Below are positions 1 through 64,000 of a stretch of DNA of 64,000 nucleotides, in pieces. Every line of letters starts with the position of its first letter. Position 1 is the stretch's first letter. The translations under genes were made by a program, and so were the position numbers. The stretch is taken from contig OZ218962.1 in the NCBI GenBank assembly GCA_965112735.1, positions 1-64,000 of the forward strand, given 5' to 3'. The notes beneath the pieces were generated by a model, which saw only the letters and a program-made list of their open reading frames with translations, did not search any database and was not told where the DNA came from. This DNA comes from Phaeosaccion multiseriatum. Lineage: Eukaryota; Protista; Ochrophyta, other classes.

Positions 1-11890: not shown

Positions 11891-14800
11891 TCAAGCAAGG
11901 CAGGCTCTCCTTCTACCCTCCTGCTGCTCCCTGATCCCCTCGTCCGTTGCTAATTTTCTTACAAGTTTTTTCACCTGGCGAAACTCTCCTCGGGTGTCGG
12001 GGTTCTTGTCCCATAAAGTCTGAATGAGCGTGGCCCAGACCTCTGCGCACGACCCAGCGATGACCGGCCGGGATCCGAGATCCACTACTTTCCGAACTAT
12101 CATTTGGCTTCTTTCATTCTCCCATGGTCTTGCCCCGTCCTCGGCTCCGAAGAGCTCCCACAATACAATGCCGAAAGAGTACAAGTCGGCCTTTTCCATC
12201 TGTTGCAGGGTCCATTCTTGACTGGCGTCCTCTTCCAAAACCTCGGGGGCTGTCCAGGCTAGAGTGCTTCCCTGCGAATGATTATCAAGCAACAGGGGCG
12301 AAGCGAAAGGAAAATCAGACACAGGTTCAGACATTCTTCAGGGTCGAAAATAACGAAGCACACGACAAATTGGACTAGCTAGAATCAAAGCAAAAGACGA
12401 AGGGCCCGTTTGAAGTTACTTACCTGCACCTCCGTGTGCTCCTTGTGATAGACTGTAGATTGGGAAATGGTCTCCCTGGTATAGGACAGGCCAAAGTCGC
12501 ACAGCTTGGCCCGATAGTCCCCGGTAATGAGGATGTTCGCGCTTCTAAGGTCTCGATATGCCACGCCATGGTCGTACAGGTAGTGGGTCCCCGTGGCAAT
12601 GTCGTGAGCAATTGAGGCCCTCTTTGATGGAGGTTCCAGTTTTTTTCTGTCCTTGAGCGGAAGACCCAGTATGTCATAAAGGCTGCCCATCTCCACAAGC
12701 TCCTGCATTTTAAAGTTAAGAAAATGTGGTGGTAGTAGGCAGAAGAAATAAAAGCGACTCAGTTGCGCGTAATTTCTTGCCGTTGTGCCCCAGAATTACT
12801 GACAAGCCCGTACCTCGACGATTATGAGCCGCGACTTGCTCGCGCTGGCACCGTACACGTTGACGACCTGTTCGCATCGCGCCAGGCGCCGAAGGATGTA
12901 AAGCTCGGCGGCGAATTGCCGACACTTTGTAATCCTGTCCCGCTCGTCTACACCGTCGATCTTGATACACTTGGCCGCATACTCGCACCTGCCTTCGCCT
13001 TCTCCCCAAAAAACTCTGCAAACATCGGACTGTAAGCCTCGGCCGATAGGTTTTGTGTCCGGGAAGCTAGGAGAGAGGCAGAGGTGGGGTAGGTTAACAT
13101 TGGGTCCACGAAAACAAGAGGAACGAGGCAGGAGGAGGGAGGGGGCGTAAGGCAGGCACCATGACAACCCTAACCCTTCACTGACTCTTCTTCCGAGCAG
13201 GAAGTGTGTCCCGACCGACTCGTGGTCCTTACTTGAGGTCGTCGACATGGATCCTGAGAATTCTTAGCTCCTCTATAATGGCGTGACGAGAGGTGTCAGT
13301 TCCCCCTTTCTCTTTTTCCCCTTCGTCTTGACCACTTGCCCCGTTCATTATCATGGGCCTCCGCTGGGTGTCCCTCGCCTCGAGCTTAACAAAGTCATGC
13401 AGGAAGTCTTCCATGTTCGCGTCGTGGTTCTCCAACTTCTTGTTCATGATGAAGAACTCGATGCACACGTCCAGCTTACGGGATACCTCTGTAACTTCGG
13501 TCAAGGCCTCTGTATTCACCGCAAGATTCTCTGCATTCACCGCAAAATTTATTTTTGAGATGGCCAATTCAATGGTTCTGACGATCTCTTCGACGTTTTC
13601 CTTAAATTTCTTTGCCAGAAACATTTGCGTCAGGCGACCCTGGTATGAGTCATGGACGCATAATCGACGTGAGCGAGTGTATGAAATAGACACACAAATG
13701 GACGGAAGGGAATGGAGGATCGAAACGTGAGGTTAGTTACAGACAGCAAATTTCCATCCCAAACTTTCTCACAGCCACACGCACGCACCTGCTGGTAGTG
13801 CTTCTCGGATTCATCACGGAGGATGAGCAGCTGGTCGTGCACCGGTTCTAGCAGCGTAAAGTTCGCCGCAAGCGCCGTGGAATCGGGGTCACGCCTCTTC
13901 ATTTCCAGCAGCTGCTTGTGCAGTCCCTCCAAGACGGTCAAGAAGGCAGCTGTCAGCCTCGCCGTGTCCGCCTGCTCGCGGGCGCGATTGTTGCTCGAGA
14001 AGCTTTCGTACATGTCGTGCACCTCTCGACAGAGCACCACTGCGGCCCCAATCCAGGGAAGCTCCTCCACGACATTGGCCCCAACTGTGACTATAGACCG
14101 GCCCACCTCCCTGGTGGCCCCCCTCGCGCCCGTACTAGAGCTGGAACTCTCCTTCCTCGGTCCCAGAGACGTACTTTGCTCACTGTTCTTCTTTCGTCGG
14201 TACCAGCAGCAACACGCCAGGAGCACGAAAACAGCGAAGAGAGACGCAGGGATGCCCGCTGCGAGTCCCAGGGTTCTGCTCGTGTTCGATCCTCCTAAAA
14301 TCAAATCGGCAAAAACAAGCGGTAGGGGGTGGGAGAAAAGGGATTGGGTGTGACACAATGAGGGGTGGTCTGCACAAAAGCTGCTTGTTAACCTTGCTCA
14401 CCTGCTGCATCGGAACGAGGGGGAGTCAAGCTCGAAGAGAGGGCCACGCACTCCGACTCGCCGCGTAGCGCTGCGCTGGCCTTGGGCTCGCCTTGGACGG
14501 TTGCCGCAACGGTTGCCTCCTCCGCAACACACACGTCAAGAGCCTGGGTGAAGTCCTCCCCGGACAGCCGAGATGCCATTTCAACGTCTGGTGGTGACGA
14601 AGATGATGACGCGATGATATCCAGCGAGTAGTGAATCTCATAGAACGGGCCTGATGGTGTAATTCTCGTAGCAGACGAATTGGCCAAGCAGCATTCGACA
14701 ATCACCGCAGATGGGTCAACTCCAGCGACGACCTCTGACACTGCACATGGCAGAGCTGCTTGGTAAGCCTCCACCACCAGCTCCTCATCCGCATCCAAAA

Positions 14801-17131
14801 GCCTTCTCTCCGCATCCGCATTCAAGAGCCTTCTCTCCTCATCCGCAGTCAAGACCCCGAAGCTTCCTCCCAAAACATCGTCTGGTGCACCCAGCCACAA
14901 CAACAGTCACGGCGAGCGCATGCCCCGAACCAAGTATGTGGAAAAGCGACAAGCAAAGCGCACACACACACACATGTATATAAATATGGTGAAAGAAATG
15001 AAGACGAGAAAAGGGGGAGCATTCCCTCTTTTGGTGGAGCAGTTCTTGGCCGGGCTACAACAGCCGTCGAGCCGCTGCCTCAGCATGGAACAGACAGATG
15101 CGTCTCTGCAGCCAGATTCATCCAACACAAACTTCAGGGGAGAGATGACAAGTAAAAAGAGCCGCTATTTAGTCAGACGGACAACACAAGCCAGCGTCAT
15201 ACAGCCGGTACGCATCTGACCTGCTGCGATGGGAGCCGACGACGTGGAAGAATCAAGCGATGCTGGGGAGACAGTGGTTGGAAGAGGCGAGGGTGAGACA
15301 GTCTCCTGCGTCGGAGCGGGACTTGGCACTGGTGCTGCGGAAGTGGGTGGCGGTGTTGCTGGAGCAGGGGTCAGCTCGGGCGTGGGTGGTGTTGTTGGAG
15401 CAGAGGTCGGTTCGGTGGTGCGGGGGGGGGTCGGCTCGCGCGTGGCAGCGGGTGCTGTTGCCGGGGTTGCAGAGCGCATGATGAGGCGAGGCGAGAGCGG
15501 TGCCCAATGTTTCAAGGCGGATCGTGGGCGGTTGTGTACGTGGTCGGGAAAGGGTGAGCCATACGAGGGACTTTGCGAATCCCAACGAAGCCATGCAAGC
15601 CTGGAATGCCAAGCAACACCCTGATACTACAATCTTAATACTCTTGTTCCTTTGCTCGCACCAGCCACCCCATACTATTTGCTTCCTTGACCCTTGAGCA
15701 TACCTGAAGCTGCGGGGCACCCAATTGATGATGTAACTCCATCATCGACGGTGCTAGGGAGGGGTGAAGACATGCATACGTACATCACAGCATCATTGAA
15801 AATAAAGTTACCTGAGACGGTCACCTTAGGGACACAAGGAGCCACAGAGTGAGAGAGAGTGTAACAGCAGAGACAAAGCAAAGGTAGTGAGAGTCAAGAG
15901 GAGAGGACAACCTTCCTGACGCTCTCTCGCACCTCTCCTGTCCCTGTTGATTACGATCAACGCTGCACCTTCTCTGGGGTGCCTCCGCTCATCAAGAGAG
16001 CACACCAATCAGTCACCACACTTGATTCGCTGGGCCTTACCTCGCCAACGAATCTGATCGATGCACCATTCCCGGTGTTGTGAACCGCCGAGCCACCTCC
16101 TATAGCGATATTGCCTACGAACGAGCTTTCCGCCGTGAACGTGATGTCTCCTCCGTCATTGTGAAGCCCTCCTCCACTGCGATTAGCCTCATTGCCTTTG
16201 AAAGACGATTCCGCCATGAACGTAATGTCGCCTCCGCTGTTGTAAAGCCCTGCCCCTTGTAAGTCACTCCTGTTGTCTTCAAACACAGACACTTCCATGA
16301 ATATAATGATTCCTTCAGCCGCATTAGCGATGGCACCACCATTAGTAGGTGATCTTCCATTCGACCGAAACAAGGCATCTCCTTCAAAGGTGAGTGCTCC
16401 ACCATTATCTATCACCCCGTCTTCGTTGGCGACAGCTGAGGCAGTCAGGCCAGTGTGGAGGGATGAAGCAAGAAGCAGGCAGAGTGAAAGCAAAGGCAAA
16501 GCAACGGCGGGGGCCATGCAGACAGCAGATCCATGGTTAGCAGCTGTGTATAGTAGATTTCCTTCCCCCCTCCCTCTATGATCCTCTGCCTTGGCTTCCC
16601 TTGATCGCACACCACACCTTCGACGGTATTCATGAACGTGAGCGTTCCCAGGTTGAATATGACCCTCGCACCGACGTTGCCGAAAAAACTCGCGGCTCCT
16701 TCGAAGCTTACAGTGCCTGAGGTTATGTTCAAGACGTTCTCCTGCTGGTGGAGAGAGCGAACAAGAAGCAAGCGCACAAATCATGGTGGTGAGTGGCCTT
16801 GCACTTGGCTGGGTGGGCGGCTTTGTGACAGAGGGTCGGGTGGGGTCTACAAAATTTCCCACTGCTTTTCTCTCGCTCATTCGCTCTCTGTGCTTACCTC
16901 TTCATAGTTGGTGAAGGAGATAGGGAAGCCTGCATTGGCGAAGATGAGCTCCCCTCCAGTTACCGAGAAGGTAAGCCGCTGGATAAATACCGGCGCAGAA
17001 AGGGTGATCGTGATGCGCATGCCAGCCGAGACGAGCAGAGTTCCCACATCTTCATCGCATTTCAGGTCACGATCTAGAGTAAATGACGACACCTCCTTAG
17101 AGGGTGTGCAGCTGAGCGTCTCCTCCGCCAT
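11891..17131 (-). CDS. Multi-exon receptor-like kinase: Pmp/beta-helix-like ectodomain + Pro/Thr/Ser stalk + RRLL/SEA-like region + TM + MLKL-NTD-like helical bundle + TKL-group kinase
   Basis: Phase-compatible GT-AG exons ~17131-16898, 16741-16618, 16435-16041 (GGAI/FxxN repeats), 15825-15784, 15753-15704, ~15450-15221 (PT-rich), 14881-14402, 14294-13789 (TM 'LGLAAGIPASLFAVFVLLACCCWYRRKK'), 13639-13233, 13066-12814 (GRG, YAAK), 12702-12424 (YRDLRSANIL, DFG), 12271-11891 (WTAPE, DLYSFG). The start codon is uncertain because no clear signal peptide follows ATG 17131. Confidence 0.85.
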
Positions 17132-18066
17132 TCTGCCTCTCCTGACGCTACCCCTTTTGACAGGGAGGAGGCTAAAGAGAGGACAGTGTGGGGACTGAAA
17201 TTTAAGACGCCCCCCCCCAACTGGCTTTGATTCATTGTCATCAAGCTCCCCAGAGCCATAATAATAGAGACTAATGGAAGGGGGAAATGAAAAGAAGACT
17301 AAAAAAAAATCTGCCGCCGTCGGACCAAAAGACAAAGTTGGGGTTTCTGGGGACCCAATCAGTATAGTGTAACGGCCGGAAAACGGGCCAACGAGTGCTT
17401 GCTTAGCTTCTGCTTGGCTCTAGCTTGGCTTGTAGTCTAGCTGTCGGTAGTTTCGACACCTCTAGTGTCGAAATCAGGCGCCAGATGGCCCACCGGGGCC
17501 ACCGGCCACAGATGGGCCATTTCAACCCCGAAGAACAGAGTGTACAACCGCACCGGGCACACCAGAGACGCAGGGCACACTCATTCCTTCCATGGTGGGA
17601 CCATTTCAACCCCACCGGCCCAAGAAGGGGGGAGGAAGTAGAAGTACGAAGTATCACGAAATTCCCGGCAGCTCGTACTTGAGGGCTCTATTGCAGCAAA
17701 CCATTGTTAGCTACCAGTGAGGAACAGCACGTTTGGGGACCAATTGAGACCAATCGCTACCTACAGCTCGCCCAACACACAAAGTCCACATGGGTGCCCA
17801 CAGGAGTAAGCCCCAAGTTCGATGCGTGCGTGTCTCTATACAAGCCTGGGAAAAGTCCCGCCCCTCTACAGGCGCAGTTGGGGGCGTATGGGCCTCTCAC
17901 ATCGACATGTTTACGTAAGTGAGCCCTTTCCACCTCCACTCCGTCGCTTTACCAGTTGGTACTCCACTCCGTTGCCAGGGGTGGGACGGGAGAGGGCCAA
18001 GAAGCGACTGCCCATGTGTCTGACTGTCTCACTGCCTTACCAGTGCCGTGAGGTGCTGTGCAGTGC

Positions 18067-20109
18067 CTATTTGGTGGTGCGGTAGCCTGCCACCTGGTGC
18101 TGCTTAGTGGTGTTGTCCCTACTCGAGGGATCCACCTCCGGCGGCAGATCAATACCGTTCCTACGCAGGATGGGTAGCCCCGCCTTGACGCTGGCAAGCA
18201 GCCACTGCATCATGAGCACTCTCTTCTCCTGCAAAGGGAGGGTGCCGCGGGGGAGCCCGCCCTTCGCCTGCAGATACGCCAGCGTGATGCTGGTGGCCTG
18301 AGATGGCAGTGGATGGGGGGGGAGGGGGGGTGGCGCACAAGATGTTGAGGGCACTGGCTCCCCTTTGGAGCAACCATGTCTAGGGGAGAGCCTGTGTATA
18401 TCGGGCTACTCCTCACAGCCTCATACGTATAACCACCACCCTTCACGCCCCGAAGGGAGACGTGGGTACGGTGGAGAGGAAGCTCATCGCTCGAGTGTTG
18501 AAGTGGTATTGAAGTAGGCCGCGAAATCCTCCTAACTGGTGAGCGGCACTTCCTCTTCCCTCCCTAGCAGAGAGGCAGAGAGTGTGCTGTCTGGGTCCAC
18601 GTCGATATCGACACTTGTCCGGGGTTGAAATAGGGCCATGTCAGGTATTCGTGTCAGGACCCCCTTTCTGGAATGTCCTTTGGACTTCCACTTTTTCCTT
18701 TCTCTTTCAACAAGGTACCTTGCTCTACGAGCAGGCTACAAGATTATAATAACAGAGCCAGTGGAGTATTCTCTAAACCCGTAGAAGAGGTTGTGGGCAC
18801 AGCAAAAGAGGCAGAGAGGCAGAGAGGCAGAGAGGCAGAGAGGCAGAGAGGCAGAGAGGCAGAGAGGCAGAGAGGCGCGCCCCCATCGACCATCCACTGC
18901 CACCCCCTCGCCCCCCCCCTTCTCCCTCCTCCCTCTGCCACTCACTCACCACGCTCATGTTGAAGGACTCGGCCATGCCCACCATGGGCAGGTAGAAGGT
19001 ACCGTCCGCAAGCTCTCGCATCTCGTCCGAGATGCCCTCCTCCTCGTTGCCAATCACGAGTACTGTGGGCGGAGCGGACTCTGCCGACAGGTCCACGGCG
19101 TCGATGACTTGTGCCCCGGGCCGCACGTCGGAAGCCAGCACGCGGAAACCCTCGGCTTTGAGAGCCTTGACGGCCTCCGTAGAGGTGTCGTGCCCATGGA
19201 TGGAGAGCCATTTCTGATCGGGGGGGGACGTGCAGGTCGTGTGGGTCACTTTCACAAGCAAGAGCAGAGCAGAGCAGAGCAGAGCAGAGCAGAGCAGAGC
19301 AGAGCAGAGCAGCGGAGCCACGTGTACGTGTCAGTCCGTGTGCCGCACCTGACTCCCCATGGCCACAACCATGGTCTGCAGCTTGCCGCTCCGCTTGTAC
19401 TGCTCAGGGTCGGCGACGACGTGCACGTGCTGGATGCCGAAAGAGTCCAGTGTGCGCAAGCAGGCCCACACGTTGTTGGGGTTGGATGGGTTCTCGAACA
19501 TGAAGCGCTGGGGGGGGGGGGGGGAGGGGGGCACCGACAGGAGCGTGCGAGTGAGCGACGGCAGGGAAGGAGGGGGCTCAACTCCTCCTCTCCCTTCCCT
19601 CGTCAATGAGCCCCATCCTCATATCCCTCTCACGAGCTCTGCCTCACCGCGTGGTGCGTCCTGTTACCGAGCACGGTGGTGAGCCTGGCCAACCTCTCCT
19701 TGGAAACATGTCCGCTCAGCACCTCGATGGCCCTCTCCACCAGCTCCATTGTGCTCTCCGAGTGCGGCTCGCCCAACCTGCAGGGGGGCAGAGGGCAATG
19801 GCACCAGACAACAACAGATGAACGGGCAGTAAAGACTCTTCGAATGCACACGCTGCATACATGGATGGCCCTCTCCGGACCTCTTGCCTGCTCTGCTCCT
19901 TCGCTCCCCACTTGCTTACCATTTGTTCGTCATCACGGACCCCCCGGGGAGATTGTCCCCTTGCTTGTTGAGCAAGGCCACCTGCAAACCATATGGAGTG
20001 AGCGCCGCACCACACGGTCAATCCCAGAGCAGAAGGGAAAGCGTGAGCATGTGCATGAGTATGAGCAGCACGCGTACCATGGAACTACCTCTGCACTCTG
20101 CCCACTCTG

Positions 20110-20147
<38 letters not shown>

Positions 20148-20719
20148 ACCTCGTGCGGCTTCTTGTACCACGTGCCGAACTCCCAAGTGTCCCACGCATC
20201 CACATCCTGCCCCTCCTTGGGGCCCTTGCCGATCCCTCTTTCCGGGCCTGAGTACTTGCCCCTCCGCCTGCGCGCACCCAGGTCGCTACCAGCCCTGGGG
20301 TGTGTTGGGGGCCAATGGAGAGGGGATGAGGAGGAGGCCCTAAGTCGGTGCACTGGCGCTGGCAAGGCACGGACCAAGCAGGTCCACTGGACACCGAGAC
20401 CACTCCACCACACAAAGACTTCTACCTCTCCTCCTCTCTACTGGGGAATTGGGGACGGAGAGAGTCTCTCCCAGTAATGCCCGAGCCTCTCCCCTCCCAA
20501 CCGGAGCCCACATCACACAAACCTGGGTCTTCGCCTGGAGGGGCCTGTCGTCCCTCCCTGCTGCCCCGCTGGCCGCTTCGCTGCTGCCCAATGAGAGGCT
20601 GACACACTCCTTGCCATGCCACCCCTAAAAGCGAGCACCCCTTCTCGTCGCACGAACAAGAGCGCGAGCATGCTCAACAGGGGTGCTTTGCTTCCGGCTT
20701 TGAATCGAGCCCTCCCCAT
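18067..20719 (-). CDS. SpoU/TrmH-family (SPOUT) RNA 2'-O-methyltransferase, probably plastid-targeted
   Basis: Motifs 'FENPSNPNNVWACLRTLDSFG', 'VLVIGNEEEGIS', 'LPMVGMAESFNMSV|ATSITL'. Last exon 18297-18067. N-terminus has a hydrophobic stretch ending 'GVLAF'. Confidence 0.9.
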
Positions 20720-20915
20720 GCTCCTCCCCTCCTACGGGTAGGGCCTGGCTTCGGCGGTTCCAGGACCGGCGCGCAGCTACTTCTCCTCCCCGCTCGCACA
20801 GCAATAAGGCGGACGAGCAGGACGACTCCACAAAATGGGGGAAATATTAAAGGGAGGTGTTGGGTTGTTAAAGGGGCCCACGCAAAAGTAACGACACGGC
20901 CGAAAAAAAAGTGCG

Positions 20916-23900
20916 ATGCCTCCTGAGGATGGCGAGAGCGACGAAGACTCGTCCAGCGAGTGTTCTGAGGAAACCGATGGGGAGGATGAGGAGCAGGACG
21001 TGTGGGTGCTTGAGGGCCTGTTTCAGAAGTACGCCCGCACTATGTCTCGGAGGGATGAGGGCGAGCTGTGGGAGAGGGTGGCCAGGGCTGCTTGCAACAA
21101 GGGGGCCTTCGAAAAGGGCATGCAGGCCGTGGACGAGGCAGTCAAGGTGGGGAGCGACGCGAGAAGCACTGGCTGCTGGAAGCCCTTCCTTATTTCCCCC
21201 CTCATTTTCGTCCTGTCTGCAGGTGTGGAAGGAGTACGGTGACCTAGAGGAGGAGGGCCGTGTGACGTACCTCAGAGGCTTGCTTCTGGACGGCGAAGGG
21301 AGCCATATGGCCGCTGCAAAGGCTTTCAGACATGTGAGGAGTGCACTTGTTCGTACGGGGGGGTGGGGTCTCCTTGAAGCACTCGGGGGGAGGGGGGCAA
21401 CGCACAGGCAAGCCGCCCGCCGCGCTTTTTGCTTTCCCTTTGCCCTCCCCTCCAATGTCCTTGCTGGTGTCGTGTTGTGTGTCCGCGTTTAGGCCCAAGC
21501 CTTGTGGGGCGAGGCCGGGAAGGAGAAGGAGCGGCTCAGTGTGCAAGCAGCGTACAACAGGTGAGAGGCGTTAGGATGTGGCTTTAGACGACGGTATTCC
21601 CTACGGCTCCCAGTCAGAGGCTTGTGGCGAGCCGTTGCTTCCCTTCTGCGGATCTTGAAGAGGAGGTGGTCTTCCTTCTCGTCTGCAGCGCCCCCCTATC
21701 CCTTTCCCTCACCCTGACCCTGTGGCTCTGACTCGAACTTTCATCCCGCCCCTCAGCGCGGCAAGTGAACTCAAGGCGGGCGGCGAGGAGGCCGCTGTAG
21801 AGACCGCACTGAGGTGAGGTGAATAGAGCAGAGCTACAGGGTCAGGTGTCGTGTGTGTGCATGTGTGCGGGTGTTCGCTGTTCAGCATCACCCAGAGGCA
21901 TCGTCTCCCGTTTCTATTCCAGTCAGTCTCGGTTCGCTCACTTCCGATGCACCGCGTTGGACTCACCCTCACCGATTCATTCCGTCACCGATTCATTCCG
22001 TGTCTTCACCCCTTCGGCCCCTTTCCCCTGCGCGTGTGCTGTTTCACCGGTTACTGTGCCATATCGCACCTGCAGGCAGGCTCTGCTGGCCGCGAGGAAG
22101 GCTTGCCTCACGGACCTGGAGTTGTTGTGTTTGTGTCTCTCCGCACTTCAACACATGGCAAACGGTGAGGGATATGCTTCTTTTATGCACGCACAGAAAC
22201 ATGGGCATGGACTAAGGCCCTTCCTGCCAGAGTTGAGTCGAGTCCGTCCCCAGCCCGCCTGTATCACCCCACGCCCATCCACTGCCATCCACTGCTCCTC
22301 CTCGCCCATGTGATCCTCCCTCCCTCCCTCCCTCCCCCCCCCCGCTACATGCGATAGGCATGTGGTCTCTTGCAGCGGCGGACTTCACCCTGGCGGTCGA
22401 GTGCAGCGCGGCATTGGACAAGAAGATGGGAAAGGGGCAGAGCGGAGAGGAGCAGTGCGGAGAGGAAGGCACCTCATCGAGGTCGTCTTCCTCCGAGGAA
22501 GGAGAGTCATCGCCATCTGGGGACACTGATGTATCACACGGGTCAAGGAGCAGCGAAAGCAGCAGCAGCGGCGTCAGTAGCAGCAGCAGCGGCAGTAGCA
22601 GCAGCAGCGTCAGTAGCAGCAGCAGCGGCAGTAGCAGCAGCAGCGTCAGTAGCAGCCAAGGTCCAGGGTCGTCACTAGACTCAAGTCCATTCTCTAAGAG
22701 CGCTCCTTTGCCACCCTGTGCTGTGCCTCTTGCCGGGCGCATCTCCATGCATGCGAGCTTCGGCGTGTGCCTCATACAGGTGTGTATGTATGTATGTATG
22801 TATGTATGTATGTACGTGTATATGTGTATGTATGTATGCATGTATGCATGTATGTATGTATGTATGCATGTATGTATGCATGTATGTTTGTATGTATGTA
22901 TGTATGTACGTGTATGTGTGTATATGTACGTATGCGTGCATGGTGATGGGGAGTGGGCAGCGACTGGGCAGTGCACAGCTGTTGTGTTTATGTGTGTATG
23001 CATGTATGTATGTACGTATGCATGTATGGTGATGCAGCAGTGCAGTACAGCGCAACTTGGCTGAGAGGACCCGCTCTGGCGGGAGTGGATGAATTGATGA
23101 CGGCAGGGCCGACACACTGATGGGTACTGCCTGACAAATAAGGCGTCCAGTCTGCGGCCGAAGTGTGATGCGTGACGCTCCCTCCCTGCGTCCTCCTGCA
23201 GCTCAGACTCAAACCCCCCCCCCCTGCTGTATCACCAACTGCTCTACCCCCTCAGACGGGCATGCTGTCGAGGGCCGCTGCGCAGTTTGAGCTGTCCTTA
23301 TCGGCAGTGGAGGAGCTCGAGGGCCTGTCTGAGGCGCGCAGGAGGAGAGAGGGGAAACTCGTGAATCCCCCGGGGGGCGTGCGCAGGGAGGTGAAAGCAA
23401 TTGCCCTCTACCACTGCGGGGAGGCGCACAGGCTGAACGGCAGGTGTGTGTGTGCGTGTATGTGCGTGTGTGTGCGTGTGTGTAGGTGGATGTATGTGTG
23501 CATGTATGTGTGTGTATCTGAGTGTATGTGTGTGCGTGTGTGTATGTGTATGTATACGCTTGTATACGTGTCGACTCGTGTACAGTCATGACGTCTTGAC
23601 CAACCCTGGCCTGCTGCACTACTGTATCACCAACTGCTGCCCTGCCGCTGTATTCAGCCTGGACCTTGCCGTGCGACGCTTGCTCGAGGCGAGCGAAGAG
23701 ATCAAGGCGTGCCACGAGCAGGGGGGCGAGCAGGGGGGCAAGCAGGGGGGCAAGCTGGGGGGGCACTGGGCAGTCGTGGCCGCTGAGGTTGCCAACAGCC
23801 TGGCCCTCTGTCTGCTTGACATGACCGCCCCCCTGGGGTTGGAGGGGGTGCAGGGGCAGCCCCGGGGGGCAGAGGACGAAGGCGCGAGGCGCAAAGGTGA

Positions 23901-35914: not shown

Positions 35915-38900
35915 AGCCCCACCCCCACGCCCTCCTCCACCCCTGGCCCCTCCCTGTGGGGCAGCACCACCTCCGTGCCCTTATGTGGGACCCTATGTGG
36001 GGCCTTATGTGGAGCCTTCGCGTCCCTCGAGCCGCGCCTGCCCATATGCCCGAGCAGAGAGGGGAGAGAGGAGAGATGAGAGATGAGCGAGGACAGAGCA
36101 CGTAGAGGACTGGACAGAGAGGACTGGACAGAGAGGACTGGACGGAGAGGACTGGACAGAGAGGACTGGACAGAGAGGACTGGACAGAGAGGACTGGACA
36201 GAGAGGACTGGACAGAGAGGACTGGACAGAGAGGCCTGGACAGAGAGGACTGGACAGAGAGGACTGGACAGAGAGGACTGGACAGAGAGGACTGGACAGA
36301 GAGGACTGGACAGAGAGGCCTGGACAGAGAGGACTGGACAGAGAGGACTGGACAGAGAGGACTGGACAGAGAGGCCCTGCAAGGCCCAGTGAAGGACTGC
36401 GTGGGGTGGGGCCTTCCCCCTAGGGGCCGTAGTGACTAAGAGCGAGAGGGTCTCACCTTTGCGGAACACCCGTATGACTGCTGCTGCTGCTGCTGCCGGC
36501 ACTCCACCATTTTTCGCTTCCCTTTCTGCGTTGGTTGACGGGGGAGGACATGGCCGTGTAACTGTCCTCAAGACGAAGGCCCACCGCAGAGAGCTGAGCC
36601 TCGCGATCACGGTGCAGAATCTTAGAGGGGCACAGGGGCATGGAAGCAGAGGTAAGAGAGACAGAGAAAGATAAGATAGGGAGACGGGGGGAGGGAGCGC
36701 GAGAGGCGCCAGGGGAAAGGGGAGGGGAGGGGAGGGAGGGGGGACGAGGGATCCTCCTCGGCGGAGAGCGAAGGCCCCCCACAGGCACAACACTGACAGA
36801 AAAGGCACCTCATCCAGAGCCTCGACATCGCCCTCCACATGGCCTCCTCCTTAGGGTTAGCTAAGCCTCTCCGCCCTCCCTCGCTGGATATGATATACCC
36901 CTCCTCCCTCACCTCGAAGGCCTGCCTTGCCTTTCCCTCGGTGACCTCGAAGGGCTCATCCGAGATCATCACGGCAAGGATGTACTTGAACCCCAGGATT
37001 ACGTGCTCGGCAGCCACCACCAGCTGTTGTCAGTTGTTGTCAGTTGGCAATAGACAGAGAGAGGGGGAGGCACAGCGCTCAGCAAAGGATGGCAAGGCGA
37101 GGGGAGTCTTGCCGCGCTTCGACAAGGAGGCACGCAACAAGGAGGCACGCAACAAGGAGGCACGCAACAAGGCCCTCGCACTCACCCCGACATGCTTGGA
37201 GGAGGGGAACTTGTGGTCCAGCCAGTCGGGTAGCACGGAGGGGAACACGGCGTCCAGCTGCGCCTCCGACGTGAGGGACAGTAGCAGCACGTTCGTCATC
37301 ACTGACACCACTGACAGAGCCTCCAGCACATTGTACCAGCTACGAATATGTCAATGAGGGGGGGAGGGGTGCACATTGTAAACAGAGGGACCGAGGCGTG
37401 CGTGCGGGCAGACAGAGAGACAGAGAGAGAGAGACAGAGAGACAGAGAGACAGAGAGACAGAGAGACAAAGAGACAGCAGCACAGAGGGGGCAGCAACCC
37501 TCCCCCACTCAGCACCGGCGGCCCTTACTCACTCACTCCCTCAGTCACTCAGTCAGTCACTCGCGCACTCACTCACCCCTCTACTCACTCACTCACTCAC
37601 TCACTCACCCCTCTACTCACTCCCTCATTCACTCACTCACTCACTCACTCACTCACTCACCCCTCTACTCACTCACTCATTCACTCACTCACTCACTCAC
37701 TCACTCACTTACTCATCCCTCTACTCACTTACTCACTCACTCACTCACTCACGCACCCACTCACTCACTCACTCACTCACTCACTCACCCCTCTACTCAC
37801 TCACTCACTCACTCACTCACTCACCCCTCTACTCACTCACTCACCCACTCACTCACCCCTCACTCCCTCACTCACTCACTCACTCACTCACTCACTCACT
37901 CACTTACTACTCACTCACTCACTCACTCACTCACTCACTCACTCATTCACTCACTCACTCACTCACTCACTCACTCACTCACCCCTCTACTCACTCACCC
38001 CTCTACTCACTCACTCACTCACTCACTCACTCACCCCTCTACTCACTCACTTACTCACTCACCTGCCGATGTTACCCCTCATCTGCATGCGGGGCCTCCT
38101 GGCGGTGAGGAGCTTGTTCCGATCGATGAGCCCCTCCAGCAGGTTGGCGAGCAGGGCCAGCAGGGGGGCCAGAGGGAAGGCCACCGCGAAGAGCGTGACG
38201 TACCCGAACTGCACCATGAGGCTCATGTACTCCTTGAGAGGGGCGTAGTCAGAGCGCACGGCCTGCTCCTGCATCACGCGCCGCCCTCGGGCAAGGAGGG
38301 AGGGGGGCAGAGCGTTGAGGCGGCACTGAGGGGGGCTGCCGGTCACACGCTTGCTGAGAGAGAGAGACGGCAGGGGTGGGTTTAGGTAAGGTTACGTACA
38401 GAGAGCACACAGGGGCAGAGGGAATGAGCGCAGGGCGGGACACTGGGCACTGTACAACACCTGGGACATGACACTGGCACTCACACTCCCACTCCACTCA
38501 CCCCCTCCCTGCCATCTGTGACTCACCCGTGGTGCTGCACCTTGGTCTTGAGCTTGTCCACGTGAGCGCCCTTCATGGCTTTTGACAGCACCAGAGCCCC
38601 GAAGGACGAGCCCCTCCTCCCTCCCCGCCCTTTGCCGTGCCCCTTCCCGCCCACGCCCTCCACGGAGCCCCTCCCCCCGAGGGACGTGCTTACTCTCCTC
38701 CAGCGCGACTTGGACTGGGCGCTGCCGCTGCTCCCACTACCGCTCTTACTACCGCTGTTTATACTGTGACTTGAAGAATGCGCTGCCTTGCCCCTGCCGG
38801 AAGAGGACTCGGAGGATTGCCTCCTCCACCCCGTCTTGATTACGGGGTCCATCGCCTGCATCAGCGCCCCCATTACCTGCAAAGCAGATGGTGATACAGG

Positions 38901-41860
38901 CGCGGGACAGGGGGGGGAGGAGAGGCCCTCGGGCGTCAAAAAGGGCAGGGAGGGAGGGAGGGAGGGAGGGAGGGAAGGAGGGGGGAGGGAAGGAGGGAGC
39001 AGCAGCCATGGCCCCGCTGCCGCTGCTGGACCCTTGCCTCGGCCTGGAGCTTGGCCTCTCAACCCTTTTACCCCCCCCCCCCCCTCCCCTCCCCTCCCCT
39101 CCCTGCTCGGCGAGGAGAGTAAGCCTAACCCTGAGCATGAGCCTGAGCCTGAGCATGAGCAAAGCCCGGCTGCCTGACTGCTGCACTAACTGACTGAGTG
39201 AGTGAGCCAGGGAGTGAATCATGGCCGACTGACTGCCAGACTGACTGACTGCCTGACTGATAGACTGACACCAGGCCCCGACCGACCTGCTTGGCGATGA
39301 GGATGGTGCTGAGCATGGAGCGCAGCTGCTCCATGTCCCGCTGCAGGAAGGCGATGTAAAACAGCGCGCTGTAGCTGTTGACGAACTGGAACAGGCACAG
39401 CTTCAGCACCAACGAGTCGTGCGTCTTGTCGGCGAGGAGGTGCCCCTCCCACTTGCTGAACCAAGAAGCAGCCTTGTGGTGCACTGGGGGGGGGGGGGGA
39501 TGAGCGGTGTGAGGGGCTGGGGCCTCCGTGCCAAAGGGGACGACTGACCGACTGACTGACAGCAGATGCTCCATAACAGGAAACAGGCACCACACAACAC
39601 ACTCGCGCTCGACTAAGCTAAGCTCTCCTGGGCATCTCTACTGACCTTCGAAGAAGAACGTGGGCAGCGTTGCGTACATGACCCTCCATGCCACGGGCCT
39701 CCACGAGCCGGGCCCGAACAGCTCGCTGCTGCGTGTGACGCGGTCCGTCATGAAGAGCATGAAGTACACCGACACCAGCGTGCACAGAGCCTCGAACAGC
39801 ACTGAGATGAGCAGCCTGGGGCACAGGGGGGGGGGAGGGGGAAGCTTGTCAGGAGGGGAGGGACAGGGAGAGGGAGAGGAGCAGCGCGGTGTCCCTCATG
39901 CCCCGACGGCTGCTTAGGTTGGCTAGCCCTTCCCCCTACGGCTGCCTAGGTTGGCTAGGCCTTCCCCCTACGGCTGCTTAGGTTGGCTAGCCCTTCACCT
40001 TGCAAAGAGGAAGAATTCCTCCCACGTCTTGCCGAGCGTCTCGCCGGGGGTGTTGACGAAGCCCGCAGAGTCCCAGCCGATGAGCTGCTTCGCTCTGGCC
40101 ACAGAGAGAGGGGAGAGGAGGGGACAGAGTGAGACAGGGAGCGGCGGCCTGACTCTCTGTCTCGGTTGGGAGTACAGCAGGCCCAAGAAAGAAGCGAAGA
40201 GCTTCTGCTACCACCCTGCCCCTTTAAGACGGATGCCCTCTCCCCCTTGACAAGGCTCACTTGTTTGTGTCATCGAGGCGGTGCGTGCCCCAACGGAAGG
40301 CCAGGGAGGAGGCTCTCCTCTTCCAAAACTCGAGCAGGCAAGTGGACCACAGCGCCAGCAGCAGGTTGAAGGCGGGCATGAGGGGGGAGTCCCAGGGGGG
40401 CAGCTCCCCCTCCCCCTGCTCCACAGAGAGCAAGAAATGGCGTCTGGCGTACCACACGTAGAGACCCGCCACTGCAGGCAGGCCCAGGAAGGCCGTGTAG
40501 AAGCTCAGGAAGGCGAAGTAGAGGCTGACTTTGCTGCCGAAGTACGCGGTGAGCTCATCCAGCACCGCCGCGTTGCCCCTGAGGTCGAGGTCCAGAGCCA
40601 GCAGGCGGTCCACCAAGTCCAAGGAGCGCCACGAGGAGCCGCCCCTGAGCTTTCGCTTCACCTGCCGCAGCGCTGCAGGAAGTGACAGATGACGTGAGGG
40701 AGGAGGGGGCAGAGGAAGAAGAGGAAGTTAGTCATCTTCCTTGCTGTGCAGCACAAGAAAGAGAGAGAGAGAGAGAGAGAGAGAACTCACCCTCTTTGTT
40801 GTGCAGCGGGAAGAGCTCCTCGTAGTCGAGGACGTTGAGCCGCTTTGCCGCCTCGAGCAGCCCCAGCGCGTCTGAGTCACAGGTGTCGGCCATAACAGGC
40901 GTTGATCATACAGGGCAGAGGCCAGAGGGGGTGAGAGAGCGTGTCAACCTTCGGCTGAAAGCGACTGCAGCCAAGCAACAAAGCCCTAAAGTTATGTTAT
41001 GTTATGTACGGCTACGTACCCTCCACGAGCGACGCCCTCTCCGTGGAGGTGAGCTCTGCAAGGCGTTGAAGAGGGTCCACCCCGGGGTCGCGGTTGATCT
41101 GCAAAAAGCCCAGAGAGAGAGAGATGTGATGAGCAGCAGCCTTGCTTTCCCTGTGTGCAGCGGTAAGGGACTCTACACCAAAGGGGCTCTACACCTTAGG
41201 GTTACTAAGTAAGGGTTACTAAGTAAGGGTTACGAGGTAAGGGTTAAGTAAGGGTTACGAGGTAAGGGTTAAGTAAGGGTTAGCACTCGCTGCAGGGGCT
41301 CTACACCTTAGGATTAGGGTTGGCACTCGCTGCACTCGCTGCCGTATCAGACTCACTTGTGTGCGCAGCAGTCTTTCCTCGTCGGTCCATATAGACAAGT
41401 CCAACCCGGGCCCCCCTGAGAAGGCAGGCGTATGGGTAGGGTAGGCATGAGGGCATTGCGGTGAGTCACCCCAACACCCGTTCGTCTGCTGCCCCCCCCC
41501 CCTCACTCCTGCCGGGTGCAGCCGCGCCTCCGCCTGGCCGCCTCACCCGCCTGATCCTTTGGTCTGCTGCCCCCCGCCCCCTGCCATTCGTCTCACCTTC
41601 GTTTTTGACGGCGAACACGTCATGGAAGCCCCTCCTGTGTAGCCAATTCAGCACCTCCGTGTGCTCGTCCTCGTCGGGAGACACCTTCAAGGGAAGGACA
41701 AAGAGGATGGAACAGGGGTGGGACTTGTAGTCCACTGGCGCACTCACACACTCACTGCAGTAATCTACTCACTCACCTTCCTCTTAAGTTGTACGTTTAT
41801 CAAAGCAAAGTCTGGGACTGCATCAGGAGGCGCAGGGGCGCACACCGAGCAAGCGGACTC
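35147..41860 (-). CDS. Anoctamin/TMEM16 family Ca2+-activated channel/lipid scramblase (ANO10/TMEM16K-like); 5' end uncertain
   Basis: 'YFGSKVSLYFAFLSFYT', 'LLEFWKRR..LAFRWG', 'SLVLKLCLFQFVNSYSALFYIAF', 'EYMSLMVQFGYVTLFAVAFPLAPLLALLANLLE..D..KL', 'NIG.W', 'AEHV'. Confidence 0.92.
36105..36372. repeat. Intronic 14-bp tandem repeat (GAGGACTGGACAGA)n
   Basis: About 19 near-identical tandem units seen directly. Confidence 0.95.
37527..38062. repeat. (ACTC)n tetranucleotide microsatellite in an anoctamin intron
   Basis: Direct observation; it begins at the intron donor on the - strand. Confidence 0.95.
41196..41322. repeat. Degenerate interstitial telomere-like repeats (TAAGGGTTA/TTAGGG variants) in an anoctamin intron
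   Basis: Multiple TAAGGGTT/TTAGGG units separated by short spacers. Confidence 0.7.
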
Positions 41861-42560
41861 TGCTTGGGCGAGTGACACAGAGGCCGTATAGATAGAGGGG
41901 GAGGGAGGGAGGGAGGGAGGGAGGGAACGGATCAAGAAAGCGAGGAGAGGAGAGAGATCAAGAAAGCCCTCCCGGAGCTGCTGAGCCCGTTCCAGTCAGT
42001 GTTAGAATTAGCGCAAGCAACTCACGCACCATCTCGCTTTTCAAGCTGAAAAACGTTTCCGCTTCTGCTGCTGCTGGCGCTGCTCTTCCTCTTCTTGCTC
42101 CAGAAGGGCATTGCCTTGGCCTCAGGGACCCCTCCTGAGGAAGCCTCCCGCCAAGACCTCGCCGAGATGGCAGTCCAACAGGTGCGGTCCCGAGAGGCGC
42201 ACTGTTTCTGCTCCCTCCTCCTCCAACGAGGACGATGCGTCCTTTTTCCGAATGAGCCAACGCACTCCTCTCTCTCCAGCCCTTAATTAGGCCCCGCCGT
42301 AGTAGCGCCGCCAGCAGAGCGTAAAGGATCTGCTCTGTTTCTCGACTACTCCCTCCATCGGGCTCGAGAGTGCTAACCTGAGGGCTGAGGGAGGGTGAGA
42401 GGGGAGAGGGGAGAAGCACCCACGCGGCGCGTCGCCAACCAAGAACTGGAGCACCAACACGGACCGATCCGGATCATCCCTCCCAGCATCTCCCTCCCAG
42501 CATCTTTCATCTTGAGGAGGAAGGACTGAGGAGGGAGGAGGGAGGAGCGAGGGGAGGAAA

Positions 42561-45500
42561 ATGGGGGACAGTCGCAACCCCAAGACCATAAAGAGAGAGA
42601 AGAGGAGGGCGGAGAAGAAGGAGGCGAAGAGGAAGAAGGTGCTGAAGAGGCAGGGGCTCGACAGAGGAGACGCCATTGAATATGATGCTCCAGGCGATAT
42701 CCAGCCTTCCGTGTGGGATGACCAAGTCTGCGTGACGGAGCCGGACTTTTGGAGTGCCTGCGGCGTGAAAGTGTGTAGCAGAGAGGGGAAGAAGGAGAGG
42801 GAGGTGTTGTGTCCTGTGAGTGAGGTAAGCAACAAGACCTTTTTGGATTGCGTGGCCTCCCCTCTCCCCCCTGATGTTGAGTGTGCCTTCTTGTCTCAGG
42901 GCCGGAGAGTGCAGCGCTACGAGGCTCTGCGAAAGAAGCTGAGGAAGCTGTGCGGGGACCGCTACCCGAGGTAAGTCTAACAACAACAGAGCGCACCAGC
43001 CACCCTCCTTGTCGCTTCGATGCCCTAACCCGAAGTGTAAAGTATGCAAAGCAGTGGTGCTATTGTTCAGTGCTGACTGCCATTGGGCAGAGCGCTGGGG
43101 AGATAAGACACAGTGAGGCCCCTTGTGCTGCGTTGCACACATGCTGACGTCCTTGCGGCGTGACTAAGTGGCTACGCCCATCCTCCTATTGCCCCTCCTC
43201 TTGCCTCTCGCCCTTGGTCCCTCTCCGAAGCCTGGCGTTCGAGCGGTGGGCACTGTCCGCCAGACAGACTGAGGAGTCTCTACAGCGGGCGGAGGCCCCT
43301 GGGAGAAGTTGCAGGGGCAGGGACCCGCTAATCCCCTGCAACGAGACGGGCCACGAAGATGCCACGCTCAGGGCAGACCTCATTAAGTGAGTCGGTCGTG
43401 TGAGGGCTAGTCATCAAGTTACTCGTCAAGTGAGGCGTCGCCAACTGAGAGCTCCTGCTCTATTGAGTAAGGCTCGCTCTCGCCAAAGATCGAAAGGCCA
43501 AACGCTGCAGCAGCCCCCCCCCCTCCCCCCCCCCCTCCCCCCTCCCCCCTGCCCCCTGCCCCTTCTGTTCTGTGCGTGCACCAGGCTGGGCAAGGCGCCC
43601 CTCGCGGCGGAGAAGCTCTGTAGAGCTCTCACCTCGCACGCCAGATCCGCGGTACGGGACGGGGAGGATGCCCAGGGGGGGAGGGCTGACGGTTTCGGCC
43701 GTAGCGGACACGCCATGGCTTGCAGCGGAGGGCGTATGGCGGCAAGAGCCTCCTCCTCCTCCTCTCCCTCCTCCTTGACCTGCTCCTCCTGCGGCTTCGA
43801 TGGCTTTCTCCTCGGTGTGCGCGCCGAGGAGGGCACGCACAACTTTGTCGTGGGGCCTGCGGCAGCAGCAGCAGCAGGAGGAAGGGGAGGGGCAGGTCCT
43901 CCAGGTGGGTAGGTGGGTGGGTAGCGGCGACGGACCTGGACATTTCCCCTCCCCTCTGTGACTCGACTGACTAGGGGCCTTGTCGTGCCTTTCCCGCCCT
44001 GCTGGCCTTCCAACGCAGCCCCTCTACCCTCCCCTCTCTCGGCCCATGTGCCTGCGATGTCCTCTCTTATGTCCGCTCTTGGATACGCTCAGGGCGAAAG
44101 CGTGGCCTCGGCCAAGGCGGCAACGGCAGCAGCAGCGGCAGCAGCAATTATAGGGGCAGCGGAATGGCGTCCTACACCCTCCCTGGGGCGGTGCTGGACA
44201 AGCTGCGCGAGCTCTGGGCGAGATCAAGACGCACTTATGCCCCTGCCCAACACGGCCTTGAGAGCAAGGACAAGGACAAGGACAAGGACAAGGGCTTGTT
44301 GACTGTGCGGCTGTACACGCTGCTGCAGCGCTACTCGGCCTTGGGAGGCTTCGGCTTCCAGGCAGCACTGCCCCCCCAGGCCTTCCACGCACTCAAGACC
44401 CTGTTTGGGGTGCAGATGGAGGTGAGGTGCCCACTCTCCCCACTCTGCCTGCTTACCCTCTGTCTTCCGCGTCATCACTGCCCCTCCCCCCTGCTGGGGC
44501 CCACTGCCCTCATTCTCTGCCTCTCGCCCTAACTTTGCTCACCTCTCCTCACTTCACTTCGCTGTGTGTTCCGCTGTGCCCCTCCCCTCTCACTCACTTG
44601 TGCGGTATGTTTGTTCGGGCAGTGCTTCGCCTCTCCGCTCAACTGCTACTTCGAGGTCAGTGGGATCAGTCGGGTGTCGTTAGAGTGTAGTTAGAGTGTA
44701 GTTAGGGGTCAGGCTTGTATCAGCGGTCAGCCGTCAGTGGTCAGTGGTCAGTGGCGGGAGTCCAGTGTGATGGTGTGATGCACCCCTCCCTGCCCTCCTT
44801 GGGCCCTTGCCCATGCAAGACACGTATGCCTCTAACCTCCGTTTGCCCCTATGCCTCCAACCCCCCCCCAGCGGTACTGCTCGGCGTTTCCTGACGTGGA
44901 CGGCCCATTCGGCTCTGTGGGCTCCTTCTTCGACTTCCACCCGAAGTGAGCGCCTCTCTTTGCCCCAGCGCTCTCTCGTCGCGGCTGCTCCCTCCTCCTT
45001 CCTTTCCCTTCGCCCTTCGCCCTTCGCCCCTCGCCCCCCCCCCCCTTCCCCCCTCCTCCCCTCTCTTGTCCTGACACTCTCTTCTCTGTCCTAACACCCC
45101 CCTTGCGCCTGCCATAGGTCGGGCAGCTTCGAAGCCAACCCCCCCTTCTCTCCTCCCCTCATGTCCGCCATGCTACGGCACATAGAGCGCCTCTTGGGAA
45201 CAAGCGCTGGCCCCAGGGGGGAGGACCCCGGGGGGGAGGACCCCGGGGGGGCAGGTCCTTTGAGCTTTGCAGTTGTGGTGCCGGTGTGGGAGGACGGCGA
45301 GGCAGGGGCCGAGGATGACGTGTCAGAGGTGTCAGGACATTTCTGGGGTATGCTCCAGAAGAGCCCTTTCCTCGCCGCAACGCTCAAGGTGAGGGTGTGT
45401 GTGTGTGCGTGTGTGTGTGTTGTTTGGGTGTGCGCCGGAGCATTTCCTCGCCTCAAGACCCCGGGGGGAGGAGGGCATTGGGTTGGAAAGCGGCAGGAGT

Positions 45501-46142
45501 GACATTACACGCCCCCCCCCTGGGTCCTGTCCGTGTTGGAATACGTCGTCACAGATCCCCAGGGGGGAGCATGCGTGGCGGGACGGGTCCATGAGCAACG
45601 GCGGTGGGGGAGGGGCTCTGCGTCGGCGTGTGCCGTGCGACACAGCGGTGTGCTTCCTGCAGAACGAGAGGGGCAGGAGGGAGTGGCCGGCCTCAGAGGA
45701 GAGCCTCAACACCCTGCGGCGCTGTTGTGAGGGGCAGGGGGGGGGAGGGGGGGAGGAGGAGGCAGCAGCAGCAGCAGCAGCAGGAGGAGGAGGAGGAGGA
45801 GGAGGAGGGAGAGGAGGAGGAGGGGGAGGAGGGGCAGAAGGAGGGGGAAGTAGCGGGGACGTAAGGGACGTATCGGGGGGGGGGGGTGCCGCGGCTGTAG
45901 CGAGGGAAGAGAGTGGGGCCAGCGCCGAGCAGAGCGATCCATCACAGGAGAGCAAGAGCGAGGGGAAGAAGAAAAGGAGCAACAAGGAGGGGAAGAAGAA
46001 AAGGAGCAACAAGGAGGGGAAGAAAAGGAGCAACAAGGAGGGGAAGAAGGAGGGCAAGAGAGTCAAGAAGAGGGCGCGAGAGGGCGAGGAGCAGGGGGGC
46101 AAGAAGCGCCCCAAACGACCAAAACAAAAAAGTGATGAATGA
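42561..46142 (+). CDS. PCIF1: PCIF1/CAPAM-like adenosine N6-methyltransferase
   Basis: 'LLQRYSALGG.GFQAALPP..F..L...FGV.MECFASPLNCYF.RYCSAFPDVD.PFGS.GSFFDF.P.SGSFEANPPF' (NPPF catalytic motif), 'PLSFAVVVPVW', 'FLQN'. Includes a micro-exon at ~44623-44655. Confidence 0.9.
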
Positions 46143-46289
46143 CAAAGTGATGACAAAGTGATGACAAAGTGATGACAAAGTGATGACAAAGTGATGACAA
46201 AGTGATGACAAAGTGATGACAAAATGATGACAAAGTGATGACAAAGTGATGACAAAGTGATGACAAAGTGATGACAAAGCGATGACAAT
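46130..46289. repeat. 11-bp tandem repeat (AAGTGATGACA)n overlapping the PCIF1-like stop codon and 3' UTR
   Basis: About 13 units seen directly. Confidence 0.95.
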
Positions 46290-46456
46290 TGAATGTCAGG
46301 AAGATGGACAGATAGACCGAATGTACTCATTCGTACTGTACCTACCTCACCATGGCGCTCGTAACCCTGCCCGCAGCTGCCCGCAGGCCCAACTCTGAAG
46401 GCAAGCGTCTCCCTCGTGTTGTTGTTGTGTTGTTGTTAATAGCCTTGTTTTATTAA

Positions 46457-46693
46457 CACCCGATTTGCGTAAGAATCGCCCTAATCACCCGTCTTTTATT
46501 TTCTTTAAAATTAATCGGGGGGGTGCTCTTGCAGAAATGCTGATAAGTAAGGGAGGGGGAAAGCGATGAAAGCCGAAAGACTATGGATCGATAGGCATCT
46601 CAAAGAGCGACACGAAGAGCTATAGCGCTTCTCCCAGCGTCATTTTGCGGAGTTCGTGCATAAATTTGGGCCATTTTTTATGCAAATCGAGTG
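46457..46693. mobile_element. MITE copy 2 (inverted relative to copy 1), TTAA on both sides
   Basis: TTAA|CACCCGATTTGCGTA ... TATGCAAATCGAGTG|TTAA. The interior is homologous to 27217-27469. Confidence 0.88.
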
Positions 46694-47230
46694 TTAAAAA
46701 AAAATAATATGAGAGAAAGATATCGACTGTCTCTGTGGCCACCTCGAACAAGTCCAAGCTGGCACCCGAATATAAGAGGACAGATAGCCTGTCCTGCTGT
46801 CCCCCCTCCTCGTCTATGTGTCTACTAGTATCTATGTACATGGTGCATGCATGTGTGCACACGACCGAGGGAGAGAGAGTGAGTTTCTGGTAGCCTGTCG
46901 GAGCCGTTCCACTCCCCCCTCATGCCTCCACAGAAAGGGTGTAACGCCTCATGCCTCCACAGAAAAGGTGCCTCTCTCTCTGCCCTCCTCCTGGGAAAGG
47001 ATTCCTCCACTCGACCACTGTCCTCTCGGGCCCCTCCCTCCCTCCCTCCCTGCCTGTCGGATCTTGTAAGGAACTGCTCAGGAGCTACTCCGGGCCTAAC
47101 CCTAAGCAAGTCGGTCCTCCGCCAGCGCCAGCCCGCCCCTGGCAGGACAGTACCTTCAGCAGGACTGATGGCCTGCCCCATATGCTTGCCGTGCCTTACT
47201 TGTGTGGCTGCCCCATGCCCCCCTCAGCAC

Positions 47231-49151
47231 TCAGCAGGATCTGTCCTCCGAGATGCCTGAGATGGCCTGGAAGGTGCTGCCGAGCCACGGCAGCAAAGGC
47301 GACGCGTTGGCCACCCGCTTGAGCTGCCGAGCCATGACGCGCGCCCACAGAGCCAGCAGCTCCGCCCCCATGTACAGCTTCCAAGCAGAGACGACCACCA
47401 ACACGCCAAGCAGCAGCTGCACGCACCGCAGCGCCGCCAGGGGCGCCGCCAGAGCTCCTTGAGACGCCCTCTTGTGTTCCGCGGTGTGCATGGAGCGCTT
47501 GTACCAGCCCACCATGTCCCTGGTCACGAGCTCCGGCGTCTGCCCGAGCACCTTGTTTCGGCCCTGCCTGCCAAGTGTCAGGCGGAAGGCGGGGTCGTCC
47601 CTCAGACGCTGCAGGGCGGTGACTGCCTGTCCGTCCGTCTCGAACAGCAGCCCGTCCTTCCCGTCGCTCACTGTGTCTGCGAAGCCCTGCGTGCGCGGCA
47701 CCACTGCGGGGATGCCGCTGGCGTGTGCCTCCAGCACAGTGTTGCCGAGCGTCTCGAAGTGCGAGCAGGACGCGTGCACGTCGGCAGAGGCGTAGAAGGC
47801 CGGCAGCTCATCATGGCCGAGGAAGCCCGGCACACAGTGCAGGCGGTTGGCCTCCCCGTGCTGCGCCGCGAGATGAGCCCCCATGGGCCCGTCCCCCACA
47901 ATGGCGAGGAAGCAGCCCTCCACCCTCCTGCACACGGCCACAAGCTTGTCCAGCCCCTTCTCGGGCCCAAGCCGCCCAACGAAGAGCACGAGCAGCGCGT
48001 CGGGGTGTCCGAAGGTGAGGCTCCTCCTCGTGTCCTCGCAGCGCCTCTCGGGGGTGAAGTTGTGCACCTGCACGCCCGTCTGGAGCACGAAGTCGCACGG
48101 GGCGCCTTGCTGCTTGAGCTTGGCAAGGAAGGAGCGGGAGGTGGTGGCCACTGAGTCCAGCCACTGCGCCTCCATCTTCTCCTTCAACATGGCCAGCCAG
48201 CACATCGCGTCGCACAGGGGCGTCTTGTTGACAGAGCGAAGGAGAACGGGTAAGTCTGTGTGGATGGAGCCCACGCAGGGGATGCGCAGCAGCTTGCACG
48301 CCAACCCGAAGGAGAGCGACAGCGCGTCCACCGTGACGTGCACAAGCTCGGGCCGCTCTCTCTTGAGCGCGCTCCATATGGTCCTCATGTTGCGCAGAGA
48401 GGGGGCCGCCACCTTCTTGGACGGGTACAGGGGGAGGAAGGCAGACTCCAGGTACACGTACTTGAAGCGCGGGGCGGGCGCGGTGGGAGCTGCGGTGGGG
48501 GGTCCTCTCCCTCCTCTCCCTCCTGCGCCTCGGGGGCTCCGACTGGGTGTGCTGGGTGGCGAGGGAAAGTACGCTGCTCCGCCTGCTGCTTTGAGAGGTG
48601 CTGCCGGCGCTGGACGGCCTTCTGAGTCGACTATGGAGATGGGCGATACGCACTGCACGCTGTCGCCAAGTCTGGTTGGAGGCTCTGGATGGGGCATACC
48701 CTTCTCGAGTTCGGGCTCCTTCTCCAGCGTGAAGACAACCACCTAGCAAGGAGAGACGGGGTCGGGGAACAGACAGAAAGAGGGGGAGAGGGGAGAAAGA
48801 AGGAGAGAGAGGAAGAGGGCGAGAGATGATAGAGAGGGGCGGACAGAGAAAAGAGAGGGTGGGGGGGGGGGGAGACAGAGAAAGAGAGAGAGGAAGGAAG
48901 AGGGGGAGAGAGGGAGAGAGAGAAAGTACCAGTGAGTGTGGCGCGCGGACCAACCATTTTTCGAACGCGTTTCCTTCCTCGCGAGATGCATCACCGGGGC
49001 AGGAAGTGAGGGCACACACCACGTGGAAGGGTTAGGGCTAGTTGCCTACCTCGTGTCCGGCGTTGTACAGCTCAAACAAGATATCGGTGAAGCGCCGACA
49101 CACGCCATCCACCTGCGGAGGGAGGCTGTGTGTGTACACCGCGATCTTCAT
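47231..49151 (-). CDS. GT4 glycosyltransferase, sulfoquinovosyltransferase SQD2 / MgtA-like
   Basis: Exon 1 (49151-49050) 'MKIAVYTHSLPPQVDGVCRRF..L...GHE'. Exon 2 has 'HTD', 'LFVGRLGPEKG', 'LAIVGDGP', 'ETLGNTVLEAHASG' (EX7E). Confidence 0.9.
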
Positions 49152-49575
49152 GCCTGCCTGCCCTTAGACTAGCCGTGGAGCCCGCCTTCCCCTTCTCTAT
49201 GTGTCAAGAATTTGTCTTAGTGAGCGGGAATACCGCTACTCCCGCTGCTGCTCGCGATGCTTGCCCCTGTTCCAGTTGCGTCCTAATCTCTGTGCTAATG
49301 CAGCCCTGCGAAGGCTCATCATCCCATAAAGGGGCGCTTTTGAAGGTTTGATTCGCGGAGCATCCGGAGGAGAAAGCGAAATTTAATCCGTAAAGTGCCA
49401 TCCCTCAAAACTCGATTCTACGTTCTAATGAGTACTACATTTTAAGGCCCCCCCCCGGCGAGCTGTTTCCCTGGAGGACAAGCCCGCTCCAGGCTCCAGG
49501 CGTATCTCGCACGTGTAGTGCCATTGGTCGCCCCTGGCCCCTGGCTTGATATGACCCATGGAGGATGCGCATCCT

Positions 49576-51894
49576 TCAGTCTGTGGCGCCGTACAAGGCA
49601 TTGATGGTACCGGAGCCGCCGCTCTCCGTCTCCCTCTCCCTCTCCCCCGCGAGGAGTCTGCCCTCCCCCTCCTGCCCACTGCCCGCCTCTCCCTCGGCGG
49701 CCACCCTCGGAGAGCTCTTCCCTTCGGCACTCAGTCTCTGACTCTGGCTCTGCCTCCTCCTCCGCCTCCGCCTTTCCCTCAGGCAGGAGCGCACCAAGGG
49801 CGGGACGTACACCACGAGCACCCACACCACGCCAGCGGCCACAGCGAGCAGCGCCGCCCCCAGTGCCCACCTCGACCACCACAATGCGTCCCTCCTCGCC
49901 CCCCCCTCCTCGCCCCCCAGCTGCAGGAAGCCACCCCTGCCGTGCCAGTCCCCGCCGCTGCACTCGCCTGTGCACGCGAAGCCGATGCGCAGGTTCTCCA
50001 CGTCGAACACGGAGTAGTAGGCCTGCAGGAACACGTCCCCGAGGATCCAGTAGCGGCCCCCGAAGGATGGCTGCAACTTGATGAGGCATTCCCCGAAGCG
50101 CGAGCAGACCACGTAGTCCTCCGCGCGGATGGGAAACACATTGTCCGGGTACACGCCGAACAGGAGAGAGGGGAAGGCGCTCTCGTCCACGCCGAAGCAG
50201 GAGGTGCCCCTGCAGTCCAGGCCCTGCGTGATGACCATGAGCACGTCGACAAACAGGTCCTCGGGGATGGCGATGCCACTCGTGCCTGTGTCCACGATGG
50301 CCACGCAGCTGTTGTCTTCACACGCCCTGGCGGAAACCTTCTGCGGCGCCCCGGAGGAGCTGGAGGAGGTCGTGGAGGACTGCCCAAGTGCAGGCACACA
50401 CACGTAAGCATTAGGTAAGTACTAGTTAAATACTTCGTAGTACTAAGGAGGGAGCTCGTCCATGCACCGACGACTAACCTGTGCGGAGTGCGAGAAGGAT
50501 ATGTCAATGGAGGTGATGGCCACGGTCCAGTAGCGCAGCTGTCCGAAGCTGTGCCTCACCAGGGGCGTGTATTGCCAGGACGCGTTGGGACTCACAAGGC
50601 CGAGGTCGTAGGCGCCGAAGGCCTGATGGGGAGGGGAGAGGAGGGAAGGGGTCGGAAAACCACAGATGAGGGGGTTGGACAGATGAGGGGGTTGGACAGA
50701 TGAGGGGGTTGGACAGATGAGGGGGTTGGACAGATGAGGGGGTTGGACAGGGCAAGACAGCCCAGGGCCTCTCCCTCCTCTCAGCTTGACGCCTTACAAT
50801 GTGGGACGGCTTGTCCTCGTCCAGCGGGTCATTGGATAAATACACGCTGAACAGGAAGGGCACGTCCGGGTAAGTGGCGTGCAGCAGCTCCAGCAGAGTC
50901 GGTGTCGTCACCATGCTCAGGCCTGGGGGGGGGGGGATATGTATGGGTTCCAGTTCCAGCAGCAGTTGGTGATACTTCAGTCTACTTTGTGTCACAGCAG
51001 AGAGAGAGCGCAGCAAGCCCCCCCCGGTCCCTCACCATAGCACTCACCAGAGAATCCCAGGCCCGCGATGCCGTCCATCATGAAGGAGCGTATCTGCTGG
51101 TCCTCGAACATGACCTCCCCGAAGCTCACCCCCTCAAGGGTCAGCCCCTCACCGAGCGTGCACTGGTCCCGCGCCGTGAAGCCCTGCACCAAGCCGCTGC
51201 CGTAGTCCACCTCGAACATGCGGCGCTGGCCGTCGCCCCCTAGCAACATCTCGTACGTGTCGCTGCGGGCGCTGTCGAAGGTGGCGTGGTTGCCGCAGGC
51301 AGTGCAGCCCTTGCCGGGGATCCACAAGTCGCTGCTGCCCGTGTCCAGCACCACGCTGAGCATCTGCGGCGGGGAGCCCACGCCCACGTCCCCCACGTAC
51401 TGGCTGTTATAGTAGTCGGCCAGCCGCACCTTGCCCAGCTCGCTGTCCCCCACGCGGGCCCCTTCCCCGACCCGGACGTCCTCCTCCGCCGGCTTCTGCC
51501 CCTCCTCCTCCTCCTCCTCCTCCTCCTCCTCCTGTTGCTGCTCCTGCCGCCGCTGCTGCTGCTCCCTATCCTTTTCCTGCCCTCCTTCCCACGTCAAAGG
51601 GTCCCCTGCACTGCCGCTCGCCGGATGCTGCAACCTCCTCCTCCTCCTCCCCCTCCGCACGCCCTGAGCCGTTACCTCCACGCCAGTCTCGTACCCTCGC
51701 TCAGGGCCATCACTCGCAACTACCTCAGGCGCTGAACCGGCCCGTACTCCTCTCTCTACGGTCCCTGCTCGCCGCTGGCGCCTCAGGGGGATGAACGCCC
51801 CCCCTCCCCCCGGCGTAGCGCTGCCTCCACAGTCACTGCTCGAGGCTGCCGTCTCCGCCGCTCCACCCCCCTCCTCCGCCACATGCCACCTCAT
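49576..51894 (-). CDS. Pepsin-family (A1) aspartic protease with C-terminal transmembrane helix
   Basis: Two catalytic motifs 'VVLDTGSSDLW' and 'AIVDTGTS', plus 'YGSG', 'DGIAGLGF', 'WILGDVFLQAYYSVFD'. TM 'WALGAALLAVAAGVVWVLVVYVP'. Start uncertain. Confidence 0.92.
50662..50749. repeat. Intronic 17-bp tandem repeat (ACAGATGAGGGGGTTGG) x5
   Basis: Direct observation. Confidence 0.95.
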
Positions 51895-52424
51895 CGCACC
51901 CCCTCCCTCGCCTCTCCTCCCACTACAGCGCCCTTGGTATTGCTGCGCTGTTATCAGAAAGCCAATGCACCTCTCTTCTGTTGTTGCTCTTGCCTCCCCT
52001 TGTACGGCCCTTTTGCTCCGGCTATTGCCTCAGACACGGCCTCATCCTCCTCGACTTCTCTCCCACTCCAAGCAGCTTCAGCTTCGGGGAAGGTGTCCAC
52101 AGTTAGAGTCGCGAGCCGTAACCTACGATGGTAATTGTATGTAGCGCAAAAAAAAGTAGACAAAGGTGGGTTGAGGACAATCAGATGGCACCAGACGGGA
52201 GGAACGATGCTCCCAACGATCAAAACAGCGGGCGCGGAGCCGAGGACGAAGATAGAGAAAGACATGACGAATAAAGCGTAGCGAGCAGTGGGATATTGAT
52301 GCAGGGGATGTAGTGTGCGCAAGCGGCGGAAGAGGAGGATGCAAAGGAAGTGAATAGAAGGCAGTTTGAAAAAAGTTAAACCCGGCGGGGGGGTGGGGTG
52401 ATTGCGTCAATCGAGGGCGGAACC

Positions 52425-55400
52425 ATGCTCCCGGAAGTGTTCGAGGCCCTGGTGGAGGGACCCTCCGGCAGTGTCTTTCTCCCCACGCTCAAGCAGATCG
52501 TCGTTCTGATCCTGCTGCTCCTTCTCCTCAGCTGGGGAAGATGGGGAAGAGCGGGGGAGGAGGAGACCAATGACGCCACCGATATGTCGTGGTGGGAGCA
52601 GGAGGTGGAGCGGATGCCCCACAAGCAGCTGGTAATCCCCCCGTCCTCCTGCGCCCTGGTGAGGGGCGCCTCCGGGGGGCTGCAGGTCCACGCGGCGTCG
52701 CTCTCAACGCGCTCGTACGGCCTCGCCAAAGAGGTGACCTCGTACACACTGGCAAAACTCAAGGGGGTCAAGGGGGGCAAGAGCAAGGGAGAGCAGGCCG
52801 GAGGCGGGGCCGGCCCGGAGAGAGAGGAAGAAGCGGAGGGGTCCCAGGGAGGGGGGCAAGGGAAGGCGGAAGTCGGGAAGAACGTCAATCGGCTCAGCAG
52901 TAGCGGTAGCGGCAGTAGCAGCAGCATCAGCAGCAGCGGCAGCAGCGGCACCGGCGGCGCCAGCGGCAGCAGCAGCACTTGCAGCAAATACGGTGGCGGG
53001 GGTGCGAAGGAGGAGCGGCGGAATCGAAGCAAGAGCAGCGGTGCACTCAGCCAGCTCGGGACGGACCAGCCACAGCCAGGTGGCAAGGCGGGCCGGAAGC
53101 GCTCCCTGCCTCTAAAGCCCCATCACACGGATTCGCGATCGGCGGGAGACTGCTGCCCCCTCACCCCCACTTCCTCCCCCAAGATGACCCGCGCCAGCAG
53201 GAACAACTCGGATGTGCTCACAGTGTCAGAAACCGGAGGGGCCCTTGGCCGCGTGGTGGGGCTCGTGGCGGGATCCCGGGAGGTAGCGACCAAGGAGAAG
53301 GGCGCCGCCGCCGTGAAGCCGCCCGTGGCGAGGGTGGCGGGGCCCGACGGACGCTCCTACGTCATATCCGCACTGCCCTCCGAGGCCACCCCGCTGCTCG
53401 TGTTCGTCAACAGCAAGAGCGGCGCCACGCAGGGCAAGGTGCTAATCCACCAGCTGCGAAGGCTGCTCAACCCGCTGCAGGTGGTCGACGTCACGGTGCA
53501 GAAACCGGAGGTGAGGAGTCGGGGGGCGGAACATGTTGTGGTCGACGAAGTGCGAAGGGCAAAGGACTTGCTCTCACTCCCCTCCCTCTCCCTCTTGTTT
53601 GTGGCCTTCTCTAGGCGGTGCTGGAGGCGTTCGGTCGCTTGGCGCGGCTGCGGCTCCTCGTGTGCGGGGGGGACGGGACTGTGGGCTGGATCCTGACACT
53701 CGTTGACGACCTCGTGAAGCAGGACAGGCTGCGCTGCAAGCCCCCCATGGCGGTGCTGCCCCTGGGCACCGGCAACGACCTCGCTCGGGTGCTGGGCTGG
53801 GGAGGGGGGTACACGAGCAAGGACAGTCTGCAGGAAGTGCTCACAGATGTCAGCATGGCACACGTCATGCTGCTGGACAGGTGGAGCGTGGACATTCAGC
53901 AGACACAGGCCAGCCCACAGGGCACGGACAGGAAGCAGCGGGGGTCTGGGGGGGGCAGCGGCGGCAATGGGAAGGGCAGCAGCAGGGGCGGCAGGGGAGG
54001 GAAGCACCAGCACAAGAGGAAAGGCGGGGGGAAGGATGGCGGTGCGGCCGAGGACAGCACTAAGGCGAGCACTAAGGCGAGCACCAAGGCCAGCAGTGTG
54101 CGTGTGCGCTCCTTCAACAACTACTTGGGCATTGGGGTGGATGCCCAAGCAGCCCTGCGCTTCCACCACCTGCGAGAGACGAGGCCGCAGCTGTTCTTCA
54201 GCAGAGTCCTCAACAAGATCTGTGAGTGAGGGGGGTAGTGCTCTGTCTGCGAATGAGTCGCTGAGCATTCAGAGGCCGCCCTGCCCCTACCCCTTTTCCC
54301 TTCCCCTTGCATGTGTGCTATTGTTAAGCCGCCGTGGAGTTCTACTCCTACTAGTAGGACTTCATCGTTTGCTACTGCCAGACTACTGCCAGACTACTGC
54401 CAGACTGGTAGTGTTAGACTGGTACAGTACAGTAGTGTTGTTACACCCGCTTGTTTGTGCAGGCCTGCCTGCTTGCCCTCCGGACCGCCTGCGAGTGCTC
54501 ACCGCCCTCCCCCCCCCCCATCCCTCCCTCTCCTCTCCCTTCCCCCGGCCCCTCAGGGTACTCCATCCTCGGCACGCAAGAGGTGCGTCGCGGCTGCTGT
54601 GTGCACCGCCTTCCACTGCCATCCACTGCCATCCATGCCGCATCGACTCCGTGTGTGTCCTAACTTCCTTCCTCCCGTCTGCCCATATGCCTGCCCATTG
54701 TCCCTGCAGATGTTCCGCCGCAGCTGCGTGGAGCTGAGGGGGCATGTGACGTTCACCGCGGACGGGGTGGAGGTGCCCATTCCCCCGGGGGTGCAGGGCC
54801 TCGTGTTCCTCAACATCGCCAGCTACGGAGGGGGCGTCAAGATGTGGCACAAGCACAGCCGGGACATAAGCGGCAGCGGCAGCGGCAGGGGCAGGGGCAG
54901 CGCGAGTCATGGAGGCAGCGGGGCTGGAGATGGGGAGGGCGAGAGGGACGAACGGTGCGGCTCTGGGCTTAGGTTAGGGCTCGGCCTCCCTGCCTTGTGT
55001 GACGCGGCGGCTGCGGCTTGCTATGGCCTGGCCCGCTTCGGCAGGACCCTGGTGGGGCCTGTGGCTGAGGGAGAGACTAGCAGGAGCGGTGAGAGGGGCC
55101 GCATCCACAGCCGTTCACTGCTGGAGAGGAGCGTCAGCCCCAGCCCTGCCCCAAGCGATGGATCGGGCAACGGCTCCGACGACAGCTGTGGTGACTTGCT
55201 GCTGCCTCTGGACCAGACAAGCTCCATGCAGGATGGAGTGCTCGACGTGGTGGCTATCAAGGTGGGCAGAGGCGTATGGGCAGGGCGGGCAGAGCAGTGC
55301 CCATGCCCTGCTGTGAAGTGATGTCAAGTCTCTCCTTTCGTCTCTGTCCTTCCCAACACGCACACGTCTTCCATCTTCCTTCTACCCTCATGCCATCCCG

Positions 55401-55986
55401 TCCGTACCCATCCCACCCCCAACACCTCCATCTTCCTTGCCAGGGCGTGTTCCACCTGGGGCAGCTGCAGGCAGGCCTCAGCCACGCAGTCAAGATCTGC
55501 CAGTGCAGAACCGCCACTGTTAGCACCACACGCAGCCAGGTCAGTGCCCAGTCAGAAGCCCTCAGTGAGAGGTGCTCAGAAGGACCAGGGCAGCCTCTGG
55601 GAGAAGAGAGAGCTTCGCCTGCTGCTGCTGTTGGCCTCCTGTGTCGGTGACCGAGTGCAACTCTGACGCCGCCCATTGACTGCCATCCAACCCCCCCCTC
55701 CGCAGGCCATGCACGTGGACGGGGAGCCTTGGGGGCAGAGCCCGATGGTGATGCGCATCCAAGCCAAGGACGCCAAGGCCGTCATGCTGAGGAAGACGGA
55801 TGTGCAGGGAGGGCCCATGGCTAAGGAGGTCATGCACGTGCTGGACTGGGCACTGGACAGGCACGTCATCAGCCCAGAGGTGCAGATGCAGCTGCTGCAG
55901 GAGCTCAGCAAGCGGATGGAGGTGTTGGGGGAGGAGAACGACGCTTCCGGCCACCACGCTTCCGGCCACCACCACCACCACGGGAT

Positions 55987-56022
<36 letters not shown>

Positions 56023-56086
56023 GTCGCACCGCCGCCATCGGAGCAGGAGCAGCAGCGCGGCAGATGCCCTTCGCAGCGGCACTTAG
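52425..56086 (+). CDS. DGK: Diacylglycerol kinase with N-terminal hydrophobic anchor
   Basis: 'PLLVFVNSKSG', 'LVCGGDGTVGW', 'LPLGTGNDLARVLGWG', 'FNNYLGIGVDA', 'LNIASYGGG', 'DGVLDVV', 'MHVDGEPW'. Confidence 0.95.
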
Positions 56087-56794
56087 CGCCTTTCTTCCCT
56101 TTCGTGAGAGATCACGCAAGAGGGGGAGAGGGTTAGAGCTTGCAGCCACGGGCCGTTACTTGTACTACTAGTAGTCAGATTTAAGAGGGGGAACTTCCCC
56201 TTGGGGAGCGTTTGGAGCGAAACGAGGGGAGAGGGGAAGCGTGCGGGGGATGGGGAATTCATTCATTCGTCCCACACCTTCCAAGCAAAAGAGGCCCGTT
56301 TTCAGTTTTTTCAGTTCAGTTTTTAGTTTATGTGACCTTAAATGGAGTCGATACCGAAGCTTCTGTGTCTGTACCATGGCTTGTTTCCATTGAAAAAAAT
56401 AAATAAACAAACAAACAAAAAAACAGTACTGCTTCTTAGTAAATTTGGTAAAGTTGTCGTGTTGGTTGTCCGCCTTCCATTTGTAACCCATCTGATTTTG
56501 ACTTGCTTGACGAGCGAGCAGAGGATTCATCTTTTTTGAAGCCACCACACCAAGATACACCACTACCTCTGCAGAGTGCTCTTGCTCCATCCTCCAAAGC
56601 GGCCCTCTGGGGTCTGGGGCGGGGGGCAGAGTGCAGGGGCCGTAAATTGTTTCAAAAGGGGGCCTGAATTTGAAGGGGGGGGGATCGGGGGGGGCGGGGT
56701 TGTTGATGGAAGAGTAAGTAGGGTCCTACAACTGTACCTAGTGCTTGAGGAGCCCGAAAAGAGCTTTTTCCGTACCAAAATATATCTGGGGGGG

Positions 56795-57070
56795 ATGGCG
56801 CCAAGAAAGGGGGGGAAGGGCGCAAAGCGGAAGGGAACGAAAAGAGGCCGAGATGGTGGGGTCGCCTCAGCAAACGCCTCCAGCTCTGCAGCCGCGACCG
56901 CAGCGAATGAGGGGCTGGACGATACCGAAGAGTGGGAGGAAATTCCTCCAGAGCTTCTGTACCCCAGCGCAGATCCGGGCACGGGAATGGGGAATCTGGG
57001 GGCGCTCATGATGCAGCAGCAACAGCAGCAGCTTCTTCAGCAGCAGCTTCAGCAGCAGCAACAGCAGCTT

Positions 57071-57105
<35 letters not shown>

Positions 57106-57362
57106 CCAGGAGGAGGAGGAAGAGAGACGCGTGCGTGTGGCGGGAATGGCAAGGGGTGTCGCGGCCTCCTCTCTGGAGGAGGTGAAGGAGGAGGACGACG
57201 ACTTGGTCCTGCAGCCCCATGAGTCCGAGCTGCCCGTGGTCAAGATGATGAAACCATACGGCTTCCGGCAAGATGAAGTGGTGGGGGCCATTCGGGCTTG
57301 TGGCATTGACTTCGCTGCCATCACAGCAGCAGCGCGGGTGGGAGGAGGGCCCTTACCCCCAC

Positions 57363-57401
<39 letters not shown>

Positions 57402-59232
57402 GAGCAGGAGGAGGAGGAGCAGTGGTAGCCCCAGCCGCAGCCAGCGGGGTGGCGGGGGCAGCAGAGCCCGGGGCGGGGGCGGCGGGGAGCGTGCAGGGGG
57501 CTGCGATGCAGCTCATGCAGGAAGCTGTGAGCAAGCTCCGAGAGCGTCTCTTCTCTCAGCGAGATGCGCAGCACCTGGCGTACCAAACGGACATGGCCCG
57601 CCTTGCATCGGAGGAGAGCGAGCAGGAGGCCGCCCTGCAGAGGGAGATGGCCGCCAACATGCTCAAGGTCATCGGAAACATCGTCGACTTTCCCGCCTTC
57701 AAGGACGTGAGTGCGTTGCTTCCCTTCCCTTTGTTTCGCTTCTGTCCACCGTCCTCTCCTCTCCTCTACCGTTGACGCCTGAGGCAAAACAACACACAGA
57801 CCGAGGAGCGAAGCCCACGCGCAATCACATAGCCCCGCAGCAGGCTCGGCTTGAGCGGCAGGGCCCATGTGTGCCCACCGGGGACTGCTCCACGCACACC
57901 CCTCTGACTCCGTCTGACACCTCTGATTGAGTCCTGACACCTCTGACTGAGTCCGCGACTGTGTACCCCTTCCTTCCCGCCCCCCTCTCCCCCTCTCCCC
58001 CGTGTGTGTGCCCCTCCCCCTTCACCCTACAGTCCATCCTGCTGGACCAGAGTGGGGGCTATCGCCACTTCCGCCACGTCGTGAGGCACATCTCCGTGGA
58101 GGACAACGAGGCGCACCACGAGGCGCAGGAGGAGGGCACTGCGGGGGGGGAGCAAGAGGGGGGGGGGGGCTTGGAGCCGTCAGACGCGCTCAACACATTC
58201 CGAGAGAAGGCCGTGAAGCTTCTGCTTGTAGAGCAGCGCATGGGCAAGTGGTACACACACAACAAGCGCGGCAGGGAGAGATACTTCAACGACCTCGCAG
58301 GTCAGGGGGGAGGAGGGGAAGAAGGGGGAGAGAGCTCTCCAGGGAACAGCCAAGCAAGCTCAGCGCCTTCATCTGCCATGTATACGTGCCCTGTGTTCCC
58401 GGCTGAGCTCAACTTTCCAACTTAACCCCCGCCCTCCTGCCCCTCCTGCCCCTCATTCCCCTCTCCCCGCACCCCCCTCCTTGCAGCACGCATTGAGAGC
58501 AGCTTCGAGGGCATGGGGAAACGCTGCCTACCCAGCGCGGTGCAGCTCAGGAAAGTGGCCTCGCTGCTGGCGGAGGAGGTGCAAGCCCTGGAGGATCTTG
58601 TGTACCTGGGGCAGGACGGGAACATCCCAGAGGTGTTCGTCACTACAGAGGGGGAGGGGGGGCATCAGGCAAACCTTGAGCAGGACGGCCTGGAGATCAC
58701 CAGCGGGCCCTATTTAAGGCCCGTCGGAGGAGGGGGGGGGGAGGGAGAGGGGCGGGGCAGGAAGGGGCGGCGGGGCGTTAGCATCGTCCTCAGCAACGAC
58801 GGTGGAGATGGGAGCGTCCAGCATCAGACCAGCAGCAGCAGCAGCAGCGGCAGCGGCAGCGGTAGCGGTAACCAGAGAAACGGCAGCAGCGGTGGCGAGG
58901 AGGGGGGCGCGGCAGGCACGGCCCCGGGGGGCAGGGAGGAGAGCGGCGGAAGCAGGCATTACGGCCCTCCTCCCCCTCGGGACCACGGCCCTCCTGCGAG
59001 TCGGGGGCTGAACGGAAAGGGGTGTATTGGGGGGTGTATTGGGGGGTGTATTGGGGGGTGTAGTGGGGGGTGTAGTGGGGGGTGTAGTGGGGGGTGTAGT
59101 GGGGGGTGTAGTGGGGGGTGTAGTGGGGCGGCGGGGGGGGCGGGGGGGGCGAGCTTCTCGGGGGGGAGCTCCACCCCCCTGCTGTTCGCACCACCGCCCC
59201 CCGCGGTGGAGGTGGTGGTCATCGACGACTGA
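56795..59232 (+). CDS. Hypothetical nuclear protein (basic N-terminus, polyQ, UBA-like segment, C-terminal SIM-like motif)
   Basis: Three exons ~56795-57706, 58033-58300, 58487-59232 with GT-AG borders. No family recognised. Confidence 0.65.
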
Positions 59233-59826
59233 CGGATGATGGCAGCTGACGGCAGCTGATGGCAGCTGATGGCAGTTGACAGCAGGCACGGCAGCGCTTG
59301 CTCCCGGCCGCACCCCGAGGGGGAGAACAGTCCTGCCGCTCATGGATGCCAGCGGATGGCAGCGGAGGGTCGCCCTCCGGTGCTCCCTCTAAAGGGATTA
59401 ACGGACTCGCGACAGCCCAACCACAGCCCAACCACAGCCCACACCGCAACCCCGGGGGGCGGCAGGAGGGCGCGGGAGGCAGAGAGGAGCATTCTTCAAG
59501 GCCTTGCCCACCAACAACACGCGTTGGTTCACCAGTAGGCCAGCGCCCCGTATCTGTGAGCGCAGCACCTCCATGCGTGGAGCAGAGCAGCGGCTATGCA
59601 TGACGTGTCCAGTGGAATGGGATTGGATGGGATGGGACGTTTGACTACAACAAGAGAGAAGGTGTAGGTCGCTAGGACTCGAGCTTGATTCATTTTATTG
59701 TAAATGAAGCGATTGACTATACTTAGCTGCTAGCAGCTAGCAGGTAGCAGGAGTCAGAGAGAGAAGCTCTTGCCCATACCCCTACCGCTGTGCCATCACT
59801 CACAGCTCACTGGAACTGAAATTACT

Positions 59827-62800
59827 TTACAGCCCTCCCAGCCCCGTAGCCCCCTCCCCCTTCTCCCGTTCCCTCTGCTGCCATCCCCCTTGCTCTCCGA
59901 TCCCGAGATATCTAGCCTCGATCTCCGCCAGCGTCCGTCCCTCCCCCCGGGAAAAGCACCCCCCTGGAAGTGTCTCCTCGCCCCCCCTGGGTCCCCTCCC
60001 CCCCAGGGGCGGGTCGTAAACGATGTTCGGCACCGCCATGCCTGAGCAGCGCAGGAGCACAGAGGCGTCGCTGCTCGACATGGACAGGCCCAGGACGGAG
60101 CCCCTCCCGTCTGCTGCCATCCCACTCTCTCCCCTCTTGTCATGAGGAGCAGTGCTCACCACCACATCCCCCCCGGGGTGCGAGTGTCCCCCCTCGGGTA
60201 GAGAGGGTACAGAGAGGCTCGGCACCTCCAGTTCAGGCCACTCCTCCTCCCCCTCCACCTCCTCCTCCCCCTCTTCCTCCTTTTGCCTCTCCTCCTCATC
60301 CTCCTTCTGTCTCTGCTCCACCTGCACCTGCTCCTCGCTCTCCTCCTCCTCCTCCTCCTCCTCCTCCTCCTCCTCCTCCTCCTCCTCCTCCTCCTCCTCC
60401 TCCTCCTCCTCCTCCTCCTCCTCCTCCTCCTCTTTCTCCACCACCTCACTCTCCTCATCCTTCTCCCCCTCCTCCTCCTCTTTCTCCACCACCTCACTCT
60501 CCTCATCCTTCTCCCCCTCCCCCTCCTCCTCCTCCTCCTCCTCCTCCTCCTCCTCCTCCTCCTCCTCCTCCTCCTCCTCCTCCTCCTCCTCCTCCTCCTC
60601 CTCCTCCTGTTCTTGTCCCCGAGCATCCCGTGGCACGTCTTGCTGTCTCCCCTCTTGGTCCTGACACCTCGCACCGCCCTCTTGCTCCTCCCGCCCCTCT
60701 CGCCGGTCAGATGTGTCCGACTGCTCTTGTCCTCGCCCCTGCCGTGTGCGCAGCTCCCCCGCTGCCGCTGCGTCCTCCTCTTCTCCCTTTCCGGAGAAGC
60801 CGCTCGAACGGGCGTCCTCCCTCCCCCCTTCCCGCTGCCCCACGGAGTCAGGCTCCCTCCTTCTCCTCCTCCGGCAGGCCCATGAGCATGCTTGTGCCTG
60901 CTCCATCGCTTCCTCACTGCCTAACCCTAACCCGTGCCCCCTGCTGCCCGCCGCCGCTCTCCCCCCCCTCTGCCCATATGCTTGCTGCCGCCCACTGCCC
61001 CCTTGCCCCTGCCCATGTGCCTGCTGCTGTATCACCAACTGCTGCTGCTGCATGACAACGGCATGCAGAGCCTGTACTTGGCGCTGCAGAGCAACAATCT
61101 GCCTCTGCTGCTGGAGTAGCACGGCGCTCACTGCGGGGTCCAGACCAGAGACACGTGAGGTGCCATCATCATCCGACGTGTCCAAGGCTGTAGCGCCCCC
61201 CCCCCCTCCTCCTCCTCCTCCTCCTCCTCCTCCTCCTCTGCTACTCGCACACCCCCTGCGAGGCGTTGTCCGTCAGCGCAAGTGCGGGAAGTGCGACAAG
61301 TCGGGGCAGTCGGAGTCTCTGCATCATCATGCTTTTGCTGCCCAACAGCCTGCGGAAGGGCCGCAGGTTGGTGGTATGTGGCCTTCGAGTCGTCGCCAGC
61401 TGAGCCCTTGAAGAGAGAGCGACGCTCCTGTTGTCCCTCCCCCCTCCTCGTGTCGCCCCTTCCTGACACAAAGTGCGACGCCCTCCGCCGTGCCCCCTCG
61501 GGTTGGCGGCGCCCGTCGGGTTGGCCGTCTCCGGAGCCGCCCCCTCGGGTTTTCTTGGCCGCTGCGAGGAAGGAGGAAGTGAAGTGCGGATTCGTGGCGG
61601 GGCGGAAACACCCCAACACGGCCACCCCCCCGGGGCCCTCTGGTGTTGCCGACAAGTCGACGTCGGTGAGGAAGTCGAACTGGGAGAAGCTCAGGCGCAT
61701 GGGAGAAGCCTCCTCGCCCGCCTCGCCTCCCTCGCCCCCCTCGCCACCTGCTCCTCCTCCTACTACTACTACTACTCTTCCTCCTCCTCCTCCTCCTCCT
61801 CCTCCTCTTCTTCCTCCTCCTCCTCCTCTTCCTCCTCCTCCTCCTCCTCCTCCTCCTCTTCTTCTTCCTCCTCCTCCTCCTCTTCCTCCTCCTCCTCCTC
61901 CTCCTCCTCCTCCTCCTCCTCGACTCGGAGACCCTGCTGCCCCCCCCTTCCCGTCCTCTCTGCAGCGCACGTGGTGGAACACCACTCCGCTGCCGCCATT
62001 TGGGATGAGGGCGAGCAGGAGCGTCCAGGGGGCGGGGCTCGCGTGCGTGCGTGCGTGGCTCCCTTCGCCCCCCGGGGCAGCTTGGTCGAGGAGGTAGGCC
62101 ATGAGCCCTGCCCACACCTTGGGGTGCCGTACGTCCTCCACGCCGCTCAGCCACACTCCCACCAGGGGCACCTGCACGCACAGAGGATCCTGAGGGGGGG
62201 GAGATGGCAGTGGAAGAGTGCGATCAGGTGGGTGAGGGTGCGGGATTCCCTCCTCCACCTCCATGGGTGCCATCCGGTGCCATCCCGTAGGCGGGAGCTT
62301 AGCCTCACACTGCCACTCACACTGCCACTCACGCACTCACTCACTCACTCACTCACGCACTCACTCACTCACTCACGCACTCACTCACTCACTCACTCAC
62401 TCACTCACTCACTCACTCACTCACTCACTCACTCACTCAGTCAGTCAGTCAGTCAGTCAGTCAGTCAGTCACTCAGTCAGTCACTCACTCACTCACCGAC
62501 TCTTCCAGGAGCACCGCCCGCCTCGCCTCGTTGAGCGTGAGCACGCCGCTCGACATGGGCACGATGGGCGCGATGGACCCGTGCCCTCTCTGCCCTCTCT
62601 GCAGCTGCAAAAGGGTCTCTGCGAGGGGCGTGTGGAGCAGCGGCAGGGGCATGATGGGCGTCACCTCCAGACACACGTTGGGAAGCACCGCCTCGGCTCG
62701 GAAGCGCATGGACGTGAAGCCTGGCACCTCTGACACCTCGCACGACAACCGCAGGGGCAGCATCCGACACTCCGCCGCGTCGCCCGAGGAGCCACAGCTA

Positions 62801-64000
62801 GAGCCATAGCAGTTGGTCGTACGGCCGTGTACGAAGCTGGTCATGAAGCTTCCGTACTCCTCCTCGGACACGCGCAGGGCCGCCAGAGAGGACAGTCCCT
62901 CTCTCTCTCGCTCTTTCTCCCTCACAGGAGGTGTCCCGCCCTCCCCCCTCGGGGCAGCGCCGCCGCTCACGCCCATGACCTGCGCCGCAAGGAGGGAATG
63001 CCGCGCCTGCCCCTGACCTAAGCAAGTTCCCTGCCCCATGAGCCGCTCCGCAGCGCCGCCCGCCGCGCCCCAACACGCTACACGCGAAGTCGCCACCTCC
63101 ACCTCGGACAAGGACGAGGGGCCCGTGTCAGGGGCAGTTTCAGTGCCAGCTTCGAATACAAGCGTGTAGGCCGCCTTGCTGCGGATGGCCGCCATGCGCG
63201 GATCGTTCTCCAGACCATTCTGCAGACCGTTCTCTGCGCCCCCCCGGGCCAAGTCGCTGGTCCGGACCAGCCTCCCCGCGAGGGCCCCTGCCACTGCGTA
63301 GCGGCGCTCGTCCTCCCCACTCTTGCGTAAGGCCCCGAGCTTGTCGGAGAGGACCCGGGCCATTTGCCGTGCAGTGGCCAGGGGGAGCAACACGGCGGGG
63401 AGCACGCTCGAGGGCTGCAGACAGAGGGTGGGGCCTCTCCCCGAGGGGGTGCTGTCCCACAGAGAGAGAGTGCTGCTAGGGAAGCGGATGGAGCCGAAGT
63501 ACACGTCATTCGCATTCGCCGCCGCACAGGCTGGCGAGGCCGCCGGCCCCAGGGAGGGGGAGGGGGAGGGCCTGTCATACAGCAGGGGGAAGAGCAACAC
63601 ACTTTGAGCAACAGCTCCTACCAGCAGGGTAGCAAGGGTACAAAAGACGGCAAAGGGAAGCAGATAATGGGGTAAAGGGTAGCTGACACGGCCTCCCCCC
63701 TGAGGAGGCACCCCACTCCCATCTCCCGGGCTCACCGCTGGTAAGAAGCGGCGCCTCCCCCCCAGCCACCCCTTCCCGCCTGCGCCTCCTTGTCCCCCAT
63801 GGCAGCTCTCACGGCCCTGGCAGCCTGGAGGCCGAGCAAGATGCTGCCGCCCCTGCTTGGGCCTGCGCGGCCACATTGCCTGCTACTGCTGCTGCTACTG
63901 CTGCTGCTGCTACGGGGGGCGCCCTTCTCGGGAGCGGGAGAGCCTCCGTAGGGAGAGCCTCCGTAGGGAACGGTGAAGGGGGGGGCGGCAGAGTGCTCAC
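59827..64000 (-). CDS. STIL: STIL/Ana2/SAS-5-like centriole assembly protein, 5'-partial
   Basis: STIL_N-like 'FPSSTLSLWDSTPSG' and 'GVLTLNEARRAVLLEES|DPLCVQVPLVGVWLSGVEDVRHPKVWA'. Coiled coil 'LLQQQRQIVALQRQVQAL'. STAN-like 'VPNIVY...EIEARYL'. The window ends on a GTGAG donor, so the gene probably continues beyond it. Confidence 0.8.
62325..62496. repeat. (ACTC)n/(AGTC)n microsatellite starting at a STIL intron donor
   Basis: Direct observation. Confidence 0.9.

Follow-up and report, generated by a model that had tools for sequence, protein, structure and literature searches.

Pmp-type repeats form adhesin beta-helices in Chlamydia, and the chlamydial Pmps belong to the autotransporters and carry a beta-barrel at the C-terminus. 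RPW8 and CC-R of plants are helical domains related to MLKL/HeLo, and in RPW8 an N-terminal membrane anchor adjoins the helical domain. MLKL_NTD-kinase proteins combine a bundle of four helices with a helical brace and a kinase (PMC7705454; PMC10951266). The MLKL/HeLo fold has been described so far at the N-terminus of soluble proteins; in the MLKL family the bundle sits at the free N-terminus of such a protein (PMC7705454; PMC10951266), and MLKL uses clustered positive residues to engage lipids (PMC7705454).

The gene described here lies on the minus strand, from 17131 to 11891, of a 64-kb window (the whole stretch of DNA that was analyzed). An 11-exon GT-AG model, whose exon joins were predicted from splice borders and intron phase alone, gives a single open frame of 1138 aa. 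From the N-terminus, the predicted protein consists of an ectodomain of Pmp repeats, a stalk rich in Pro and Thr, an orphan domain close to the membrane, a TM helix followed by RRKK, a helical module, and a TKL kinase. On balance, we lean toward the view that this is a lineage-specific type I receptor-like kinase in which the helical module regulates or dimerizes the kinase. A sequence-only reading of the same DNA had proposed that a sensor, a membrane anchor, an executioner-like bundle, and a kinase are fused in one chain. The Pmp-repeat ectodomain, stalk, TM helix, helices, and TKL kinase do fall in one predicted frame, but the executioner-like bundle found no support in the searches, made with pieces of it, that are described below.

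The position of the receptor gene is subtelomeric. The window opens with a telomere repeat array, (CCCTAA)n, at 1-6949 (~1158 copies; Tandem Repeats Finder, period 6, 100% matches; GC 0.50, GC skew -1.0), followed by an (AGG)n microsatellite at 6951-10484 (~1178 copies; Tandem Repeats Finder, period 3, 98% matches). A retroelement integrase fragment on the plus strand (10734-11405; Pfam Integrase_H2C2, E 3.7e-15) separates the repeat arrays from the receptor gene, and this ORF had no further Pfam match at E <= 0.1. Because of this fragment, the receptor gene, which had been called the telomere-most gene, is the cellular gene closest to the telomere, although it is not the closest coding remnant. 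No paralogues of it were found within the 64-kb window.

The ectodomain contains Pmp-type repeats and a mucin-like stalk. The repeat core, with GGxI and FxxN turns, is encoded by exon 3 (16041-16435; this and all other exon coordinates are on the minus strand). The GGA(I/L/V) and FxxN turns were recognized by the Pfam model Chlam_PMP (PF02415) in three stretches, with an E value of 1e-6 and a score of 28.8 bits against a gathering cutoff of 20.6. Exon 4 (15704-15824), which has GT-AG borders, an open frame, and a fitting phase, adds the final repeat turn and a Cys-containing segment. Exon 5 (15221-15454) encodes the Pro/Thr/Ser/Ala-rich stalk, in which P, T, S, and A make up 79% of 82 residues; its acceptor, 15456-15455, is the sole AG acceptor within its open stretch. 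Exon 6 (14402-14881) encodes a 159-aa extracellular membrane-proximal domain and opens with a 27-nt tandem repeat (14781-14854). This domain had no Pfam match and no homologue at E <= 0.01 in a protein database search. There are five N-glycosylation sequons N-terminal to the TM helix, and none of the receptor-gene pieces scanned matched a Pfam autotransporter domain. The proposal of a Pmp-like ectodomain on a mucin-like stalk is supported by a Chlam_PMP score above the gathering cutoff and by the composition of the stalk.

The N-terminus of the receptor may differ from that proposed earlier. In the sequence-only reading the protein starts at ATG 17131, in exon 1 (16898-17131; 78 codons of beta-helix-like repeat character), and continues into exon 2 (16618-16744; 42 repeat-like codons). 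Judged by a hydropathy heuristic alone, a signal peptide is absent from the N-terminus at ATG 17131, and no comparable hydrophobic start was found upstream of it on the minus strand, to 18.8 kb. The sole signal-peptide-like start was ATG 16517, inside intron 2 of that model (16436-16517, minus strand), which had the top hydrophobic-start score (2.67) of all minus-strand ATGs in 15.9-18.8 kb. ATG 16517 is in frame with exon 3, and 16041-16517 translates without a stop on the minus strand. We propose that a start at ATG 16517 with a signal peptide would make the repeats extracellular. Exons 1 and 2 had no Pfam match; their local alignment score against the exon 3-4 repeat region (residues 121-295) was 51, compared to 30.7 +/- 5.0 (maximum 50) for shuffled sequences. 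They appear weakly similar to the exon 3-4 repeats and look like coding repeat turns. A start at ATG 16517 would exclude these repeat-like exons from the protein, and this counts against the explanation that we favor.

A single TM helix is linked to a long cytosolic helical module. In a hydropathy scan (19-residue window) of the 1138-aa model, residues 539-562 stood out as strongly hydrophobic (mean KD 2.36), with RRKK after them, and no second segment had comparable hydropathy. One TM helix with a basic cytosolic flank is what is expected of a type I receptor kinase. Exon 7 (exon A, 13789-14294) has a canonical AG acceptor at 14294 and GT donor at 13789 and encodes the TM helix, a CCC-W-Y-RRKK stop-transfer sequence, a Ser-rich linker of ~45-50 aa, and helices 1-3. 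Translation of 13789-14292 reads through the TM segment and the linker into ELPWIG and on to EKHYQQ, and translation of 13235-13639 in exon 8 (exon B, 13233-13639) begins GRLTQMFLAKKFKEN; both peptides quoted earlier are therefore present. As had been claimed, the TM helix and the first helices share one exon, so their linkage is independent of any splicing model. The connection from these helices onward to the kinase runs through introns 7 and 8, which are predicted from their GT-AG borders and phase.

The module has ~seven predicted helices and no detectable relatives. AlphaFold gave three helices (12-33, 37-67, and 72-100; pLDDT 71.6) forming a compact unit for the 101 cytosolic residues of exon A, and four (2-36, 39-70, 76-91, and 114-134; pLDDT 58) for exon B. 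Exon B supplies predicted helices 4-7; the last of these leads straight into the kinase N-lobe and is preceded by a disordered acidic/Gly loop. The module is 227 aa long, and the segment from membrane to kinase is ~280 residues, mostly helical and unusually long. Inside the helical region, exon B carries an in-frame 21-nt (7-codon) tandem duplication (13508-13549); it corresponds to one heptad and would keep the helical register. No homologue was found for exon A among 1.84 billion proteins, or for exon B in a protein database search. Pfam-A (2025 copy, E <= 10, with HMMER filters that drop most matches above E ~0.1) gave no credible family for any of four pieces: the 168 aa of exon A, the 101 cytosolic residues among them, the 135 aa of exon B, and 65 aa spanning the junction of the two exons.

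The kinase is probably catalytically active, because all of the catalytic motifs are present. Exon 9 (12814-13066) encodes the N-lobe with the Gly loop (GRGLQSDV), beta-3 Lys, and alpha-C Glu; exon 10 (12424-12702) encodes the catalytic loop, YRDLRSAN, with its Asp and Asn, and DFG; and exon 11 (11891-12271) encodes the APE motif, the C-lobe, a short tail, and the stop codon. The three consecutive exons matched Pfam kinase families: Pkinase for exon 9 (E 3.2e-5), Pkinase (1.3e-13) and PK_Tyr_Ser-Thr (1e-12) for exon 10, and PK_Tyr_Ser-Thr (2.5e-13) for exon 11. The best PDB matches were CTR1, EGFR, CERK1, PLK4, and IRAK4 for exon 10, with RIPK2 lower down, and MAP3K12, ZAK/MLT, RIPK1, and CTR1 for exon 11; plant MLKL (6ka4) was a weaker match to the C-lobe (E 6.5e-7). 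The matches to CTR1, MAP3K12, ZAK, RIPK1/2, IRAK4, and CERK1 support assignment to the TKL group, in agreement with the proposal that the helices lead into a TKL kinase.

It is unlikely that the module is an MLKL-type death effector. In that explanation, helices 1-4 would be a highly diverged MLKL_NTD/HeLo bundle and helices 5-7 a brace, and clustering or kinase activity would free the membrane-tethered bundle to permeabilize the plasma membrane, so that one chain would be both sensor and executioner. The order of helices, brace-like helices, and TKL kinase does resemble that of MLKL_NTD-kinase proteins (PMC7705454; PMC10951266): helix 4 is separated from the kinase by three more predicted helices and a loop, modeled at pLDDT 58 and without homology. 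The predicted lengths of helices 1-4 (22, 31, 29, and 35), with short loops, suit an up-down bundle, and the start of helix 1 is fairly hydrophobic (mean KD 1.43 around residue 601). The EKHYQQ/GRLTQMFLAKKFKEN segment presumably resembles the helix 3-4 region of the MLKL family, a likeness that we take as a lead and not a test. The match to an MLKL pattern in the sequence-only reading is likewise an interpretation and not an observation.

The searches and the properties of the module argue against this explanation. No MLKL_NTD, HeLo, or DUF1221 signature from Pfam was found on any of the four pieces, including the junction piece that holds the FL.A...K motif. PDB sequence searches with the pieces gave chance matches only and none to an MLKL, HeLo, or CC protein; the best match of the motif was an unrelated ADP-dependent glucokinase. 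Foldseek searches of the PDB with the two AlphaFold models, which were helical, gave nothing at E <= 0.001, and the 50 matches listed were to generic (three-)helix bundles, with no MLKL among them. There was no cluster of positive residues of the kind used to bind acidic lipids: helices 1-4 have 16 K+R and 18 D+E (net charge -2), and the whole module is acidic (-12). The module is not at a free N-terminus, since helix 1 is ~50 residues past the TM helix and more than 600 residues from the start of the model. The C-terminal domain of animal MLKL is a pseudokinase, whereas the kinase here keeps all of the catalytic motifs. On these pieces, neither HMM nor structural similarity to MLKL_NTD/HeLo was found, an outcome that the sequence-only reading had itself named as refuting it, and on this scope the claim of a death-effector bundle is unsupported. 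A full-domain score of marginal size would escape searches made with pieces, and a bundle of MLKL, HeLo, or CC-R type that lies beyond profile detection, tethered under the membrane and permeabilizing it upon clustering with the TKL kinase as a switch, seems to us rather improbable. Because none of the evidence gathered favors MLKL/HeLo identity, the label 'MLKL-like receptor' is not warranted as things stand.

Slightly more doubtful still is the possibility that the single long protein is not real. There might instead be two products, one with the ectodomain, TM helix, and helices ending at an in-frame TAA (13231-13229) and the other a kinase whose start is ATG 13248. Alternatively, this subtelomeric gene might be in decay and not be expressed in the form modeled. 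The frame of exon B does meet the TAA exactly at the proposed donor, and the ORF from ATG 13248 (12796-13248) crosses intron 8 into the kinase N-lobe with no stops. The 5' end is ambiguous, with repeat-like exons 1 and 2 and no signal peptide, and a retroelement fragment adjoins the gene. Both GC and GC3 of the receptor gene are below those of neighboring genes, GC3 well below, which could reflect low expression, recent arrival, or decay. Against this, each of the ten introns is bordered by GT and AG, their phases are compatible, the joined frame is free of stops over 1138 codons, and there are no frameshifts or internal stops in any exon of the model. Intron 8 has a strong donor (GTAAGG) and a strong, pyrimidine-rich acceptor, and if two genes overlapped by ~20 nt on the same strand, the second would lack space for a promoter.

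We think it quite improbable that the protein serves mainly in adhesion or in recognition between cells (for mating, self/non-self recognition, or substrate attachment), with the chief function lying in the Pmp beta-helix on its stalk and the kinase only reporting contact: the Pmp-type repeats, the P/T/S/A-rich stalk, the five sequons ahead of the TM helix, and the subtelomeric location of the gene would all fit, but this role is compatible with the explanation that we favor and not exclusive of it, and with no paralogues in the window and no homologues of exons A, B, and 6, diversifying selection or family expansion is not demonstrable.

If the protein is a lineage-specific type I receptor-like kinase, translation would begin at ATG 16517, and the signal peptide would direct the repeats to the outside of the cell. 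Contact with a ligand or a surface would cluster the receptor, the helical module would hold or position the kinase, acting in dimerization and autoinhibition, and clustering would lead to trans-phosphorylation of the activation loop and downstream signaling. The helices would regulate and would have no role in killing. Because the module has no detectable relatives, this putative regulatory role rests on its position and on analogy with juxtamembrane helices and the 'brace' of kinase fusions, and not on homology.

The receptor kinase is of unusual build, with its Pmp-repeat ectodomain and a cytosolic module of ~seven predicted helices without detectable relatives. It adds to the evidence that protists build receptor kinases from parts of their own, and the helical module is a concrete orphan domain for folding and testing. 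If the module were an MLKL/HeLo bundle, sensing and execution of cell death would be joined in one chain and the importance would be far greater.

Comparison with known systems brings out what is shared and what is not. With the chlamydial polymorphic membrane proteins, the receptor shares GGxI and FxxN turns that score above the Pfam gathering cutoff; in contrast to them, its gene is eukaryotic and contains introns, and the product is TM-anchored and fused to a kinase. With MLKL and the MLKL_NTD-kinase proteins (animal MLKL; plant AtMLKLs and Pm13), it shares amphipathic helices, more helices, and a TKL-related kinase in one chain. However, its helices follow a TM anchor, are acidic and not basic, and had no HMM, sequence, or fold match for the pieces searched, and its kinase is apparently competent. 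RPW8 and CC-R are the nearest precedent for a membrane-tethered bundle, but RPW8 has neither an ectodomain nor a kinase, and no sequence or fold similarity to RPW8 or CC-R was found with the module pieces. With the TKL receptor-like kinases (plant RLK/Pelle-IRAK, such as CERK1 and SOBIR1), whose soluble cousins are animal IRAK and RIPK, it shares extracellular repeats, a single TM helix, and a cytosolic kinase, and among solved structures its kinase is closest to CTR1, MAP3K12, ZAK, RIPK1/2, IRAK4, CERK1, and SOBIR1. Unlike these kinases, it has an ectodomain of Pmp-type repeats and an orphan domain and not LRR, LysM, or lectin domains, a mostly helical segment of ~280 residues in place of a short juxtamembrane linker, and a catalytic loop that reads YRDLRSAN.

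The gene at 17131-11891 (minus strand) would encode a receptor-like kinase with a 227-aa helical module between the membrane and the kinase. Exon 3 (16435-16041) matches the Pfam family Chlam_PMP in three stretches, with a score of 28.8 bits (E 1e-6) that passes the gathering cutoff. In exon 5, 79% of the encoded residues are Pro, Thr, Ser or Ala, and a hydropathy scan of the model found one strong transmembrane (TM) segment, at residues 539-562. Exon 6 (14881-14402, 159 aa), which is extracellular in the model, matched no Pfam family and had no homologue in a word-indexed homology search. It begins with 2.7 copies of a 27-nt tandem repeat (14781-14854, minus strand), whose translation contains an acidic ...ADEERRLLN... 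motif. The last three exons match Pkinase and PK_Tyr_Ser-Thr in Pfam. The order of parts proposed in the sequence-only reading (repeat ectodomain, stalk, TM helix, helices and kinase) is supported, but its start codon probably needs moving and its MLKL identity is unsupported. A bacterial-type Pmp autotransporter is ruled out by the introns and by the presence of a C-terminal TM helix and kinase, not a beta-barrel.

The kinase is probably active, because all of the catalytic motifs are present in its predicted sequence (Gly loop, beta-3 Lys, alpha-C Glu, YRD, Asn, DFG and APE). The best solved relatives of the kinase exons were CTR1, MAP3K12, ZAK, RIPK1/2, IRAK4, CERK1 and SOBIR1, which we assigned to the TKL group. 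In the word-indexed homology search, the C-lobe had only two relatives, both metagenome fragments (36-45% identity); the called genes on the contig of the first match only kinase, and the second is on a 1.8-kb contig with no informative neighbours. We lean toward reading the gene as that of a type I receptor-like TKL kinase specific to this lineage. In this reading, a mucin-like stalk would carry a glycosylated Pmp-type beta-helix facing outward, and the long helical module would be a dimerisation and autoinhibition unit ahead of an active kinase. No report of such an architecture came up in literature searches (titles and abstracts of the papers listed).

The module is predicted to be helical, as had been claimed, but its proposed kinship with MLKL, HeLo or DUF1221 domains found no support. 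AlphaFold, run without an alignment, modelled the cytosolic part of exon 7 (14294-13789) as three helices (12-33, 37-67 and 72-100; mean pLDDT 71.6) and exon 8 (13639-13233) as four (2-36, 39-70, 76-91 and 114-134; pLDDT 58). Pfam searches at E <= 10 with exon 7, its cytosolic 101 aa, exon 8, and a 65-aa piece that spans the junction of the two exons and includes the motif taken as MLKL-like, found neither MLKL, HeLo or DUF1221 nor any other credible family. The helical pieces had chance matches only in a phmmer search of PDB sequences (PcrA, TamI and ADP-dependent glucokinase), and the glucokinase matched the FL..KF.E..EEI.R.IELAI stretch itself, indicating that such a helical pattern arises easily. 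Foldseek searches of the PDB with the exon 7 and exon 8 models gave nothing at E <= 0.001. Generic bundles of three helices (Not5, mite allergens, SNARE Habc domains and designed bundles) made up most of the best 50 matches of the exon 7 model, MLKL was absent from those 50, and the exon 8 model had low-probability helical matches only, with no MLKL among the matches listed. Two matches of the exon 8 model to plant NLR resistosomes (prob 0.41 and 0.15) had E > 1 and are not evidence. A search of 1.84e9 representative proteins with exon 7 (phmmer) returned 0 matches at E <= 0.001, self-match included, and this library appears not to contain the proteins of this organism. Exon 8 had no relatives in the word-indexed homology search, and tblastn found no paralogues of the model within the window. 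The module also contains a 21-nt tandem duplication (13508-13549, minus strand, two copies, 90% match) which, at exactly seven codons, would preserve helix or coiled-coil register.

A death-effector bundle of the MLKL/HeLo type tethered to the membrane, as first proposed, is an unlikely reading of these helices: none of the Pfam, PDB sequence and Foldseek searches with the pieces gave an MLKL match among the matches listed. We regard it as unsupported rather than disproved, because the searches were run piecewise (exon 7, exon 8 and the junction piece of the spliced domain) and HMMER filters drop matches weaker than E ~0.1, so that two sub-threshold pieces could sum to a marginal full-domain score. 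Among the papers listed in literature searches, no title or abstract described a TM- or receptor-linked MLKL/HeLo domain or a Pmp-repeat receptor kinase in algae.

That a single exon encodes both the TM helix and the first helices can be read directly from the sequence, because the exon edges and the translation match those that had been claimed. Exon 7 has an AG acceptor and a GT donor at exactly the proposed edges, and its translation runs from a hydrophobic segment ending CCC-W-Y-RRKK through a Ser-rich linker to ELPWIG...EKHYQQ; exon 8 opens with the quoted GRLTQMFLAKKFKEN. Linkage of the helices to the kinase in one chain would depend on the predicted introns 7 and 8, both of which have good splice signals. 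Two products instead of one chain, including a kinase-only product from an ATG at 13248 (minus strand), are formally possible, because the donor of intron 8 coincides exactly with a TAA that ends the exon 8 frame (13229-13248 region, minus strand) and an ORF from that ATG, in another frame than exon 8, reads through intron 8 into the N-lobe of the kinase. Retention of intron 8 would yield a receptor without a kinase. The model as a whole was rebuilt by hand from the minus-strand sequence and then checked by script: its 11 exons have GT-AG at all borders and compatible phases, giving a single open frame of 1138 codons. We consider it quite improbable that the model is an artefact or that the gene is decaying.

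The true 5' end of the gene probably differs from the start initially placed at 17131, which gives an N-terminus without a hydrophobic signal. An N-terminal part of about 530 residues cannot plausibly cross a membrane without a signal peptide, and the reading as a receptor therefore favors a start at ATG 16517. By hydropathy, this was by far the best signal-peptide-like start (mean KD 2.67 over 10 residues) and the sole start of this kind among all minus-strand ATGs between 15.9 and 18.8 kb. The candidate signal peptide ends in an Ala-x-Ala-type site, and the start region (16436-16517, minus strand), which shares its frame with exon 3, lies within the originally proposed intron 2. We sought an upstream signal-peptide exon in 17132-18700 and found none, and nothing upstream of 17131 was comparable to ATG 16517. 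Exons 1 and 2 nevertheless resemble repeat turns: aligned locally with the repeat region of exons 3 and 4 (residues 121-295), they scored 51, versus 30.7 +/- 5.0 for shuffles. An alternative 5' end or what is left of a partial duplication may account for these two exons.

The receptor gene is, as had been stated, the telomere-most cellular gene, and beyond it are repeats and a retroelement fragment. The window starts with a 6.9-kb (CCCTAA)n telomere array, adjoined by a near-perfect 3.5-kb (AGG)n microsatellite (6951-10484), a subtelomeric trinucleotide tract of unusual length and purity. Just past this tract lies an ORF with an Integrase_H2C2 match (10734-11405, plus strand, E 3.7e-15), a stranded retroelement fragment that about 0.5 kb separates from the receptor gene's 3' end. 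The next gene inward includes an ORF matching SpoU methylase (18773-19321), and other ORFs match a GT4 glycosyltransferase (47234-48742), a eukaryotic aspartyl protease (50995-51894) and, weakly, STIL_N (62488-63876), all on the minus strand; these are ordinary eukaryotic genes, with nothing diagnostic of an alga among them. Exons of the receptor gene have GC 0.48-0.67 and GC3 0.45-0.74, compared to GC 0.63-0.68 and GC3 0.73-0.83 for neighbouring coding ORFs, and 12-18 kb is the lowest-GC stretch of the window outside repeats. Many short microsatellites (CA/TG runs and TACA-type repeats) lie at 19.9-23.6 kb, with others at 18807-18876 (AGAGGCAG, 8.8 copies) and 19261-19312 (AGAGC, 10 copies); these microsatellites give rise to ORFs that are long but spurious, being made up of His/Thr, Cys/Val or Tyr/Ile repeats. 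Rfam and tRNA scans over the whole window gave no matches.

A mainly adhesive or recognition role, which is compatible with the reading as a receptor kinase, has little probability in our estimate. As an orphan part of a receptor kinase, the helical module merits proper folding, and on current evidence the gene should not go forward as an "MLKL-like receptor". The features of the MLKL family point the same way. In that family, the bundle is at a free N-terminus (PMC7705454; PMC10951266) and has a cluster of basic residues (PMC7705454). In contrast, the bundle here is not at a free N-terminus, its helices 1-4 contain 16 Lys and Arg versus 18 Asp and Glu, with a net charge of -12 for the module, and the kinase that follows it is not a pseudokinase.
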